A stretch of DNA of 64,000 nucleotides from a virus (Duplodnaviria > Caudoviricetes), in IMG/VR virus record IMGVR_UViG_2974649007_000001, positions 1 to 64,000 of that record; one strand, 5' to 3'. The notes beneath the pieces are model-generated. The model saw only the letters and a list, made by a program, of their open reading frames with translations, made no database searches and was not told where the DNA came from. Within the stretch, counting starts at the first letter, position 1. The number at the start of each line of letters is the position of its first letter. Of this stretch, positions 1 to 64,000 are shown in pieces. The position numbers and the translations under genes were made by a program.

Positions 1-1785
1 GTGAGTGACAGCGAAGGAACGGTGTCGTCGCGGTTCAGGATGGCCCTGAACCGCGAGGAGGGCATGAAGTCCCTCAGCAAGATCATCCTGCAGCACGGGT
101 TCGTTGAAGGCGAACCCTTCAGCTTCAAAGACCACGAATTCCAGATCGACATCGTCGACGACACTGCGCAGCGGATCGACGTGCGCAAGTGCTCCCAGGT
201 CGGGCTGACCGAGATGATGGCGCAAAAGGTGCTGGCGATCATGGCGGTGCAGCGCAACATCCGCATCATGTTCAGCCAGCCGACCAAGGAGATGGCCACC
301 AAGTTCTCCAAGGACCGGATCGACGGCGCCATCGAGCAGTCGGCGTTCTACTCCAAGCTGGTGAAGGCTGGCTCCGACGCGGCCGGCATGAAGAAGCTCG
401 GCCAGAACCTGCTGTACATCATGGGCACCTACGGCGCCAACTCCGCGATTTCCGTACCAGCCGAGATGATCATCTCAGACGAGATCGACTTCTCGAACGA
501 CGGCGTCCTGGGCAAGCTCAACTCGCGTATCCGGCACGCCAAGACCGTGGACGCCCATGGCAACCGAGGCTACCGCTATCGCTTCTCCACGCCGACGGTG
601 GACGGCTTCGGCATCGACGTCGGCTTTAACGCCGGTGATCAGCGGTATTACATGTGCAAGTGCGAGCACTGCTCGACGTGGGTCTGCCCTGAGTTCGCCA
701 GCGACCTGGTGCTGCCTGGCTGGGACAAGCCGCTCATGGAGTTCAGCCGGGACAACCTGGACGACGAGCGCATCGACATCAGCGGTGCCTGGATCAAATG
801 CCCGAACTGCGCCAAAAACCTGTGGGCCTCGCTGTGTGACAAGGACCGCCGCCAGTGGGTGGCCAAGAAGCCCAGCAACTTCGACCACAGCTACCAGGTG
901 TACCCGTGGGACGTGCCGTTCTACAACACGCCGTCGGGCATCATCCGCCAGTTCGAGGGCTACCCGATCAAGGCTGACTTCTACAACTTCGTGGTGGGAC
1001 TGCCCTACTCCGACGCTGAGAACAGCTTCATCACCACGGACGAGCACCGCAAGAAGTATTGCGACATCGACCTCTGGATCTTCAACGCGGTGATCCGCGA
1101 TGCCACCACGGTAGGCGGCATGGACATCGGCAAGACCTGCCACCTCACCGTCAAGGTCAAGGTGTCGGGCGGCTGGCATGTGGTCTGGATGGAGAAGATC
1201 AGTAACACCAAGCTCGACCCGGCCACGCCGAAGGTGGTGGCGCGCTTCGATTACTACCGCATGCGCAAGCTCTGCATCGACGCCGGCCCCGACATCACCC
1301 TGGTCAACAGCCTGGTCGCGGCTCGCGGTAACGGGCGCATCCAGGCGGTGGTCTACACCACGGTGCCTGGCTTCATCCCGATCCACCTCAAGCCAGACGG
1401 CGACACGATCAACGCCGACCGGACGAAGACCCTAAGCCTGCTGCTCAGCCAGCACAACAACGGCGAGAACCACTACCCGCACCGGGAGGATCTGCGGATC
1501 GAGCTGTACAAGCACCTGGGCACCACCAAGAAGATCCGCGAGCGGAACACCCTCGGTGACATCGTCGAGAAGTTCATCAAGACGGACAAGCAGGATCACT
1601 GGGTCCACTCGCTGAACTACTGCAACATCGCGGCCATGGCCCTGGTGACTTTCGAGGACGACAGCGTGGTGGGCAGCATGCCTGGCACGTCGGCTGTGAA
1701 GCTCGGCAGCGCCGTCGAGGAGAAAAAGCAGATCGACGTGGGCTCGCAGCTTGCCGGGATGTTCGGCTTCAAGAGACCGAGATAA
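1..1785 (+). CDS. terL: Terminase large subunit (lambda gpA-like)
   Basis: Walker A-like RKCSQVGLTE, Walker B MIISDEID, FSTPT motif, Cys-rich CKCEHC...CPNC insertion, nuclease GGMDIG and DHWVHSLNY. GTG at base 1, so the true start could lie upstream. Confidence 0.9.
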   Translation: MSDSEGTVSSRFRMALNREEGMKSLSKIILQHGFVEGEPFSFKDHEFQIDIVDDTAQRIDVRKCSQVGLTEMMAQKVLAIMAVQRNIRIMFSQPTKEMATKFSKDRIDGAIEQSAFYSKLVKAGSDAAGMKKLGQNLLYIMGTYGANSAISVPAEMIISDEIDFSNDGVLGKLNSRIRHAKTVDAHGNRGYRYRFSTPTVDGFGIDVGFNAGDQRYYMCKCEHCSTWVCPEFASDLVLPGWDKPLMEFSRDNLDDERIDISGAWIKCPNCAKNLWASLCDKDRRQWVAKKPSNFDHSYQVYPWDVPFYNTPSGIIRQFEGYPIKADFYNFVVGLPYSDAENSFITTDEHRKKYCDIDLWIFNAVIRDATTVGGMDIGKTCHLTVKVKVSGGWHVVWMEKISNTKLDPATPKVVARFDYYRMRKLCIDAGPDITLVNSLVAARGNGRIQAVVYTTVPGFIPIHLKPDGDTINADRTKTLSLLLSQHNNGENHYPHREDLRIELYKHLGTTKKIRERNTLGDIVEKFIKTDKQDHWVHSLNYCNIAAMALVTFEDDSVVGSMPGTSAVKLGSAVEEKKQIDVGSQLAGMFGFKRPR

Positions 1786-1845
1786 CGCGCTAACTAGCGG
1801 GGTTTCTCAAATGGCGTGAGAAACCCCGCGAAGTGGCGATAAAAG
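1781..1845. promoter_or_regulatory. Two operator-like pseudo-palindromic sites (gataacgcgcta-ac-tagcggggtttc; gaaaccccgcga-ag-tggcgataaaag)
   Basis: Half-site TAGCGRSGTTWC is shared with sites at 10575-10622, 37218-37243, 40494-40519 and 49958-49983. The two inner half-sites also form a long hairpin (gcggggtttctca...tgagaaaccccgc). Confidence 0.55.
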
Positions 1846-1850
1846 AACCC

Positions 1851-1880
1851 TTGTATTTCAGCCCGTTGCCCAACTAAACT
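1851..1880 (+). promoter_or_regulatory. Possible sigma70-like promoter upstream of portal (TTGTAT-18-TAAACT)
   Basis: Near-consensus hexamers with an 18-nt spacer in an AT-rich intergenic region. Pattern match only. Confidence 0.25.
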
Positions 1881-1909
1881 CGCGCCATCTCCAAGGAAGA
1901 CGAACGCCC

Positions 1910-3382
1910 ATGGCTGGCACCAAGACACCGGGAAGCAAAGGATCGAGGTACGCGGCGACGGGTGCCCAGGTCATCTTGCCGACTCGGAATCTTGCCGGTA
2001 AGGCGCGGGCCAGGCGCCCAGGCTCTGACCTGGACAAAGGCTCAACCATCACGAACACGCTGAAGCGTTTCAATCTGAACGCGATCAGCAACATCAGCTC
2101 CCGTACCGACGTCAACGAGATCATCCGCCTGCTCTGCCGTGAAAACGGCATGTTCAGCTCGGCTGCCAACTCGATGGCGGCGATCTCGGTAGGCACCGGG
2201 TTCCGCATCGCAGGCTACGACGCCACAGGCGCCATGAGCCTCGAAGTCATGAGCCTGGCGTACAGCATCATGGATGCGTTCTCGACACTGCACGATTACA
2301 GCAAAGGGTATAACGATAAGCCAGGGATGCAGGCGCTGCTGTCGACTCTTCAAACGGATGTCATCACAACAGGCGGTTGTGGTGTTGAGCTTGTGCTGGA
2401 CAAGGAGTTCGGCGCCGAGCGGCTGGTGCCAATCGGTTATTCCACGATTGATTGGGAAGCTGATGGCCAGGGAGGGCGCTACCCTACACAGAGTGGCGGC
2501 GACATCGTTCTGAACATCCCAACGGTCTTCGTGTCCGAGCACAACCGCAACGCTGACGAGGCCTACTCGACCAGCTTGCTGCGTCCAGGTCTGTCGCAGG
2601 TGATGAACTTCGAGGGCTTTATCGAAGACATGCACCGGACCCTGAACCGCACCGGCCACAGCCGTCTGATCGCCACCATCATTGCCGAGAAGATCCAGAA
2701 GATCGCTACGGACGAAATCAAGGGCGACCCCAAGAAAATGGGCGAGCTGTTTGACGTCGTGCGCCAGCAGGTGGTCGACGCGCTGGCCGGCCTGGAGCCA
2801 GAAGACGCAGTCGTCACCTTCGACAGCGTGACCTACGAGGTGAAGGACACCGGCGGCAACAAGGCCGACTACGCCCCGATGATCGCCACGCTGTCCAACA
2901 TGCTGGGTGCATCGCTCAAGACGCCAGCGTCGGTCAGCGGTATGCGCGCTGCGGGTGGCCAAGGCCTGTCCAACGCCGAGACCCTGATCTACCTGCAGGT
3001 CACGCAAGGCACGCGCTCGCCGGTGCATGAAGTCATGTCCCGCGCGCTGACCCTGGCTTGCCGTCTGCAAGGCATCGACGGCTACGTGGCCTTCGAGTTC
3101 ATGCCGATCAACCTGCGCCCAGAGATCGAATTGGAAGCCTATTACGGCACACGCCAGAAGCGTGTGCTCGAGCTGCTCAGCTGGGGTGTGATCAACGAGG
3201 CCCACGCATGCTGGGAACTCGGCATCCGCCCACAAGGGCTCAACGCAGTGCTGGCAGGCACTCGTTTCTACGCCAAGGATGCGTCGGCACAGTCGGACGC
3301 GATCAACCCCGATCGCACGACCTCGTCGGGCGCGGCACTCAACCCAGGCACGCCGGCTCAGTCCGGCGGCGCCGATCAATAA
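1910..3382 (+). CDS. Portal protein
   Basis: 490 aa between terminase and head protease, strong coding bias, SD aagga upstream. Assigned by synteny and size. Confidence 0.75.
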   Translation: MAGTKTPGSKGSRYAATGAQVILPTRNLAGKARARRPGSDLDKGSTITNTLKRFNLNAISNISSRTDVNEIIRLLCRENGMFSSAANSMAAISVGTGFRIAGYDATGAMSLEVMSLAYSIMDAFSTLHDYSKGYNDKPGMQALLSTLQTDVITTGGCGVELVLDKEFGAERLVPIGYSTIDWEADGQGGRYPTQSGGDIVLNIPTVFVSEHNRNADEAYSTSLLRPGLSQVMNFEGFIEDMHRTLNRTGHSRLIATIIAEKIQKIATDEIKGDPKKMGELFDVVRQQVVDALAGLEPEDAVVTFDSVTYEVKDTGGNKADYAPMIATLSNMLGASLKTPASVSGMRAAGGQGLSNAETLIYLQVTQGTRSPVHEVMSRALTLACRLQGIDGYVAFEFMPINLRPEIELEAYYGTRQKRVLELLSWGVINEAHACWELGIRPQGLNAVLAGTRFYAKDASAQSDAINPDRTTSSGAALNPGTPAQSGGADQ

Positions 3383-3393
3383 GGAGCCTGGCA

Positions 3394-4890
3394 ATGGCAG
3401 TTGACATCTGGCTGGGCACCGAGAAGGCGTTCAACAAGCACGCGAGCTTCGAGCTGAAGTACAAGTTCGACAAGGACGCCTACTCGAATTACCCGTTTGA
3501 CGACCGCGAGGAAGATCTCTGCCCAGTTTTTGGTGTGGACATCAATCGTAAAGGCCTGTACCTGCTCGATAAAGTAGGCGAAACTCCAGTCCTGAAAATT
3601 CACGGTTCGCTGGTTCCATCCTACCGCCGCTACCACCAGTGGTATCCGGGCGAAGTGACCAGCTACGAAGCGATCAACGATGCTCTGGCGATCCTGGGCG
3701 AGACCGGCCACACCGACGTGATCCTGGATCACAACAGCGGTGGCGGCGCGGTGAGCGGCCTGGACACAGTCACCACGAACATTGAGCGGCTGCAAGCTGA
3801 CGGCATGAACTTCCGGGCTCACACCGACAGCGCATCGTTCTCGGCGAGCTACTGGATCATGTCCAGCGCCAACTCGGTGACCGCGAGCAAGATGGCTGAG
3901 GTTGGCTCCATCGGCGTGATCGCCGTGATCCGCACCCTGGCCAACACCGAGGAAAACTACGGTGTGAAGTTCACGGTGTTGAAGGAAGGGGAGTTCAAGG
4001 CTGTCGGCAACCCCTACGAAGAATTGAGTGAGGCAGACAAAAAGTACCTCCAGGAAAACCTGAAGGAAACCAATGCGTTCTTCCTCAACCACATCTCCGC
4101 GCAGCGCAACCTGAGTCTTGACGACTACAAGGACTGGGCTGACGGGAAAACCTTTTTCGCGGCGAAGGCAGTGAAAAATGGGCTGGTCGACAGGATTACG
4201 ACCCTGAACGATCTTATTGGTCGCGGCGCGTCCGCACACACTACTGGCGACAGAAGGAAGTTTGAGATGAAAATCTCCCCTGAAAAACTCGCTCAGATCG
4301 AAGCGGGCGCGAATGCTGCAGACGTGCTCACCAAGGCTGAGCTTGCCCACTACACCAAAGAGATGGCCGATCTGAAGGAGGCTGCCGATAAGGAAGCCGC
4401 CGCTCAGAAAGTGCTGGACGACGCCGAAGCCGAGAAGTTGGCCAAGGAAGCCGCTGACAAGGAAGCTGCTGACAAGCTGGCTGCCGATAAGCTGGCTGGC
4501 GTTACCGGCACCACTGGCACCATCGACGCCGCTGCCTACACTGGCGCGATCAAGGAAGCAGCCAAGCTCGAGATCAAGGTCGAAGACCTGACCGAAAAGC
4601 TGGCCAAGGCCGAGACCGCACTGGCTGAAGCACAGTCGCAAACTGCAAGCCTGGTCATTGTGGCCCAGCAAGCGGTGAAAAAATTGCAAGTGGCCACCGG
4701 CCGGCCGCAGGTTGAAAAATCTTCGCCGACCGAGATCCTGGCTCAGTTCAACGAACTGCAGACCACTCTGGCCAGCATGTTCAAGATCGGCCAGCAGACC
4801 GATGACGTTCCTACCAAGGACGCCAACGAGCCTGTGGTCAACTCGAACGTGCGCCACAAAGTCGTATCCCTCAACGCTGGCAAGAAGTAA
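3394..4890 (+). CDS. Prohead protease (S49/SppA family) with C-terminal scaffold region
   Basis: S49 motifs ILDHNSGGG, SASYWIMS, AEVGSIGV, LKEGEFKAVGNPY. ATG 3394 follows SD aaggag. C-terminal half is Ala/Lys/Glu-rich coiled coil. Confidence 0.85.
   Translation: MAVDIWLGTEKAFNKHASFELKYKFDKDAYSNYPFDDREEDLCPVFGVDINRKGLYLLDKVGETPVLKIHGSLVPSYRRYHQWYPGEVTSYEAINDALAILGETGHTDVILDHNSGGGAVSGLDTVTTNIERLQADGMNFRAHTDSASFSASYWIMSSANSVTASKMAEVGSIGVIAVIRTLANTEENYGVKFTVLKEGEFKAVGNPYEELSEADKKYLQENLKETNAFFLNHISAQRNLSLDDYKDWADGKTFFAAKAVKNGLVDRITTLNDLIGRGASAHTTGDRRKFEMKISPEKLAQIEAGANAADVLTKAELAHYTKEMADLKEAADKEAAAQKVLDDAEAEKLAKEAADKEAADKLAADKLAGVTGTTGTIDAAAYTGAIKEAAKLEIKVEDLTEKLAKAETALAEAQSQTASLVIVAQQAVKKLQVATGRPQVEKSSPTEILAQFNELQTTLASMFKIGQQTDDVPTKDANEPVVNSNVRHKVVSLNAGKK
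4267..4890 (+). CDS. Putative nested scaffolding protein (in-frame internal start)
   Basis: In-frame ATG (MKISPEKL) preceded by agaaggaag just after the protease domain. Analogous to lambda C/Nu3. Contains KEAADKEAA repeats at about 4372-4495. Confidence 0.6.
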   Translation: MKISPEKLAQIEAGANAADVLTKAELAHYTKEMADLKEAADKEAAAQKVLDDAEAEKLAKEAADKEAADKLAADKLAGVTGTTGTIDAAAYTGAIKEAAKLEIKVEDLTEKLAKAETALAEAQSQTASLVIVAQQAVKKLQVATGRPQVEKSSPTEILAQFNELQTTLASMFKIGQQTDDVPTKDANEPVVNSNVRHKVVSLNAGKK

Positions 4891-4902
4891 GGAGAATCAG
4901 TC

Positions 4903-5361
4903 ATGGCTGACTTTAAATTCAACGTGCTGGTTGTTCTTCCTGAACGCCTGAACGTCATTACCACCAAGCTGGGTGCTGCTGCCGGTGAGAACTTCACCGA
5001 CAAAGACATCAAGAAAATCATGACCATGGGCACCGTGTCGAACTTCGCACTGGCTGCTGATGGCGACGAGATCGAAGGCTTCCTCGATAACGTCGACGGT
5101 GGCCCACCTGCTGGCGGCTTCCGCGTCGGTGGTGTCTCGCGTCCTGATACCGGCATCCGCGTTGAAGCCCAGGTGGCTGCAGGCGCTGCTGCGGTGGCTG
5201 TGAAGGATCTGGTTGTAGCTGGCGCGCAACTGGCGCTGGGCACCAAAGGCCTGCCACAGGTGAAAAAAGGCACCCCTGCTACCTTCAAGTACCGGATTAT
5301 GCGTATCATCTCCGGTAACGGTGGCCCGGGCTCCATCGTCCTCTTGGAACGAGTGGCTTAA
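4903..5361 (+). CDS. Head decoration/cement protein
   Basis: 152 aa, Gly/Ala/Val-rich, between scaffold and major capsid, strong SD aaggag, highly expressed codon bias. Confidence 0.6.
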   Translation: MADFKFNVLVVLPERLNVITTKLGAAAGENFTDKDIKKIMTMGTVSNFALAADGDEIEGFLDNVDGGPPAGGFRVGGVSRPDTGIRVEAQVAAGAAAVAVKDLVVAGAQLALGTKGLPQVKKGTPATFKYRIMRIISGNGGPGSIVLLERVA

Positions 5362-5400
5362 TCGCCGCACGCCACTCCAACATTTCAAGGAATCGAAACC

Positions 5401-6579
5401 ATGCAATGCAAACTGAAATACCAAGCGAACGAAAACGGTGTGATCAAGCAAAAGGAGATCGACGCTAACGTCGAACTCTACGCCCAGGCCGCGCAGCAAG
5501 GCCTGAGCCTGCGCCAGCACATCCGTAACCTGGCCTCCGACTGGGACACCACCATGGGTGACCCTATCGACCAGATGATGACCAACGCCGGCATGATGGA
5601 CGGTGAAAACCGCATCGGCCCAGCGCTGACCATGGCTCAGATGGCGGGCATGACCCAGGCTGACGGCTTCCGTCGCCCTGATGGCTCGGACGGCTCGCTC
5701 GGCGCACGCTTGCTCTACCCGCAACTGATTCTGGAAACCATGAACGCCAACGTCCTGCGTGACGACGGCTCGGACATCCTGTCCATCTGGGAATCCTTTA
5801 TCGCCACCAGCCGCAACCTGAACGGCCAGAACGCCGTGCAGCCGATCATCGACACTTCGGCGCCGGAAGGCAGCCGCAGCGGTCGCATCGTGCAGATGGC
5901 GCTGCCGGAAACCATGGTTTCCATCAGCACTGGCCAAAAATCGTTCAAAATCCCAACCAACTCGATTGGTCTGATGATTGCGAACGAAGCGATGGCTGCC
6001 ACTACCATCGACCTGGTCCGCATCATCATGGAAGCGCAGTCCCGCGGCGACAAGATCCGTCGTGTGGGTGAGCAGCTGAAATCCATGGTGCTGGGCGATA
6101 CCGACCTGGACATGGACGCTCTGCCGATCCTGAAAGCCGGTGCCTTCGACAGCTCGATCACTGCCAACGGCGTGATCACCAAGAAGGCTTACATCAAGTG
6201 GCTGTTCAGCATGCGCAAAACCGCCAACATCAGCCAGGTGCTGACCGACATCGACACTGCCCTGGCAGTTGACGATGGCCTGGCACCGAAGCACGTTGGT
6301 GTGGACAACTCGAAGATCGTCACTCCGTGGGCTGGCATGAACCTGGGTCTGACCCAGCCGCGCCTCACCCCGTTTGAACCGGATATGTTCGGCGCCGGTC
6401 TTCTGGTTGGCTTCGACCCACGCTACGCGATCCAACGCTTCGTGAACATCTCCGCCGCCTACGACGGCATCGAAGAGTTCGTAATGCGTAAAGCCACTGG
6501 TTTCCGCGTGGACTATGGCGAGATGGCGACCCGTCTGTACGACGAAGCCTGGTCGGTTCTGAGCCTGGAAAAGGTGTAA
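5401..6579 (+). CDS. Major capsid protein
   Basis: 392 aa, very strong codon bias, canonical position, followed by a strong terminator. Confidence 0.8.
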   Translation: MQCKLKYQANENGVIKQKEIDANVELYAQAAQQGLSLRQHIRNLASDWDTTMGDPIDQMMTNAGMMDGENRIGPALTMAQMAGMTQADGFRRPDGSDGSLGARLLYPQLILETMNANVLRDDGSDILSIWESFIATSRNLNGQNAVQPIIDTSAPEGSRSGRIVQMALPETMVSISTGQKSFKIPTNSIGLMIANEAMAATTIDLVRIIMEAQSRGDKIRRVGEQLKSMVLGDTDLDMDALPILKAGAFDSSITANGVITKKAYIKWLFSMRKTANISQVLTDIDTALAVDDGLAPKHVGVDNSKIVTPWAGMNLGLTQPRLTPFEPDMFGAGLLVGFDPRYAIQRFVNISAAYDGIEEFVMRKATGFRVDYGEMATRLYDEAWSVLSLEKV

Positions 6580-6588
6580 GAACCCTCC

Positions 6589-6618
6589 AATAAGGGCCGC
6601 TTCGGTGGCCCTTATTTC
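6589..6618 (+). terminator. Rho-independent terminator after the major capsid gene
   Basis: aataagggcc-gcttcggt-ggcccttatt hairpin followed by T residues. Confidence 0.8.
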
Positions 6619-6646
6619 TATCTAAAATACGTTGGAGATCAACACC

Positions 6647-7144
6647 ATGGCTCTCAAGAAAAAAGATGAAGACCTGACCCCTGCTGAGCAGGAACTGAAA
6701 CGCGCTGAAGAGGCCAAGGCCTTGGAAGAGCAAAAGGCCAAGGACGAGGCGGAAGCCAAAGCCAAGCAGGAAGAAGCCGACAAGGTCGAGCAGAAGCGCC
6801 TGGATGACCTGGCCAAGGAAAACCTGGCCAAGGAAGAGATCGCGGGCAAGGAAGCGGCTGCCAAGGAAGAAAAGCGCCTGGCTGACAAGGCTCTCGAAGA
6901 CCAGAAGAAAGCCGACTCCGACGCCGAGCGTTTGGCCCAGGAAGCTGAAGTTGCACGCTCTGCCGGCCGTGAGCCTGAAGAACTGGTGCTGGTCAAAGTG
7001 GAAAGCAAAATCCACTCCGACCTGCGTCAGCCTTCGACTGGCACCTGGCTGCCTGGCAAGGGCGAAGCTCACCTGCTGAACGACGGCTGGTTGGAAAACC
7101 AGGTCAACAGCGGTCTCGTGAAGATCGTCAAGAAGTCCAAGTAA
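6647..7144 (+). CDS. Hypothetical head-associated protein with a charged Glu/Lys/Ala coiled coil
   Basis: ATG 6647 after SD ggag. EEAK/KEAAAK repeats and a compact C-terminal domain (LRQPSTG...DGWLENQV). Confidence 0.6.
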   Translation: MALKKKDEDLTPAEQELKRAEEAKALEEQKAKDEAEAKAKQEEADKVEQKRLDDLAKENLAKEEIAGKEAAAKEEKRLADKALEDQKKADSDAERLAQEAEVARSAGREPEELVLVKVESKIHSDLRQPSTGTWLPGKGEAHLLNDGWLENQVNSGLVKIVKKSK

Positions 7145-7154
7145 GGGGCACGGC

Positions 7155-7640
7155 ATGTACTTCAACCTGACCAGCACCAAGCAGATCCTCGCCGTCCTGA
7201 CCGTGGATGACACGGACATCGACGCCGAGAAGATCGAGGATCAAGGCTTGGACGATGACCTCGGCTCGCAGCTCGACGCTGCTCTGCCTGGTGTCTGGGA
7301 AGACATCTCCAAGGAGACCGGTCTGAAGTACACGCCCGCTCGCTTGCGCAAACTTCGCCTGGTGGCCAAGTATTTTTGCGCGGCCACCGTCGCGCGCATG
7401 GCCCAGGTGTTCATCCTCAAGAAGGACACCGACGGCTCCAACGAAGGCCAGCGAAGCGACAAGGACGGCTGGCTGTGGATGTCAGAGCGACTGATGGAAA
7501 CAGCCAACCACCACCTGAAAGACCTGCTGACGGATCTCGAGCTTGTGCCCGCGACCGCAGCCCCATTCCAGATGTTCGTGCGAGTGACGCCTGATCGTGA
7601 CCCGATCACCACTCCACGGGCAACGGCGATTACCACATGA
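7155..7640 (+). CDS. Putative head-tail adaptor
   Basis: 161 aa helical protein after the capsid genes. Assigned by synteny. Confidence 0.5.
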   Translation: MYFNLTSTKQILAVLTVDDTDIDAEKIEDQGLDDDLGSQLDAALPGVWEDISKETGLKYTPARLRKLRLVAKYFCAATVARMAQVFILKKDTDGSNEGQRSDKDGWLWMSERLMETANHHLKDLLTDLELVPATAAPFQMFVRVTPDRDPITTPRATAITT

Positions 7641-8548
7641 AGCTGAAGAAGATCGCAGCCAAGTACATCACAGAGCACATGGAAGCGTGGGACGTGGCTA
7701 CGGAAACGTGGAAACCCTGCAGCTTCGTGGGCCGGATCGACTTGACCGATCGCTTCCTGAGCAACTTCAACAAGCCGACCCGTCGGCGCATGCTGTTCAC
7801 GGACAACGACGTTGTGTTCCCGCCGAGCCTGACCTTCCGGCACCCGGGCACCAAGGACGTGTACCTACTGGGCACCAAGCGTACCGACGCGCGCGACGGC
7901 AACCCCTACGTTTCCCTGACCATCCTCCAGCTGGTGACCGACACACCAGGTGGCAGCTCTGGCCTGGCCACGATCACGCGCCGGGTGCCTATGGGCCCGC
8001 CAGAGAACCCAGGCTGGCTGATCAACACCACGCTGGCCAAGAGCTTCATCGACACCGAGTTCCTGAGCAGCAACGAGGAAGAGGCCACCACGGATCTGCG
8101 GATCGAGCGCTACAACGCCTATCTGCCGATCACCGTGCAGCCGCGCGAGTGGGACTTCATCCAGCTGCACGGCGTCAGCTACCGCGTGCTCGACACGTTC
8201 GCCGACTCCGGCTTCTTCGGGCTGCGCATCGACCACGAGAGCGACTACCGCAGCAACTTCGTCCTGCACGTCGCGGGCAAGCGGACAATGAACCCAGCTA
8301 CCAACGAGTGGGAGCAGTCGCCGACGCAGTACAACGTCACCGGCGTGATGGAGAAGTCCGTCGACGCCGCGCTGTGGGCAACCGACACCAACAGCTACCG
8401 CACCGTGTACTTCGAGCGTGAGCACCTGCCGTTCGGTATAGACATCAGCGGCAAGGACGTATACCTCGAGCTGAACGGCGTGCGTAAGGCCGTCAAGACC
8501 GTGGAGACGCAGTCCGGCACCCGGCAGTACACCTTGAGGGTGGTCTGA
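7637..8548 (+). CDS. Putative head closure/neck protein
   Basis: 303 aa, beta-rich, overlaps the upstream gene (ATGA). Assigned by synteny. Confidence 0.45.
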   Translation: MKLKKIAAKYITEHMEAWDVATETWKPCSFVGRIDLTDRFLSNFNKPTRRRMLFTDNDVVFPPSLTFRHPGTKDVYLLGTKRTDARDGNPYVSLTILQLVTDTPGGSSGLATITRRVPMGPPENPGWLINTTLAKSFIDTEFLSSNEEEATTDLRIERYNAYLPITVQPREWDFIQLHGVSYRVLDTFADSGFFGLRIDHESDYRSNFVLHVAGKRTMNPATNEWEQSPTQYNVTGVMEKSVDAALWATDTNSYRTVYFEREHLPFGIDISGKDVYLELNGVRKAVKTVETQSGTRQYTLRVV

Positions 8549-9054
8549 TGGGCAAGTTCGCCAAGATGGCAGACGGGGTCAACCTCGACCTGGCTGCCTT
8601 GTTCAGCCGCTCGATCCGGCGCGCGCTGCTCGCCGGCCTGGTGATCGCGGTGCAGACGACAGTCCACGACTCGTCGAACGCGGCTGCTCACTGGCTGCTG
8701 GCTGCACGCGGCAAGTCCAGGCCTGGCGCCAGGACCTGGGGCAAGCTGCGGGACCTGCGAGGCACCTCCAAGAAAGCTGCCACGATCCCTGTGGGCAAGC
8801 GCCGGGACGCGGGCAAGAACGCAGCGCTGACCCAGCGCTTCGTGCGTGACAGGGAACTGCGTGAGGTGGTGGAGAAGCTGGTGGCCGGCCGTTCGCCGGA
8901 GACCGTGTTCTACTTCTACAACGCCGTCGAGCCGGACAGTGAGTACGGGCGCAACGCGAATATCCAGCAGGCTGCAGCCGCAGCCCGTGAAGAAGTCAGC
9001 CGCCAGTTCGAGAACGCCATGGCCGCTGGCCAGGTAAGGAAAAAATACCGATGA
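8548..9054 (+). CDS. Putative neck/tail completion protein
   Basis: Basic protein with the TTVHDSSNAAAHW segment typical of HK97 gp10-like position. Translationally coupled. Confidence 0.45.
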   Translation: MGKFAKMADGVNLDLAALFSRSIRRALLAGLVIAVQTTVHDSSNAAAHWLLAARGKSRPGARTWGKLRDLRGTSKKAATIPVGKRRDAGKNAALTQRFVRDRELREVVEKLVAGRSPETVFYFYNAVEPDSEYGRNANIQQAAAAAREEVSRQFENAMAAGQVRKKYR

Positions 9055-9503
9055 CCGACTTCATGCTGGGATCGCTCACCGAACTGGACACACGCTTCCG
9101 TAACTGGCTGCGCACCAAGGTGACGCCGGACATGCTCTACGGCTACGACTTCACTGAGGGCCTGGACGTCAGCGCAAACGACGCTGGCGTGCTGCTCGAG
9201 CAGAACAATGACTTCTGGCTGTTCGAGCTGAGCATCCAAGATGTAGGCCGTGCAGGACCGTCTCAGGTGGCTCCGCGCCGCGTAGAGGCAAGCCTGGACG
9301 TCTCGTTGTTTACCAAATCCCCACGGGACAAGGTAAAGTATGGCCGCAAGGTGGACACTGTGGCCGAGTGGTTCCAGGACCGGACAATTGACGGTATGAG
9401 GTTCCGCACTTTCACACCAGTTCCACCAGCCCCGTTGCATGGCTTCACCGCCTACGGTGGTGTGACAAACATTATGTTTGAAATTTACGTTCAAAGGAGT
9501 TGA
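9051..9503 (+). CDS. Putative tail terminator
   Basis: 150 aa immediately upstream of the tail tube gene. Assigned by synteny. Confidence 0.5.
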   Translation: MTDFMLGSLTELDTRFRNWLRTKVTPDMLYGYDFTEGLDVSANDAGVLLEQNNDFWLFELSIQDVGRAGPSQVAPRRVEASLDVSLFTKSPRDKVKYGRKVDTVAEWFQDRTIDGMRFRTFTPVPPAPLHGFTAYGGVTNIMFEIYVQRS

Positions 9504-9508
9504 CGGCT

Positions 9509-10558
9509 ATGCCACAAGTTAAGAGCTTTAACGATTCGTCCTCGGTGGCACTGGCTTACGCCATCAGCCCTATGGACAGCAAATCCGACTTCGTTGGCGC
9601 CTCGCGCGTCGACATGAAGTACATCCCGTTCACCACCGAAAGTTTTGCGATGCAGAAGGAATCGAAGTCCTCGACTGCGATCTCCGGCACCCGCCGAACT
9701 CAGGGCTCGAAGAACACCAAGGGCAGCGCCAACGGCGGTGCCACTGTTGAGTTCGGGGCCACCCCGTGGGTACTCGACCTACTGCAGCTGATCATGCTGA
9801 GCGAGTGGAAGAACGTCGACGTCGGCACTCCGGCGCTGGGCAAGTACATCACTGACGGCGAGCTGAAGCAGTACATGGTCGTCGAGAAGACCGTGCGTCA
9901 AGGCGCGCTGGCTACCGATCGCCTCGACCACGAATGGTACTTCGGCACCATGATGAACGACGCCACCCTGAACTTCGGTGACGGCGAGCTGATCACCCTG
10001 GCGTGCAACACCATGTCGGCCAACGCTGACTATGGCAACGCACTGGCCGGCGTGGATGGCTTGGGCGGCTCGGTTGGTAAATCGAAGGTGGCTCCGTCCA
10101 ACTACGAGATCGCCGACAGCTCCAACAACCTGGGCAACATCGAGATCCGCAACGACCTCGACAAGCTGCTGGAAGTTACCTGGAGCGATGCCTCCCTGCA
10201 GGTGCAGAACAACGTGCGTGAACAGTCCGGCCTGGGCCGTCAGTTCGCAGCCGGTATCGGTATCGGTAAGATCGCGGTCACCTTCTCGGGTGAGATCTAT
10301 TACTACGATCAGACCATCCTGAAGACCCACATGACCAACAAGCGTGTGAGCCTGAAGACTACCATCTCCACGGCTGAAGGCACCTTCACCATCATCTGCC
10401 CGAACATGACTGCTCAGGCGCCAACCAACAACGCCGAAGGCGAGAACGCCGACTACAAGTCGTCGATGACCCTGACTGCCGAAGCTGGCGAAGTCACCAT
10501 CGGCACTCACGTCGACATCCCTTGCGTGATGGCAATCACCTACGTTCCAACCCCTTAA
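9509..10558 (+). CDS. Major tail (tube) protein
   Basis: About 350 aa, Thr/Ser/Gly-rich, strong codon bias, SD aggag, located before chaperone and tape measure genes. Confidence 0.8.
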   Translation: MPQVKSFNDSSSVALAYAISPMDSKSDFVGASRVDMKYIPFTTESFAMQKESKSSTAISGTRRTQGSKNTKGSANGGATVEFGATPWVLDLLQLIMLSEWKNVDVGTPALGKYITDGELKQYMVVEKTVRQGALATDRLDHEWYFGTMMNDATLNFGDGELITLACNTMSANADYGNALAGVDGLGGSVGKSKVAPSNYEIADSSNNLGNIEIRNDLDKLLEVTWSDASLQVQNNVREQSGLGRQFAAGIGIGKIAVTFSGEIYYYDQTILKTHMTNKRVSLKTTISTAEGTFTIICPNMTAQAPTNNAEGENADYKSSMTLTAEAGEVTIGTHVDIPCVMAITYVPTP

Positions 10559-10574
10559 TCCTTGGGGTGGTGAC

Positions 10575-10622
10575 TTGCGGTGTTACTCTTGTTAGAGTAA
10601 CGCCGCTAGTTACCGAACCATC
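10575..10622. promoter_or_regulatory. Inverted pair of operator-like half-sites (ttgcggtgttac / gtaacgccgcta-gt-taccgaaccatc)
   Basis: Matches the repeated TAGCGRSGTTWC family. Forms the long imperfect hairpin gcggtgttactct-tgtt-agagtaacgccgc. Confidence 0.5.
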
Positions 10623-10639
10623 TCCCAAGGACGACCAAA

Positions 10640-11089
10640 ATGCTGATCCTCTCTTCCATCGCAATTGATCCAAAACTTTCCACCGGCGGCGTATGGGCTC
10701 CCTACATGGGGGGTGAGTTTTTGCTCGCGCGCAAAGGCCCAGCCTACCAAGCGCGGATCGGCGAACTGTACACCGAGCACAAGGCGATCATCGACGCCAA
10801 AGACAAAGACGGCCTGATGACCCCCGAAGCCATCCTGAAGATGCAGGAAATTCACACCATCGCCTTCTGCGAGCATGTGCTGCTCGACTGGAAAGACGTG
10901 GGTGAGAAGGGTGCCAACGGTGCCGAGGAGCTGAAGTACACCTCCGACCTGGGCACCAAGCTGCTGATGAACCCGGTCTATGCCGAGCTGGCTGCCTACC
11001 TGGAAAACTACAGCAACAACCACTTCTACTACCGTGCTGCGGCCAACCTCGAAGTGGCCAAAAAAGTAAAGAGTTCTGCCGTTTCCTGA
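10640..11089 (+). CDS. Tail assembly chaperone (G-like)
   Basis: 149 aa between tail tube and tape measure genes, with slippery C-AAA-AAA-G near the 3' end. Confidence 0.75.
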   Translation: MLILSSIAIDPKLSTGGVWAPYMGGEFLLARKGPAYQARIGELYTEHKAIIDAKDKDGLMTPEAILKMQEIHTIAFCEHVLLDWKDVGEKGANGAEELKYTSDLGTKLLMNPVYAELAAYLENYSNNHFYYRAAANLEVAKKVKSSAVS

Positions 11090-11448
11090 TCAAATATGGC
11101 GGCAAGGGCATCGCTGCGTTCAAGGCGCTGGAGAAAAAGTTTGGGAAGAAGCACCCCAAGCTGGCCGATTACGTGGAGCCCTTGCCCATCCATAACTGGT
11201 TGGCGGAATCTTTTTTCCGCCTACACCGCAGGCGGCAGATAGGGCAACACGGGTATCAGCCGCTGCCGTATCAGGAAATGGCTGACTTCGCTGAAAGGAT
11301 TCTCAAGCTGCACCCGGAGCAGGCTGATCTCTTCTACTTGACAATGGAGGAAACTGACAACGCCATCCTGTATGATCAGCACATGCAGACCAAGGCAGAA
11401 GCCGATGCTGCCGAGAAAAACCTGCCTAAACCACGCAAAAGGAAATAG
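11059..11448 (+). CDS. -1 frameshift extension of the tail assembly chaperone (GT-like)
   Basis: The -1 frame is open from the slippery run at 11059-11066 (KEFCRFLIKYGGKGI...) through the 11173-11448 ORF, which lacks a convincing own SD. Confidence 0.7.
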   Translation, partial: QKSKEFCRFLIKYGGKGIAAFKALEKKFGKKHPKLADYVEPLPIHNWLAESFFRLHRRRQIGQHGYQPLPYQEMADFAERILKLHPEQADLFYLTMEETDNAILYDQHMQTKAEADAAEKNLPKPRKRK

Positions 11449-11450
11449 CG

Positions 11451-14400
11451 ATGGCTCAGTTTGAAGTGGACTTCTCCGAATCGCTGAGCCAGTTGGCGCA
11501 ATTCCAGCTTCGCCTGGCCAACATGGGCAAGGCCCTGGATGACCTCGAGAAGCAGGGCGGAAAGTCCACTTCGGCTTCGACCAAACTTCTGTCCACCATG
11601 AATGCCGAGTACGACAAGCTCGAGAAAATTCTGGTGGGCGCGGGGGCAGATGCCGAGAAACTCGGCAAGACCATGCAGACCGTGCGGGACAACGTCAACC
11701 TGATGATGTCCGGCCTGGCAGCCAACAACCTGAAAGCCACCGTGCAGGCCCAGGCCTACAACGGCGAGCTGGCAGAGATGGGGCGGCTGCTCAACGACAC
11801 GGCCTCGAAGAACAGCTACAGCGCCTGGCAATCCAAGACTCTGCAGCTGACCAACAAGCTGACCAACGAGAACGGGTTCCTGCGCGCGGCGATCGCGGCC
11901 ACCGACACCGAGCTGGGCAAGTCCAACGCCAACCTCAAGGCCGCGCTGACGCACAAGCAGAACATGGTCACCGCCGACCAGCGCCTGCGCAACACCGGCG
12001 ACGGCTTGGTGATGACCCTGGCCAGCCTGACCGGCCAGCAAGGCCGCTCCAACGTGATGACCCAGGCGTACATCGCCGCCCGCAAGTCGCAGATCACCGA
12101 AGACTTCCGCATGGATGCGCAGCTGCGCACCCTGCAACGCTCTCTGGCCAGCCTCACCGGCGGTCAGCAGGAAGAGATCACCAAGATCCAGCAGCTGATC
12201 GCTGCGCGTAAAGCCCAGATCACCGAAGGCCAGCGTGAAGACACGCAGCTGCAAACGCTCCAGCGCACGCTGAAGAGCTTGCAGGGTGGTCGCCAGGAAG
12301 AGATCGCGGCCGTAAACGCGCAGATCGCCGCTCGCCGCCGCGCCATTGCCGAGGCCAACACCGAGAAGAAGGTGGTGGACGAGATGGCTGCGGCCATCAA
12401 GCGCGAGGAGGCGGCGCTCACCCGGCTGCAAGCCCAGGCCCAGCTGTCGTCCGGTACGCACGGCCAGCGCGTGTCGCAGCTCAAGGAGCAGATCGCCCTG
12501 CAGGAGCGCCACAACAAGCTGCTGGGCATGTCGTCCGCGCAGCTGCTGGGCTTCTCCGGCGCGCAGACTCGAGTCAACCTGGCCCAGGAGCTGGGCAGCC
12601 AGTCGGCAGCCATGCTCCGCGCGGGCCTGACCGGCCTGCACGCCAGCGTCGGCATGTACACCAGCGCCACGGTACTGGCTGCCACGGCAACCTACGGCAT
12701 CAGCGCTGCGATGCGCGATACCGTGGTCACCGGCGCCGAGTTCTACGCGACTATGTCCCGTACCCGCGCCGTGATGTCGACCGGCAACTCCGAGACGGGC
12801 TGGATGGACAACGCTGCCCAGAGTTCCAAGGCGTTGGAGATGCAAGTCCGCGCGCTTGGCCAGACAACCGTGTTCACCGCGTCCGAAGTGGGTGATGGCC
12901 TGCAACAACTGGGTATGGCTGGCCTGCAGGCCAACGAAGCTATCGTCGCATTGAAGCCGGCACTGCAACTGGCCAACCTGGCCAACGTGTCCATGGCGCG
13001 GTCGGCTGACATCTCCACCAACGTGCTGATGACCTTCGGCATGCAGGCCAAGGAATTGCAGGGCGTCGTCGACCTTATGGCGACGGCGGTCAACAACTCC
13101 AACGCCGACATCGAGCAGCTGGCCAACTCCCTGAGCTACGCAGGCCCTGCGGCTAAGACCGCGGGCTTCAGCATCCAGGAAACCACGGCTGCCATTGAGA
13201 CCATGGCGAACTCCGGGATCAAGGGCTCGCGCTCTGGCTCGGCGCTGCGCCGCATGTTCACCAGCCTGCTGAACCCTACCAAGAAGGGTTCGGAGGTGAT
13301 CAACAAGTACGGCCTGGACATCCTGGATGCCGAGGGCAACACCCGATCGTTGAGCAATATCATCCAGCAGCTGAGCACCAAGATGAAGGATCTGCCCGGG
13401 CCTGAACGCCTGGCAGCCATCACCAACCTGGTGGGCGTGTACGCTTCCTCGGCCGTCACCGGCCTGGTAGACAACGCCGGCCAGTTCGCCAAGTTCGCCG
13501 AGCAGAACCAGAACGTGGCCGGCGCGGGCGACCGGATGGAGAAGATCATCTCCGACAACCTGAAGTTCGACTGGAAGGAGATGCTGTCGAGCCTCGAGGA
13601 AGTCCAGCTGCAGGCGTTCAGCCAGATGGACATGCGCCTGCGCGAGAGCGTGGCCAAGCTGTCCAAGTACGTGCTGGACCTGATGGAGCCGTACAAGGAA
13701 GGCACTGACATCACCGGCCTGGACCGGATGCTGGTGCAAGCCCAGACCGGCGCCGAGGCCCTGGCCAAGATCATCGGCGGCATCGTCGCCTACAAGTTCG
13801 CCTCCGGTAACATCTTCGGCGCCCTGGCTACCGATTCCAAGGCAGCGGCTGAGCGTGTCAGCGTACTGGCTGAACGGATGAAGGTCACCGCCGAGAGCAT
13901 GCGCGGTGCGGGCCTGACCACCACCTACGCCACAAACGCCTTCCGTGCGCAGAACGCCGCAGCCGCCGCAACCGCGACGGGCCTGATGACGCTCGGCAAC
14001 AGCACAGCCTGGGTCGCCAGCAAAATGAGTATGCTTGCCGCCGTCGGCGCGGGCGTGATGCGCGCGTTCGGCTGGGTAGGATTGATCTACGGCATTGGCT
14101 CGGCGCTGTACCAGGTGTTCAGCACCAACACCGACGACGAGGTGTTGAAGCACCGCGACTCGGTCGACGACGTGAAGAGCAGCTATGACCAGCTCAAGGC
14201 GTCGATTGAAGAGACCGGCTTGGCCCGCCAGCGCACGGCCATCCAGATGCAGATCGGTTCTGACCAGAAGGGCGTCGACGACGTCAAGAAGCGGATCGCA
14301 GATCGCACCAAACTGCTCAAGGAAGGCGAAGCCGCAGGCCTGCCAGAAGAGGCCCTGACGCCACTGCGCGCGGAAATCACCGGGCTCGAGGCTACCCTCG

Positions 14401-16634
14401 GCACGTTCGAGCAGCGGGTGCTCGATTCCAATGAATCGTTGAATGGCCTGAAGAAGACCACGCTCGACTATGTCGACGAGAGCCAGAAGCACGCCGACCG
14501 GCTGGCTGAACTGATCAAGCTGACCAACGACCTGGCCATCGCCCAGACCAACCTGCAGATCGCCCAAACCAGCGGCGCCACCGACTTCGGTGCGGGCGCG
14601 GCCGGCAGCATCGCCCTGGTTGAAGCACTGACCAAGCGCCGCGCCGAGCTGATGGCTCAATCGGCTACCAGCGGCACCAAGGTTCAACAGACCAAGGCCA
14701 ACCTGCCGACCACTGCCGAACAGCTGGCCAACGCGCAGCAGGCGATCCAGGCTGAAGCCGACGCCAAAAACTACAAGAAGGTCACCCCGCTGGCCCAGCA
14801 ACTGCTGGACAACGAGAAGGCCATCACCGCCGAGAAAGCCAACCAGGCCAAGCTGATCGAGCAAGGCGCCGCCGCGGTGGCAGCCAACGACATGGCTGCC
14901 CGCCCAGGTCAGCAACTGGTCGAGACCTCGGCCAAGGCCATGGCCAAGCTGGAGTCGGATCGCCAGGTCCTGATCAAGAAGTCGGCCGAAGAAGAACGCA
15001 AGCTGCTGGAAGCCAAGGAGTCGGCGGCTGCCGTCACCCGCTCCGACAGCGAGAACATGCTCGCCCAGCAGAAACAGCTGGCTGACATCCGCGAGAAGAT
15101 CGCGGCGGCTGAGAAGCCAGGCGACGGCAAGGCAGCGGACACCAAGGAGCTGACCAAACTCTACAGCGACCAGGCCAAGGTTCTGGGCGTCATCAAGGGC
15201 TTGGAGTCCAAGAGCAGCAAGGCTGGCGCCAAGGCCGGCAAGCAGGACGACCGCCAGGCCCAGGAGGATCTGCGGACCTACACGTCCCTGGCCAAGAAGT
15301 TCGACGAGGTGTCGGCTGCTCAGCTCGAGCTGAAGAAAGGCACCGACGCCATGAAGCGCCTGCGCGAGGCCGGCACCATCACGGTCGAGCAGGAAGCCAA
15401 AGCGATCGGCGAACTGAACCTGCAGTATTACAACTCCAAGCGCGCGCTGGATCTGAACCTGATCGCCCTGGACAAGGTCAAGGCATCGTACAACACCAGC
15501 CCGTTCAGCCAGGCAGCGGCGGATCTCGGCACCCTGAATCGCAACCTGGAAGCTGGCAAGATCAGCCTGCAGGAATACACGCGCATCACGGACGAGATGA
15601 AGCGCTCGCAGAAAGAGAACCTGAAGTCGTCGCTGCCCAAGGCTGACCTGAACGTGGGGGATGCTTCGTCCTCGCCGTTCACCGACTGGGTGTCGACGGA
15701 GATGACCCGTGCCAAGGGCATGGAGGATTACCAAAAGGCGCTCGAGGCGAACAAGCGCGACACCGTATCGTCCGGCGCCGGGATCGACGACAACTTCAAA
15801 ATGCAGCTCGAGCAGCTGCAAGCACGTCACCTGATCGAGCAAGGTGCCGAGGCCGAGCACAATGCCAAGCTCCTGGAGATCAACAAGCAGTACGCCAGCG
15901 AGAAGGAAGGCCTGCTCAAAACCTCGAGCGATGCGCAGAAGGTGATCACGGACGAGCAGCTCAAGTACACCGAGCAGATGCAGACCATGTCCCTGATGGC
16001 GGCGATGGGCTCCATCTCCAACGTGCTGGGCATGTTCGCCAGCGCGGCGGATGGTGCATCCAACGCCCAGAAGCTGGCCTTCCTGGCGCAGAAAGCCATC
16101 ACCGTGGCCCAGATCATCATGTACACCGAGCTGGCGGCTGCACAGGCGCTGGCTGTGTCCGGTAACCCGATGGTGCTGGGTATGCCGATGGCGATGTTCA
16201 TTCGCGCCACGGGTTATGCCAACGCTGCACTGGTTGGTGCCATGACGATCGGCCAACTGGCTGGCGGCGGCAGCTCTGGTGGCAGCTCGAGCAGCGGTGG
16301 TGGCAGCACGCAGATGTATGACACCGGCGGCTACATTCCCTACAACCGCACCGGCATCGTGGGTGAGTACGGTCCTGAGCTGGTTACAGGCCCAGCGCAC
16401 GTCACCGGGCGCGGCGCCACCAAGTCCAAGATGGGCAGCGGTGGGCAGGCCCCGATGGAAATCACCCTGGCTCCAGTGATCCATATCGAGATGCAAGGCA
16501 GTAAGGATGGCGGTGGCCCAGAAGACCAGAAGAACGCTAAAGTGGCGGCTGAGACGGTCAAGAGCACAGTCATGGCGGTCCTCAGTGACCAAGTGCGCCC
16601 GAACGGCATGCTCTACAAATTCGTCAAGGGGTGA
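11451..16634 (+). CDS. Tape measure protein
   Basis: 1727 aa, Ala/Gln/Leu-rich. TP901-type core (SLSYAGPAA, GIKGSRSGSALR) and C-terminal YDTGGY...GEYGPEL motif. Confidence 0.92.
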   Translation: MAQFEVDFSESLSQLAQFQLRLANMGKALDDLEKQGGKSTSASTKLLSTMNAEYDKLEKILVGAGADAEKLGKTMQTVRDNVNLMMSGLAANNLKATVQAQAYNGELAEMGRLLNDTASKNSYSAWQSKTLQLTNKLTNENGFLRAAIAATDTELGKSNANLKAALTHKQNMVTADQRLRNTGDGLVMTLASLTGQQGRSNVMTQAYIAARKSQITEDFRMDAQLRTLQRSLASLTGGQQEEITKIQQLIAARKAQITEGQREDTQLQTLQRTLKSLQGGRQEEIAAVNAQIAARRRAIAEANTEKKVVDEMAAAIKREEAALTRLQAQAQLSSGTHGQRVSQLKEQIALQERHNKLLGMSSAQLLGFSGAQTRVNLAQELGSQSAAMLRAGLTGLHASVGMYTSATVLAATATYGISAAMRDTVVTGAEFYATMSRTRAVMSTGNSETGWMDNAAQSSKALEMQVRALGQTTVFTASEVGDGLQQLGMAGLQANEAIVALKPALQLANLANVSMARSADISTNVLMTFGMQAKELQGVVDLMATAVNNSNADIEQLANSLSYAGPAAKTAGFSIQETTAAIETMANSGIKGSRSGSALRRMFTSLLNPTKKGSEVINKYGLDILDAEGNTRSLSNIIQQLSTKMKDLPGPERLAAITNLVGVYASSAVTGLVDNAGQFAKFAEQNQNVAGAGDRMEKIISDNLKFDWKEMLSSLEEVQLQAFSQMDMRLRESVAKLSKYVLDLMEPYKEGTDITGLDRMLVQAQTGAEALAKIIGGIVAYKFASGNIFGALATDSKAAAERVSVLAERMKVTAESMRGAGLTTTYATNAFRAQNAAAAATATGLMTLGNSTAWVASKMSMLAAVGAGVMRAFGWVGLIYGIGSALYQVFSTNTDDEVLKHRDSVDDVKSSYDQLKASIEETGLARQRTAIQMQIGSDQKGVDDVKKRIADRTKLLKEGEAAGLPEEALTPLRAEITGLEATLGTFEQRVLDSNESLNGLKKTTLDYVDESQKHADRLAELIKLTNDLAIAQTNLQIAQTSGATDFGAGAAGSIALVEALTKRRAELMAQSATSGTKVQQTKANLPTTAEQLANAQQAIQAEADAKNYKKVTPLAQQLLDNEKAITAEKANQAKLIEQGAAAVAANDMAARPGQQLVETSAKAMAKLESDRQVLIKKSAEEERKLLEAKESAAAVTRSDSENMLAQQKQLADIREKIAAAEKPGDGKAADTKELTKLYSDQAKVLGVIKGLESKSSKAGAKAGKQDDRQAQEDLRTYTSLAKKFDEVSAAQLELKKGTDAMKRLREAGTITVEQEAKAIGELNLQYYNSKRALDLNLIALDKVKASYNTSPFSQAAADLGTLNRNLEAGKISLQEYTRITDEMKRSQKENLKSSLPKADLNVGDASSSPFTDWVSTEMTRAKGMEDYQKALEANKRDTVSSGAGIDDNFKMQLEQLQARHLIEQGAEAEHNAKLLEINKQYASEKEGLLKTSSDAQKVITDEQLKYTEQMQTMSLMAAMGSISNVLGMFASAADGASNAQKLAFLAQKAITVAQIIMYTELAAAQALAVSGNPMVLGMPMAMFIRATGYANAALVGAMTIGQLAGGGSSGGSSSSGGGSTQMYDTGGYIPYNRTGIVGEYGPELVTGPAHVTGRGATKSKMGSGGQAPMEITLAPVIHIEMQGSKDGGGPEDQKNAKVAAETVKSTVMAVLSDQVRPNGMLYKFVKG
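11892..12360 (+). repeat. About 3.7 tandem 126-nt (42-aa) repeats in the tape measure N-terminus
   Basis: Units start at 11892, 12018, 12144 and 12270 (LASLTG...IAARK.QITE...QL.TLQR). The first unit is the most diverged. Confidence 0.75.
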
Positions 16635-16637
16635 TAA

Positions 16638-16985
16638 ATGGATGTTTTCCCAACCATCGACAAGCCGGCCTACGGCCTCGAAGACGCCCCGGAAGCGGAC
16701 GTCGACGAGGTCAAGATGGGCGACGGCTACGTGCTGCGCCGCCCGAAGGGGATCAACTACATCAAGAACACCTGGAACCCCAGCTGGGATTCGCTCGAGG
16801 ATACGGTAGCTCGGTCGACCTACGACTGGCTGCTGGCCAGACTGATGATCACGCCGTTCCAGTGGACACACCCGGTGACGGGCGTGGTATACCAGGTGGT
16901 GTGCAAGGCAGTGAAGCTGTCCTACAACGCCTTCAACGACGAGATCCTCACAGCGACATTCGAGCAAGACTTTAACCCGGTATAA
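16638..16985 (+). CDS. Distal tail protein (lambda gpM-like)
   Basis: VKMGDGYVLRRPKGIN motif, 115 aa, directly after the tape measure gene. Confidence 0.8.
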   Translation: MDVFPTIDKPAYGLEDAPEADVDEVKMGDGYVLRRPKGINYIKNTWNPSWDSLEDTVARSTYDWLLARLMITPFQWTHPVTGVVYQVVCKAVKLSYNAFNDEILTATFEQDFNPV

Positions 16986-17023
16986 CGCTAATATTCGGTC
17001 AGACCGGCGAGGACAGGGAAGCC

Positions 17024-17725
17024 ATGGATCTTATTGCAACGGATATTCAGGGTCTGACACAGGACGCCATCGTCACTATGTTTCAGATCGACGCCTCGAA
17101 AGTGGGCGAGGGGCTTCTGTGCTTCTCGCCCACTTCCAACAATGGCATCCCGGTGCAGTTCGGTGGCATCACCTACCCTGCTTTGCCGATCGCAGCCGAC
17201 GGGTTCAAGTGGACGTCCGACGGCACACTGCCGCGCCCGACCTTGACCCTGGCTGCCAAAGACCTGATGTTCCTGGCCATGGTGGTCAACTCAGGCGACC
17301 TGGTGGGCTGCCCAGTCACGCGGCTGCGCACCTACCGCAAATACCTGGACGACAGCCCCACAGCCAACCCGAACGCGATGTACCTGCCCGAGAACTATGT
17401 GATCGAGCGCAAGTCCTCGCAGCGCCGGACACAGCTGCAGTTTGAACTGTCGGTCAAGATGGATCAGCAAGGCATCATGCTGCCCGCTAGGCAGATCCTG
17501 CGGGACACCTGCACACATCGCTTCCGCTACTGGGCCAACGGCCACTGGAACTACACCGGCGTGACCTGCCCGTATGCCGGCACGGAGATGTACGAGCCCA
17601 ACGGTGAACAGACCCTGGACCCGACCAAGGCCAAGTGCGGCAAGCGGCTGAGCGATTGCAAAAAACACTTCGGGGAGTTCGCAACGCTCCCCTTCTATGG
17701 CTACCCGGGCGTAGGGCGAATCTGA
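17024..17725 (+). CDS. Minor tail protein (lambda gpL-like)
   Basis: GFKWTSDGTLPRPTL, RLRTYRKYLD, Cys pattern C...CPY...KCGKRLSDCKKHF, PFYGYPG. Confidence 0.88.
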   Translation: MDLIATDIQGLTQDAIVTMFQIDASKVGEGLLCFSPTSNNGIPVQFGGITYPALPIAADGFKWTSDGTLPRPTLTLAAKDLMFLAMVVNSGDLVGCPVTRLRTYRKYLDDSPTANPNAMYLPENYVIERKSSQRRTQLQFELSVKMDQQGIMLPARQILRDTCTHRFRYWANGHWNYTGVTCPYAGTEMYEPNGEQTLDPTKAKCGKRLSDCKKHFGEFATLPFYGYPGVGRI

Positions 17726-18459
17726 TGTACGAAGAACACTTTGAGCTTTTCCGTGCTGGTGCGATCAAGGCATTCCCCAAGGAAGCGGTCTGGTTCATCA
17801 CCAAGAAGGGCGTTCGTGAGGTGAAGAACACCCACGAGTTCCCTGAGACCCACTTCTCGGTGTCCGACAAGGATCACCAGCGTGCGATCAAGGAAGGCTT
17901 GCTGGCCGTGGTTCACAGCCACCCTGACAACATCGCCGCGCCGTCGTACCTGGACATGGAAGGCCAGATCAACACGGCGGTGCCGTGGGCCATCATCGCC
18001 ACCGACGGCGTGGCAGCCAACGACATCGTCTGGTGGGGCAAAGGCGTGCCCAAGGCACCGCTGATCGGCCGCACGTTCCGCCACGGCATCACCGACTGCT
18101 ACGCGCTGATCAAGGATTATTACGAGATCGAGCTGGGCATCATGCTGCCTGAGCAGCCGCGTAACTGGGAGTGGTGGGACGAGGAGAACTTGAACCTGTT
18201 CGAGGACAACTACCTGCGCGCCGGCTTCGTCCTGATCAACGCCAGCGAGGCCAAGCCTGGAGACGTCTGGCTGGCCAGCATCGGAGGCAAGCGCGGCGTG
18301 TCGAACCACGGGGGTGTGCTGCTCGAGCACGAACTCATGCTGCACCAGATCGGCAGCAAAGACCCGGTTGACTTCAGTCGGCCGTCGGCGCGCGAGCCGA
18401 TCTACCGCTACATGCCACACATCACACATTGGCTACGCTACGTCGGGGTGGACAAATGA
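17725..18459 (+). CDS. Tail tip protein (lambda gpK-like; JAB + NlpC/P60)
   Basis: VVHSHP...PSYLD (JAB), GRTFRHGITDCY and NHGGV (NlpC/P60). ATG overlaps the gpL stop. Confidence 0.88.
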   Translation: MYEEHFELFRAGAIKAFPKEAVWFITKKGVREVKNTHEFPETHFSVSDKDHQRAIKEGLLAVVHSHPDNIAAPSYLDMEGQINTAVPWAIIATDGVAANDIVWWGKGVPKAPLIGRTFRHGITDCYALIKDYYEIELGIMLPEQPRNWEWWDEENLNLFEDNYLRAGFVLINASEAKPGDVWLASIGGKRGVSNHGGVLLEHELMLHQIGSKDPVDFSRPSAREPIYRYMPHITHWLRYVGVDK

Positions 18460-19049
18460 AGACGTTGAATCTCTATGGCAGCATGCAGGAAAAATACCCT
18501 GGCGTGTTCAGGATGGAAGTCGCCACGCCTGCCGAGGCTATCCGCGCGATGTGCATCCAGATCCCTGGCTTCGAGGACGACATCAAGGCTGGCAACTGGC
18601 GCCTGGTGCGCGGCGACCTGGATGCCAACGACGAGATCAACGAGGAAGGCATGCAGTTGACGCTGGGCAACCAGAACGAGCTGCACCTGATCCCGGTGAT
18701 CGAAGGCGCCAACAGCGGCGTGGGCATGATCATCGTCGGCATCGTCATGATCGTGGCTGCCTTCTTCACCGGCGGTGCATCCATCGCAGCCTGGGGTGCC
18801 ATGTCCGTGGCGCTGGCTGCGGCCGGGGTGGGCATGGCGGTTGGCGGCATCATCGCTGCCACCACCAAGATGCCTGGCGTGGCCGAGTCCACCAACGCAA
18901 ACCGTGAGTCCGACCAGGCATCGTTCCTGTTCGACGGCCCAACCAACCAATCGAAACAGGGTGGTGCAGTACCGCGGGGCTACGGCCGTTTGCTGGTCGG
19001 TAGTATCGTGGTCAGCGCCGGCCTCTACGCGGAGCCTATGGCAGTATGA
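18456..19049 (+). CDS. Tail assembly protein (lambda gpI-like)
   Basis: VATPAEAIRAM, LHLIPVIEG, hydrophobic middle, SFLFDGP, VPRGYGRLLVGSIVVS. Confidence 0.85.
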   Translation: MKTLNLYGSMQEKYPGVFRMEVATPAEAIRAMCIQIPGFEDDIKAGNWRLVRGDLDANDEINEEGMQLTLGNQNELHLIPVIEGANSGVGMIIVGIVMIVAAFFTGGASIAAWGAMSVALAAAGVGMAVGGIIAATTKMPGVAESTNANRESDQASFLFDGPTNQSKQGGAVPRGYGRLLVGSIVVSAGLYAEPMAV

Positions 19050-22000
19050 CTACCGCGATCAGGGAAGCTCGCAACCGCAAGCGAAAGCCAGTGACCATCG
19101 ACGGTCAGTGGACTATCGCCCATCCAACCAAAACCGCACTGGCTGTGCAGGGGGCGTTGATTGAGGGCTCGAAGGGTGCCTCGAAACCTCCAGCGCAGTA
19201 CGTGCCGGTGGAAGCGCCGCAGTCTCTGCGCAGTAAGGCGCGCGGCCGCATCCTTGACCTGATCGCCCACGGCCCTATCGTGGGGCTGGTCAACGGACTG
19301 CAGTCGATCCTGCTGGACGAGACGCCGCTGCAAAACCCCGACGGCACGTTCAACTTCGAGGGTGTGGTCGTCCAGACCCGTGAAGGCTACCCAGACCAGG
19401 CATACATCCCTGGTTTCACAGCCGTGGAGAACAGCGTCGAGGTCAACGCCGAGATCAAGTTCGCCACGCCGATCGTGCGCTCTGTCACAAACAACGACGC
19501 CAACGCGGTCATTGTGACAGTCGCCATCCAGGGCCTGACCGAGCAGAAGTCCAACGGTGACCTGCTGGGTTACAAGCTGCCCTACGCTGTGGACGTGCGC
19601 CAGGGCCTGGGTGCCTGGACAACCTCGTTGGTTGACACCATCGACGGTAAGACCACCACCACCTACCAGCGCTCGAGCCGCATCCCGCTGAATGGACCAG
19701 GCCCGTTCGACATCCGCGTGCGCCGAACCACTGAAGAGGCCGGCGCCAACGCCAAGATCAGTGACGACCTGTACTGGTCGATCATGACCGAGGTCATCGA
19801 CGCCCGCCTGAACTACCCCGACAGCGCCCTGGTTGCCATCGACATCGACGCCGAGCTGTTTGGCTCAAAGATGCCGGCCCGCTATTACGACATGGAACTC
19901 AGCATCATCAAGGTGCCGAGCAACTACAACCCGCGCACCCGTGAGTACACCGGGTTCTGGGACGGCACGTTCAAGCTGGCGTGGTCGGACAACCCGGCCT
20001 GGTGCTATTACGACCTGGCCACGCACCCGGTCATCGGCGCCAACAACCAGGCTGTGGATAAGTGGTCGCTGTACCGGATCGCCCAGTATTGCGACGGCAT
20101 GGTGCCGGACGGCTACGGCGGGATGGAACGCCGGTTCAGCTGCAACACGCTGTTCGCCAGCCGCGAGGAAGCGATCACCACCCTGAACACCCTGGCCAGT
20201 GTTTGGCGCGGGATGGTTTACTGGGGCGCCGAGTCGGTCATGGCCGTGGGCGACATGCCTGGCGACGTGGTCAAGCTGGTCACGCCGGCCAACATCACCT
20301 CCGACGGCTTCGAGTACGTGGGCACCTCGCTGCGCGAGCGTCACTCCGTCGCCGTGGTGATGTGGAACGACCCGAACGATGGCTACAAGCAAGTGCCGGA
20401 GATGTACGAAGACCCTGAGAGCATTCAGCTCTTCGGCTGGCGCGAGACCCAGGTCACGGCTGCGTGCTGCACCAGCCGTGGCCAGGCACGTCGCCTGGCC
20501 AAGTGGATCTTGTACTCGGAACGGATGGAGACGGAGATCGTTTCCTACACCGCGTCGACCGACCACAGCGACCTGCGCCCAGGTGACTTCATCAAGATTT
20601 CCGACCCAGACCGGGCCGGTGTACGGCTGCACGGCCGCATCAAGCAGACTGGCGTGCGTCAGCTGACCCTGGACAAGGCGCCAGCCAACCTGCCGAACGA
20701 GACCTGGTATCTCAGCTGCGTCATGCCGTCCGGCACGATCCAGCAGCGCGAGGTGCTGAACTTCAATGGCCCTGTGGTGACGCTGAAGACCGACTTCCCA
20801 GAGGAGCCGATCAAGTCAGCCGTGTTTATCCTGTCCAGCGCCGCCGTGGTCACGCCGACCTACCGCGTGATGTCGGTGATCGAGCAGGAAGACGGGGTGA
20901 CCTACCAGATCTCCGCGACCGAGCACAACCCGAACAAGTACGACTTCGTCGAGTTCGACCTGCAGCTGCCGCCTACCCCGGACAGCACCATCCCGTCCGG
21001 CCCGCTGGCTGGCCCAGAGACGATCAGCGTCACGACCTACAAGTACATCACCGGCGGTGCCGAGCACCAGGCGCTGAACATCAGCTGGTCGAGCGTCGAC
21101 GACGTCCGGGTCACCGGCTACATCCTCGAGGTGCGAGATCCCGACGACGTCGGCTATCGAACCTTGTTCCACGGCAACTCGCTAACGGTGGACGAGAAGG
21201 ATGTCATCGACGGTGAGTGGCTGTTCAGGGTCAAGGCCACGACGGCTACTGGCCGGACGTCCGAGTGGGTGAACCTGACCGCCAACGTGGCAGGACTGCT
21301 GTTCCCAGCGCCTCCGGACACCGTGACCGTGGAAACCACCACGTTCGAGGCCACGGTCACGCCGCGCAACATTTACCCGAACCAGATGTATGAGTTCTGG
21401 CGCAGCGACGTGGCTCTGGCGGCGGGCATGATCGAGTCCAACGCCAAGCGTCTGGCCGTCGGCACCAACCTGGTGGACGTGGGGCTCAAGCCCGACACGA
21501 CCTACTATTACTACGTGCGCGGCACCAACATCTATGGCTTCTCGCAGTTCGTTGGCGCGCAGGGCAAGACCAAGAACGACTTCGACGACATCCTCAACGC
21601 CCTGGACACCGACATCCGCAAGCCGGGTGGCCTGTTCGACGAGATGGTCAACTCGGTCACGCCTGGCATCGAGAACGCGCAGCAGATTGCAGCTGCCGCT
21701 CTGGCCGAGGCGCAGGCTGCGTTGGCTGCGGCGGGTGGCTGGATTCCGCGCATGGAAGTGGTCGAGGACGGCATCACTGACCTGTCCCTGGTCGATGAAC
21801 TGCAGGCTGTGACGCTCCAGGCGCTGCGTACAACTGTCGAAGGCTTCCAGGCCTTGGTCAGCACCGAGGAAGCGACCCGGATCACCGAGGACGCGGCCCT
21901 GGCCAGCCGTATCACCACCGTCAAGGCCGAGACCGACGACCAGCTGGCCGTCGTGACCGACAAGACCTTGGTATTGGCGTCGGCTGACCAGACCCTGGCG

Positions 22001-22699
22001 CAGCAGATCACCACCCTGGACACCAAGTACGTCACCGACATCGGTGAGAACAAGTCGGCAATCGACGACGAGAAGCTGCTGCGCACCACAGCCGACGCTG
22101 CCCTGGCTAGCCGGTTGTCCCTGGTGGAAAGTGCCGTCGGCACCGACCTGGTGGCGCGCATCACGCAGGAAGAGACCACTCGAGCATCGCAAACTGAGTC
22201 GCTGGCGCAGCAGATCACCCAGCTGTCGGCCACCAACGGTGCCCAGTTCGCCAGCATCGCGCAGACCTACTCGACTGTGGCCTACGCCGACACCGCGGTG
22301 GCCCGCGCGATCACCACCGTGACCGTAAACGGCAAGAAGGCCGTGTTCGGTATCTCGGTAGATGGCGAGGTTGCTGAAATTGGTGCGATCGCAGACCGGT
22401 TCTACGTCTACAACCCAGTCGGTGGCAGCTACACGCTGGCATTCGCCGTGGCCAACGGGCAAACTGTGATCCAGGACGGTATGATCCGGGACGCATCCAT
22501 CGGGATGGCCAAGATCACGGGGGCGCTGCAGTCGGACAACTTCATCCCAGGCATTTTGGGCTGGAGACTGTCTAAAACGGGCCTCTTCGAGAACAACGGT
22601 GACACTGAAGGCTCGGGCCGCATGACCCAGACCAACCAGGCGATCACGGTGTTCGACACAGCCGGCAATCGGAAGGTGCAGCTCGGGAAGCTCTCGTAA
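19046..22699 (+). CDS. Central tail fibre/host specificity protein (lambda gpJ-like)
   Basis: DLIAHGPIVGLVNG, YPDSALV, WSDNPAWCYYDL, ERRFSCN, FnIII-like region, coiled coil, DUF1983-like C-terminus. Confidence 0.9.
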   Translation: MTTAIREARNRKRKPVTIDGQWTIAHPTKTALAVQGALIEGSKGASKPPAQYVPVEAPQSLRSKARGRILDLIAHGPIVGLVNGLQSILLDETPLQNPDGTFNFEGVVVQTREGYPDQAYIPGFTAVENSVEVNAEIKFATPIVRSVTNNDANAVIVTVAIQGLTEQKSNGDLLGYKLPYAVDVRQGLGAWTTSLVDTIDGKTTTTYQRSSRIPLNGPGPFDIRVRRTTEEAGANAKISDDLYWSIMTEVIDARLNYPDSALVAIDIDAELFGSKMPARYYDMELSIIKVPSNYNPRTREYTGFWDGTFKLAWSDNPAWCYYDLATHPVIGANNQAVDKWSLYRIAQYCDGMVPDGYGGMERRFSCNTLFASREEAITTLNTLASVWRGMVYWGAESVMAVGDMPGDVVKLVTPANITSDGFEYVGTSLRERHSVAVVMWNDPNDGYKQVPEMYEDPESIQLFGWRETQVTAACCTSRGQARRLAKWILYSERMETEIVSYTASTDHSDLRPGDFIKISDPDRAGVRLHGRIKQTGVRQLTLDKAPANLPNETWYLSCVMPSGTIQQREVLNFNGPVVTLKTDFPEEPIKSAVFILSSAAVVTPTYRVMSVIEQEDGVTYQISATEHNPNKYDFVEFDLQLPPTPDSTIPSGPLAGPETISVTTYKYITGGAEHQALNISWSSVDDVRVTGYILEVRDPDDVGYRTLFHGNSLTVDEKDVIDGEWLFRVKATTATGRTSEWVNLTANVAGLLFPAPPDTVTVETTTFEATVTPRNIYPNQMYEFWRSDVALAAGMIESNAKRLAVGTNLVDVGLKPDTTYYYYVRGTNIYGFSQFVGAQGKTKNDFDDILNALDTDIRKPGGLFDEMVNSVTPGIENAQQIAAAALAEAQAALAAAGGWIPRMEVVEDGITDLSLVDELQAVTLQALRTTVEGFQALVSTEEATRITEDAALASRITTVKAETDDQLAVVTDKTLVLASADQTLAQQITTLDTKYVTDIGENKSAIDDEKLLRTTADAALASRLSLVESAVGTDLVARITQEETTRASQTESLAQQITQLSATNGAQFASIAQTYSTVAYADTAVARAITTVTVNGKKAVFGISVDGEVAEIGAIADRFYVYNPVGGSYTLAFAVANGQTVIQDGMIRDASIGMAKITGALQSDNFIPGILGWRLSKTGLFENNGDTEGSGRMTQTNQAITVFDTAGNRKVQLGKLS

Positions 22700-23049
22700 T
22701 GTCGGTGTATGGACTGCTCGTAAACAACTCGATCGGGGATGTGTTGATTGACCCCGATCAGTTCACCATGAAACAGGTAGCCGCCGCCGTGTATTACGGC
22801 GGCGGCTACAATGGACCTGTATCAGTGAGCATGCCTGGCGTCCTGCCAGGCATGATCGTTATCATCGTGCCGCTATACGCCAGCACGGCAGGTGGCAACA
22901 TCCAAAACAACACCTATGAGTACCGCAACGTCTTCGCCGCGGTCCCCTACGGTGTAGCGGGCAACGGTGTGGTCACGTTGTACAAGGCGTCCGGTGCCAA
23001 CCTGCGAACCATTTTGAACGTGGGCATTTACGTGCTCACCCAGAACTGA
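22699..23049 (+). CDS. Tail tip accessory protein (putative)
   Basis: MSVYGLLVNNSIGDVLID start typical of small genes following gpJ. Coupled to the gpJ stop. Confidence 0.5.
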   Translation: MSVYGLLVNNSIGDVLIDPDQFTMKQVAAAVYYGGGYNGPVSVSMPGVLPGMIVIIVPLYASTAGGNIQNNTYEYRNVFAAVPYGVAGNGVVTLYKASGANLRTILNVGIYVLTQN

Positions 23050-23058
23050 GATCTGACT

Positions 23059-23928
23059 ATGTCTCATGGATTTGAAGCGATCGGCAACAACAGCAGGCTG
23101 CTGATCAACGACGCAACACCCGTCCTCACCCAGATGTTCTGGGGCAGCATCATTGTGAACGTGCTGGTGCCGGCCAACATCGAGTTCGACGACTTCGGCT
23201 CGGACTTCCCGGTGTCCTACGGCTATTGCAGCGTCACCTACTCCACCCCGTACCTGTCCCAAGTCCCGCCCCTGGTCTTCGCGCTGCCCACCAAGTGGAT
23301 GACGCCGGCCGGCCTCGGGCTGTTCGCCCACACAGGAGGGCCTGGAGCCTGGACAGGCTTCACGGTGCTGGTCACGCGCGACGTGCTGTGCCAGGAGTGG
23401 TGGTACATGGAAGCAGGCTGGGACACCGGCTGGGAGTACCGCGTCTGCGGCTTCGCCCAGGCTGGCGATGCGGGCATGGATGAATACGGCATGCGGATCT
23501 GGGGCCCGCCCCCGGAGCTGAAGGTTATCTACGATACAGCCTGGCCGGTGGTGCGATTCAAGGGGCTGCTCGGCGGCTGGGAGCTACATGGCTTCACCCG
23601 ATTCTACGAGGTCTACACCTACTGGGGTGACCGAGAGACGGACAACGTCGACATCGACTACACCATCGCCACAGGCTCACACGCCTGGGGGTACGCTGAC
23701 TGGACGACAGGTTTCCTGCTGTCAGCCATCGGCACCATCGGCACGTCGGTCGACATCGGTGACGACGACGTCGACTTCACAGCCGTTGTGCTGGTAGGGT
23801 TCCCCAACCCGGCACTCCGAGACCGGCTGTACGCCTGCGCCGTCATCGGTAAATCCCAGCACCCTAACGGCGATGTGTCAGCACTGAACTACTGGAAGAT
23901 GCTGCTCGCCGACTTCACTGGTACATAA
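23059..23928 (+). CDS. Tail tip accessory protein (putative)
   Basis: Two related halves beginning SHGFEAIGNNSRLLIND and EYGMRIWG...VIYDT. Aromatic-rich. Confidence 0.5.
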   Translation: MSHGFEAIGNNSRLLINDATPVLTQMFWGSIIVNVLVPANIEFDDFGSDFPVSYGYCSVTYSTPYLSQVPPLVFALPTKWMTPAGLGLFAHTGGPGAWTGFTVLVTRDVLCQEWWYMEAGWDTGWEYRVCGFAQAGDAGMDEYGMRIWGPPPELKVIYDTAWPVVRFKGLLGGWELHGFTRFYEVYTYWGDRETDNVDIDYTIATGSHAWGYADWTTGFLLSAIGTIGTSVDIGDDDVDFTAVVLVGFPNPALRDRLYACAVIGKSQHPNGDVSALNYWKMLLADFTGT

Positions 23929-23941
23929 TTAAGGACTGCCC

Positions 23942-24760
23942 ATGGCTACCCAGATGGAAGAGTTTGAAGCCAGCACACAGCTGCTGGTGCAGAAGGTCGA
24001 ACAGCTGATCACCAAGATCTCGGCGATGGTCGGCACCGAGGACGAGCAGGCGGCTGCGCACGCTGCTGATGCCCTGGCAGCCAAGAACGCAGCGCAGGCT
24101 GCCGCTACCGCCGCCAACGACACCCTGGTAGCCATCCAGGCGCTAGACGCCAACCAGATCGTGATCGACGTCGCCCAGGTCCTCGCCTACAAGAACGCGG
24201 CTGACGCCTCAGCAGCGGCGGCAGCGCAGGATCTGGCTGCCATCACCCAGCTGAAGGCCGACATCGTCCTGATCCAGACTGAAGTCCTCGAGGCACGCAC
24301 CTTCTGCAACAGCGTCAAGGCTCTGGCCCAGTCGGCGCAGGCTGCGCTGGAAGCCACCACCCTGGCACAGGCAGCCATAAACCAGGGCTTGCAGCAGATC
24401 ATCACCGCGCGCGACAACGCGGTCAGCGCTGCCAACTCGGCTGTCGAGAAGGCCACAGCTGCTGCCGCCAGTGCCCAGAAGGCCGAGGACGCCGTGTTGG
24501 AGAACATCCGGGACATGGTCGACCACTCGGTGCTGTCGTTCCCGATCAGCCAGACTGTGATCCGTGTCGACCTGCCACAAAACCGTTACTCCATTGCAGA
24601 GCCTGTGATAATTTGCGTCGTGAATGGCGCGGCTACCAACGTGTCGTTCGTCTGCTCTCACGAGCTGGTGGCGGGCGTTGGCGAGGTCTACACCTACGTC
24701 ACCTTCACCTTCCCGCCAGCACTGGTGGGCAAGAAGTGCAACGCATGGATCTCAGGATAA
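23942..24760 (+). CDS. Ala-rich coiled-coil fibre/adaptor protein
   Basis: Long Ala/Gln heptad stalk with a short beta-rich C-terminal domain. SD aagga. Confidence 0.5.
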   Translation: MATQMEEFEASTQLLVQKVEQLITKISAMVGTEDEQAAAHAADALAAKNAAQAAATAANDTLVAIQALDANQIVIDVAQVLAYKNAADASAAAAAQDLAAITQLKADIVLIQTEVLEARTFCNSVKALAQSAQAALEATTLAQAAINQGLQQIITARDNAVSAANSAVEKATAAAASAQKAEDAVLENIRDMVDHSVLSFPISQTVIRVDLPQNRYSIAEPVIICVVNGAATNVSFVCSHELVAGVGEVYTYVTFTFPPALVGKKCNAWISG

Positions 24761-24769
24761 GGACTGTCA

Positions 24770-27700
24770 GTGGCCAACCCAAAGAAACTCGCCAACATCG
24801 TTCTGTGCCTCCACGGCATCACAACTGTGCGTGCCGAAGTCAGCAACTTCGTGGCCCACGTCGACGATGTAAAGGCCCAGATCGCTTACATCCAAGCGAA
24901 GGGGTACACCTTTGTCAAACCCAGCCAATACGAATCCTGGCAAAACGGAACCGCGGCCGACATCGGCCCCATTTGCTGCGTCATATACGATGACGGGCTA
25001 CTGTCCAATGAGCTTATCGTACCCTGGCATATCGCGCAGGGCATCCCGTGTGGCCTCGCCATTATCACCGCGCGACTTCGGCAATTTACACCAGAAGAAG
25101 GATTTTTCAGCTGGGCTACTCTTGGAGGATGGGTCAATAGTGGTCTTGTAGAGGTGATGACGCACACCGACAACATCCACTACACCTGCCTGGGTTTGGA
25201 CGAAGACAGCGGCCTGATTGACTCGGTCCCTATCCTCGAGAACCCTTGCTACGTGGACAACGGTGACTACGTCTTCCTGCGCCCTGGCGACACCAGGTAC
25301 TACTGGGATCAGACCCTGCTGGAGAACGCGCTGTCCGTGCCGATCGTGGGCTGCGATGCCTATGACGGCAAGCTGCTGACCACGACCATCAAGATCACGC
25401 CGAAGTACACCGGGCCGGTGGCTATCCTGCGCTTCTTCACCACGCTGTCTGTGCCTATGAGCGAAGGTTACGACGCCTCTGTGGAGATCCGCGCCAACGG
25501 CGTGCTGGTCTTCAGCGGCATCGTTGCCCAGAAGGACTACGGCACACGCATCCAGTGGGAAGAGCGTGAGTTCAAGACCATCGTGCTGACCACCCCGTTC
25601 AACGTCACAGCTGGCACCGTGGTGAACCTCGAGTTCAAGACGCTGACCACAGGACCGGCGATGATGAACATCGCCGCGATCCCGACCAGCGAGGACGCGC
25701 TGTTCAGCATCACCACCAACTCGCAAGGGTTCGTGGCAGCGGGTACAGGCGAGGCGCCTGGTCGCTGGTGGAACTACACCGACTATCCAGCAGGCACGCC
25801 ATGGGCTGTGCTGCCAATGATCATCCTGTCCAACGGTACAGGGTCCACGGTCAGCCAGGCTGCCTACGAGGAGTACATCGAGAAGGACATCCGCGCCTCC
25901 CAGTGGAAGCTCAGGGATCTGCTGCACGCTAACTGGCAACTGGTCAATGTTTGGACAGGCAGCTTCACCGCAGAAGGCTCTGGCGGCTTCCAGCAGGTAG
26001 GCTGGATGAACCCCAACAAAGTCAGTGCCATGGTCAAGGCCACCTCGCCAGTAACGGGCGTGGCCAAGTACCTGAACATCGACATCGGCCCAGTCATCCC
26101 GGTGGATTACCCGCCTGAGCAGTGGGACGCTGTGTGGGAAGACGTGCAGCTGCGCAGCTACAACGCCACGTTCGACATCTACATCGCGTCCAATGGGTCA
26201 GGCCCATGGAAGAAGATCGGCACGGTGTCGCTGTGGCAGATCTACCGCGACATGGACATCGAGATCACGCCGATTGAGTGGAAGGCCAAGGTCACCAGGT
26301 ACTTCATGTTTGTGCCGGTGAACGCTGGCCCCGTCGGCGTGCCTGAGCAGAACACGGTCTACACCATCGCAGCCCTCAGCATCGGCATCCATCTGCCTGG
26401 CCCACTGGCACCCAAGCCTACGCAGATTGCCTACCCGTTCGGTGCGTATCAGCCAAACTGGATCGACCCACAGCCGTACATCCGTGAGTCCAAGGACATC
26501 AGCCTCGCGCTGCGCAACATCTTCGCGCGCAACGGAATCACGTTCGGCTACACGATCCAGGCTTACCGCAATTTCCCTCGCAGCCAGTTCCAAGGCTACG
26601 AGCTGCGCCAGACCGAGTACGTGATGGGTCGCCTGATGCTGCTGGGTGACACATCGCAGGAGGTCAACTACAACCTGATCGACGCCTACACCGGCGACAT
26701 GTTTCCGAACACGCCACACAAGGGGCTGAAGTTCCAGGTGTCGCTCGAGGGTGATCTGGTTGGCCACGGCACCGTGCGCCAGCGTGTAGGTGTGATCGAC
26801 TACTTCGCCTTCGACGCCTGGGCATTCAACGGCCAGGGTGCAGCCGGCACCGCTGACATCGTAAAGGATGTGGCCCCGGTGAACGACGGCAGCACGTTTG
26901 AAGGCGAGGTCTACGACAACGAGCGCCGGTTCCTGCAGGAGCGGGGTGCCTACGCGCTTATCATCATCAACAACAACCTGGGCACCGGCGAGCCAAACGA
27001 TGCGATCGCGGCCGACATCTTCGACCACGCTGATGCGTACATCGAGAAGATGATCTACCACGCCAAGCTGGGCAAGTGGGACGGCATCACCTCCAACATC
27101 GAGGGTGCCCCGCCGGAGTACCGGGCAAAGGCTGTGGAGTTCTACAAGAAGCTGGGCCGGCGCTGCCACCAGGAAGGTCTGATTCTGCACATCACCGCGC
27201 CGGCCACCACCAACACCGACTACGACCTGCCATCGTGGACAGGCTGGTGTGACCACGCTGCGATCCTGCCTTACGTGGACGGCATGAAGATCATGTCCTA
27301 CACCGAGACGGCTGAGTGGTCTGATCCGGGTCCTGCAGCGCCTACCGACTTCTGGAACCTGGTGTACAACTACATGTCGGCGATCTTCAAGCCGATGATG
27401 AAGCACAAGATCCTGGTCGGTGGCCGCGCGTTCGGCACCATCTGGTACTCGGCCAACCCTGATGACAGTGGGTACACCACCTACAACGAGATGATCTCGG
27501 AAGCAGCCACCCGTGCGCTGCCCATCAAGATGGGCGACACCGAGATGACCTGGAGCACCAGTGACCCGCTGATCGGCCCAAGCGGAAACAACTTCGCGCC
27601 CTTCACGCGCGTGCTGCCAGACGTCAGTGGCTGGTGCGGCACGCCACTGACCTTGCAGCGCAGCCAGGATACGGCTGAGGCTCGAGGCTTCGGCGGCGTG

Positions 27701-27826
27701 GGCATCTGGAAGATCGACGACGGCGACATCGACGAGTTCTACCCGGCGAACCGCATGTTCGGTAAGTCGCATCGGCTGTACAAGCGGACCTACAACGAGA
27801 TCGTGATTCCGCCAGAGCCGCCATAA
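24770..27826 (+). CDS. CE4 polysaccharide deacetylase + GH18-like glycoside hydrolase fusion (tail-region enzyme)
   Basis: CE4 motifs LCLHG, IYDDG, HTDNIH, AYPFG. GH18 features DGITSNIEG, MKIMSY, GPAAP, KILVG, GFGGVGIWKI. Confidence 0.75.
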   Translation: MANPKKLANIVLCLHGITTVRAEVSNFVAHVDDVKAQIAYIQAKGYTFVKPSQYESWQNGTAADIGPICCVIYDDGLLSNELIVPWHIAQGIPCGLAIITARLRQFTPEEGFFSWATLGGWVNSGLVEVMTHTDNIHYTCLGLDEDSGLIDSVPILENPCYVDNGDYVFLRPGDTRYYWDQTLLENALSVPIVGCDAYDGKLLTTTIKITPKYTGPVAILRFFTTLSVPMSEGYDASVEIRANGVLVFSGIVAQKDYGTRIQWEEREFKTIVLTTPFNVTAGTVVNLEFKTLTTGPAMMNIAAIPTSEDALFSITTNSQGFVAAGTGEAPGRWWNYTDYPAGTPWAVLPMIILSNGTGSTVSQAAYEEYIEKDIRASQWKLRDLLHANWQLVNVWTGSFTAEGSGGFQQVGWMNPNKVSAMVKATSPVTGVAKYLNIDIGPVIPVDYPPEQWDAVWEDVQLRSYNATFDIYIASNGSGPWKKIGTVSLWQIYRDMDIEITPIEWKAKVTRYFMFVPVNAGPVGVPEQNTVYTIAALSIGIHLPGPLAPKPTQIAYPFGAYQPNWIDPQPYIRESKDISLALRNIFARNGITFGYTIQAYRNFPRSQFQGYELRQTEYVMGRLMLLGDTSQEVNYNLIDAYTGDMFPNTPHKGLKFQVSLEGDLVGHGTVRQRVGVIDYFAFDAWAFNGQGAAGTADIVKDVAPVNDGSTFEGEVYDNERRFLQERGAYALIIINNNLGTGEPNDAIAADIFDHADAYIEKMIYHAKLGKWDGITSNIEGAPPEYRAKAVEFYKKLGRRCHQEGLILHITAPATTNTDYDLPSWTGWCDHAAILPYVDGMKIMSYTETAEWSDPGPAAPTDFWNLVYNYMSAIFKPMMKHKILVGGRAFGTIWYSANPDDSGYTTYNEMISEAATRALPIKMGDTEMTWSTSDPLIGPSGNNFAPFTRVLPDVSGWCGTPLTLQRSQDTAEARGFGGVGIWKIDDGDIDEFYPANRMFGKSHRLYKRTYNEIVIPPEPP

Positions 27827-28433
27827 CCACCACTGGTTATCCCAGCCATCGGCGGGGCGCTGCAGGGGCGGGTTCTACTACGGCCAGATCAAGATTGGCA
27901 CCAAGACCTACGCCCTCATTGTGTCGCCGCGCGCCACCGGCAACATCGACGGCCCTGTCATGCAGGTCGACACGGCGTACACGTTCACCGGCAACAACAT
28001 CGACAACGACGGCAAGCAGATCCAGGCCAACATGATCGCCTACGGCATCACCAAGTTCCCAGCGCAGCAGGCTGTGATGGCGCTGACCATTGGTGGCTAC
28101 AGTGACTGGTACATCCCGTCGAAGTACGAGATGGAGATCCTGTACCGGGCGCTGAAGCCGACCACGACGAACAACAACACCGTGGCGGGCGCCAACCCAT
28201 ACGCTGTGCCGACGGCGACGGTCAAGTACACCAACCCGGCTCGCACAGCGCTCACCGACTTCCGCCCAGCCGGTACAAACTTTATGACAGCGGACTTCTA
28301 TTACACTGCCACGCAAGGACCATCTGGGACGGCTTACTGCCACGCCAAACGGTTCACAAACGGGGCAGATGGGGAGGATCTGATGGAGTACGACTACCCA
28401 GTCCGAGCCATTCGTCGCGTGGAGATCAAATAA
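27827..28433 (+). pseudogene. DUF1566/Lcl-like (C-type lectin-fold) domain lacking its own start; disrupted continuation of the upstream gene
   Basis: PPLVIPAIGGALQ lies in the upstream gene's frame after TAA. An extra G in caggggc then shifts into GGFYYGQ.... The whole aligns with the paralogue at 32931. Confidence 0.65.
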
Positions 28434-28527
28434 ACTAAGGCCCAGGAAGAAGTTTGCCATCTACTTTCTTGTGGAGAAGGTGGCAAACAGCTATCCTGCC
28501 GACCACGTTATAAGGAAATAGCAGCTG

Positions 28528-28926
28528 ATGATCAACGAACCAGCTTCGAGTTCAGGGTGGCTAACACTCTTCTTCGTGTACGCCTGGTCGGTGTTGGAGC
28601 AACTCCATCCCGGCTCTGCCATGGGTGCCTCCTTTGGCTGCGTATTCTTCATTCTCCTACCTGACCCAGTCGTTACTTCCTGGGTTCAAAAACTTATTCG
28701 CAAAGTGGGACTCACAGTAGTGTCCTGGGGGTTCGGCTACGCTGTAGGGATTGCATTCTCAAACGGCAGTTCTATGCTGGCAGCGATCATAGGAGCGGCT
28801 GTAGCTTCCGGCGTCCTGGGTGCCATCAACCTGATGGTGAAGAACGACGGCGATCTGCCACAGTGGATGTCCTCACTGATTAACGCAATCCTAAGATTGA
28901 AGCGAGGCGGCGATGATGGGCAATGA
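28528..28926 (+). CDS. Putative holin
   Basis: Several TM segments, NEPASSSG start, basic C-terminus, first gene of the lysis cassette. Confidence 0.7.
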   Translation: MINEPASSSGWLTLFFVYAWSVLEQLHPGSAMGASFGCVFFILLPDPVVTSWVQKLIRKVGLTVVSWGFGYAVGIAFSNGSSMLAAIIGAAVASGVLGAINLMVKNDGDLPQWMSSLINAILRLKRGGDDGQ

Positions 28927-29233
28927 TCCGATCTACGGTGAAGTGCTTCTAAGCATTCGCATTATGCTCCACGTTATTACTTTTCTGTCCGTGCTCTCGT
29001 ACTCGAGCGGGAGCCGGACACGCTGGTTCTCCAGCGTATTGGCCTTCGCGTTGGCGGGGTCATCGCTGGCGCTGGCCATGCAGTCCTACACCCGTTTTAC
29101 CGAGATCGCACCCAACTCCGAAGTCTGGCTGGTTATATTCGTAGCGGTCGTAACCATCCTCGTGGTCGCCAACGGCGGCAACGTCGCAAAAGTCCTTCAC
29201 AACACCCGAAAGAGACTACCCTATGGACGCTAA
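28913..29233 (+). CDS. Second holin-like/antiholin membrane protein (DUF754-like)
   Basis: Three hydrophobic segments and ANGGNVAKV near the C-terminus. Lies between holin and endolysin. Confidence 0.65.
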   Translation: MMGNDPIYGEVLLSIRIMLHVITFLSVLSYSSGSRTRWFSSVLAFALAGSSLALAMQSYTRFTEIAPNSEVWLVIFVAVVTILVVANGGNVAKVLHNTRKRLPYGR

Positions 29234-29765
29234 AACCTTGGCACTGGCTGCAGGGATTCCATTGGCACGCGCGCAGGTGTGGGTTGAGCCGATCAATGAA
29301 GCAATCAAGTACGCCGACATCACCCTGGCACGCTCGATTGCTTCGTTCATTGCACAGACCGGCCACGAGAGCCTGGGCTTCGGCCTGACCAAGGAACTGG
29401 GCAGCAACAAGTACCTGGCCAAGTACGACACCGGGCGCCTGGCTGAACGCCTGGGCAACACCCCGGAAGCTGATGGTGATGGACAGCTGTACGCCGGCCG
29501 TGGGCTGATCCAGGTCACCGGCAAGCGCAACTACAAGCTGTGCAGCCTGGCACTGTTCGGCGACGAGCGTCTGCTCGAGCACCCGGAGATCCTCGAGGAG
29601 CCGAAGTACGCAGCGCTGTCCGCAGCCTGGTACTGGAAGCTGAACAACCTGAACCGGCTGTCCAATGACATCATGGCTCAGACCAAGGCAATCAACGGGG
29701 GCTACAATGGCCTCGAAGATCGCAAGGCACGTATGAGCGTTGCGCTCAAAGCACTTGGTGGCTGA
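29223..29765 (+). CDS. Endolysin, glycoside hydrolase family 19
   Basis: FIAQTGHES, YAGRGLIQVTGKRNY, SAAWYW, INGGYNGLEDR. Confidence 0.92.
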   Translation: MDAKTLALAAGIPLARAQVWVEPINEAIKYADITLARSIASFIAQTGHESLGFGLTKELGSNKYLAKYDTGRLAERLGNTPEADGDGQLYAGRGLIQVTGKRNYKLCSLALFGDERLLEHPEILEEPKYAALSAAWYWKLNNLNRLSNDIMAQTKAINGGYNGLEDRKARMSVALKALGG

Positions 29766-30298
29766 TGTTTGACCTTAAAGTCCTGATCATTGCCGTCGCC
29801 GCCGCCCTATTGGGCGGCGCTGCCGTTGGTGCCTGGCTTGCCTGGGACATCCGCGACACACGCGCAACAGTACAGCTGCTCGAGCTGAAGGACACCTTCG
29901 AGCAGGCCGTGGCTGCGGCCAAAGAAGACAACCTGGTGGTGGAGCGTGACCTCCAGCTGCAGGTCAATGAGCTGAGCAAGAAGGGTAAAGAAAATGACGC
30001 GACAATCGACGCTAACGCGGCTGCTGTTACTGACTCTATTGGCGGGTTGCTGCAGGCAGTTGCCGCAGGTCTCGGTCCCGCCACCTGTGATCCCGGAGTT
30101 GCCCGCCGAGGCGCGTCAGCGACCCGCGCAGCCGCTTTGTATTCCGAGCTGCTTGCTGAATCTCAACACATGGCAAAAGGGCTGGCGGAAGAAGCTGACC
30201 GATCCCGAAGTGCCGGTGCCGCTTGTGAAGTAGCGTATGACCTGGTGCGAAAAGGGATTGGTGGTCTTGCGAAAGGACCGGCACTAACCGGCAAGTGA
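29765..30298 (+). CDS. Inner-membrane spanin (Rz-like)
   Basis: N-terminal TM helix, periplasmic coiled coil, AGAACEVAYD end (DUF2514-like). Confidence 0.8.
   Translation: MFDLKVLIIAVAAALLGGAAVGAWLAWDIRDTRATVQLLELKDTFEQAVAAAKEDNLVVERDLQLQVNELSKKGKENDATIDANAAAVTDSIGGLLQAVAAGLGPATCDPGVARRGASATRAAALYSELLAESQHMAKGLAEEADRSRSAGAACEVAYDLVRKGIGGLAKGPALTGK
29994..30233 (+). CDS. Outer-membrane spanin (Rz1-like lipoprotein) embedded in Rz
   Basis: +1-frame ORF with signal peptide, lipobox LLAG-C and a Pro-rich mature part. Confidence 0.75.
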   Translation: MTRQSTLTRLLLLTLLAGCCRQLPQVSVPPPVIPELPAEARQRPAQPLCIPSCLLNLNTWQKGWRKKLTDPEVPVPLVK

Positions 30299-30347
30299 AG
30301 GGTTGGTGTATATTGCGGGCAGGATAGCTATTTCACAGGGAGCATGT

Positions 30348-30656
30348 ATGCAGATCAACCGCGGCGACTCGTTCATGCTTCCGCTGCAGGTCTTCGTCGA
30401 TGGCCAGGCACAGGACTGCACGCTGTGGCGTGTGTTTGCCTCCTATGGCAGCCCGACTGAGCGCCTTGGCGACTTCGATGTAATCTGGCAGAACCGTGTC
30501 GCGGGCGAGTTCTTCCTCGATGCTGACACCAGTGCCTGGCCTCTGGGCACCATGCACTTCGACATCACCTACGTCACTGACGCCGGCCAGGAGATCACCA
30601 CGCAGCGTGTCGAGTTCAAGGTGCTCAAGCGCCTGACTCCGGTGCCGCTGCCATGA
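30348..30656 (+). CDS. BppU-N-like small structural protein
   Basis: MQINRGDSF start and W...HFDITY...TQRVEFKV pattern. SD gggag. Confidence 0.5.
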   Translation: MQINRGDSFMLPLQVFVDGQAQDCTLWRVFASYGSPTERLGDFDVIWQNRVAGEFFLDADTSAWPLGTMHFDITYVTDAGQEITTQRVEFKVLKRLTPVPLP

Positions 30657-30949
30657 TCGTCGCAAGCCACACGCCTCAAGGCGTCATCACCACGCAGATC
30701 ACCCTGAAGGATTCCTGCACGCTGACTGTGACCACCGAAGGTGTGTCCACGGCCAGCATGCCCGCGTTCAAGGTCGACACCAAAGAGGTGGCCTTGCGTG
30801 GCGCACCTGGTGCGTCGGCTGAGAAGGCGCAGATCAGCGACGATGCAGATAACAGGCTGACGCTGGGATCTGACCAGAAGCTGTACGTTGCAGACACATT
30901 CATCCCTGATCCACTGGCCTACTACTTGCTCGAGCGAGGAAACATCTAA
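30653..30949 (+). CDS. Hypothetical fibre-cassette protein
   Basis: ISDDADNRLTLGSDQKLYV and DPLAYY motifs. Coupled to both neighbours. Confidence 0.5.
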   Translation: MIVASHTPQGVITTQITLKDSCTLTVTTEGVSTASMPAFKVDTKEVALRGAPGASAEKAQISDDADNRLTLGSDQKLYVADTFIPDPLAYYLLERGNI

Positions 30950-31443
30950 TGTCCCAAGAACTGAAACTCATTGCGCTCGCGCAAGCCATTGCCGGTGACG
31001 TCAAGACGCTGACCAACCGGATCGGCGACCTGACCTCCCTGCCTACCACGGCCAAGGGCAACATCGTTGCTGCCATCCAGGAAATCTACACCCTGATGGG
31101 CCAGGCAGGCGCCGTGATCGACGACGCAGCCGGTAACGGCGCCACGTCCGTCACCTGGTCGGCTGACAAGATCTACGACATGATCGAGCTGGCCAAGGCG
31201 GCTGTGAAGACCGATCTGCTCGGCGGTGCCACTGCGGCCTTCGATACCCTGAAGGAACTGCAGGACCTGATCACCAACGACGAGAGCATCGTCTCTGCCC
31301 TGGCCACCAAGGTTGGCGAGAAGGTCAGCTTCGCCGAAGCCCAGACCCTCACCAGCGGCCAACGGCTGCAGGCTTGCCAGAACATCGGCATCGGTGATCC
31401 TGAATCCGACCTGGTAGCGGCCTACAACGCAGCGAAGGTGTAA
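30949..31443 (+). CDS. Fibre/head-fibre-like structural protein
   Basis: LAQAIAGDVK start, LPTTAKGNIVAAI, FDTLKEL, QACQNIG. Strong codon bias. Confidence 0.55.
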   Translation: MSQELKLIALAQAIAGDVKTLTNRIGDLTSLPTTAKGNIVAAIQEIYTLMGQAGAVIDDAAGNGATSVTWSADKIYDMIELAKAAVKTDLLGGATAAFDTLKELQDLITNDESIVSALATKVGEKVSFAEAQTLTSGQRLQACQNIGIGDPESDLVAAYNAAKV

Positions 31444-31446
31444 TCA

Positions 31447-32934
31447 ATGAGCCTGATCACGAAGCTGACCAGCCTCGCTCAGGCCATCGCGGCTGACATC
31501 AAGGCGCTGTACACGGGCAAGGCTGACGTTTCAGCGCTGTCCGAGTACCGGACTATCCTGGATACGCGGTTCACCAAGGTGACCACGCAGACAGCCTATG
31601 TGCCGGTGGTGGACAGCCTCGATTACGGCGTGCGCTTCGACTACACACTGTATCCTGACGGCCCTTCGGAGGCTGTGTCGCCGGCTATCCTGACCACGTT
31701 CACAGCCAACGTGAGCAACGGCGCGCTGGTAGGCCAGGCACACGGCATCGGCCACCTGGACATGTACAACATCATCGGCGGTGGCGTCGTCAACTTGATC
31801 TTCGGCAAGGAGACGCGGATCGCGCTGCAGGGCGGAGCGCACCTCGAGGAGTTCCTGCTGCACAAGTGGGTGCTGGAGCCGAACGCCACCAACAACGGCA
31901 CCATTGGCACCATCACGCTGGACGGCCTGGACGACATGAGTTCCAGTGCGCCCTACGTCGCCAAGTTCCGCAAGCTCTACGCGGACCCGCGCTTTATCGA
32001 ATACAACGCGGGTGGCCACGTCATCTCCCCGGGCATCATCGACGGTAACGTCACGCTCGAGGATCGTCACAGCGGCAAGGTCGTCTACCTGAACAGCTTC
32101 AGTGACGTCACCGTGACTATCGGCACCGTGACCGACGGCTTCAGGGTGAAGATCGTGCAGGGCACCCTCGGCGGGCGGATCACCATCGCACCAGGAGCTC
32201 GCACCGCGCTGGCCGGAATCACGCGCATGCAGACGCAGGCAGCGTTCGACAACGTCGAGGTGTTGGCTGCGGGCGGGAGCTTCCTGATGATGGAGTGGCC
32301 ACTGTCGGTCAAGCCAATCGTCAGCGTCGACACCACCACAGCGCGCACGCTGACGGCGAACGACGGCTACGTGCAGATGAACAACGCTGCAGCCTCCGTC
32401 GTGACCGTGCCGCCTCAATCGACGGCTGCCTGGCCAGACGACGCCGAGGTCCTTATCGAGCAGGCAGGCGCGGGCGCTGTGACCATCGCGGCAGGCGCGG
32501 GCGTGACAATCAACACGCCGACCACGCTGAAGGTGCCAGGCCGGTACGGCGCTGTGATGCTCAAGCGCACGGCCCTGAACACCTGGACGCTGCGAAACGC
32601 CAAGGCAATGATCTTCGACGACCTGGTGGTTAACGGTGCAACCACAGGCACGCAGTCGCTGAACGTGGGTGCAGCGCAGGTCTTCAACCTGACCTTGTCG
32701 GGTAACACCACGATCAACTTCACGAACGTACCAGTGCCTGTTGGCCAGAGCTATAGCTGGTTGGTGCGGGTCACTCAAGGTGGCACAGCCCGCACGCTTA
32801 CCATTAACGGCGTCACCTGGCTGACGTCGGGCGGCACCTACCCAGGCGCGCCTGCGGCCAACAAAATCATTGAGTACATCTTCAGCACCGAAAACGGCAC
32901 CACGATCCTCGGCAGGAAGGGGGCGTTCACTTGA
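31447..32934 (+). CDS. Tail/head fibre protein
   Basis: Shares the LAQAIA.D.K.L N-terminus with the upstream gene. Two tandem beta-sandwich modules plus a C-terminal fibre-tip module. Confidence 0.6.
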   Translation: MSLITKLTSLAQAIAADIKALYTGKADVSALSEYRTILDTRFTKVTTQTAYVPVVDSLDYGVRFDYTLYPDGPSEAVSPAILTTFTANVSNGALVGQAHGIGHLDMYNIIGGGVVNLIFGKETRIALQGGAHLEEFLLHKWVLEPNATNNGTIGTITLDGLDDMSSSAPYVAKFRKLYADPRFIEYNAGGHVISPGIIDGNVTLEDRHSGKVVYLNSFSDVTVTIGTVTDGFRVKIVQGTLGGRITIAPGARTALAGITRMQTQAAFDNVEVLAAGGSFLMMEWPLSVKPIVSVDTTTARTLTANDGYVQMNNAAASVVTVPPQSTAAWPDDAEVLIEQAGAGAVTIAAGAGVTINTPTTLKVPGRYGAVMLKRTALNTWTLRNAKAMIFDDLVVNGATTGTQSLNVGAAQVFNLTLSGNTTINFTNVPVPVGQSYSWLVRVTQGGTARTLTINGVTWLTSGGTYPGAPAANKIIEYIFSTENGTTILGRKGAFT

Positions 32935-33584
32935 ACCTGGCCATGCTGTGTATGACTATCCCTCCGGTGGTGACCGTAGCTCCACCGGCGATCGGCGCTG
33001 CCTACGAGGGTGGCTTCTACTATGGCCAGATCACCATCGACGGCGTGATCTACAACCTCGTGCTGTCGCCTCGAGCATCCGGTGAGGTGCCGGCCAGTGT
33101 GTACAAGAACGACGCCCTCGGCTTCTCGGGCAACACGTCTCTTAACGACGGTAAACTTATCCAGGAGAACATGGTTGCGGCTGGCATCTCCAACTTCCCG
33201 GCGCAAGAGGCTGTGATGGCGATGACGATTGGAGGGTTCAACGACTGGTACATCCCGTCGAAGCTCGAGCTTGAGATCGTCTACCGTAACCTGAAGCCTA
33301 ACGCCACACGGAACGTGAACTCGTCTGGCGCCAACGCTTACGCTGTGCCTCCTACGTCGAACTATGTGGCAGGTAACCCGTCAAGGACGACGCTGTCGGA
33401 CTTCAGGTCTACCGGCACCAACAACATGACGACTGACTATTACTACTCGGCTACCCAAGGCCCAAGCGGCGCGCTGTGGGTACATTCCAAACGGTTCACC
33501 ACCGGCGCCGACGCACAAGACAAGGCTGAGTTCGACTACCCCGTCAGGGCGATCCGAAGGGTGTCCACGATTATTGCTACATAG
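32931..33584 (+). CDS. DUF1566/Lcl-like (C-type lectin-fold) protein, intact paralogue
   Basis: GGFNDWYIPSKLELE and YPVRAIRR motifs. TTG start overlaps the fibre stop; ATG 32943 is an alternative. Confidence 0.6.
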   Translation: MNLAMLCMTIPPVVTVAPPAIGAAYEGGFYYGQITIDGVIYNLVLSPRASGEVPASVYKNDALGFSGNTSLNDGKLIQENMVAAGISNFPAQEAVMAMTIGGFNDWYIPSKLELEIVYRNLKPNATRNVNSSGANAYAVPPTSNYVAGNPSRTTLSDFRSTGTNNMTTDYYYSATQGPSGALWVHSKRFTTGADAQDKAEFDYPVRAIRRVSTIIAT

Positions 33585-33616
33585 GGGATTTGTTGCGGTA
33601 CAAGAGGGAGTGGGGG

Positions 33617-33642
33617 AAGGGGCAGCGATCGCTGCCCCTTTT
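33617..33642. terminator. Terminator at the convergence of the two arms
   Basis: Perfect palindrome aaggggcagcgatcgctgcccctt followed by TT, between convergent genes. Confidence 0.75.
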
Positions 33643-33646
33643 GCTG

Positions 33647-33925
33647 TCAGCCGTGTGTCCAACGGAACCGGCCGAAAACATAGCTGCCGTCGAGCAGCTC
33701 GTACCGCATGGCGCGGGTCTTGTCAGAGATGTGCGCCGTGCGTTTTACCTGGACGACCTCGTCCTTGTTGCTGATGGCCGCGTCCGGCCACTCAGGGTGA
33801 TGGATCGCAGTGCCCGTCGGCATCTGGATCATGATGTCGCTGCCCACCGGAGCCAGGCTGCCTGGATCGTTCCAGGCGGTGCTGTCGTCCGTGTAGTCAG
33901 CCGGGTTGTGGACGACCTGCTTCAT
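33647..33925 (-). CDS. Hypothetical protein
   Basis: 92 aa, coupled to the upstream gene, coding-like bias. Confidence 0.6.
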   Translation of the reverse strand: MKQVVHNPADYTDDSTAWNDPGSLAPVGSDIMIQMPTGTAIHHPEWPDAAISNKDEVVQVKRTAHISDKTRAMRYELLDGSYVFGRFRWTHG

Positions 33926-34419
33926 CCCCGTGGACCCATGGCAGCCGGCGGCACGGAGATCGAAGCGACTTGATGCAGCTCCAGTTGCTTGCGCGCCACC
34001 GTAAACTGGATGCCGCCGCGTTCGTCGAAGCCATACTCACCGCCGACCGAGCCCATGTGCTTCAGGGCACGAACGATGGAAGCCTCGGCACCTGGTGCGA
34101 CGTGGACGAAGCCGGTGGGCCCGCCCTCTTCCCGCGAAGCATAGTCAGTGCCGGTGAACACCACTTCAGGGAAGTAGTCGTGCATGTCGAAGTCGCCTCC
34201 GGACGTGGCCAGGTCCGCGATCTCTTCCGCAATCAACGCTGCCACCAGGGACTTCACCATCAGCTTGCCCTTCTCGCTGCGCACGGTGCGCAGCGCCTGG
34301 TGGGCGGCGTCCAGGAAGTCACCCTCCTGGTCAGCCTTGATCAAGGACTCGAGCCCTTTCATGCGCTCGACCAGGCTGGTGAGGCGGCGTCGTTCTTCGT
34401 CAAGTTCAGGCAGTTTCAT
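33922..34419 (-). CDS. Hypothetical protein
   Basis: ATG 34419 after SD gagga. Helical N-terminus. Confidence 0.6.
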   Translation of the reverse strand: MKLPELDEERRRLTSLVERMKGLESLIKADQEGDFLDAAHQALRTVRSEKGKLMVKSLVAALIAEEIADLATSGGDFDMHDYFPEVVFTGTDYASREEGGPTGFVHVAPGAEASIVRALKHMGSVGGEYGFDERGGIQFTVARKQLELHQVASISVPPAAMGPRG

Positions 34420-34672
34420 CGGCTTGCTCCTCGGTGGGTAGTTCATCGTCGTTGTTGATCAGCACTTCAAAGTCCATGACGACACGGTCGCCCTGCTCCA
34501 CGGTCAGTACGCCGCGGGGGCCAGGCATGTCGAACACCGTCTCCGCGCCTTCCTCGGTCAGCTTACCGCTGACCACGCGCTCATGCCCACCAGGGGAGGT
34601 GAACTTGACTTCGGCGCCTGAGATCAGGCCACCGACTTCGCTGAACAGCCTGGTGATTCGTATACGCCACAT
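34406..34672 (-). CDS. Hypothetical protein
   Basis: ATG 34672 after SD gagga. Confidence 0.55.
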   Translation of the reverse strand: MWRIRITRLFSEVGGLISGAEVKFTSPGGHERVVSGKLTEEGAETVFDMPGPRGVLTVEQGDRVVMDFEVLINNDDELPTEEQADETA

Positions 34673-34674
34673 GC

Positions 34675-34917
34675 TCAGTCCTCGCATTTTACGTGGTAGA
34701 TGGTTTCGTTGCGGTCGCGGTAGGCCTTAGCCTGTGCTGAGAGCTCAGCCTGGATCTCGCTGCGCGTCTTCACCGAGCCGTCGGCGTTGGTGTTGAAGGG
34801 GTTAAGCGTCTGCATGAACTCCTTCGTCCGGGTGCATTTTTTGCCGCACTTTCCGCACGGCGCCGTGGTTTTGTTGGTCAGCTTGACCACTTCAAAGGTG
34901 CATCGGGTGGTACGCAT
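34675..34917 (-). CDS. Small Zn-binding hypothetical protein
   Basis: CGKC...QTLNPFN...HVKC. Confidence 0.55.
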   Translation of the reverse strand: MRTTRCTFEVVKLTNKTTAPCGKCGKKCTRTKEFMQTLNPFNTNADGSVKTRSEIQAELSAQAKAYRDRNETIYHVKCED

Positions 34918-34918
34918 G

Positions 34919-37204
34919 TTAAACCCCCACGTTGATGATGTTTTCGGCCAACGCCTGGTCGGTTTCGCGGTGAGTGATCAGCAGCACCTGCTTGGCGCTG
35001 CCAGCAATCATCGCAGCCAACGACGCGGCGTTGTGTTCACGGCACGATTCAGTCGGCTCGTCGAAGCTGAGCAGGCTGTCCTTGCCGTACAGGGCACGGG
35101 CCAGGCCCACACGCAGCGACACACCGATCATGGCCTTCTGGGCGCCGGAAGCGGACGCTGTAGGTGCCAACGTGCCGTCTTCCACGTAGAAGAACTCACC
35201 TTCATCGTTGCTGATGGCGGTGATGGTGTCCTTCGACGCTGTGCGAACCAGCTTGCTCGAGACGCCCATGATGGTGTCCCACACTTCCTTCAGGTAAGCC
35301 TGGCGGCGATCGCGCAGGAACTGAACCAGGCGGCTGTACTTTTTGGCCGTGGTCAGGAACTCCAGCGCCTTCACAGCCGCTTCCTTGTGCTGCTGGCACT
35401 TGCCTTCAGCGTTGGCCAGGGCCTGCTCGGCAAACTTCAGCGCCGACTTGGCTTCGGTGACCGCGAAGGTCAGCCGCTGCTTCTCGCTGTTGAAGTTGGT
35501 CTGGGCCAGTTGGAAGTCGGCCTCGGCCTTGACGGCTGCAGCCAGCTCTTCATCAGTCGGTGGCTCAGGCAGGGCCTCCAGGTCAGCGTTGAACCGCTCC
35601 AGGTCCTGCTGGGCCATCAGCAGCTCCTCTTCAGCGGTGTTCAGCGCGCGGCGATCGGCAGCCAGCTGCTCGTTGGCTGCGTTGACACCCTTGATCTTGG
35701 CCTGCAGCTCGGCGTATGCCTCACGGCTGGCTGTCAGCTTCTCAGTGGCCTCGTCCAGCTCGGACTGGATCACAGCCGCACCGCGCAGGGCAGCCAGGGC
35801 AGCGGTGTTCTCCTTGAGGCCCTCAGCTGCACTGTCAACGGCTGCGGCAGCCTTGTTGTAGGCAGCCAGTTTGTCCTGCAGCGCAGTGCGGCGGGTCTTG
35901 CTGGCGTTGATTTTCTCCTGCAGCTCCACCACTGATGCCTTGCGATTTTCCCTGTAGACGCGAGCCTCTTCAGCCTCGGCAGCCAGCTTGACCGGATCGT
36001 GGTCTTCCTTGGCGCGATTGCAGGTTGGGCACACGGCACCATCGGACAGCATGACCAGGTTGTCGTAAGCCGCCTTGGCCTTGCCGACTTCTTCCTGGCG
36101 CGCTGCCAGGTCGGTTTCGGCGGCTGGGATGGCCTTGTCGAGCAGTGTGATCTCGGCCTGCAGCTCGTCTTCATCGAACTCGGCCCAGTTAGCCACGAAC
36201 TCGACCTGGCGGGTGTTCAGCGTCAGATCCGACTCGTCGGTGTCCTGCTGCACAGCCTTGCGGTGGTCGGCTTCTTGCTGCAGCTGCTTCTCAACCGTTG
36301 CCAGGCTGATGCCCATGGCCTTGGCTTCGTCCAGCTCTTCACGCAGGGCGTCGGCGTCCTGCTCCTTCTTGCCTTCCACTCGAGCAGCCGCTTCAGCCAC
36401 TCGCTTGGTGCCGTTGGCGACCTGCACCTCGGCCACTTCGATCTTGTTGGACAGGGTGTCGACGTCGCGGATCGCTTGGCGCATTGCGTCGGTCGAAGGC
36501 GGCTTCTCCAGGGTGAATTCGCCGTGGCCGTTCAGATCTACCTCCGCGGCCTCGACGTTGAAGCTGGCCAACTGGCGCGCTTCGCTGGCTGCCTGCTGCT
36601 CGGCACCGGCCTGGGCGATGTACTCCTCGCTCACGGTGTTGGCATCGGCGTAGCTGGTGTTCTGCACAGCCATGCGCTGCGCCTCGGCCTGCACCTTGTC
36701 GATCAGGTCGACACCGGCGAACTCTTCGACCTTGCGGTTCAGCGCTGCGGCGCCGAAGTCCAGGATGCCGGCCGACGAACCTTGCTTCGACTGCACGAAC
36801 AGGTTCCAGTCCTTGGCGCTCAGGCCAAGCAGCTGCTCAACCATGGCGGTGACCGGGGTGCTGCCGTTGGCAACGATCTCCGGCTCCTTGATCTCGCCGA
36901 CCTGAACGAGCCAGTTGCGGATCAGCTTGGCGGTGGTGCCGGTGCGGGTCAGCTCGTAGAACTCGTTGCCCGGTGCCAACTTGAAGCGCAGCACCAGGCT
37001 GAACTTGGTCTGGCCCCAGGTGGGGATGTTTTCTTTCTTGCCAGGCACGACGGTGACGCCGAACAGCGCGGCTTCAATGGCCTGCAGCGTGGTCGACTTG
37101 CCCTGTGCGTTGTCACCGGCGATGACGTTCAGGCCTTTGGTGAATTCACAGCTGAAGTTGCCCAACTTCTTGAAGTTGGTGGTAACGAGAGAGAGCAGTT
37201 CCAT
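34919..37204 (-). CDS. SbcC/Rad50-like ATPase
   Basis: Walker A GDNAQGKST, Q-loop FVQSKQG, zinc hook CPTC in the coiled coil, signature SGAQ, Walker B SFDEPT, ITH. Confidence 0.9.
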   Translation of the reverse strand: MELLSLVTTNFKKLGNFSCEFTKGLNVIAGDNAQGKSTTLQAIEAALFGVTVVPGKKENIPTWGQTKFSLVLRFKLAPGNEFYELTRTGTTAKLIRNWLVQVGEIKEPEIVANGSTPVTAMVEQLLGLSAKDWNLFVQSKQGSSAGILDFGAAALNRKVEEFAGVDLIDKVQAEAQRMAVQNTSYADANTVSEEYIAQAGAEQQAASEARQLASFNVEAAEVDLNGHGEFTLEKPPSTDAMRQAIRDVDTLSNKIEVAEVQVANGTKRVAEAAARVEGKKEQDADALREELDEAKAMGISLATVEKQLQQEADHRKAVQQDTDESDLTLNTRQVEFVANWAEFDEDELQAEITLLDKAIPAAETDLAARQEEVGKAKAAYDNLVMLSDGAVCPTCNRAKEDHDPVKLAAEAEEARVYRENRKASVVELQEKINASKTRRTALQDKLAAYNKAAAAVDSAAEGLKENTAALAALRGAAVIQSELDEATEKLTASREAYAELQAKIKGVNAANEQLAADRRALNTAEEELLMAQQDLERFNADLEALPEPPTDEELAAAVKAEADFQLAQTNFNSEKQRLTFAVTEAKSALKFAEQALANAEGKCQQHKEAAVKALEFLTTAKKYSRLVQFLRDRRQAYLKEVWDTIMGVSSKLVRTASKDTITAISNDEGEFFYVEDGTLAPTASASGAQKAMIGVSLRVGLARALYGKDSLLSFDEPTESCREHNAASLAAMIAGSAKQVLLITHRETDQALAENIINVGV

Positions 37205-37217
37205 GGAAACTCCTAGA

Positions 37218-37243
37218 GAAACGTCGCTAAACAGCGAGGTTAC
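37218..37243. promoter_or_regulatory. Operator-like pseudo-palindrome gaaacgtcgcta-aa-cagcgaggttac
   Basis: Member of the repeated family. Lies immediately upstream of the SbcC-like gene's SD. Confidence 0.55.
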
Positions 37244-37629
37244 ATTGATTTGATGGCTAAGGAAACCGCCAGCGATAACCTGCTGGCGTTGAGGTTTACT
37301 TCACGAGGCATGCAGAACTCGTGGTACAGCCACTCGATGTGGCGATCCACCTGCGCAGGGCTGGCAGCTGTGTTGACCATGTAGTACCGACGCTGCGACT
37401 CAGCCTTGGCCCTGGCCACCTCCGGGTCGGGGTAGAACAGGTTCGTCGGGCGCAACTGGTACAGCATCGCCGCCATCTTTTCTTCGGTGTAGCCGGGACG
37501 CGCAAAGGCGTCCCTGATGCGATCCATCCGGGTTGGGTTGCTCAAATTCAGCAACCGTTCGGGGAACGGTGTCAGTCGCTCCCCACACCACTCGGTCAGC
37601 CCGATGCCGGTGGTCTTGTGGATGATCAC
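37240..37629 (-). CDS. Hypothetical protein
   Basis: 129 aa, coupled to the upstream gene. Confidence 0.55.
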   Translation of the reverse strand: MIIHKTTGIGLTEWCGERLTPFPERLLNLSNPTRMDRIRDAFARPGYTEEKMAAMLYQLRPTNLFYPDPEVARAKAESQRRYYMVNTAASPAQVDRHIEWLYHEFCMPREVNLNASRLSLAVSLAIKSM

Positions 37630-38198
37630 AGCGACTCCACGACGTCGAGGTACTCCTTGAAGTCTTCGCCCTGGTGGTGGCAGTAGGCGAGCTTCTTGCG
37701 CAGGGCCTTGTCGATCGCACCGTCCATGTACTGCTCGTCGGCCAGCAGCGGCAGATCCAGGTGCAGCATGCCGATGGCTGCGCCGACGTCGGTCAGTTCA
37801 CGTAGCAACGCTTCGCCGTTGGTCTCTTGGCTGGCGCCGAACGGGCTGCAGCTCTCCACGCCATGGCGCAGGATCTTGCCGATGACTTGCACCACCTCGC
37901 CGCACTCTTCCATCAGGATGACCAGGCGCTCATGCTGCGCTGGTGTCAGCTGGTTGAACTGCGCGTCAGCCAGCTCACCGATCCACGGTGCCGGCTCAAC
38001 AGCCTGTGGACGCAGGAACAGCTCAGCCTTGCCAGCTGCGCGCTCGAGGCGCTCAATGTCGCCCTCGCAGAGCAGGCCCTTGGTGGTCAGCGTGTCGACC
38101 TCGCTGACCAGCTCCTCAAGGATGCCTGCCACCTCGTTGGTGGAGCCAGGGATGCCCTGCTGGATGTTGCAGTAGCCGTTGAATCGGAAGTTGTTCAT
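37626..38198 (-). CDS. MazG-like NTP pyrophosphohydrolase with an extra N-terminal domain
   Basis: LMEECGEVVQVIGKILRHG...LLRELTDV acidic metal-binding pattern. Confidence 0.7.
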   Translation of the reverse strand: MNNFRFNGYCNIQQGIPGSTNEVAGILEELVSEVDTLTTKGLLCEGDIERLERAAGKAELFLRPQAVEPAPWIGELADAQFNQLTPAQHERLVILMEECGEVVQVIGKILRHGVESCSPFGASQETNGEALLRELTDVGAAIGMLHLDLPLLADEQYMDGAIDKALRKKLAYCHHQGEDFKEYLDVVESL

Positions 38199-39268
38199 GC
38201 CGTCACCTTCTTCACCAGGTCGTTGAACAGCGGCAGCAGGTCGGTGCCTGCCAGGTCTTTGGAGATCCGCGTCTGCAGATCCTCGACGATCACCTCGTTG
38301 AACTCAGTGTCGACGTCTTGCAGGCTGTCCTTGATGTCGACCTTGTTGCGCACGGCGAACATCTCCGTGACGTAGCCAGGCTCGCCTTCAGGTTGGTAGT
38401 AGGACGCCTTCCAGACCTCGCGGATGAACTCGCTGACCTCGACCGCGTTGGCCACGCTGTCGGTGCCGGTGACGTCCACGAACTGCACGCCTTCAAGGTC
38501 GGGGATCTCGCCGCCGATCTTGATCTCACGGTAGTGAGTGGCTGCGGCCCACACCAGCTCCTTGGTCAGCGTTGCCGTCTCCAGCTCGAGGTGGTAGATG
38601 TACTTGTCGCCTATGTCGTGGAAGCTGGTTGGGTGAGTGTTGCCCAGGACAACCACCTGGCCACCCAGATCGACCGAACCGTTGTGCTCGTGGCCGATGA
38701 AGATGAAGTCGAACGCTGCGATCAACTCCTTTGCCAGCTCGCGGCGCAGGTTCAGCGTGTTGTCTTCGGTGGCCAGGTTGAAGTCGTAGTTGCAGTGCAG
38801 GAACAGGTAACTGGCCAGGCCGTCACGGTTGGCTGCAGCGTGCTCTGCGGCGTTGCGCATGGCCTGCTCGAAGACTTCCTGGCTGGCGTGGTGCGGCACC
38901 ATGTACAGCGACTCACGGGCCTCGAAGTAGGGGTTGGTGAGGTCAGGCGTGGCGATGATGTCCAGGCCCTGCTGCTTGAGCAGGCGCAGCGTGGACAGCG
39001 TGCCTTCGCGGTTGGTCTCGTCGTGGTTGCCGGCCAGGACCCACTCGCATTCTTTGGCCACGTCGTGTGCCTGGCCGATGATTACTTCGTTGTTTGTCGA
39101 CTTATCCAGCAGGTCACCGACGCAGACCTTGGGGTAATCACGGTTGTTGACGATGGACATGGCCTGCCAGTACAGGGACATCTGCAGGGCGGCTGACGAC
39201 TCGCGGGTGGTGTGCGCTTGGCGCGCTGTACCGAGGTGCGGGTCTGTAAAGATCGTGATGTTCTTCAT
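38195..39268 (-). CDS. SbcD/Mre11-like metallophosphoesterase nuclease
   Basis: FTDPHLG, VGDLLD, LAGNHD, FLH, IGHEH. Confidence 0.88.
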   Translation of the reverse strand: MKNITIFTDPHLGTARQAHTTRESSAALQMSLYWQAMSIVNNRDYPKVCVGDLLDKSTNNEVIIGQAHDVAKECEWVLAGNHDETNREGTLSTLRLLKQQGLDIIATPDLTNPYFEARESLYMVPHHASQEVFEQAMRNAAEHAAANRDGLASYLFLHCNYDFNLATEDNTLNLRRELAKELIAAFDFIFIGHEHNGSVDLGGQVVVLGNTHPTSFHDIGDKYIYHLELETATLTKELVWAAATHYREIKIGGEIPDLEGVQFVDVTGTDSVANAVEVSEFIREVWKASYYQPEGEPGYVTEMFAVRNKVDIKDSLQDVDTEFNEVIVEDLQTRISKDLAGTDLLPLFNDLVKKVTA

Positions 39269-39288
39269 GGGTAGTCCTTATGGGAACC

Positions 39289-39310
39289 CGGACTGCGATC
39301 GCAGCCCGGT
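39289..39310 (-). terminator. Hairpin/possible terminator after the ligase gene
   Basis: ccggactgcgatcgcagcccgg near-palindrome with a poor U-tract. Confidence 0.4.
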
Positions 39311-39318
39311 GACGCGGT

Positions 39319-40473
39319 TTAGAGAGGGTTGTACCAGCACTTGGCGGTGGCGATGTTCGGGATGCCGTCCGGCGTGAAGCCGAAGTGGGCGATGGTCAGC
39401 ATGCGGCCCATGTTCTCGCCGCGCACCAGGGCTTCCCACTCGGCGTGCTTCTCCGGCACCGTACCGTGCGCTGTAGCCTTGGCCGTCTTGATGCCAGTCG
39501 GGGTTTCGACTTCGTAGATGAACTTGGGAATCTGGTAGACGACACCCTTGACGGTGGCTTCCTTGGCCAGTTCCCAGCCTACAACTTTCACCTCGAAGTC
39601 ACTGAAATCCTTCAGCTTTACCAGTTTTTTCGTGCGCTTGCCGTCTTCGTAGCCTTCGCGGCCCCAGCGCAGGATGCTGCCCTCGTAGCCTTCCTTCACC
39701 CACTTGCGGTGCCAGACCATGGCCTCGGCCAGGTTGCGCACCTTGTGGGTTTCCACGAGCTGCAGCCGAACGTCCAGGCCGGACAGCCAGGAGGCTGCAA
39801 AGGCGTCTGCGACCCGCGCATAGCGGTCTTCAAACGGCTGGTCGCTAACGCAGTCATAGACCACGTAGGTCAGAGCCTTGGATTCTTCGCGGGGCTTGGT
39901 GATCAGGCTGCCGATCGCCTGCAGCGTCATGCCGTGGATGTACAGCTCACCGTCCAGGTGCAGGGCATCCAGTGACGGGTTCGCTTTGATGATGTCCTGG
40001 ATGTGCTGTACGTTGTGCCCCACACCGCCGCGGCTGTAGATGAAGTCGTCGCTCAGGCAGCGGTGACCGTCGAACTTGCGCTGCACGAAGGCGTTGTCCC
40101 AGTCGATCTCGTCGATGTCGACCTTCTTCAGCGGCTCAGCCAGCATCGGCAGCTTCTTGCCCAGGCCGTTGGTCTTCGGCGCGTCTGCTTCTTCGATGGT
40201 GGCGACGTAGCCGAGGCGCAGCTGCTTGTCTACGCGGGAGTTCAGCTCGCTGACAGCTTGATCGTAGGCTGTGGTTTCGTTGGCACGACCAAGGTTCTTT
40301 CCCTTCACAGCCGAGAACTTCTCGACCACGGCGCCGTCCATGGTCTTGGCGAAGCGGAGCACCAGGCGGGCGGTGTCATCCGGCAGACCTTCAGCGGTGA
40401 TTTCCCACCAGCCTACCGTCTTGCCGTGGTTCTTGAACAAACGCTTCTTTGAGAGCAGTACGTTATCAGTCAT
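39319..40473 (-). CDS. ATP-dependent DNA ligase
   Basis: Motif I QRKFDGHR, III LDGELY, IIIa YVVYD, IV YEGSILR, V VKLK. N-terminal extension present. Confidence 0.9.
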   Translation of the reverse strand: MTDNVLLSKKRLFKNHGKTVGWWEITAEGLPDDTARLVLRFAKTMDGAVVEKFSAVKGKNLGRANETTAYDQAVSELNSRVDKQLRLGYVATIEEADAPKTNGLGKKLPMLAEPLKKVDIDEIDWDNAFVQRKFDGHRCLSDDFIYSRGGVGHNVQHIQDIIKANPSLDALHLDGELYIHGMTLQAIGSLITKPREESKALTYVVYDCVSDQPFEDRYARVADAFAASWLSGLDVRLQLVETHKVRNLAEAMVWHRKWVKEGYEGSILRWGREGYEDGKRTKKLVKLKDFSDFEVKVVGWELAKEATVKGVVYQIPKFIYEVETPTGIKTAKATAHGTVPEKHAEWEALVRGENMGRMLTIAHFGFTPDGIPNIATAKCWYNPL

Positions 40474-40493
40474 TTTCCGCAGTCCTTAAATTA

Positions 40494-40519
40494 GAAACCC
40501 CGCTACTTAGCGGGATTTG
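40494..40519. promoter_or_regulatory. Operator-like pseudo-palindrome gaaaccccgcta-ct-tagcgggatttg
   Basis: Best-conserved member of the family. Lies upstream of the ligase gene and could also act as a terminator. Confidence 0.55.
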
Positions 40520-41028
40520 TTAAGCGTATCAGCATATGGAGGGATCTGGAAGTAGTCGATCAGGAGGTCAGCCACGCGCTGCTTTTGCAGCTTGTTGATC
40601 ACCCCCACGCCTGTCCAGGTTGCGAGGAGAAACTTCTTGTCGATCCGGCTTGTGTCGTGAACAGCCATCCCGTCCCACAGTTGCATCACCCCGTCCTGTG
40701 AATCCCAGAACAGGATGTAGTAGGGGATGCCCAGCATAGCGCGGAACCTGCCGATGGCTCCGCGCTGCGCCGGCCTTACAGCGTCCTTGGGCATTGAGTG
40801 GTACTTCTCGCTGGCCTTGACCTCGAGGAAGCACAACCGCTGCCCATCCTGCAGGTTACCGCTGCCCGAAGGCAGCCCAAGCAGGTAGTCACTCGGCTGA
40901 TCAGCGACCACTGAGCCTGCGGCGGCGGTGTCCGTGAGGCGATGGAAGCTCACCAGGCGCTGCTCAAACAGCATCCTGAAGACCAAGACCATCTCCTTCT
41001 CGAACACGCCGCCGATGCTCGCAGCCAT
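40507..41028 (-). CDS. PD-(D/E)xK nuclease, RecU-like Holliday junction resolvase
   Basis: GGVFE...QPSDYL...FLEVKAS pattern. Confidence 0.65.
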   Translation of the reverse strand: MAASIGGVFEKEMVLVFRMLFEQRLVSFHRLTDTAAAGSVVADQPSDYLLGLPSGSGNLQDGQRLCFLEVKASEKYHSMPKDAVRPAQRGAIGRFRAMLGIPYYILFWDSQDGVMQLWDGMAVHDTSRIDKKFLLATWTGVGVINKLQKQRVADLLIDYFQIPPYADTLNKSR

Positions 41029-41630
41029 CAGAAACGCCCCAACAGCTCGTCGACGATGCCCATCAGCTTCATGTCGAAGTCGAACAGCGTGCCGTCGTTG
41101 ACGATGGTGTGGGTGATGTAGTGACGGCTGATGCCCTTCTCGCTCTGGTGGCCGGCGATGCCGACTACCGACTTGAGCTTTTCACCCAGCGTCTTCTGCT
41201 CCGGCCGGACGATCTCCAGGATCACCCCGCCGTTGAGCTGAATCCACTCGGCTTCCGAGTCGAAGCGCACATCGCTAAGGATCATCCCCCGCGCCATGTA
41301 GCTGGCTATGGTGCCGTTCTGCACCAGTGTATTGCCCTCGCTGACCTCCCGCCAGCGCCGCGCCACCAGATTCACCCACACCTGTGGGTTCATCATCTCG
41401 CGGCCCCACTCCGTGCCGAGTGTCTGCATCATTACCCGGAACGACTTGCAGGTTTCAGGACAGATACCGCTGCGATCGCCTTCATGGAAGTGGTCACCGA
41501 AGACCGACTTCAGCATGGTCTTCAGCGGCTCCGCGAAGGCGTACTTGTACAGCTGCATCTCCTTGGCCAGGTAGTCAGATGCGTGGTCTTTACCGGACCT
41601 GGCCAGTCCGGTCACGCCTACCAGCATCAT
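41028..41630 (-). CDS. Deoxynucleoside monophosphate kinase
   Basis: VGVTGLARSGKD, FAEPLK, RVMMQTLGTEWGR, SDVRFDSE, HQSE, NDGT. Confidence 0.88.
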   Translation of the reverse strand: MMLVGVTGLARSGKDHASDYLAKEMQLYKYAFAEPLKTMLKSVFGDHFHEGDRSGICPETCKSFRVMMQTLGTEWGREMMNPQVWVNLVARRWREVSEGNTLVQNGTIASYMARGMILSDVRFDSEAEWIQLNGGVILEIVRPEQKTLGEKLKSVVGIAGHQSEKGISRHYITHTIVNDGTLFDFDMKLMGIVDELLGRF

Positions 41631-42373
41631 ATTGCTTGCGCCAGGCGCAGATACAGCGCCTCGCGCAACTCGGTGGAGAACAGCATCTCGCACTTGTCGC
41701 TGAGCAGCCACTTGCAGTAGGACTGGTCAAGGTTTTTCACCTTGCTGCCCTTGTGCTTGCCGAAGCCGATCTTCATGTCGAGGGTGCCGTCTTCGCCCTT
41801 CATCCAGACCATCAGCTCGTCGAGGGTCTCGACCTTGGCCCAGCTGAACAGCGGCTTGATGCACTTCAGGGTGGCGTCCACGTCGACCGAGGCGTCGTGG
41901 GCGCCGCTCATGGGCTCACCGATCAGGTGCTCGTAGAAGTGAACCAGCTTGGCGCTCGGCCACTTGTGTTCGGTCTTCAGCTTGCGGGCTGCCTTCATCA
42001 GGTCAATCGACTTCGGTGCCTGAAAACCTACCCGGGCAGCGATGCGGTTGTCGAAGGAGGCGCTGTTGTAGCCGATGACCGCGTCGAGTTTCATCTCGTT
42101 GACGGTCTGCATTTGCTCGCCCAGGTACTTCTCCCACGGCAGCTCGTCCACCAGGTCGTGGGCATAGTAGCCGTGGACCTTGGAGGCTTCCGGGTGGATG
42201 TCCATGCCGGGGTTGAGCAGCATGAGGTCCTTGTCCTCGACGCTGAACGTGCCGTCCTGGTGGAGGTTCACGATCCACAGGGCCGACTGGAGCACGCCGC
42301 AGGTGCCTGCGTCGACGCCGGTGGTCTCGTAGTCGTGAGCCAGTGCTCTGACGCTCTGTCCGTTAAAGCTCAT
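41627..42373 (-). CDS. DEDDh 3'-5' exonuclease (ExoX-like) with a DUF3820-like C-terminal domain
   Basis: HDYETTG, IGYNSASFD, AHDASVDV, FGKHKG...SYCKWLL. Confidence 0.85.
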   Translation of the reverse strand: MSFNGQSVRALAHDYETTGVDAGTCGVLQSALWIVNLHQDGTFSVEDKDLMLLNPGMDIHPEASKVHGYYAHDLVDELPWEKYLGEQMQTVNEMKLDAVIGYNSASFDNRIAARVGFQAPKSIDLMKAARKLKTEHKWPSAKLVHFYEHLIGEPMSGAHDASVDVDATLKCIKPLFSWAKVETLDELMVWMKGEDGTLDMKIGFGKHKGSKVKNLDQSYCKWLLSDKCEMLFSTELREALYLRLAQAI

Positions 42374-42774
42374 GATGCGGTTCCTTGTGCGGTGAAAAAC
42401 TGTTTATGGATGGCAGGCCACTTCTTGCGCAGTACCTCGATACGCCGCATCAGCAGGCTTTCAGCGTGCTGGGCGTTGCGCAGTAACAGCCGGGTCTTCT
42501 GCAGATCCTCGAGCAGCCGGGTGTTCTCCGCGAGCATCTTGTCGATGTCGAGGATCGAACCGTCTGGCAGGTAGACCGCTGTGGGATCAGGCAGCTTGTC
42601 AGCCGTGGTTACGAGGAGCGGTTGCCCCGGCACCTTGTAGCCGACCGCGATGGGCCGGCCTGGCTCGGTTCGGTTGATAGGGCCGTCAGGGAGGCTGTTG
42701 ACAGCCTCCTTGAACTTCTCCCACCAGCCGCCTTTAGTCGGCGATGATTTCAACTTCAGCCTCCTCGTCTTCAT
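42370..42774 (-). CDS. Hypothetical protein (start uncertain)
   Basis: C-terminal coiled coil coupled to the exonuclease start. The 5' end overlaps the polymerase gene by 41 nt. Confidence 0.4.
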   Translation of the reverse strand: MKTRRLKLKSSPTKGGWWEKFKEAVNSLPDGPINRTEPGRPIAVGYKVPGQPLLVTTADKLPDPTAVYLPDGSILDIDKMLAENTRLLEDLQKTRLLLRNAQHAESLLMRRIEVLRKKWPAIHKQFFTAQGTAS

Positions 42775-45700
42775 CCAGCTCGACGTAGGTTGGTTTGCGG
42801 ATAGGATCGAACGGCTGAATCAGGTCTTTCTCCCAGATGTCCGTCCCTTCCTCGAGCGCTCGAGCAACAAACTTGGCGACGTTCTCTTTCGAGATGTCGC
42901 GGCCCAGCTCCCGCACTCTACCCCAGTCGGCGCCGATAGAAAACTCCGGCACTTGGCGAACTTTGTGCCCAGGAGGTGTCGACTCTTCCATGTACCGCCC
43001 GACTTCCTGGCAGTAGTCGTACACGTCGTCTTTATGCACCCACGACACCACTTCGTCGTAGATCGGTGCGAAGAACACCATGCGCAGCCGGTCCATGATG
43101 CCGCTCTCGGCGATGCGGGTCAGCACGATGCGCAACATCTGCGCTGCCGAGCCCTGGATCGTGGCGTTGGTGCCCTGGCGATGCTGCCTGGCCACCTTGC
43201 CCTTGTCCTCGCTGAAGATGTCGTTGGTGGCGTGACGCTTGGTGCCGAAGGCCGTCAGCGTGTAGCCGTGCTGCTCCATGAACCTCCCGGTCTCTTCCTG
43301 CCAAGGACGAATCCGGGTGTACAGCTCGAAGGTGCCGTCCAGCAAGGCCTTGGCTTCTTCGACCGGCACGATCAGGTTGCGGGACAGCGTGCCTGCACCA
43401 GCACCGTAGGCCATACCGAAGTTTACGGTCTTGGCCTTGCCGCGAATCGCCACGGTGATCTTGTTCAGCGGGTGGTTCTCGTCGTCCTTGGCCGCGATGA
43501 AGTCCTCATAGGACTTCTTGGCGATGCCCGAGCCGGTCATGCTGTGCAAGTCCTTCTCGTTGGCCGGATCGTAAACCGACATCATCACCGGATCGTTGGC
43601 CAGGTTGGCCATCAGCCGGATCTCTTGCCCGTTGAAGTCGATTGCCACCGCGACATAGTCAGGGTGCGGCGGGATGTAGATCGTCCGCATGACCTTGCCT
43701 TCGCCGCGTTTCGCCACTGCCAGGATGTTCGGCGAGCTGCCGGTAGGCCTGGTGGTGTCGGTGCCAGCGTCGGTGATGGTCGGGTGGACCTTGCCGTCGA
43801 CGTGCCGCCACATCGGGTACTTGTCGTGGTAGAGGCTGCAGCGTGTATTGGCCGACTTGACCCGACGAAGGATGGTCAGCGCATCACGCTGCCAGCATTC
43901 CTCGAGCACGTCGTTCGCCAGCGCTGTGAGGATCGCCTGCTCGTCTGTCGACGGGCCTGCTTCCTTGATGCCGACGGACAGCCGGCCGACGCCTGCCTTC
44001 TTGCCGCGCAGCTTGACCGGGATACCGATCTTGCAATACAGCAGGTGCTGCATCTGCACCGGGCTGCCCACGTTCAGCGGGTCGCCGAACTTGACCACGG
44101 TTGGCTTGACATCGGCATGGTGCTGCACCAGGCGACCGAACTCTTCGTAGGCCTTTTCAGCCTTCTCGAGCTTGGCGTAAGCCTTGTCGTCCTGCGTTTC
44201 CTCGGCCTTCTTGCGCAGTTCGGTGACCTTCATGGCACCGTCTGCGATCGCCGCAGCCATTGCCTTGATGAACGCCCGCTGCTCGCCGTTGACCAGCCAC
44301 TCGTCCTCGAACCCCGCGGCTCCGGACTCCTGATACCAGGCTGCGATCGCAGTCTGCGTCAGCTTCTCCAGCACCGGCAGGCCCAGCTTTTCAATCGCCG
44401 GTGCCAGCTGCTTCTCGGTGAAGGCGAACGACGGCATCACGTTCTCTTCCCGGTACGGCGTGTATTGGCAGGACGCTTCCAGCTTCTTGCGCCACTCAGC
44501 CACCTTGCCCTTGGCCACGTCGACGTTGCCGTCGGCTTTTTTCTTGGCCGCGCGGAACACATAGTCCTGCTCGGCGTCGATCAGCGTCTTGCAGCCGTTG
44601 GTGATGTTGCCGGTGACGTTCTTCTCGAGGATCTCGCGCAGCTCAATCATGCCCTCCTCGATGGTCTTCAAGTCCTGGGCATGGATGCGCTTCTGCGCTG
44701 CCCAGTTCATGTCGACGCCAGCCACGTAGGCTCGCTGCAGCACCTCGGTAGGCTTCACAGCCCAACGGCGGTAGAACTCCCACTGCCCGTCCAGCTTGAG
44801 CAGCAGCTTGAGCAGATCGTACAGGCTGCCGGTGACCAGGGAGTCGTCGGCGCCGTAGCTGAGGGTTTCCTCGGCGGTCAGCTCGCACATCATGCTGGCG
44901 CCATCACCGTCGTTGCCCTTGGCCAGGGTGTCGTGGAACGACTCCTGCTCGTAGGCCAGGTAGCTCAGCGACAAGGCCTTCAGGCCCGCTTCCATGTTCT
45001 CGTCGTAGAAGCGTTGCATCATGCGGGTGTCGTGGATGTCCTTGAGCCAGACTTCCAGGTTGGTCTGGGTCACCACACCCTCGAACATGGCGTTGTGAGC
45101 CACGCGCTGGGTGTGCTTGCCAGCGAACTCGAGGATCTCGAGGATCACTTCCTTGTTCACGTTGTTCGAGGCACGGTGGTCAACCGGAACGTAGATCACG
45201 TTCTCCAGGTGGCGACCGAAGTTGAACGACGCCCCGGCCAGCACCTGGCTGAGCATATCGACGTAGTTGCCGCCCTGCGTGGAGGCGATGCGGAAGTCCC
45301 GCACCTGGGTCTTGTCGGAGGACTCATAGTCGAACGCGGTAACGTCGCCCGCTTTGATCTTGGCGAAGATGGCGTCCTTCAGTTCCGCCCAGTTGGTCGA
45401 GTCGACCAGCATTGGCGTCGGCACCAAGCCGCTGTATTCGTCTTCCCACATGTCCTCGCAGCCGATCTCTTTCAGGCATTCGTACAGCAGCCTGGCGTTC
45501 GGCACACGCTTGAGGATCTTCGGCTTCACCAGCTTACGCAGGCGAGGCTTCCAGCACAGCTCCGGCTTCAGGCAGGCCAGGCGCCAGCCCAGCTTCCAGT
45601 CGGAGAAGTTTTCTTTCAGCTTGATCAGGTTCTTGTCGCCGGACGCCTCGATAGCCTCGTCCAGCAGGTCGGTGTTGCCGCTGTCCACGATGGCAGCCAG

Positions 45701-46384
45701 CTCGTCCAGACCGTCGATGCCCACGGACTTGATCAGCGCGTGGATCTTCGCCGGACCCATGCCCTTGACGCCTTTGTAGTTGTCAGAGTCATCGCCGATG
45801 ATCGACTTGACGAAGCTGGTCAGCCGGTAAGGCACGCCGGCCAGCTCGTGGTCTTCAGGGTAAACACCGTTGGTGCCGTGGTACGGCACGCCCTTGATGT
45901 TCACGATGGTGTCGTCATCCACCAGCACCAGCATGTCCTGGTCGACGGTGTGGATGTCCTTGGGGCCTTCGATCATCTTGCAGATCCAGCCGATCACGTC
46001 GTCCGCTTCCACCTGGTCAACCAGGATCTGGGTGGCGCCGATGGCTGCGAAGAACTTGCGGGCCCAGATCATCAGCTCTTTGTACTGAGCGATCTCGATA
46101 GGGCTTTTGTTCTTGTCGTCTTTTGATGCCTGGCCTTTGTAGTCCTTGTAGATGCCAGTCCGGTACGCTTTGCCGCCATCGTGGGCGACGATCATCTCGC
46201 GCGGGGAACCCCCAGCCACGAGGATGGGGCGAATGTAGCGGGTCAGAAAGTCCGCTGCGCCAGCCTGCCACTCGGCAAACTTGCGGTCGAGCTTCACACA
46301 GTGCAGCGACTTCTCGCTGACACCGTAGTAGGCGTGCTTGATGCACGCCCTGAAGTCGATGATCTGAAGGGGTTGGTCAGCCAT
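42734..46384 (-). CDS. polA: Family A DNA polymerase with fused 5'-3' exonuclease (Pol I-like)
   Basis: 5' exonuclease (IIDFR, VEADDVIG, GDDSDNYKGVKGMGP), 3' exonuclease (AFDYES, HNAMFE, YGADD), motif A DFNGQEIR, motif B KTVNFGMAYG, motif C variant IYDE. ATG 46384 after SD aaggag. Confidence 0.92.
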   Translation of the reverse strand: MADQPLQIIDFRACIKHAYYGVSEKSLHCVKLDRKFAEWQAGAADFLTRYIRPILVAGGSPREMIVAHDGGKAYRTGIYKDYKGQASKDDKNKSPIEIAQYKELMIWARKFFAAIGATQILVDQVEADDVIGWICKMIEGPKDIHTVDQDMLVLVDDDTIVNIKGVPYHGTNGVYPEDHELAGVPYRLTSFVKSIIGDDSDNYKGVKGMGPAKIHALIKSVGIDGLDELAAIVDSGNTDLLDEAIEASGDKNLIKLKENFSDWKLGWRLACLKPELCWKPRLRKLVKPKILKRVPNARLLYECLKEIGCEDMWEDEYSGLVPTPMLVDSTNWAELKDAIFAKIKAGDVTAFDYESSDKTQVRDFRIASTQGGNYVDMLSQVLAGASFNFGRHLENVIYVPVDHRASNNVNKEVILEILEFAGKHTQRVAHNAMFEGVVTQTNLEVWLKDIHDTRMMQRFYDENMEAGLKALSLSYLAYEQESFHDTLAKGNDGDGASMMCELTAEETLSYGADDSLVTGSLYDLLKLLLKLDGQWEFYRRWAVKPTEVLQRAYVAGVDMNWAAQKRIHAQDLKTIEEGMIELREILEKNVTGNITNGCKTLIDAEQDYVFRAAKKKADGNVDVAKGKVAEWRKKLEASCQYTPYREENVMPSFAFTEKQLAPAIEKLGLPVLEKLTQTAIAAWYQESGAAGFEDEWLVNGEQRAFIKAMAAAIADGAMKVTELRKKAEETQDDKAYAKLEKAEKAYEEFGRLVQHHADVKPTVVKFGDPLNVGSPVQMQHLLYCKIGIPVKLRGKKAGVGRLSVGIKEAGPSTDEQAILTALANDVLEECWQRDALTILRRVKSANTRCSLYHDKYPMWRHVDGKVHPTITDAGTDTTRPTGSSPNILAVAKRGEGKVMRTIYIPPHPDYVAVAIDFNGQEIRLMANLANDPVMMSVYDPANEKDLHSMTGSGIAKKSYEDFIAAKDDENHPLNKITVAIRGKAKTVNFGMAYGAGAGTLSRNLIVPVEEAKALLDGTFELYTRIRPWQEETGRFMEQHGYTLTAFGTKRHATNDIFSEDKGKVARQHRQGTNATIQGSAAQMLRIVLTRIAESGIMDRLRMVFFAPIYDEVVSWVHKDDVYDYCQEVGRYMEESTPPGHKVRQVPEFSIGADWGRVRELGRDISKENVAKFVARALEEGTDIWEKDLIQPFDPIRKPTYVELDEDEEAEVEIIAD

Positions 46385-46386
46385 AG

Positions 46387-46701
46387 TTACTCCTTGGTCG
46401 GCATCACTGCCAGGGCAGGAGACGGTTTCTGTACGTGGAGGGCGTGGACAACGAAGCCACCGCCTGCCATCAGCACGGTGCCCAGGCTGGTGTAGTGGAA
46501 GCCTTCCGGCAGTTCTTCGCCGGTGACGCAGACGTAAACGTCCTCGGCCACGGCCTGCTCGGCTGTGTCGACCAGCTGCCACAGCTGCAAGGGCGCAGGC
46601 TGCCCAGGCTGGTGGGCTACGTGGCAGTTGTACTTCAGCCCACCAGGGATGCGCAGCGTGTTGGCACCTGTCTGCAGGGGAAACTTGAGCATTGCTTTCA
46701 T
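46387..46701 (-). CDS. Hypothetical protein
   Basis: MKAMLKFPL...LWQLVD...TG...YTSLGTV...VVHALH. ATG 46701. Confidence 0.6.
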   Translation of the reverse strand: MKAMLKFPLQTGANTLRIPGGLKYNCHVAHQPGQPAPLQLWQLVDTAEQAVAEDVYVCVTGEELPEGFHYTSLGTVLMAGGGFVVHALHVQKPSPALAVMPTKE

Positions 46702-46703
46702 GA

Positions 46704-47393
46704 TTACACCGCCGTGAGTGCTTTCCAGCTGAATGGGAACAACTTGGTCATGATCTCGCCTACCGGCTCGAACAGGTCTTGGATCTCTTCCTGTGCGTGG
46801 CTGTCGGTACGTTTGATCCAGGCCTGGGCGTAAGCATAGAGGCTGCCAGTCCAGTACCAGTTCACCTCGACGCCCTGCGGCAGCACCAAGCGGGCCTGCT
46901 CTGGCGCCACGCCCTGCTTCACCAGCTCTTCGTAGAACTTGATCATGTCCTCGCAGCGTTGCTTGTACGCCTGCATGATCACGTCGCTGTTCGGGTGAAC
47001 ACCGGCGCTGCCCTGCTTGACCTTGTCGCCGTCGGGCGCCAGGCGGAACGCCTTCGGGACGAACAGCACCGGGCGCTCGCTGATGTAGCGGCGGCTCTCT
47101 TCGTTCTCGACGAAGCCGACCTTGTGCTTGAAGCACTGGGTGCGGATCGGCACCGGCGCTGCCATGCGCAGGGTGATGCTGGTGTGAGCGAACGGCGTCC
47201 AGTGGTCGTGGCTGGCCAGGTACTGGATCAGCGCCTCGTGGCTGCGGATCTTCTGGCCGGTGGCCTTTTCGTGCAGCTCGGCGTCGAGCCGAGTTATGAA
47301 GCTGGAGACCTCGACGTCGTTGGCGAAGCTGACTTTCGCAGCCTTCACCACCGAGAGGTCGTTGCCCATGTGATCGACGTAGATTGCGTGCAT
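46704..47393 (-). CDS. thyX: Flavin-dependent thymidylate synthase
   Basis: HMGNDLSVVKAAKVS, HWTPF, RTQCFKHK...NEESRRY, EQARLVLPQ, HAQEEI. Confidence 0.9.
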   Translation of the reverse strand: MHAIYVDHMGNDLSVVKAAKVSFANDVEVSSFITRLDAELHEKATGQKIRSHEALIQYLASHDHWTPFAHTSITLRMAAPVPIRTQCFKHKVGFVENEESRRYISERPVLFVPKAFRLAPDGDKVKQGSAGVHPNSDVIMQAYKQRCEDMIKFYEELVKQGVAPEQARLVLPQGVEVNWYWTGSLYAYAQAWIKRTDSHAQEEIQDLFEPVGEIMTKLFPFSWKALTAV

Positions 47394-47414
47394 CGGTGAC
47401 ACTCCTTAAACAAA

Positions 47415-47436
47415 GCTCCCGCCAGAAGGCGGGAGC
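47415..47436 (-). terminator. Terminator after TerB
   Basis: gctcccgcc-agaa-ggcgggagc hairpin, with a T run on the minus strand. Confidence 0.7.
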
Positions 47437-47450
47437 GATGGGGTGGCGGC

Positions 47451-47903
47451 TTAGCCTTGCAGGCCGTAGTCTTCCAGGCGCAGGCCGAACTCGCGGCCGA
47501 TTTCCTGCAGGACTTTCTTCTCGTCGGCGCTGATGTCGCCGTCGGCCTGGGCCATGGCGATCGCGTTGACGAACACTTCTTCAGCGTCCTGCTTGTTGTT
47601 CTTGATGTCGCCGATCTCGCGCTTCACATGCACGCGGCCCACCAGGAAGTTGGCTTTCAGCTGAGCGCTGATGCGGTTGATGGTCTGGCTGATCTCGCTG
47701 CCGAAGTGGGCCAGCGCAGGGTTGGAGCGCACCAGCTCGTCCAGCTTGAGGATCTCGTCGTCACCGCAGCTGCCGTCGGCGTAGGCCACCAGCAAGCTGG
47801 CTGCGACGATGGCTTCCATCAGGTCCTTGTTCTCGACCTTCTTCAGTTCAGCCATGGAGTTGACTGCTTTTTTACCCAGGATACGACCGATTGCACCGAA
47901 CAT
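47451..47903 (-). CDS. terB: TerB-family (tellurite resistance-like) protein
   Basis: LMEAIVAASLLVAYADG...E and duplicated AIAMAQADGDISADEKKVL. Confidence 0.85.
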   Translation of the reverse strand: MFGAIGRILGKKAVNSMAELKKVENKDLMEAIVAASLLVAYADGSCGDDEILKLDELVRSNPALAHFGSEISQTINRISAQLKANFLVGRVHVKREIGDIKNNKQDAEEVFVNAIAMAQADGDISADEKKVLQEIGREFGLRLEDYGLQG

Positions 47904-47959
47904 AATGTGATTCCTTGTAGCGAATGGATTGAGGTTTTTACAGCGGGTGTTGCTGCCCC

Positions 47960-48226
47960 TTACAGCCGCGGGGCGTCACGGTTGGGGCCACCGTTCTTCT
48001 CGGCCTGCACCGACTTGGCGGTGATGCCGTCGCTGACGAACTCCACGCGGCCGGTGTCGAACCACTCACTCGGCGACGTCTTGCCTTCAGCGTTGACCTT
48101 GGGGGTCAGGCCTACCTGGTCGCAGCCGGTGAGGTAGCTGCAGAACGCCGTGACCGTGCCGGTGAAGCCGGTGATCTTGTCACGGTATTCCTTGCCCAGC
48201 ATGTTCTCTTTGGTCAGAGTGCTCAT
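47960..48226 (-). CDS. Hypothetical protein
   Basis: LGKEYRDKITGFTGTVTA...YLTGCDQV...WFD. Confidence 0.6.
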   Translation of the reverse strand: MSTLTKENMLGKEYRDKITGFTGTVTAFCSYLTGCDQVGLTPKVNAEGKTSPSEWFDTGRVEFVSDGITAKSVQAEKNGGPNRDAPRL

Positions 48227-48228
48227 GG

Positions 48229-48855
48229 TTATTGTCCTGGGGCTTTGTCAGCGCGGGCTTGGGCTGCAGCATCGCTGTAGCCGTTCTTGTAGCGCTTGCC
48301 GAGCAGCTTGGCCTTGTTGGCCGTCAGCGTCTCGTCCAGGTCGGTCTGGATGCCGTTGAGCAGGCCGACGATGTAGAACGCAGCATCACCGCCTTCTTCA
48401 CGGACGTTCTCACCGTCCAACTGGGCGCCGAGGACGTAGCTTACAACCTGCTGCAGCATCTCAGCCGCTTCACCGGCCAGGCCGACGGCCATGTGCAGCA
48501 TGTGCATCTTGTCGGCGTCGAGAGCGTCGTAGGCCATGCCCAGGCCCTGGCTGCTTGGCAGGTTGAAAGCAGGTTCAAGCGGCAGGTCCTTGTTGTAGAC
48601 GATACGCTTCTTGACGTTGTCCAGCTCGTTGCCGCGGTTGATCACCGCGCCGCAGATCTGCAGCAGTTGAAGGAAGCCGGTAAACTTCAGCTCGTCCTTC
48701 ATCGTCTGGCCAGGCTTGGCCAGCTCGTCGACCATCACATGGAACGGTTTGTCCACGATGGCCTGTTGGTCTTCAGGGGTCAGGTCTGGGCAGATGTGCT
48801 TGACCAGCGCGAGGGCGCTGTTTGCTGACGTGAAGCCTTGGGTAAGTTCGTTCAT
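48229..48855 (-). CDS. Second MazG-like NTP pyrophosphohydrolase
   Basis: LHMAVGLAGEAAEML...EEGGDAAFY...NKAKLLGKRYKNGYSD. Confidence 0.75.
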   Translation of the reverse strand: MNELTQGFTSANSALALVKHICPDLTPEDQQAIVDKPFHVMVDELAKPGQTMKDELKFTGFLQLLQICGAVINRGNELDNVKKRIVYNKDLPLEPAFNLPSSQGLGMAYDALDADKMHMLHMAVGLAGEAAEMLQQVVSYVLGAQLDGENVREEGGDAAFYIVGLLNGIQTDLDETLTANKAKLLGKRYKNGYSDAAAQARADKAPGQ

Positions 48856-48879
48856 TGGATCAGTCCTGTTTGCGGAGGG

Positions 48880-48910
48880 AAAAAAGCCCGACAGTGTTAC
48901 CTGTCGGGCC
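48880..48910 (-). terminator. Rho-independent terminator
   Basis: On the minus strand, gcccgacag-gtaaca-ctgtcgggc followed by TTTTTT. Confidence 0.8.
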
Positions 48911-48927
48911 CCGGTCAAGCGCTGAAG

Positions 48928-49899
48928 TTACTCAGCAGCCATCGCGTTTTGGTCGCCGATGGCGGTGAAGTTCCAAGGGCGGAACGCCTTGTCGCCGGTG
49001 CCGACTTTCTTGCCGACGCTGCAACGGATAACCAGATCAGCCGGATCGCACTTGAACTTGCGCAGGCCTACAGCCATGGCACCAGCCAGACGCGCCTTGG
49101 AAGCAGGCGGGATGGACAGGGAGACCATGTGATCCATGTATTCGTCGTCGCGGTTTTTCAGCTGGGACATCGCTTCGATGTATTCCTTGATGTCCAGCGG
49201 GTCGGTCTCGGTGCCGTAGCCGTCGTCCTTCCACTTGTCCAGGGTGTCCTGGGCACTGGTGCCATCAGAGAGGGTCTTACCGAACTTGTCGTAGCTGTAG
49301 AACATCTCAGCGCCTTCACCAGCGAACTGGCGAACCACGTAGATGTTGCGGGTGCTCAGCACGACCAGATCCAGCACTTCGCCCAGCGAAACTTCTTCGC
49401 TGCCCAGTTGGAACTTGGCTTCATGCAGCTTCAGACGGTCGAAGGACATGCCGGTGATGGCCAGGCCTTCGTAGCCTTGCTCAGCCATGGACTTGGTGAA
49501 CTGCTCAGCCGCACTTGCGTGGCGGTCAGCGTTGGTCACGGCCACAGCGCCTTCGGTAACGGTTGCCACTTCACGCGGCTTGATTTCTTCAGGCTGTACT
49601 TCTGGCTTGGCGGCTGCCTCGGCTTCAGTCGCGGCTGCGGCTTCGGCGACGGGCTCGGCGTCAGGCTGGGCTTCGGATTGAGCGTCAGTCGCGGCTGCGG
49701 CTTCGTCTTCTGCTTCAGGCTTCGCGTCACCTACAGGTGGGGCATCGTCCTTGACGTCGCTGGCTGCGGTGGTTTCGGTCGTGGTGGCTTCTGCCTTCAC
49801 GTCGTCAACCTGGGAAGCGGCGGCTGCTTTCGCATCGGCTGCTTTCTTTTCTGCTGCCAGGGTTTCTTCGGTAGGTGCTGCTGCGCGTTTAAGTGCCAT
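48928..49899 (-). CDS. Highly expressed protein, possibly ssDNA-binding, with an acidic Ala/Glu/Pro low-complexity N-terminus
   Basis: Strong codon bias, own terminator, located in the replication cluster. The SSB call is inference. Confidence 0.45.
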   Translation of the reverse strand: MALKRAAAPTEETLAAEKKAADAKAAAASQVDDVKAEATTTETTAASDVKDDAPPVGDAKPEAEDEAAAATDAQSEAQPDAEPVAEAAAATEAEAAAKPEVQPEEIKPREVATVTEGAVAVTNADRHASAAEQFTKSMAEQGYEGLAITGMSFDRLKLHEAKFQLGSEEVSLGEVLDLVVLSTRNIYVVRQFAGEGAEMFYSYDKFGKTLSDGTSAQDTLDKWKDDGYGTETDPLDIKEYIEAMSQLKNRDDEYMDHMVSLSIPPASKARLAGAMAVGLRKFKCDPADLVIRCSVGKKVGTGDKAFRPWNFTAIGDQNAMAAE

Positions 49900-49957
49900 G
49901 GTAATTATCTCTCTCAGCTTGAGTATCGGTATGGTTTGGGTGTCACTGTCATCGTCA

Positions 49958-49990
49958 TTATCATCGGCAACTAGCGAGGTTTCCGCTAGC
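49958..49990. promoter_or_regulatory. Operator-like site ttatcatcggca-ac-tagcgaggtttc
   Basis: Contains the family half-site tagcgaggtttc upstream of the 323-aa gene. Overlaps the ctagcg-aggtttc-cgctag hairpin. Confidence 0.5.
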
Positions 49991-50025
49991 GCAGGCTGAT
50001 TTATACAGAGCAGCCTTGCCCTCTG

Positions 50026-51741
50026 TCAACCCAGAAGTTCATGGAGCAAGTCATGCTTGTCCTTGATCGCCCGGTTGTTGCTCTCTTCATTGGCCAACAG
50101 CGCCTTGAAGTTCCTATCCGACAACGTGCCCCGCACTCGCATGAAGTACACGTTGACGATGTTCACCTGCCCTTTACGGTCAGCCCTGGCGATCGCCTGC
50201 TTGGCTGCCTTGGGTGACGTTGGGCATTCGTAGAAGATGATGTAGCCGGCGACCTGCAGGTTGAGGCCGGCACCACCAGAGACCCACTGGATGATGATCG
50301 TGTCGCATTCATCATCGTGCAGGAACTTGTCGATCTGCTCCTTGCGATCAGGTATGCCGCCGTAGACGATCGCCGTCTTGCGGTAGGCAAACTGCATGGC
50401 CAGCTGCTCGATGGCTCCGCGGTAGAACGCGAAGATGATCAGCTTGCGCTTCGGTCCAGGGTTGATCGACTCGACCAGATCCCCAGTTGCCTTGGCCAGC
50501 TCGTCGCACTCGGTGAGTGTCGGGTCGAACTTGCTTGGGCAGCTGATCAGCTCGAGCGCCATGTGCCGCAGCGCCGAGGAGTTGTCCGGCGCCAGTACCC
50601 GGTCGCCCAGGATGGCGAAGCGGTCGTTGATCACCTGGCGATACAGCTTCAGGTGGCGACCAGACAGCCTCACCGGCACTTCGCTGATGATTGGCTCCGG
50701 CATCGGGATCACGTCGCGCTTCTGCACTCGGTGAGCGTTCTTCCACAGGCTGTCGTAGATCTTCTCGGTGTTGAGATAACCCACGATGTCCTTGATCTTC
50801 TTGGTCTTGCCACCCGGCAGCGGGATGCGGAACTCCTGCTGCTCGCAGTGCTGCCGGATGAACGAGGCCTTGTTCAGGTATGCCTCGGGGTTGATCAGTC
50901 TGATCAGCCCGTAGGCGTTGTGGAGCTTGGTCGGGATCGGGGTGCCGGTCAGGATGTAGATGGCGATGTCACCCTTGAGCGTCGTCGACATCTCGAACAC
51001 TGACTCCGACAGGATCGAATCCATGCCGCACAGCGCATCGCCTTCGTCGAAGAACAGCACGTTGTAGCCGTGCTCCTTCAGCTGCAGGCGCTTGGGGTTC
51101 GTGGCCTTGCCGGACTTGTTCACCATCCGGCCGTCCTTGGTATACGGCTGGGCGTTGGGAAAGCGCGGCTCGCCCTTCTTCCTGCCAGGCTTGCCGGGTT
51201 CATCAGGCTCGTCCGCTTCCAGGTGATAGCTGGTTGCGAACTCCAATGGAGTACCTAACTCATTGATATTCCTGATTTTCCATTGATTATTTCCGATCTT
51301 CTTGACCAGGTTCTTGTCGTTGTACAGCCGGTAGATGTCGTAGGACAGCACCAGAATGTCTGGCCAGCCCTCCACGTCCCAGATGCGCTCCTTCTTTTTC
51401 TTCTGGTCAGCCGTGCAGTCCAGGTGCTCGATCTTCAGGTGCTTGGTGACACCCGGGAAGAACACCTCGAACTCGGCCATGAACTGAGGGATCAAGCCTG
51501 GCAGCGTGGTGAAGACCACGCGGTTGCCCATGGCTGCCATCATGATTGCGTGGACCTGGGCCGGGTACGTCTTGCCTGCGCCTGGCTCAGAAAAATCCCC
51601 GTAACGGTCGTTCCAGGGATACTTGCGGATCATGTCGAGCTGATGCTGCATCGGCCAGAACGGCAATGGGATGTCCCTGAACCATCCGGGGTGGTTGCCC
51701 ACCCCGACCGTGAGCATCAAGTCATGGAGACTTGCTGCCAT
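50026..51741 (-). CDS. SNF2-like SF2 helicase
   Basis: SEPGAGKT, FFDEGD, LTGTP, IIFAFY, GGAGLNLQ, QAIARADRKGQ. Confidence 0.85.
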   Translation of the reverse strand: MAASLHDLMLTVGVGNHPGWFRDIPLPFWPMQHQLDMIRKYPWNDRYGDFSEPGAGKTYPAQVHAIMMAAMGNRVVFTTLPGLIPQFMAEFEVFFPGVTKHLKIEHLDCTADQKKKKERIWDVEGWPDILVLSYDIYRLYNDKNLVKKIGNNQWKIRNINELGTPLEFATSYHLEADEPDEPGKPGRKKGEPRFPNAQPYTKDGRMVNKSGKATNPKRLQLKEHGYNVLFFDEGDALCGMDSILSESVFEMSTTLKGDIAIYILTGTPIPTKLHNAYGLIRLINPEAYLNKASFIRQHCEQQEFRIPLPGGKTKKIKDIVGYLNTEKIYDSLWKNAHRVQKRDVIPMPEPIISEVPVRLSGRHLKLYRQVINDRFAILGDRVLAPDNSSALRHMALELISCPSKFDPTLTECDELAKATGDLVESINPGPKRKLIIFAFYRGAIEQLAMQFAYRKTAIVYGGIPDRKEQIDKFLHDDECDTIIIQWVSGGAGLNLQVAGYIIFYECPTSPKAAKQAIARADRKGQVNIVNVYFMRVRGTLSDRNFKALLANEESNNRAIKDKHDLLHELLG

Positions 51742-51968
51742 CAGTAAACCCTCTGGGCTCTGCTGCGTTGGATCTTCTCGTGGTCATCCCGGCAGTCCAC
51801 GTCGCAGAAGCGAAGAGGATCTGCCAGGGGCTCACCACAGTTATGGCACTTGCCGATGTACGACAGCCGCTCGACGGGCTTCTCACGCGCTAGGCGCAAG
51901 TGCTCCTCGAGGAGGCGTTCCTGTTCAACGACCGCACGGTCAATGGGATCAGCGTAATTCTCATTCAT
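51741..51968 (-). CDS. Small C4 zinc-finger protein (TraR/DksA-like)
   Basis: ADPIDRA acidic tip followed by CHNC...FCDVDC. Confidence 0.6.
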   Translation of the reverse strand: MNENYADPIDRAVVEQERLLEEHLRLAREKPVERLSYIGKCHNCGEPLADPLRFCDVDCRDDHEKIQRSRAQRVY

Positions 51969-54856
51969 TGGCTTGCGGCCTCCGTGTCGCGGCGGAAGTT
52001 GTTCATGATGGTGCCCTTGAGCGAGAGCTTGGCGGCGTTGATAACGTACACCTCGATCTCAGGGTTTTCTGGGTGAGCCTCAATCCGCTCGAAGTAGACC
52101 TCGCCTTCGATCAGCTGGGTCAGTTGGTTGAACTGCTTGAAGACCGGCACCTCGCCGATGCTCTTGCAGTAGCTTTGGTAGCGCGGCACACAAGACTGCA
52201 AGACCAGGTAGATCGAATCACCCTGGCGCCAGTAGTGCTTGGTGGGCAGCAAGCGCAGACGCTCGTCGAAGGTATCGTCGGCCATGATGTTCAGGGCAGA
52301 TAGGACACGGTCGACTTCCGATGCCGACTTGCCACGCTCGACTTCCGCCACACGTCCACCCAGGTAGGCGATCAAGGTGGATTCCAGGCGCTGCACTTCC
52401 TCAACGCCGCCGACCTCGAACTCTTCCATGGTGTGGATCAGCATGTGCAGCCCGGTGAGGACGCACTGCATGCTCCACCGTGGGCGATCGTCCATGCCCT
52501 TGTGGATCAGGCTGGCCTTGCTGTCCATGATCTTGCCGATGGCGCTAGGCGAGGTGCCCAGTGCCACGGTGACCAGGGCCCGCGCCATCCGCAACAACGC
52601 GCTGCGGTTCTTCACCGCCACCTTGTAGCTGTCGCGGTAGGTTTGGTTCTGCAGCGACTTGGCCTGCAGCCTGACTTCAACTGACCGGCTGCGCAGCGCT
52701 GGGGCGGTGGCCGACTGCTCACTGGTATACACCAGTGGGGCCGACACCCGATCCTCGCTGACGCTCAACTCCCGGTCAGCGCCGATGCGGCCACGCTGGA
52801 TAGGCGAGTGACTCCAGGCTGCCTTGAGGATGCCCAGGATCTGACCGTAGCGGTTCTGGCCCAGCTGCACCGGGTTCACTTCCTCGATCAACCGCGGCAC
52901 CGTGGTGCTGCTGCTGACGTACTGCGTGAGGGGGAACATGGTGCCGACTTCCACGTTCTGGAAGTCAACGCGGCTGTAGTCGATGCCGTTGATGTTGCCC
53001 GTCAGCATGGCCAGGCAGGACTTGCCAGCACCGGCGTTGCCGAAGATGTTGAGCAGCGGAAACTGTGGCTCGTCGAACTGGATGTGCTCACGGAAGTGGC
53101 ACGAGACGAACCAGCCCAGGATCAGTGCGACCTGCACGGGTTCGTTGACGTTGCACAGCGCCTTGATCGCGGTGGCCAGCTGCTCGTCGTCGGGCAGCGG
53201 GTTGCTGGCGTTGATCAAGGCTGGCGACTGCTTGAAGTCACCCCGGAAGCGGTAAGGGCTGCGGGCACCCAGCTGGGTGATCGCGTTGTTGGCTTCCACG
53301 TAGTGAGCGATAGTGGCCCGCTCCCCACGGTCAAACACAATCCCGCAGACGTTTGCTCGGACCATTTTCTCTAACTCCTTATCGTCGGCCTTGTCCCGTG
53401 CGAACTTGAGCAGGGCGACCATCATTTTCTGGATCTCGTTGTCGCCACAATACACCGCGGCGTTGTGACCCTTGAAGGTGTGGATCAGGTCACGCTTGGA
53501 GCCCCAGCTTTTTTCCGTTGCGATGATCTCCACCACCTCGGTGCTGCCGTCCACGATCAGCTTGCCTACCAGCTCCTTTCGAGCGCTGTTACGCCAGGCT
53601 GTATGGCCGGCCTCGTTGGTGTAGTGCTCCAGCTCGAACACCTCGGTGTGAGGCCAGTAGGTGAAGTTGGTCAGCTGCCTGCTGCTGTCCTCGCCCACCA
53701 GGTAGTAGCCACTCGGGTCCCAGCGGATCTTCACCGCTGTGTTGAAGTTGGCCACGTCCGCCTGTGAGGTCTCCCCGTTGGCCACGTCGCTGCGGCAGAT
53801 GGGGCACTGGCGGCACGGTGTACCGATGGTGGCGATCAAAGCACCAGGTGCAAACTTGATCGACCCACTGAAGGTACGGTGCAGCTGACCTTGCACATGC
53901 TTGCGCCGCTCGGTGGCCGATGGACGGCTGCTGGACTCGACGTTCTTCACGAACGGCTCGACCAACAACTGCATGTACTCGGCCTCCTCCGACTTGTCGT
54001 AGCGCGCGGCAATGTAGGCAGCCAGCTGCATGGCAGCCTGGTTCCAGTTGGAGTTGCCCGCGTCACCCTCGGTGATCAGCTTGAGGATGCAGCCCGGGAT
54101 GCCTTCCCACTCCCGCATGGCCTCACGAGGCACCACACAGGCGGCGCTCATAGCCTTGACCTTGCGGGTCGCGGCTACCTTGGCAGCCTTGAGCAGCTGC
54201 TCGGCCTTGGGAAAGCTGACGTTCTTGCCTGGCTCCGGAGTGGCAATCTTCGGCCGCTCGGCGGCAACGATCGAGTGGTACTCGTCGCTGTCCATCTGCG
54301 ACAGCTCGTTAGGGTTGGTGCCGACCTTGAAGGTGCCGGTGTTAGGGCGCGGTACGCCTTCACAACGCCACATGCGGCCACGCCCACAGCTGTACACCGA
54401 TTCATCCAGGGTGCAGGGCGAGGTCAGGCCGGCGCCCTTGAGGACGGTCAGCATGATCTCGCGGTAGATCATCGGCAGGAACTTTGTAGGTTTCTTGACG
54501 CCAAAAATCTGGGCAGGCACGGTGATGTGTACGCCCTTGCCACCTGACAGCCAGCAGTGGATGAAGTCAGCCGGGATGTCCAGCTTGTTCATCAGGTAGT
54601 CGATGACGGCGTTGACCTCACCGAGCACGTTGTCGATGTCGTCTGCGTCGTCAAAGTCAAAGTACATCGGGCCCATGTAGAGCACGGTTTCCACAGCGTT
54701 GAGGCCGTTCTCCGTGACCTCTTCAGGGTTTTGGTCAACCATCAGGACAGTTTTGAACGCAGGAGGACCTGGGAGATCAGCCTTCTCAAGCTGCTCCTCT
54801 GTATACATCCGCCATGGTTCCTTCTTGTCCGGTTTGAACTGAAGGAAATAGTACAT
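51965..54856 (-). CDS. Primase-helicase fusion (AEP primase + P-loop/DUF927-like domain)
   Basis: MYFDFDD and SGGKGVHI (AEP), CRQCPIC, GNAGAGKS Walker A, LIEE Walker B. Confidence 0.75.
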   Translation of the reverse strand: MYYFLQFKPDKKEPWRMYTEEQLEKADLPGPPAFKTVLMVDQNPEEVTENGLNAVETVLYMGPMYFDFDDADDIDNVLGEVNAVIDYLMNKLDIPADFIHCWLSGGKGVHITVPAQIFGVKKPTKFLPMIYREIMLTVLKGAGLTSPCTLDESVYSCGRGRMWRCEGVPRPNTGTFKVGTNPNELSQMDSDEYHSIVAAERPKIATPEPGKNVSFPKAEQLLKAAKVAATRKVKAMSAACVVPREAMREWEGIPGCILKLITEGDAGNSNWNQAAMQLAAYIAARYDKSEEAEYMQLLVEPFVKNVESSSRPSATERRKHVQGQLHRTFSGSIKFAPGALIATIGTPCRQCPICRSDVANGETSQADVANFNTAVKIRWDPSGYYLVGEDSSRQLTNFTYWPHTEVFELEHYTNEAGHTAWRNSARKELVGKLIVDGSTEVVEIIATEKSWGSKRDLIHTFKGHNAAVYCGDNEIQKMMVALLKFARDKADDKELEKMVRANVCGIVFDRGERATIAHYVEANNAITQLGARSPYRFRGDFKQSPALINASNPLPDDEQLATAIKALCNVNEPVQVALILGWFVSCHFREHIQFDEPQFPLLNIFGNAGAGKSCLAMLTGNINGIDYSRVDFQNVEVGTMFPLTQYVSSSTTVPRLIEEVNPVQLGQNRYGQILGILKAAWSHSPIQRGRIGADRELSVSEDRVSAPLVYTSEQSATAPALRSRSVEVRLQAKSLQNQTYRDSYKVAVKNRSALLRMARALVTVALGTSPSAIGKIMDSKASLIHKGMDDRPRWSMQCVLTGLHMLIHTMEEFEVGGVEEVQRLESTLIAYLGGRVAEVERGKSASEVDRVLSALNIMADDTFDERLRLLPTKHYWRQGDSIYLVLQSCVPRYQSYCKSIGEVPVFKQFNQLTQLIEGEVYFERIEAHPENPEIEVYVINAAKLSLKGTIMNNFRRDTEAASQ

Positions 54857-54859
54857 GGC

Positions 54860-55105
54860 TTATTCCTGTGTCATTACGGCCTGAGTGAGTCGCTTGACCA
54901 GGGTCTTGCCACCGTGGCTGAAGGCATCCACGTCGGTCTTCAGCACCAGGCCACGGCGGGCCAGGGCTTCCTTGAAGTTGGTGATGTTGTAGACAGCGTC
55001 CATCTCCACCGCGCCGCCGACCTCAAGCGCGTTGTAGAACTCAGCCAGCGTTGCATAGTCGATTGGTGTACGGGGTGCGTGGCCCGCTTTTTCTACGACT
55101 TTCAT
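54860..55105 (-). CDS. Hypothetical protein
   Basis: 81 aa with SD aggag. Confidence 0.55.
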   Translation of the reverse strand: MKVVEKAGHAPRTPIDYATLAEFYNALEVGGAVEMDAVYNITNFKEALARRGLVLKTDVDAFSHGGKTLVKRLTQAVMTQE

Positions 55106-55130
55106 AATTAGGCTCCTGTGCTGGGTAAGT

Positions 55131-56459
55131 TCAAGCCTTGAACCCCAGCTTATTGATGATCAATTCCACTTGTGGCCGGCTGAAGGCCACGTACAAAAGC
55201 CGCTGCCGTTCACTGCGGGTTGGGTTATCCAGCAGATCCTTGACATCGACCATGACACGTTTGAAGGTGCTGCCCTGGCTGCGATGGACCGTGATGCAGT
55301 AGCAATACTTCAGGTCGGCAAACAGGTCTTTGAACTGGTGCAGCTGCTTCCAAACCCAGTTGGGGTTGCCGCCCTTGGACTTAATGTCCAAGGCCTTGTC
55401 GGTCAGCTTCTGGGTGTGTTGGCGGTAACGCTCGAACTCGTCTTCGTGCAGCACATGGGCGAAGACCTGTTTGACGTCAGCATACACAGGATGGAGGGTG
55501 ATCAGCCACGTCTTCCACTTCGTGCTGGTCTCCTCGTCGAACATCTGGCTCTCGACCACCGCGGCCACAATGGACTCCTCGTCCGTGGCCAGTATGGTCT
55601 CGCCATCCTTTTGGATCGGGCTGCCCAGTACCAGGCGTTCACCGATCTCAAAGCGGTTGGCATCAGGGCCATAGATTTTGGCGCGAATGGCATTGTTGAT
55701 GTCGTTCACGCGGAAGTTGCGCCAGGCCAGGACACGGACGTCCTCGAGGTCGGTGGTCAGATCGAACTGATCGACAATCGTTCTCAGGAAGTCACCCGAC
55801 TTGAGCACCGTGACGTTGTGGTCAGGCACCTTGTTGAAGTGGTAGATCGTGTTGTTCTTGATCGCTTCCCGCAGCGGGTGAGTGATCTCCAGGATGCCGT
55901 TCGGCGTGCCGTCCGGGTTGTTCTTCTGGCGCTCGACCTGGGTCAGCTCAGCCGTAGGGAACAGGGTGAAGGCCCGCGACTCCTTCTCCTTCACCGGCGG
56001 CAGCTGCATGTTGTCACCCATCAGCAGGCAGAACACCTTGGCGTTCTCCAGCTCCGGGATCATGTAGTTGAACAGGAAGATCTCGCCGAGCATCGAGGCT
56101 TCGTCGCAGACCACCATGTCGTAATCACCGACGACGCTGTCACGCACTTGGGCAGCGTACTTCTTCTCGTCGGTGGGCATCAGCGACAGGCCCAGCGCGC
56201 TGTGCGCTGTGCGGAAGCCGACGCGGTCCATGTCCAAGCCATAGGCTCGAGCAGCCTTCTCCAGCTGCTTGACGGCCTTGTTGGTAGGGGCCATGAACAA
56301 AATCTTTTGCTCGTCTTCGAGCATCAGTTTGGCGATCTCCATGACGGAGTAGGTCTTGCCGGTGCCCCCTTCACCGATGATGGTGTAGCCTGGCTCGCCC
56401 GCCTCATAGGCGTCGAGGGCGCCGTTAACGCCGAGGGTCTGACCAGTGTTTAGTCCCAT
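55131..56459 (-). CDS. SF1B helicase (Dda/RecD-like)
   Basis: GEGGTGKT, APTNKAV, VCDEASM, GDNMQLPPV, YCITVHRSQGST, LYVAFSR. Confidence 0.9.
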   Translation of the reverse strand: MGLNTGQTLGVNGALDAYEAGEPGYTIIGEGGTGKTYSVMEIAKLMLEDEQKILFMAPTNKAVKQLEKAARAYGLDMDRVGFRTAHSALGLSLMPTDEKKYAAQVRDSVVGDYDMVVCDEASMLGEIFLFNYMIPELENAKVFCLLMGDNMQLPPVKEKESRAFTLFPTAELTQVERQKNNPDGTPNGILEITHPLREAIKNNTIYHFNKVPDHNVTVLKSGDFLRTIVDQFDLTTDLEDVRVLAWRNFRVNDINNAIRAKIYGPDANRFEIGERLVLGSPIQKDGETILATDEESIVAAVVESQMFDEETSTKWKTWLITLHPVYADVKQVFAHVLHEDEFERYRQHTQKLTDKALDIKSKGGNPNWVWKQLHQFKDLFADLKYCYCITVHRSQGSTFKRVMVDVKDLLDNPTRSERQRLLYVAFSRPQVELIINKLGFKA

Positions 56460-56493
56460 GAGTCCCACCTTAGAAGTTTAGTTGCTTACAAGA

Positions 56494-56520
56494 GGGGCAC
56501 GGTAATAAACCGTGCCCCGT
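56494..56520. terminator. Hairpin/terminator
   Basis: ggggcacgg-taataaa-ccgtgcccc. Confidence 0.6.
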
Positions 56521-56523
56521 AGG

Positions 56524-56850
56524 TCAAGCCTTGCGAGAGAAAATATCTACAACGGTAGTGCTTGACGGCGCCGCTTCGGCATGCCCAGCGCGGGGGAAGT
56601 CCCGCAGATGGATGCACAGTGCGAAGCGCTTGACTAGCTCGTCCTGGTCGATGCCCGTGGCATACAACTTCACGAACTCAATGTAACCAGCGCGGATCTG
56701 CTCGAGGGTAAACGACTCGATGCCCTCGGTGGTGAAGTACACCTCCAGGGTCTCGACGTATGCCGCGATCATTGCGCGCTGCTTTTCGTTGTCACCCGTG
56801 TCGCCACGGTCGCGGCCTAACATCAGCAGCTGGGTCTTCAGTTTATTCAC
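56524..56850 (-). CDS. Hypothetical protein
   Basis: GTG 56850 after SD aaggag. Confidence 0.55.
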   Translation of the reverse strand: MNKLKTQLLMLGRDRGDTGDNEKQRAMIAAYVETLEVYFTTEGIESFTLEQIRAGYIEFVKLYATGIDQDELVKRFALCIHLRDFPRAGHAEAAPSSTTVVDIFSRKA

Positions 56851-56885
56851 GTTATCTCCTTCAGGGCCCATGGCCGGGGTGTTGT

Positions 56886-57689
56886 TTAGTTCGGGATACC
56901 TGACAGCAGCATCTCGCGGGACCTTTCGATCAGTCGCGGGTCAGCCACTTGCTTTTCGTTACGCACCTTCTCTTTGAACTCCGTGGGTAGGAACTTCACC
57001 GCTTCTGGAAACTGCTCTTCCAGTTGCTTGTCCGTGCGGATGGTGGACAGGATGGTGGTGAGGTCTTCAAACATCGTCCAGCCGGCATCCAGCACTGCGA
57101 AGTAGGCATTGACCAGGCGCTGCGCCTCGATGGACAGCTTGTAGGCCGCTTCCGAGTAGGGCAGCAGGTGGCGGTCCTTCTCTTCGACCGGCAGGTCTGG
57201 ATGGAAGATGCAGGCCAGACCAGGCACGCCAGGCAGGTCAGCGTGGGAGGTCTTCCAGCTGTACTCGAAGTTGTAATCGCGGGTCTTCTTCTCGAAGAAG
57301 TTCAGGAAGCCACCCCACTCATTGGCTACAGCGCCCCGCACCTGGCTCCACTCACCACGCAGCTTGGCACGCTTGCTGCTGTCGTTGCCGTAGTGGCGGC
57401 TGCTCATGCCTACCTTGGTGCTGTCGGTCTTGCGGTACTTGTCACCCACACGCACGGTGATGACGCTGATCTCGCCCTTCATGCTGTGCAGGACACCCTG
57501 CTGAATCAGCGGTGCCCAGCGATCGCGTGGCAGTTCAGGGATCACCAGAGCGATGTGCTTGGCGAACAGGTCGCGCCACATCTTGTCCAGCACACGGGCT
57601 GCCTTGGTGGTCGATGCCGCTTGACGCTTGGAAGCGTGGCGGATCATCTCGAAGATCAAGTGCTTCTTGGTGTCTTGAGTCAGGTTCAT
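56886..57689 (-). CDS. Nmad5-like (nucleotide modification associated domain 5) protein
   Basis: Helical N-terminus and C-terminal ILSTIRTDKQLEEQFPEAVKFLP, which resembles the Nmad5 T.K.L...WPEA motif. Confidence 0.5.
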   Translation of the reverse strand: MNLTQDTKKHLIFEMIRHASKRQAASTTKAARVLDKMWRDLFAKHIALVIPELPRDRWAPLIQQGVLHSMKGEISVITVRVGDKYRKTDSTKVGMSSRHYGNDSSKRAKLRGEWSQVRGAVANEWGGFLNFFEKKTRDYNFEYSWKTSHADLPGVPGLACIFHPDLPVEEKDRHLLPYSEAAYKLSIEAQRLVNAYFAVLDAGWTMFEDLTTILSTIRTDKQLEEQFPEAVKFLPTEFKEKVRNEKQVADPRLIERSREMLLSGIPN

Positions 57690-58072
57690 TATTGCCGTCC
57701 GAGGTTCGTGTTGAAGTAGTTGACCAGCACGCTGTACAGCGTGGCGGTATCGGTGATGCCGAAGTGCATGACCAGCTCGGCACGTTCACGGTCAGTCCAG
57801 ATCTTCATCAGGGCTGCCTCTTGTGGCACCTCCCAGCGCGCGCCTGGGGTGTACAGGCTGCTGAAGTTCAGCGACTTGCCCACCCGGCGCTGGTCTTTGC
57901 TGACGCCACTGTACATGCAGCCCAGCGTGATAGCCGTGGTGATCTTGTGGATGTCCAGCAGCGGCACAGCCTGGGCGACACCCGGGTAGGCTTCGCGGTA
58001 CTGCTTGAGGATGCGTTCCTCGGTGGCTGTGAAGTCACCGACGAAGTCCATCTGTCCCAGATCTTTATTCAT
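57689..58072 (-). CDS. Hypothetical protein
   Basis: 127 aa, coupled on both sides. Confidence 0.55.
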   Translation of the reverse strand: MNKDLGQMDFVGDFTATEERILKQYREAYPGVAQAVPLLDIHKITTAITLGCMYSGVSKDQRRVGKSLNFSSLYTPGARWEVPQEAALMKIWTDRERAELVMHFGITDTATLYSVLVNYFNTNLGRQ

Positions 58073-58503
58073 TTGTGGGCCTCGGGATCTTTAACGTGCT
58101 TGTCGAACAATTTCTTGTGGCGACGAGCGAAGCGGGCGGTGTGGGCGATGCAGTACAGCAGGCCAAGGCCGGCTGGCACCCACGGGAACAGGTAGCCGAA
58201 GTAGAAGAGGCATGGCAGCGGGATGGCACCGATGAACATGGCGAAGGTGAAGTCACTCGATGTTTGGCTCTTGCGACTGGCGTGGTGGAAGTCGTTGCTC
58301 TTTCCACCTTCGTGTTTGTAGCGGGCACACCATGCTGCGAACTTGGTCAGAGGGTACGGCCCCTCTTGCTCCTCGTCGTCCACCCAGCAGATGGCCTCCA
58401 CCACCATGCCTGACAGGACGTTCAGGACAATGGTGGTAAAGCCGAGGCCCACGCCGAGCACCAGCAGAACCAAAACGAATTGCGCGGTATCAGGGTTGTT
58501 CAC
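58069..58503 (-). CDS. Membrane protein (2-3 TM segments)
   Basis: Hydrophobic FVLVLLVLGVGLGFTTIV and FAMFIGAIPLPCLFYFGYLFPWVPAGLGLLYCI, with a basic tail. Confidence 0.6.
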   Translation of the reverse strand: MNNPDTAQFVLVLLVLGVGLGFTTIVLNVLSGMVVEAICWVDDEEQEGPYPLTKFAAWCARYKHEGGKSNDFHHASRKSQTSSDFTFAMFIGAIPLPCLFYFGYLFPWVPAGLGLLYCIAHTARFARRHKKLFDKHVKDPEAHK

Positions 58504-58922
58504 TTCAGGTACTCCTTACGGATTTTACGCAGCGATGCTGCATGGCTGAGCCCCTTCCAGGCATACAGTCGGGCCGATCCATCCTCGAGGAAGTGGATCT
58601 GCTCGGTCCAGCTGTAGGTGTACGCCCCGGACAGGCTCAATGATTGGTCGGCCCGCTTCGACAACGCCAAGCGTGTGTCATCCCCGGTGCCGGCCGCAAA
58701 CAACTCGAAGATCCCGCGCTGCGCCGCCGGTGTCAGCATGACGGAGCAGAAGCGGGGGTCCTTTGCGAAGTCCAACACCTGATCGTAGGGGATGAACTTC
58801 GACTTTTCCCAGCGTTTTACGAACGCTTCCAATGGCTTACGTGTATCTCTCGTAGCCGTTTCAAGCAGCGTCTGTCCGGGGTGGGCCGGCCAGGTAGGCT
58901 GCAATATCGTGTTGATGTCCAC
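58500..58922 (-). CDS. Hypothetical protein
   Basis: GTG start after SD gaggaggaag. Confidence 0.5.
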   Translation of the reverse strand: MDINTILQPTWPAHPGQTLLETATRDTRKPLEAFVKRWEKSKFIPYDQVLDFAKDPRFCSVMLTPAAQRGIFELFAAGTGDDTRLALSKRADQSLSLSGAYTYSWTEQIHFLEDGSARLYAWKGLSHAASLRKIRKEYLK

Positions 58923-59445
58923 GTTCTTCCTCCTCGCTGCGGTTCGGTACGAACACCCAGGCTTGGACGAACGCCCCTTGCTCGATGATCATTACCTCTG
59001 GGTTGGTGTCCAGCACCACGGTGTCCTGTACAGCCACCGCGATACCCTTGGCTCGCTCACGGAAGTCAGCCATCTTCAGCCGATCGCGCAGCACCGATGG
59101 GTTCAGCTTGATCAGCTTCTCCCGTGGGTACTCGGCGCCCATCTTGCCGAGGATCTGCAGGTCGTCATCGCTGAGATACTTCGGCGCCTTGCCGCTTTTC
59201 TCCAGGTAGTAGACGACATGCTGGCGCCAATGATCTGGCGAGGCTTGCATGCACTTCATCAGCACCAGGCACTGGTCGGTGCTCAGCTCGCCGTGCCGGT
59301 CAATCGGCACGACGCGGAAGTCACCACCCTTGTTGACCCGGAACTCACCGTAGCGCTGCGCCTCCTCTTCCGAGTAGAACTTGCTGCCCGGTGACCAGTA
59401 GCCTTTGCGGCGCCACTGGATCATGTGGGTGAATGGTTTGGTCAC
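58861..59445 (-). CDS. Hypothetical protein
   Basis: GTG 59445 after SD gggga. The 3' end overlaps the next gene by about 60 nt. Confidence 0.5.
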   Translation of the reverse strand: MTKPFTHMIQWRRKGYWSPGSKFYSEEEAQRYGEFRVNKGGDFRVVPIDRHGELSTDQCLVLMKCMQASPDHWRQHVVYYLEKSGKAPKYLSDDDLQILGKMGAEYPREKLIKLNPSVLRDRLKMADFRERAKGIAVAVQDTVVLDTNPEVMIIEQGAFVQAWVFVPNRSEEEERGHQHDIAAYLAGPPRTDAA

Positions 59446-59447
59446 GG

Positions 59448-59852
59448 TTATTCCCCAAACAGCTCGAGCAGATTGTCCAGGGGCACGTTGAGATCCACAC
59501 CGTGCAGCAGGGCCTCGTGGGCGCCGCTGGCGATGACCTCCTGCAGGGCCAGCTTCAGGCTGCGCAGCGGTGCCTCGTGGTCCTTGTTCATGCCGGCCGG
59601 CGTCTTGCTGTCGAGCAGCTGTGCGGCCTGGGCACGGTCCAGCCAGACGATGAAGGCCATCTTTTCCATGCGCGGCCCGGTGCGAGACAGCACCGACGAG
59701 TTGTCCAGCGGCACGGGCGTCTGGAAGGTGACACTGCTGCCACCACCCTTGCGCTCGGATACCTTTTGGAACTCGGTCATGCACTGGTCAAGTGCCTGGA
59801 TCTCCAGCGTGTCGGCCTGTGCCAGCACCAGGTTTTGAATTGATACAGCCAT
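59448..59852 (-). CDS. Hypothetical protein
   Basis: SD gaggtg, coding-like bias. Confidence 0.55.
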   Translation of the reverse strand: MAVSIQNLVLAQADTLEIQALDQCMTEFQKVSERKGGGSSVTFQTPVPLDNSSVLSRTGPRMEKMAFIVWLDRAQAAQLLDSKTPAGMNKDHEAPLRSLKLALQEVIASGAHEALLHGVDLNVPLDNLLELFGE

Positions 59853-59860
59853 GGGTCACC

Positions 59861-60319
59861 TCAGATAACGAGTGCGGGGTGGGCGTTGGTGCCGTCGAAC
59901 CCGGCGCCGAGGCCGAGCACAACGTCAATGGCACGTTCGCAGGCGTCTTCATCGGTCAACGGCTCGGCCGATTCGATGACGACGTAGTGGTTTAAGCGGT
60001 GGTAGCCAGGCCGCTCGGGCCGGGGGTTGAGGAACATCACCACCTTGGTGACCACGGGCTGCTCGAACTCCCAGCAGCCCACCTTGTGGAAGTGGCCACC
60101 GTAATTGGAGTTGTCGGCATGCAGCTTGTAGTCCTCGGGCTTGAAGCCTGCGCCTACCATGCGCCAGTCTTCGCCGGTGTCATCGTGGGGGTGAGCAAAG
60201 GTCAGTTCGTTGTCGCCCGGGTCCATGAACACCACGCGATAGTCTACACCCTTGGGCGTGCCTCGGTAGACGTGCAGCCCCTGGTCGAGCAGTGGCTTGA
60301 TCTGGTTAAGCTGAAGCAT
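59861..60319 (-). CDS. Hypothetical protein
   Basis: SD ggag, coding-like bias. Confidence 0.55.
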   Translation of the reverse strand: MLQLNQIKPLLDQGLHVYRGTPKGVDYRVVFMDPGDNELTFAHPHDDTGEDWRMVGAGFKPEDYKLHADNSNYGGHFHKVGCWEFEQPVVTKVVMFLNPRPERPGYHRLNHYVVIESAEPLTDEDACERAIDVVLGLGAGFDGTNAHPALVI

Positions 60320-60758
60320 GGCTTGGTCTCCGCATGTCCACGATCAGTTGGTCGATAGGGTTGAGGCGCTCACCATCAGCGCGAGGCAGCCCGCGAGTGT
60401 GCTGCATCTCAAGGATCAGATGCGGCTGCTCCGGCGCCGACAGGGCATAGAGCAGGCTCTTCAGCGACTGCCGGTCCACCAGGCAAGTGGTCTGGAAGTA
60501 TTCACGGCTCTGCAGCGCGTGGAACAAGGCCAGCACATCCGCGTCGTTGAGCGGCTCGTTCTGGTTGATGCAGGTCGTCAGCTCCTGCAGCAGGTTGGTG
60601 GCGCTGGTCTGCGCCAGGTCACGAGTCGGGTTGATGTCCTTACGGCGCTCCTGCAGCTCGTCGCACAGGAGGATGACGTCGCCGAAGCCATACGTTTGAT
60701 CGTTGTCTTCGGCTGCCGCGCGGATGGCGGCGATGTGTTTATCAGTCAGGCGTGGCAT
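60306..60758 (-). CDS. Hypothetical protein
   Basis: Coupled to the upstream stop. Confidence 0.55.
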   Translation of the reverse strand: MPRLTDKHIAAIRAAAEDNDQTYGFGDVILLCDELQERRKDINPTRDLAQTSATNLLQELTTCINQNEPLNDADVLALFHALQSREYFQTTCLVDRQSLKSLLYALSAPEQPHLILEMQHTRGLPRADGERLNPIDQLIVDMRRPSHASA

Positions 60759-61066
60759 CAGCTTTTCCCCTTGAGGCGTGTGCCGTACACCTGGAAACCC
60801 TGGCGTATCAGCGAGCGGACGTTGACGCCGTAGCCTGTTGGCGGCAGCGTGATGTTGAAGTCGAACGTGGTCCAGTGGTAGGTGTGACCGTGGTCGTCAT
60901 CGCTGCCGACCTCGCTGCGGGCGCCGGTGATGGTGCCCTCGCCTACCTTGACGCCGTCCTTGTGGATCTCGACGGTAGGCTCGAGGTGAGCCACCTCCGT
61001 CAGGCGGTCGCCCTCCATCAGCAGGGCGCCGCCGTTCCAGTTCTGTTGCCAGTCAATCAGCTGCAT
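60758..61066 (-). CDS. Hypothetical protein
   Basis: ATG 61066 after gaggg. Confidence 0.5.
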   Translation of the reverse strand: MQLIDWQQNWNGGALLMEGDRLTEVAHLEPTVEIHKDGVKVGEGTITGARSEVGSDDDHGHTYHWTTFDFNITLPPTGYGVNVRSLIRQGFQVYGTRLKGKS

Positions 61067-61679
61067 ATTCAGCCCTCGGGTGGCGGCTGCAGGTGCATCG
61101 GGCCATGTACTTCTTGACCGCGACGTTCGCTGAGACGCTGACAGGTTGCTTCTTGATCTTGCGCTCGAGGATGCAGACGCAGCCGCTCTCGAAGTAGTCC
61201 CGCAGGATCTCGTTCTTGGTCTTGGGGATGGCGAACGCGCGGCGCTCACCTTCGTAGGTGGCTTCCATCCCGAAGCGCTCGCCCTTGGTGGTGTCGATCA
61301 GGCGCCAGTAGGCTGGTGGGATCTGGTTCGGCACGCCGTGCGCGGGGTACTCATGGATGAACACCATGCTGCCTTCCGGCACCGGGCGCCCCGACTCGAG
61401 GATCTTCCAGCCTGCCGGTGGCTCCGGCACATGCAGCGTTGGCCCGGTACGCATGGTGCGGTAGCGAGCGTAGGCCTTGTTGCGGTCCCGGTCGCTGCCG
61501 TGTACCACCCACTCCCACACCGGCCGGCCATTGCTGACCATGCCGCGGCCGAAGCTGCGCATCTGCTGGCGCACCATCAGCACGCCCTTGACGTACTTCT
61601 CGTCGCCTTCCTTCAGCTTGCGGGGTTGTGAGCCCCGGCGGATGTGGATCGTCATGCTGTCAATGCGAGGCTGGTTCAT
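61053..61679 (-). CDS. Hypothetical basic protein with C-terminal Cys/His residues
   Basis: SD gagga. CVC...CTCSRH. Confidence 0.5.
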   Translation of the reverse strand: MNQPRIDSMTIHIRRGSQPRKLKEGDEKYVKGVLMVRQQMRSFGRGMVSNGRPVWEWVVHGSDRDRNKAYARYRTMRTGPTLHVPEPPAGWKILESGRPVPEGSMVFIHEYPAHGVPNQIPPAYWRLIDTTKGERFGMEATYEGERRAFAIPKTKNEILRDYFESGCVCILERKIKKQPVSVSANVAVKKYMARCTCSRHPRAEYAAD

Positions 61680-61960
61680 TGTTTCGTCCTCGTTGCTTTG
61701 ACCTTGGGCATCACCAACATAGGTGGCAAGGTCTTGATGTCGAACCCCAACTGCTGGAGCTCTGCTTTGATGCGCTTGGCCTTCTCGTCGATGACCTTCA
61801 GCGCGCCTGCCTTGGCCAGCTCGTAGAACTCAGGACGGACAGAGCCCATCACATGCACTGCGAGGTGGCCAGGTTGCTGCACCGTTGTGTGCAGCGTAAC
61901 CAGCGCGGTCCACGCTTCGAGCCGACCGCGGATCTGGTTATGCGTCTGCAGGCTGATCAT
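61676..61960 (-). CDS. Hypothetical protein
   Basis: ATG 61960 after aagggaagg. Confidence 0.5.
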   Translation of the reverse strand: MISLQTHNQIRGRLEAWTALVTLHTTVQQPGHLAVHVMGSVRPEFYELAKAGALKVIDEKAKRIKAELQQLGFDIKTLPPMLVMPKVKATRTKQ

Positions 61961-62282
61961 CGGCCTTCCCCTTGGCCATGACACGGATGTCACGGCCGCT
62001 GATGGTTACCTTGCGCTTGAGGATCTTCGACTCGACGCGGTACTTGTCGGCGCGGTCGTCGTATTCCAGCACCTTGCCCTTGTCCGTGACCTCGTTGTGT
62101 TCCCAGGTCACGACCTGGCCCACCTCGATGTCCGGCACCGGCAGGCCAGCGCTGTTCAGCGCCACGTCCACCGCCTTGCGGAAGTTGCGCGGCGACAGCG
62201 CGAGGATCTCGACCGGCTGTTTCTCCAGCACGGCCACTTGTTCGGCGCTGAGCACAACGCCTTTATGGATCAGTTCGAGCAT
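61938..62282 (-). CDS. Hypothetical protein with an SH3/KOW-like C-terminal beta region
   Basis: IEVGQVVTW...GKVLEY...YRVE. Confidence 0.5.
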   Translation of the reverse strand: MLELIHKGVVLSAEQVAVLEKQPVEILALSPRNFRKAVDVALNSAGLPVPDIEVGQVVTWEHNEVTDKGKVLEYDDRADKYRVESKILKRKVTISGRDIRVMAKGKADDQPADA

Positions 62283-63460
62283 GGCTTGCCCTCCAGGTCA
62301 GCAATCTTGTCGTTGAGGTCAGCGATCTCACCGGACAGGGCTTCGTAGTCCTGTTCGGTGGTGTCGCCAGTCATGGTGCCGTGTTGATCGGCGCGCTGTT
62401 GCAGGGCGTCACGGCTAGCCTTCAGCGTGTTGAGGCTGTCGTCTACCATGCCTGTGATGCTCTCTTCGAGCGCCTTGAGTTTCGCTTCGATGTCACGACA
62501 CTCGCTGTCGATGTCGTCGATGCGGTCGTAGTCAGCCTTGGTGGCCGTGGCGGTCAGCTGCTTGCTGTACGCTTGGCGCTCGGCCAACTTGCTGCGCAGG
62601 TATTCCAGCTTGTTGGCTGGCTCCAGACCTTCGTACCATTCTTCTTCGGTAGGGCTGCCCCAGTCGGGCACGTCGATGGTGCCGAACTTGCGCATGTTGT
62701 CGTTCATCGTGGCGGCGTCTTCCAGCGCGGCGGCTGCCTCTTCAGGCGACGGGATGTACTGGTCAGCCGTCGGATCACCCGGGGTCATCGCCACGTCGAA
62801 GCGATAACCCACACCGCCCATCTGGCTCACCGGCGTTTCAGGCAGCGCGATAGCCTTGGGGATGCAGGCAGGGCAGGTGATCTCGATGTGGTTGCCTTCG
62901 TGATCCACGTCCGTGGTGCTCACCACCTTGCTGCCGTTGCACACCTCGCAGGCGCCGAGCAGCTGATCGAGGACAGCTGCCTGCTCCGGCGTTGCCGTGG
63001 TGCTGAAGGTAGCTGTGCCTGGCTTGGCCAACCCACCCTTGATAGGAGGGAGTTGATCAGGATGCCCCTTGTATTCGTACTTGGACAGGTCGACCTTGCT
63101 GATCTGCATCTGGGCGCCGAGCATGGCCTGCAGGAAGCGGCCGGCACCGATGCGTTTGTGGATCAGGTTGTGCAGCGCGGCCTTGGCGGCTGCCTTGACC
63201 TCGTTGGACTTGAGCCCCTGGATGTTGGAGCTGGACAGTGGTGCGCCGGTCTTCGGGTGGCGGATGGTCGCCTTGGTGTCGAAGCCGGTCTCCAGCTCGC
63301 TGATCGCCAGCGGTGCCACGAACCCCTTGGGGTGGCCAGCGGCAATGTGCAGGCCGAACTCGAAGTCCATCCCGCCGATGTGCTGCTTCCACTGGTAGAA
63401 ACAAGGTGCATCCACCAGGCCCACCGGAGTGCGGACCTGTACCTTCGATGTCGATTTCAT
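62270..63460 (-). CDS. Multidomain hypothetical protein with a CxxC...CxxC zinc finger and C-terminal coiled coil
   Basis: ACEVCNGSK...ITCPAC. SD aagga. Confidence 0.6.
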   Translation of the reverse strand: MKSTSKVQVRTPVGLVDAPCFYQWKQHIGGMDFEFGLHIAAGHPKGFVAPLAISELETGFDTKATIRHPKTGAPLSSSNIQGLKSNEVKAAAKAALHNLIHKRIGAGRFLQAMLGAQMQISKVDLSKYEYKGHPDQLPPIKGGLAKPGTATFSTTATPEQAAVLDQLLGACEVCNGSKVVSTTDVDHEGNHIEITCPACIPKAIALPETPVSQMGGVGYRFDVAMTPGDPTADQYIPSPEEAAAALEDAATMNDNMRKFGTIDVPDWGSPTEEEWYEGLEPANKLEYLRSKLAERQAYSKQLTATATKADYDRIDDIDSECRDIEAKLKALEESITGMVDDSLNTLKASRDALQQRADQHGTMTGDTTEQDYEALSGEIADLNDKIADLEGKPCSN

Positions 63461-63469
63461 GCTGATTCC

Positions 63470-64000
63470 TTATGCCGTTTGTGCCAGCTCGCCGCGAAGC
63501 GCCCAGCGTGGGATGTTTGCTGCCACCAACGCCCTGGCCAGGCCTGGTGGTACTGAGTTGCCAACCATGCGTACCTGTGCATGCTTCGGCAATTTTTTAC
63601 CCATCACCGTCTCGTGCTGGTAGTCAGCCGGGAAACCTTGGCAGCGGTACAGCTCGTGCGGCTCCAGCATTCGCATGCCGATGTCCACGATCTGATAGTC
63701 CTGGCCCTGGATGGTGACCAGGCCGAAGCGCGCCTTGGCGGTGATGGTATCGAGCGGCTCGTCGCAGCTGACCGCTGTGCCGGTGCCGTAGAACTTGACC
63801 AGGAAGGCCTGCACCGCTGCAAAGTGGTTGCCTTGAGCAGCGATCGCATCCAGCGGACGGTCAAGTGACTGGCCGTGGTTGCAGGTGCCTTTGAGTTTGA
63901 CCAGGCTGCTGGCGATGACCGCCGCCTTGCCGCCGCCACCCGGCATGATGGCGCCGAGTGGTTCGTCAGCCGAGTGGCCCACGCTGTTGCCGAAGTCCCG
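63470..64000 (-). CDS. C5-cytosine DNA methyltransferase, C-terminal part (runs off the window end)
   Basis: Repeated EPL.(A/T)I variable-region units, motif IX RMLEPHELYRCQGFP, motif X VRMVGNSVPP. Frame is open to base 64000. Confidence 0.88.
   Translation of the reverse strand, partial: RDFGNSVGHSADEPLGAIMPGGGGKAAVIASSLVKLKGTCNHGQSLDRPLDAIAAQGNHFAAVQAFLVKFYGTGTAVSCDEPLDTITAKARFGLVTIQGQDYQIVDIGMRMLEPHELYRCQGFPADYQHETVMGKKLPKHAQVRMVGNSVPPGLARALVAANIPRWALRGELAQTA

Follow-up and report, generated by a model that had tools for sequence, protein, structure and literature searches.

The viral DNA analyzed here, a stretch of 64,000 nucleotides referred to below as the window, carries among its tail genes an ORF predicted to join a CE4 de-N-acetylase to a GH18-fold hydrolase. 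We favor, with a probability of about 50%, a reading in which its product is a two-enzyme tail accessory protein that deacetylates and cleaves a GlcNAc-rich host polymer, most likely poly-beta-1,6-GlcNAc (PNAG), for phage passage. Partial deacetylation and cleavage of such a polymer around the host, presumably with the two active sites cooperating, would allow the phage to cross the matrix. PNAG occurs in the biofilm matrix of many bacteria, Acinetobacter, E. coli, Bordetella and staphylococci among them, and the enzymes known to degrade it are few, dispersin B and the PgaB hydrolase domain being the main ones.

Gene, upstream partner and C-terminal domain

The following features, all on the + strand, were assigned.

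24770–27826, +: whole ORF, predicted CE4 de-N-acetylase with two inserts, then GH18-fold hydrolase
24759–24772, +: ribosome-binding site AAGGA (24759–24763) and GTG start (24770), read from the sequence; relatives start at the same residues
23942–24760, +: partner ORF, 272 aa; N-terminal part coiled-coil and rich in Ala, C-terminal beta domain of ~75 aa (about 24530–24757) conserved
24782–25249, +: CE4 barrel, first part (residues ~5–160; HMMER alignment to IcaB 4wcj, VIA matches)
25250–25849, +: insert 1 (residues ~161–360), a predicted beta-sandwich or jelly roll (AF2 secondary structure)
25856–26401, +: long helix (residues 363–384), then insert 2 (~385–544), a CBM-like beta-sandwich (AF2)
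26402–26704, +: CE4 barrel, second part (residues ~545–645; structural alignments to CE4 enzymes cover the model from residue 5 to 640–645)
26717–27769, +: GH18-fold (beta/alpha)8 barrel (residues ~650–1000; Pfam PF00704, VIA, Foldseek)
27806–27872, +: Pro-rich linker with two lesions (window sequence versus relatives' proteins, tblastn)
27873–28433, +: severed Lcl_C/DUF1566-like (lectin-like) domain in the +1 frame (tblastn, Pfam, ORF list)
32931–33584, +: intact stand-alone Lcl_C-like paralogue, 217 aa (tblastn, Pfam)

The ORF of 1018 aa runs from the GTG to a TAA stop at 27824–27826, and its product begins with MANPKKL, a start common to relatives in the protein alignment. The Shine-Dalgarno sequence lies 6 nt ahead of the GTG and overlaps the TAA of the partner ORF, suggesting translational coupling of the two genes; no promoter-like or terminator-like site was found on the + strand within 22600–28700. 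The window phage is Pseudomonas-type, and the enzyme gene closes its tail genes, following gpJ (19046–22699; phrog_31, E about 1e-288) and three small ORFs and preceding two holin genes, an endolysin gene and Rz. This agrees with the sequence-only reading, which had noted a 1018-aa ORF after the gpJ region in the tail module. The motifs quoted there were likewise recovered, at the positions it had given: LCLHG (residues 12–16), YDDG (73–76; 24986–24997), HTDNIH (132–137; 25163–25180), AYPFG (554–558; from 26429), DGITSNIEG (771–779), IMSY (841–844) and GFGGVGIW (973–980). The span from gpJ to the lysis genes is a variable host-specificity slot, in which phage Lana has a 2505-aa J protein instead.

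Two alternative interpretations of neighboring ORFs were dismissed. The in-frame upstream ORF at 23942–24760 is not a broken N-terminus of the enzyme, given that relatives all start at MANPKKL and carry their extra length C-terminally. The antisense ORFs at 27837–28460 (−) and 26198–27772 (−) were judged spurious, being devoid of family hits and antisense to conserved coding sequence in DNA of 60% GC. The upstream ORF matched no significant Pfam or PHROG family, and a homologue of its C-terminal domain was encoded directly 5' of the enzyme gene at each of the 11 phage-type loci whose upstream flank was readable. The partner is a coiled-coil, fibre-like protein in the window phage and measures 90 aa at locus L002. 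This conserved small partner is newly recognized here, as is the truncation of the window copy.

As for that truncation, the 1018-aa ORF exists as originally described, but it is a C-terminally shortened form, since close relatives have 1221–1233 aa. Their last ~200 aa were found in the window at 27846–28430 in the +1 frame, beyond two lesions: the TAA at 27824–27826 takes the position of a Glu in relative P0003, and one extra base lies within 27865–27872 (cagGGGGCGGGttc). Past the TAA, the original frame reads PPLVIPAIGGALQG, identical to P0003. The severed part shares 86–91% identity with the C-termini of P0002 and P0003 (tblastn) and resembles Pfam Lcl_C below the cut-off (E 4.6e-5); its first standard start codon, GTG 27921, is internal to the domain. 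From these sequence comparisons, the window copy appears to have lost its lectin-like domain through a stop codon and a 1-nt insertion, leaving a form that seems to end where natural Acinetobacter-type members end. A programmed bypass or frameshift joining the enzyme to Lcl_C is unlikely, as it would take two separate events and the stretch to be skipped, read in the original frame, retains the residues of the relatives. In the clade of the window phage, such a domain would normally be carried by the enzyme: 15 of 17 full-length close relatives have it fused. The intact paralogue (58–60% identical in tblastn to the P0002 and P0003 C-termini; Pfam Lcl_C E 4.7e-4) overlaps the stop of a fibre-like ORF at 31447–32934, which matches phrog_20194 and virion structural protein families.

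Two predicted catalytic barrels

AF2 models reached pLDDT 84.5 and pTM 0.82 for the whole protein and pLDDT 91.9 and pTM 0.88 for residues 1–700, and they contained both a TIM barrel and a CE4 barrel, the latter with an Asp-His-His triad assigned by sequence alignment. Similarity to the CE4 and GH18 families exceeded chance. In the VIA comparison of the residues 1–700 model, the CE4 barrel matched IcaB 4wcj (Z 25.8, rmsd 2.1 Å, 225/233 residues aligned, 24% identity), PgaB 4f9d (Z 25.4) and PplD (6dq3, Z 24.3), while canonical CE4 enzymes gave only Z about 10; a B. anthracis peptidoglycan deacetylase was also among the top structural matches (Z 23.1). At the sequence level, HMMER aligned IcaB 4wcj to residues 10–138 (E 1.2e-4), pairing LCLHG, YDDG and HTDNIH with LCYH, FDDG and HTYDLH of IcaB. 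The first part of the barrel holds H15 (permuted LxH motif), D74 with D75, and H132-x4-H137, so that by alignment to IcaB the metal triad, the adjacent catalytic Asp and the N-terminal catalytic His are all present; these five residues were invariant in 50/50 relatives. The second part contributes a YPFG motif (555–558), with P556 and G558 kept in 50/50 relatives and F557 in 47/50, and conserved R600, R613 and R621. Residue roles for this permuted class were described for PplD, with features shared by PgaB and IcaB (PMC8807736). By these roles, the domain would act as a metal-dependent de-N-acetylase, H15 serving as acid/base, D74 positioning the catalytic water and D75, H132 and H137 binding the metal. 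The models thus point to a circularly permuted CE4 fold, a (beta/alpha)7 barrel of the PgaB/IcaB/PplD class, and the CE4 assignment made earlier is borne out by sequence, predicted fold (Z 24–26.8) and invariant catalytic residues. Pfam PF01522 (Polysacc_deac_1) did not match the window protein at E <= 1; among 30 relatives, 10 matched at E <= 0.01 (best 1.7e-5), and the one match listed with a score, the L002 protein at 17.6 bits, fell below the cut-off of 23.1. The low profile scores are attributable to the two inserts, which split the domain.

Insert 1 showed weak fold matches (Z about 9) to the phage baseplate or tail-tip proteins 9euf and 9d93. Insert 2 resembled a chondroitin-sulfate-binding CBM (8wab, VIA Z 8.3) and PNGase F (Z 7.9). 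In Foldseek, tandem CBM51, CBM32 and CBM22 modules covered much of the model at an rmsd near 20 Å. On these models, both inserted beta-sandwiches are probably glycan-binding.

For the C-terminal half, the proposed GH18-type barrel was confirmed by Pfam GH18 (PF00704; 31.1 bits against a gathering cut-off of 29.6, E 2.5e-7), a profile also matched by 23 of 30 relatives, and by structure. Model residues 652–992 superposed on 5jh8 with Z 32.4 and rmsd 3.0 Å over 305/317 residues (phmmer E 1.2e-8), and residues 652–999 also gave Z 31.1 with 4q6t and Z 29.8 with SleL. SleL was the top Foldseek match (6.9e-19), with the second spore-cortex enzyme YdhD also among the top. Residues 765–897 matched phrog_3432, annotated as minor tail protein. 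The active-site motif reads D771-G-I-T774-S-N776-I-E778, accompanied by Y844 and W980; E778, Y844 and W980 were present in 50/50 relatives, N776 in 46/50 and Thr in place of the middle Asp in 42/50. The sequence departs from the canonical GH18 DxxDxDxE motif, as both Asp residues of DxDxE are replaced (by T774 and N776) and the Glu is kept. Since these Asp residues are replaced, we infer hydrolase activity by analogy to GH85, in which Endo-A relies on N171, E173 and Y205, its motif being DGWFINQE (PMC2646837). The enzyme shares the DGxxxNxE pattern of Endo-A, and N776-x-E778 with Y844 would support substrate-assisted catalysis on beta-linked GlcNAc, as in GH85 enzymes.

The replaced DxDxE residues, which also occur in some chitinase-like lectins, and the subthreshold PF01522 score could be taken to mean that catalysis has been lost in one or both barrels, which would then serve only to bind glycans during adsorption. 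We give this almost no weight: all 50 relatives retain the catalytic Glu and Tyr together with the complete CE4 set (H, D, D, H, H), and an NxE pair with Tyr is catalytically competent in GH85. Moreover, chi-lectins typically lose the catalytic Glu.

Family, tail anchoring and candidate substrates

The enzyme family is small, comprising about 25 clusters at 50% identity, mostly in phages. A DUF2460 distal-tail-protein domain is fused to the enzyme in 15 of 30 members. Locus L002 encodes, in order, a lambda-type tail tube protein, a tape measure protein, the short partner, a CE4-GH18-DUF2460 protein, a hub, an NlpC/P60 protein and a protein with Phage-tail_3 and Rcc01698_C, an order that agrees with g11–g15 of RcGTA and indicates a GTA-like baseplate; g12 of RcGTA is the hexameric distal tail protein (PMC7296036). 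DUF2460-fused members would thus be virion parts, and these fusions within a GTA-like baseplate operon strengthen a tail role for the enzyme in general. It would be carried on the tail tip or baseplate, half of the family members being covalently joined to the distal tail protein.

Neither the window copy nor the Acinetobacter clade has a recognizable structural anchor domain, and no signal peptide or lipoprotein signal was found on the window enzyme. On Acinetobacter plasmid pYH12138-3, as in the window, the gene directly precedes a holin gene, a position that fits equally well a soluble, non-virion late protein freed at lysis to loosen matrix or debris for progeny dispersal. We consider such a role quite unlikely, as half of the family is fused to a distal tail protein within a baseplate operon, 15 of the 17 full-length clade members carry a lectin-like domain that elsewhere in the genome follows a fibre-like gene, and the conserved upstream partner is itself coiled-coil and fibre-like in the window phage. 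We infer that the window copy, too, is part of the virion.

Searches for further members had a low yield. With the enzyme alone as query, the scan of viral contigs returned no locus and the metagenome scan one distant locus. In the phage GenBank collection (tblastn), a 72-residue GH18 stretch of Weizmannia phage Youna2 was the sole match; this collection thus holds no described phage relative. Among cellular genomes, Thermoanaerobacter sp. YS13 and Sinobaca carry homologues, that of Sinobaca being full-length (E 5e-119; Pfam GH18 65.2 bits). The Sinobaca protein has no signal peptide, and none of 400 other sampled Bacilli genomes matched it at E <= 1e-20. A 61-aa two-helix membrane ORF precedes its gene and could be holin-like, which would suit a lysis-released factor.

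The Sinobaca gene lies in convergent orientation to a PgaC_IcaA gene (520 bits; cut-off 422), a pgaD gene and an icaB-like gene. This is the one cellular homologue with readable context and has a PNAG operon beside it; the phage copy is not beside such an operon. More broadly, PgaC exceeded its cut-off in 2/3 genomes holding the enzyme gene versus 1/14 control genomes. Of the polymers proposed beforehand, PNAG thereby gained an independent pointer, and the neighborhood at this single cellular locus would be the only direct pointer to substrate. Pel, by contrast, is disfavored: the PelA deacetylase matched the CE4 model no better than Z 8.7, and beta-linked GlcNAc is the substrate of GH18-type chemistry.

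Fold class by itself leaves the substrate unfixed, because members of the permuted CE4 class, such as PplD and the B. anthracis enzyme, differ in theirs. The target of PplD is a rhamnopolysaccharide linkage unit. For GH18 enzymes, the bonds normally cleaved are beta-1,4, such as those of chitin, peptidoglycan and N-glycan cores, and PNAG is beta-1,6-linked. The same two-enzyme tail protein might therefore act on another GlcNAc-containing surface glycan, such as LPS O-antigen, capsule or slime. Besides the several substrates of its CE4 class, the variable slot occupied by the gene, the very different hosts assigned to family contigs (Acinetobacter, Rhodocyclaceae, Adiutrix) and the one in three host genomes lacking PgaC above cut-off speak for this option. 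We nevertheless hold it to be unlikely. At about 40% identity between hosts, the enzymes keep their catalytic residues and many others, which is easier to reconcile with a single widespread substrate than with O-antigens or capsules that vary by strain, and the sole cellular context found is a PNAG operon.

Carriers of the family include Gram-negative and Gram-positive hosts, and peptidoglycan is a polymer common to both. SleL and YdhD are peptidoglycan-active GH18 enzymes. As they top the Foldseek matches and the B. anthracis deacetylase ranks high for the CE4 part, a tail-associated peptidoglycan hydrolase or modifier can be envisaged, in which a SleL-like N-acetylglucosaminidase and CE4 deacetylation act during DNA injection. 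This function is very doubtful. An NlpC/P60 peptidase is already present among the baseplate genes of the fused relatives; a module of ~110 kDa with two CBM-like inserts outside the distal tail ring is poorly placed for the periplasm; and the Sinobaca context is a PNAG operon rather than a cell-wall locus. The two activities would also fail to cooperate, because GlcNAc deacetylation blocks substrate-assisted cleavage at that residue.

Returning to the favored PNAG reading, a more specific form of it is conceivable, which we put forward tentatively and would not yet bet on: an undescribed family of phage PNAG depolymerases that deacetylate and then cleave in a PgaB-like manner, combining an IcaB-type CE4 domain with a GH85-like NxE GH18 barrel, possibly acting on beta-1,6 bonds, displayed sixfold on the distal tail ring in many phages and always accompanied by a dedicated small partner.

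Relation to known deacetylases, hydrolases and tail proteins

Full-text literature searches found neither a phage tail protein combining a CE4 N-deacetylase with GH18 nor a natural phage PNAG-degrading enzyme. Most known phage depolymerases are O-acetyl esterases or beta-helix enzymes that act as lyases or hydrolases. If the favored reading is correct, virion-borne N-deacetylation and cleavage would define a new class of phage anti-matrix proteins and a ready source of anti-biofilm enzymes, and the GH18 barrel with an NxE catalytic pair would become available for mechanistic study. Should the substrate be another glycan, the architecture would stand: a CE4 domain with two inserted beta-sandwiches and a GH18 barrel in a phage structural protein was not found described in the searches made.

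The closest overall counterpart is PgaB/BpsB of E. coli and Bordetella, a periplasmic PNAG de-N-acetylase with a GH153 domain. The suggested PgaB-like architecture stands in domain order, a permuted CE4 ahead of a (beta/alpha)8 barrel: the N-domain of PgaB (3vus) aligned with Z 26.8 and rmsd 2.1 Å (242/256 residues), full-length PgaB 4f9d with Z 27.6 (471 residues, over model residues 6–982), and the H-x4-H spacing and N-terminal catalytic His are shared. It does not extend to the hydrolase, which is a GH18 barrel with NxE instead of GH153. Accordingly, the PgaB equivalog TIGR03938 matched only residues 10–141 with 25.4 bits, far below its cut-off of 321.9, the PgaB-type C-terminal (GH153) family did not match, and Pfam gave only GH18 for the C-terminal half. 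Further differences from PgaB are the missing lipoprotein signal, the two CE4 inserts of ~180 aa and the phage-encoded nature of the family with its tail anchor domains.

For the deacetylase part, the closest matches in structure and sequence are IcaB (Ammonifex degensii 4wcj) and PplD (S. pyogenes 6dq3). Both are extracellular and stand alone at about 230 residues, with neither inserts nor a hydrolase domain. The best hydrolase matches form the SleL/YdhD/5jh8/4q6t group of GH18 proteins (Z 29–32, about 305–320 residues aligned), and the window enzyme lines up with them at the catalytic Glu and at the tyrosine of MSY. This group keeps D-x-E, whereas the enzyme family has N-x-E, resembling GH85 DGxxxNxE, and T rather than D after the Tyr. 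Among viral models, a BFVD search returned GH18-fold proteins including the 'glycosylase' of Geobacillus phage TP-84 and actinophage minor tail proteins; none of the best 50 models listed was annotated as a deacetylase or beyond GH18.

Tail-borne depolymerases and 'evolved' distal tail proteins with carbohydrate-binding inserts are likewise enzymes or CBM proteins of the tail tip or baseplate, encoded in a variable host-recognition region. If our reading holds, the concept of the 'evolved' distal tail protein would widen from carbohydrate binding to carbohydrate processing. The enzyme would be a variant among tail-borne glycan-degrading enzymes.

Gene setting and predicted domains of the tail-module enzyme

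The enzyme gene, with 1,018 open codons, sits at the end of a lambda-like tail module, and every motif quoted in the sequence-only reading was found on rereading the sequence where that reading had placed it. Its GTG start lies 6 nt past an AAGGA that overlaps the stop of the preceding ORF, referred to here as the partner, and the two genes appear translationally coupled in the window. A site scan of 22600-28700 revealed no interrupting promoter-like or + strand terminator-like site. Behind gpJ follow three small ORFs, the enzyme gene, two holins, an endolysin and an Rz spanin.

Genes of the tail module discussed here
19046-22699: gpJ (phrog_31, E ~1e-288)
23942-24760 (+): partner ORF, 272 aa
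24530-24757: beta-rich domain at the end of the partner
24770-27826 (+): enzyme, 1018 aa

According to its record, the complete virus genome comprises 87,196 bp. Because Pseudomonas phages Lana and UAntarctica give the nearest matches to its J protein (54% amino-acid identity) and to its lysis genes (75% nucleotide identity), and its GC content is ~61%, a Pseudomonas-type host is likely. Lana (NC_048166) encodes a 2505-aa J at 19269-26786, compared with a J of 1217 aa and three ORFs of 116, 289 and 272 aa at 19046-24760 of the window, followed by the enzyme. Where Lana has a single J, our phage thus carries J and four separate genes, and the distal host-recognition part has been exchanged as a block relative to Lana.

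The proposed PgaB-like layout, a CE4 deacetylase joined to a GH18-type hydrolase, held up in that both barrels were recovered by sequence, model fold and conserved residues. Pfam assigned GH18 to residues 788-983, narrowly over the gathering score (31.1 versus 29.6 bits), and matches among PDB sequences included 5jh8, a GH18 ‘chitinase’ (E 1.2e-8), and YdhD. The N-terminus (residues 10-138) matched IcaB (4wcj, E 1.2e-4) and, more weakly, BpsB and PgaB, while the NCBIfam PgaB match was domain-level only (25 bits versus a 322-bit cut-off). AlphaFold models were generated for the whole enzyme from 30 relatives (pLDDT 84.5, pTM 0.82) and for residues 1-700 from 58 sequences (pLDDT 91.9, pTM 0.88). 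Exhaustive structural comparison identified residues 652-992 as a GH18 barrel (5jh8, Z 32.4, rmsd 3.0 Å, 305/317 aligned; 4q6t, Z 31.1; SleL, Z 29.8) and, within residues 5-645, a CE4 barrel of the PgaB/IcaB/PplD class. For the latter, IcaB (Z 25.8, rmsd 2.1 Å, 225/233 aligned) and PplD (Z 24.3) fitted the 1-700 model, as opposed to Z about 10 at most for canonical CE4 enzymes, and the PgaB N-domain 3vus reached Z 26.8 on the whole model (242/256 aligned). Full-length PgaB spans both domains (Z 27.6, 471 residues, model 6-982) with a high rmsd; the relative domain orientation therefore differs.

The CE4 barrel takes up ~240 of the first 645 residues. The remainder consists of two inserts, both falling between the H-x4-H and YPFG motifs, and Foldseek additionally matched tandem CBM51/32/22 modules across much of the model at an rmsd near 20 Å.

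Inserts in the CE4 domain (structural matches are weak and indicate fold class only)
Residues ~161-360: insert 1, jelly-roll, Z ~9 to phage baseplate and tail-tip proteins
Residues 363-384: long helix preceding insert 2
Residues ~385-544: insert 2, CBM-like sandwich, Z 8.3 to a chondroitin-sulfate-binding CBM

Predicted catalytic residues of both barrels

Enzymes of the PplD class, whose features are common to PgaB and IcaB, differ from canonical CE4 enzymes in their swapped termini and in lacking motif 4; next to a D-H-H zinc triad, a neighbouring Asp keeps the catalytic water in place, while the acid/base role falls to an N-terminal His (PMC8807736). The LCLHG, YDDG and HTDNIH motifs of the enzyme align with LCYH, FDDG and HTYDLH of IcaB. 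Residues H15, D74, D75, H132 and H137 are invariant across 50/50 family members, and the same holds for P556 and G558 in YPFG. Fold and residues together place the enzyme in this permuted CE4 class, although the inserts keep it under the Pfam threshold.

Pfam and fold alike assign the hydrolase half to GH18, but its catalytic motif departs from the canonical one: D-G-x-T-x-N-x-E replaces DxxDxDxE. The catalytic Glu E778, the MSY Tyr Y844 and W980 occur in 50/50 members, N776 in 46/50 and T774 in 42/50. The same DGxxxNxE pattern is found in the GH85 enzyme Endo-A, where the local sequence, taken from a published mutagenesis primer, reads DGWFINQE and the catalytic set N171, E173 and Y205 comprises an N-x-E pair plus Tyr (PMC2646837). 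A barrel serving as a dead lectin was also considered; since N-x-E and Tyr constitute the GH85 catalytic set, the analogy disfavors this reading and argues that the barrel is probably an active enzyme. As such, it would retain the anomeric configuration and use the substrate's own N-acetyl group in catalysis.

Family architecture, conserved partner and a broken lectin-like fusion

Word-indexed and exhaustive searches uncovered 29 relatives with 36-90% identity; clustered at 50% identity, the full-length members found among 1.8 billion representatives form about 25 groups. The CE4-GH18 family is thus small, and most members come from metagenomic contigs. Among 30 aligned members, 15 carry a C-terminal DUF2460 and the four closest relatives an Lcl_C/DUF1566-like domain; the remaining ones, for example the Acinetobacter clade, lack a C-terminal extension and end at the equivalent of ~residue 1006.

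At L002, a locus with a DUF2460 fusion, a lambda-type tail tube gene is followed by the tape measure, a 90-aa ORF, CE4-GH18-DUF2460, a baseplate hub (Gp84_N and BR0599), an NlpC/P60 peptidase and a Phage-tail_3 plus Rcc01698_C protein. This order equals that of g11-g15 of the Rhodobacter gene transfer agent (GTA), in which g12 is a hexameric distal tail protein of ~209 residues (PMC7296036). DUF2460 (PF09343) was equated with the GTA distal tail protein (Rcc01695) by position, with its profile length of 205 as further support. Every second family member would then carry the enzyme as an N-terminal addition to a structural protein of the baseplate ring, and the hexameric nature of that ring would imply six copies per virion.

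In each of the 11 phage-type loci for which upstream sequence was readable, a homologue of the last ~75 partner residues lies immediately 5' of the enzyme gene (7710-7982 in L002, with equivalents in L003-L013). In these loci it usually stands as an 80-90-aa ORF, while in the window it is preceded, within the same ORF, by an Ala-rich coiled coil of ~190 residues. The partner matched no significant Pfam or PHROG family and may act as an adaptor, chaperone or subunit. A 43-kb circular Acinetobacter plasmid that carries phage genes has a 216-aa ORF ahead of the enzyme, which is followed by a holin. NZ_CP048673.1 and NZ_CP044020.1, ~43-kb circular, non-mobilizable Acinetobacter ‘plasmids’, hold terL, a holin and the partner-enzyme pair as well as large ORFs of structural size, and look like phage-plasmids or circularised phage genomes.

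The close relatives are 1221-1233 aa long, and their final ~200 residues form an Lcl_C-like domain (Pfam E 3e-4 to 7e-4, under the cut-off). The window contains the same domain with 86-91% identity, disconnected from the enzyme by two lesions.

Features at and beyond the enzyme stop
27824-27826: lesion 1, TAA where the relative P0003 has Glu
27846-28430: Lcl_C-like domain, +1 frame
27865-27872: lesion 2, one added base within this stretch shifts the frame
31447-32934: fibre-like virion protein, 495 aa, phrog_20194
32931-33584: stand-alone Lcl_C/DUF1566-like gene, 217 aa, overlapping the stop of the fibre-like gene

Beyond the TAA, the original frame continues PPLVIPAIGGALQG, identical to P0003. 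The +1 frame offers no ATG, GTG or TTG until the GTG at 27921, which is already inside the domain. Across the two closest 90%-identity clusters and the two next ones, 15 members are fused and two have 1018 aa, one being that of the window genome. The other, P0196 (92% identical; 16,003-bp Logan contig), belongs to the cluster of another relative, P0002. Because this separate assembly also stops in the Pro-rich linker, at a slightly different codon, the break is probably real and recurrent rather than an assembly error, and P0196 suggests that the lectin-like domain has been lost or split off more than once. The truncated protein is probably still functional, as it retains both barrels and ends where Acinetobacter-type members naturally do. 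The 217-aa paralogue shares 58-60% identity with the enzyme-fused domain of the relatives; with this copy behind the fibre-like gene, the phage has the lectin-like domain twice, once in a broken fusion and once as a separate subunit.

Candidate substrate and relation to known systems

Only three of 185,579 species genomes carry a relative: a Rhodocyclaceae MAG, a Candidatus Adiutrix MAG and Sinobaca qinghaiensis. Both MAG loci look phage-type because they possess the upstream partner ORF. The Sinobaca gene stands among cellular genes and encodes 921 aa co-linear with phage protein residues 10-1006 (28% identity, E 5e-119, same motifs). It is convergent to a PNAG operon, about 50 bp from its end, that encodes PgaC/IcaA (TIGR03937, 520 bits versus a 422 cut-off), PgaD (39.5 versus 31.45) and an IcaB-like deacetylase; its remaining neighbors are ordinary metabolic genes. 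Further cellular homologues include WP_042833194.1 of Thermoanaerobacter sp. YS13. PgaC exceeded the cut-off in 2/3 carrier genomes versus 1/14 control genomes, a count that is only suggestive of a tie to PNAG because phage contigs are binned unreliably into MAGs.

On the basis of this operon context, carrier PgaC and the PgaB/IcaB-class fold, we consider PNAG the most likely substrate, at even odds or slightly less. Several points count against it. GH18 enzymes usually cleave beta-1,4 bonds, SleL and YdhD, which act on peptidoglycan, are among the closest GH18s of known structure, and the CE4 class also includes PplD and a peptidoglycan deacetylase. Moreover, the Sinobaca protein has no signal peptide, with just a 61-aa two-helix ORF ahead, and 400 other sampled Bacilli genomes yielded no match at E 1e-20. 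This 61-aa ORF (5782-5967 of the Sinobaca locus L014), separated by 19 bp from the homologue downstream and predicted to form two membrane helices, could be a holin-like export partner. Pel, also named as a candidate in the sequence-only reading, is disfavored because PelA reached a Z of just 8.7 and GH18 chemistry acts on beta-linked sugars.

Compared with known systems, the enzyme resembles PgaB in layout but is not a PgaB equivalog, and its hydrolase does not belong to GH153 as that of PgaB does. Full-text literature searches found no paper on a phage tail protein with a CE4 N-deacetylase and GH18, and no natural phage PNAG-degrading enzyme. Among the matches listed, none of the best 50 viral predicted structures was annotated as a deacetylase or beyond GH18, and the GenBank phage collection contained no relative besides one 72-residue match. 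Known GH18-only phage proteins include the ‘glycosylase’ of Geobacillus phage TP-84 and actinophage minor tail proteins. In the model comparison, the CE4-like domain in the turret protein of the archaeal Haloferax tailed virus 1 (PDB 8qpg chain TC, Z 12.5, 162 residues aligned against model residues 63-643) is a distant precedent for a virion-borne CE4 fold. As far as computation reaches, the interpretation as a CE4 plus GH18 tail-module enzyme is supported. To it, our analysis adds the family with its distal-tail-protein fusion, the NxE catalytic motif, the PNAG-operon neighbor, the conserved partner ORF and the truncation of the window copy. We place the enzyme, its substrate, activity and virion location being predictions, among the tail-borne glycan-processing enzymes.
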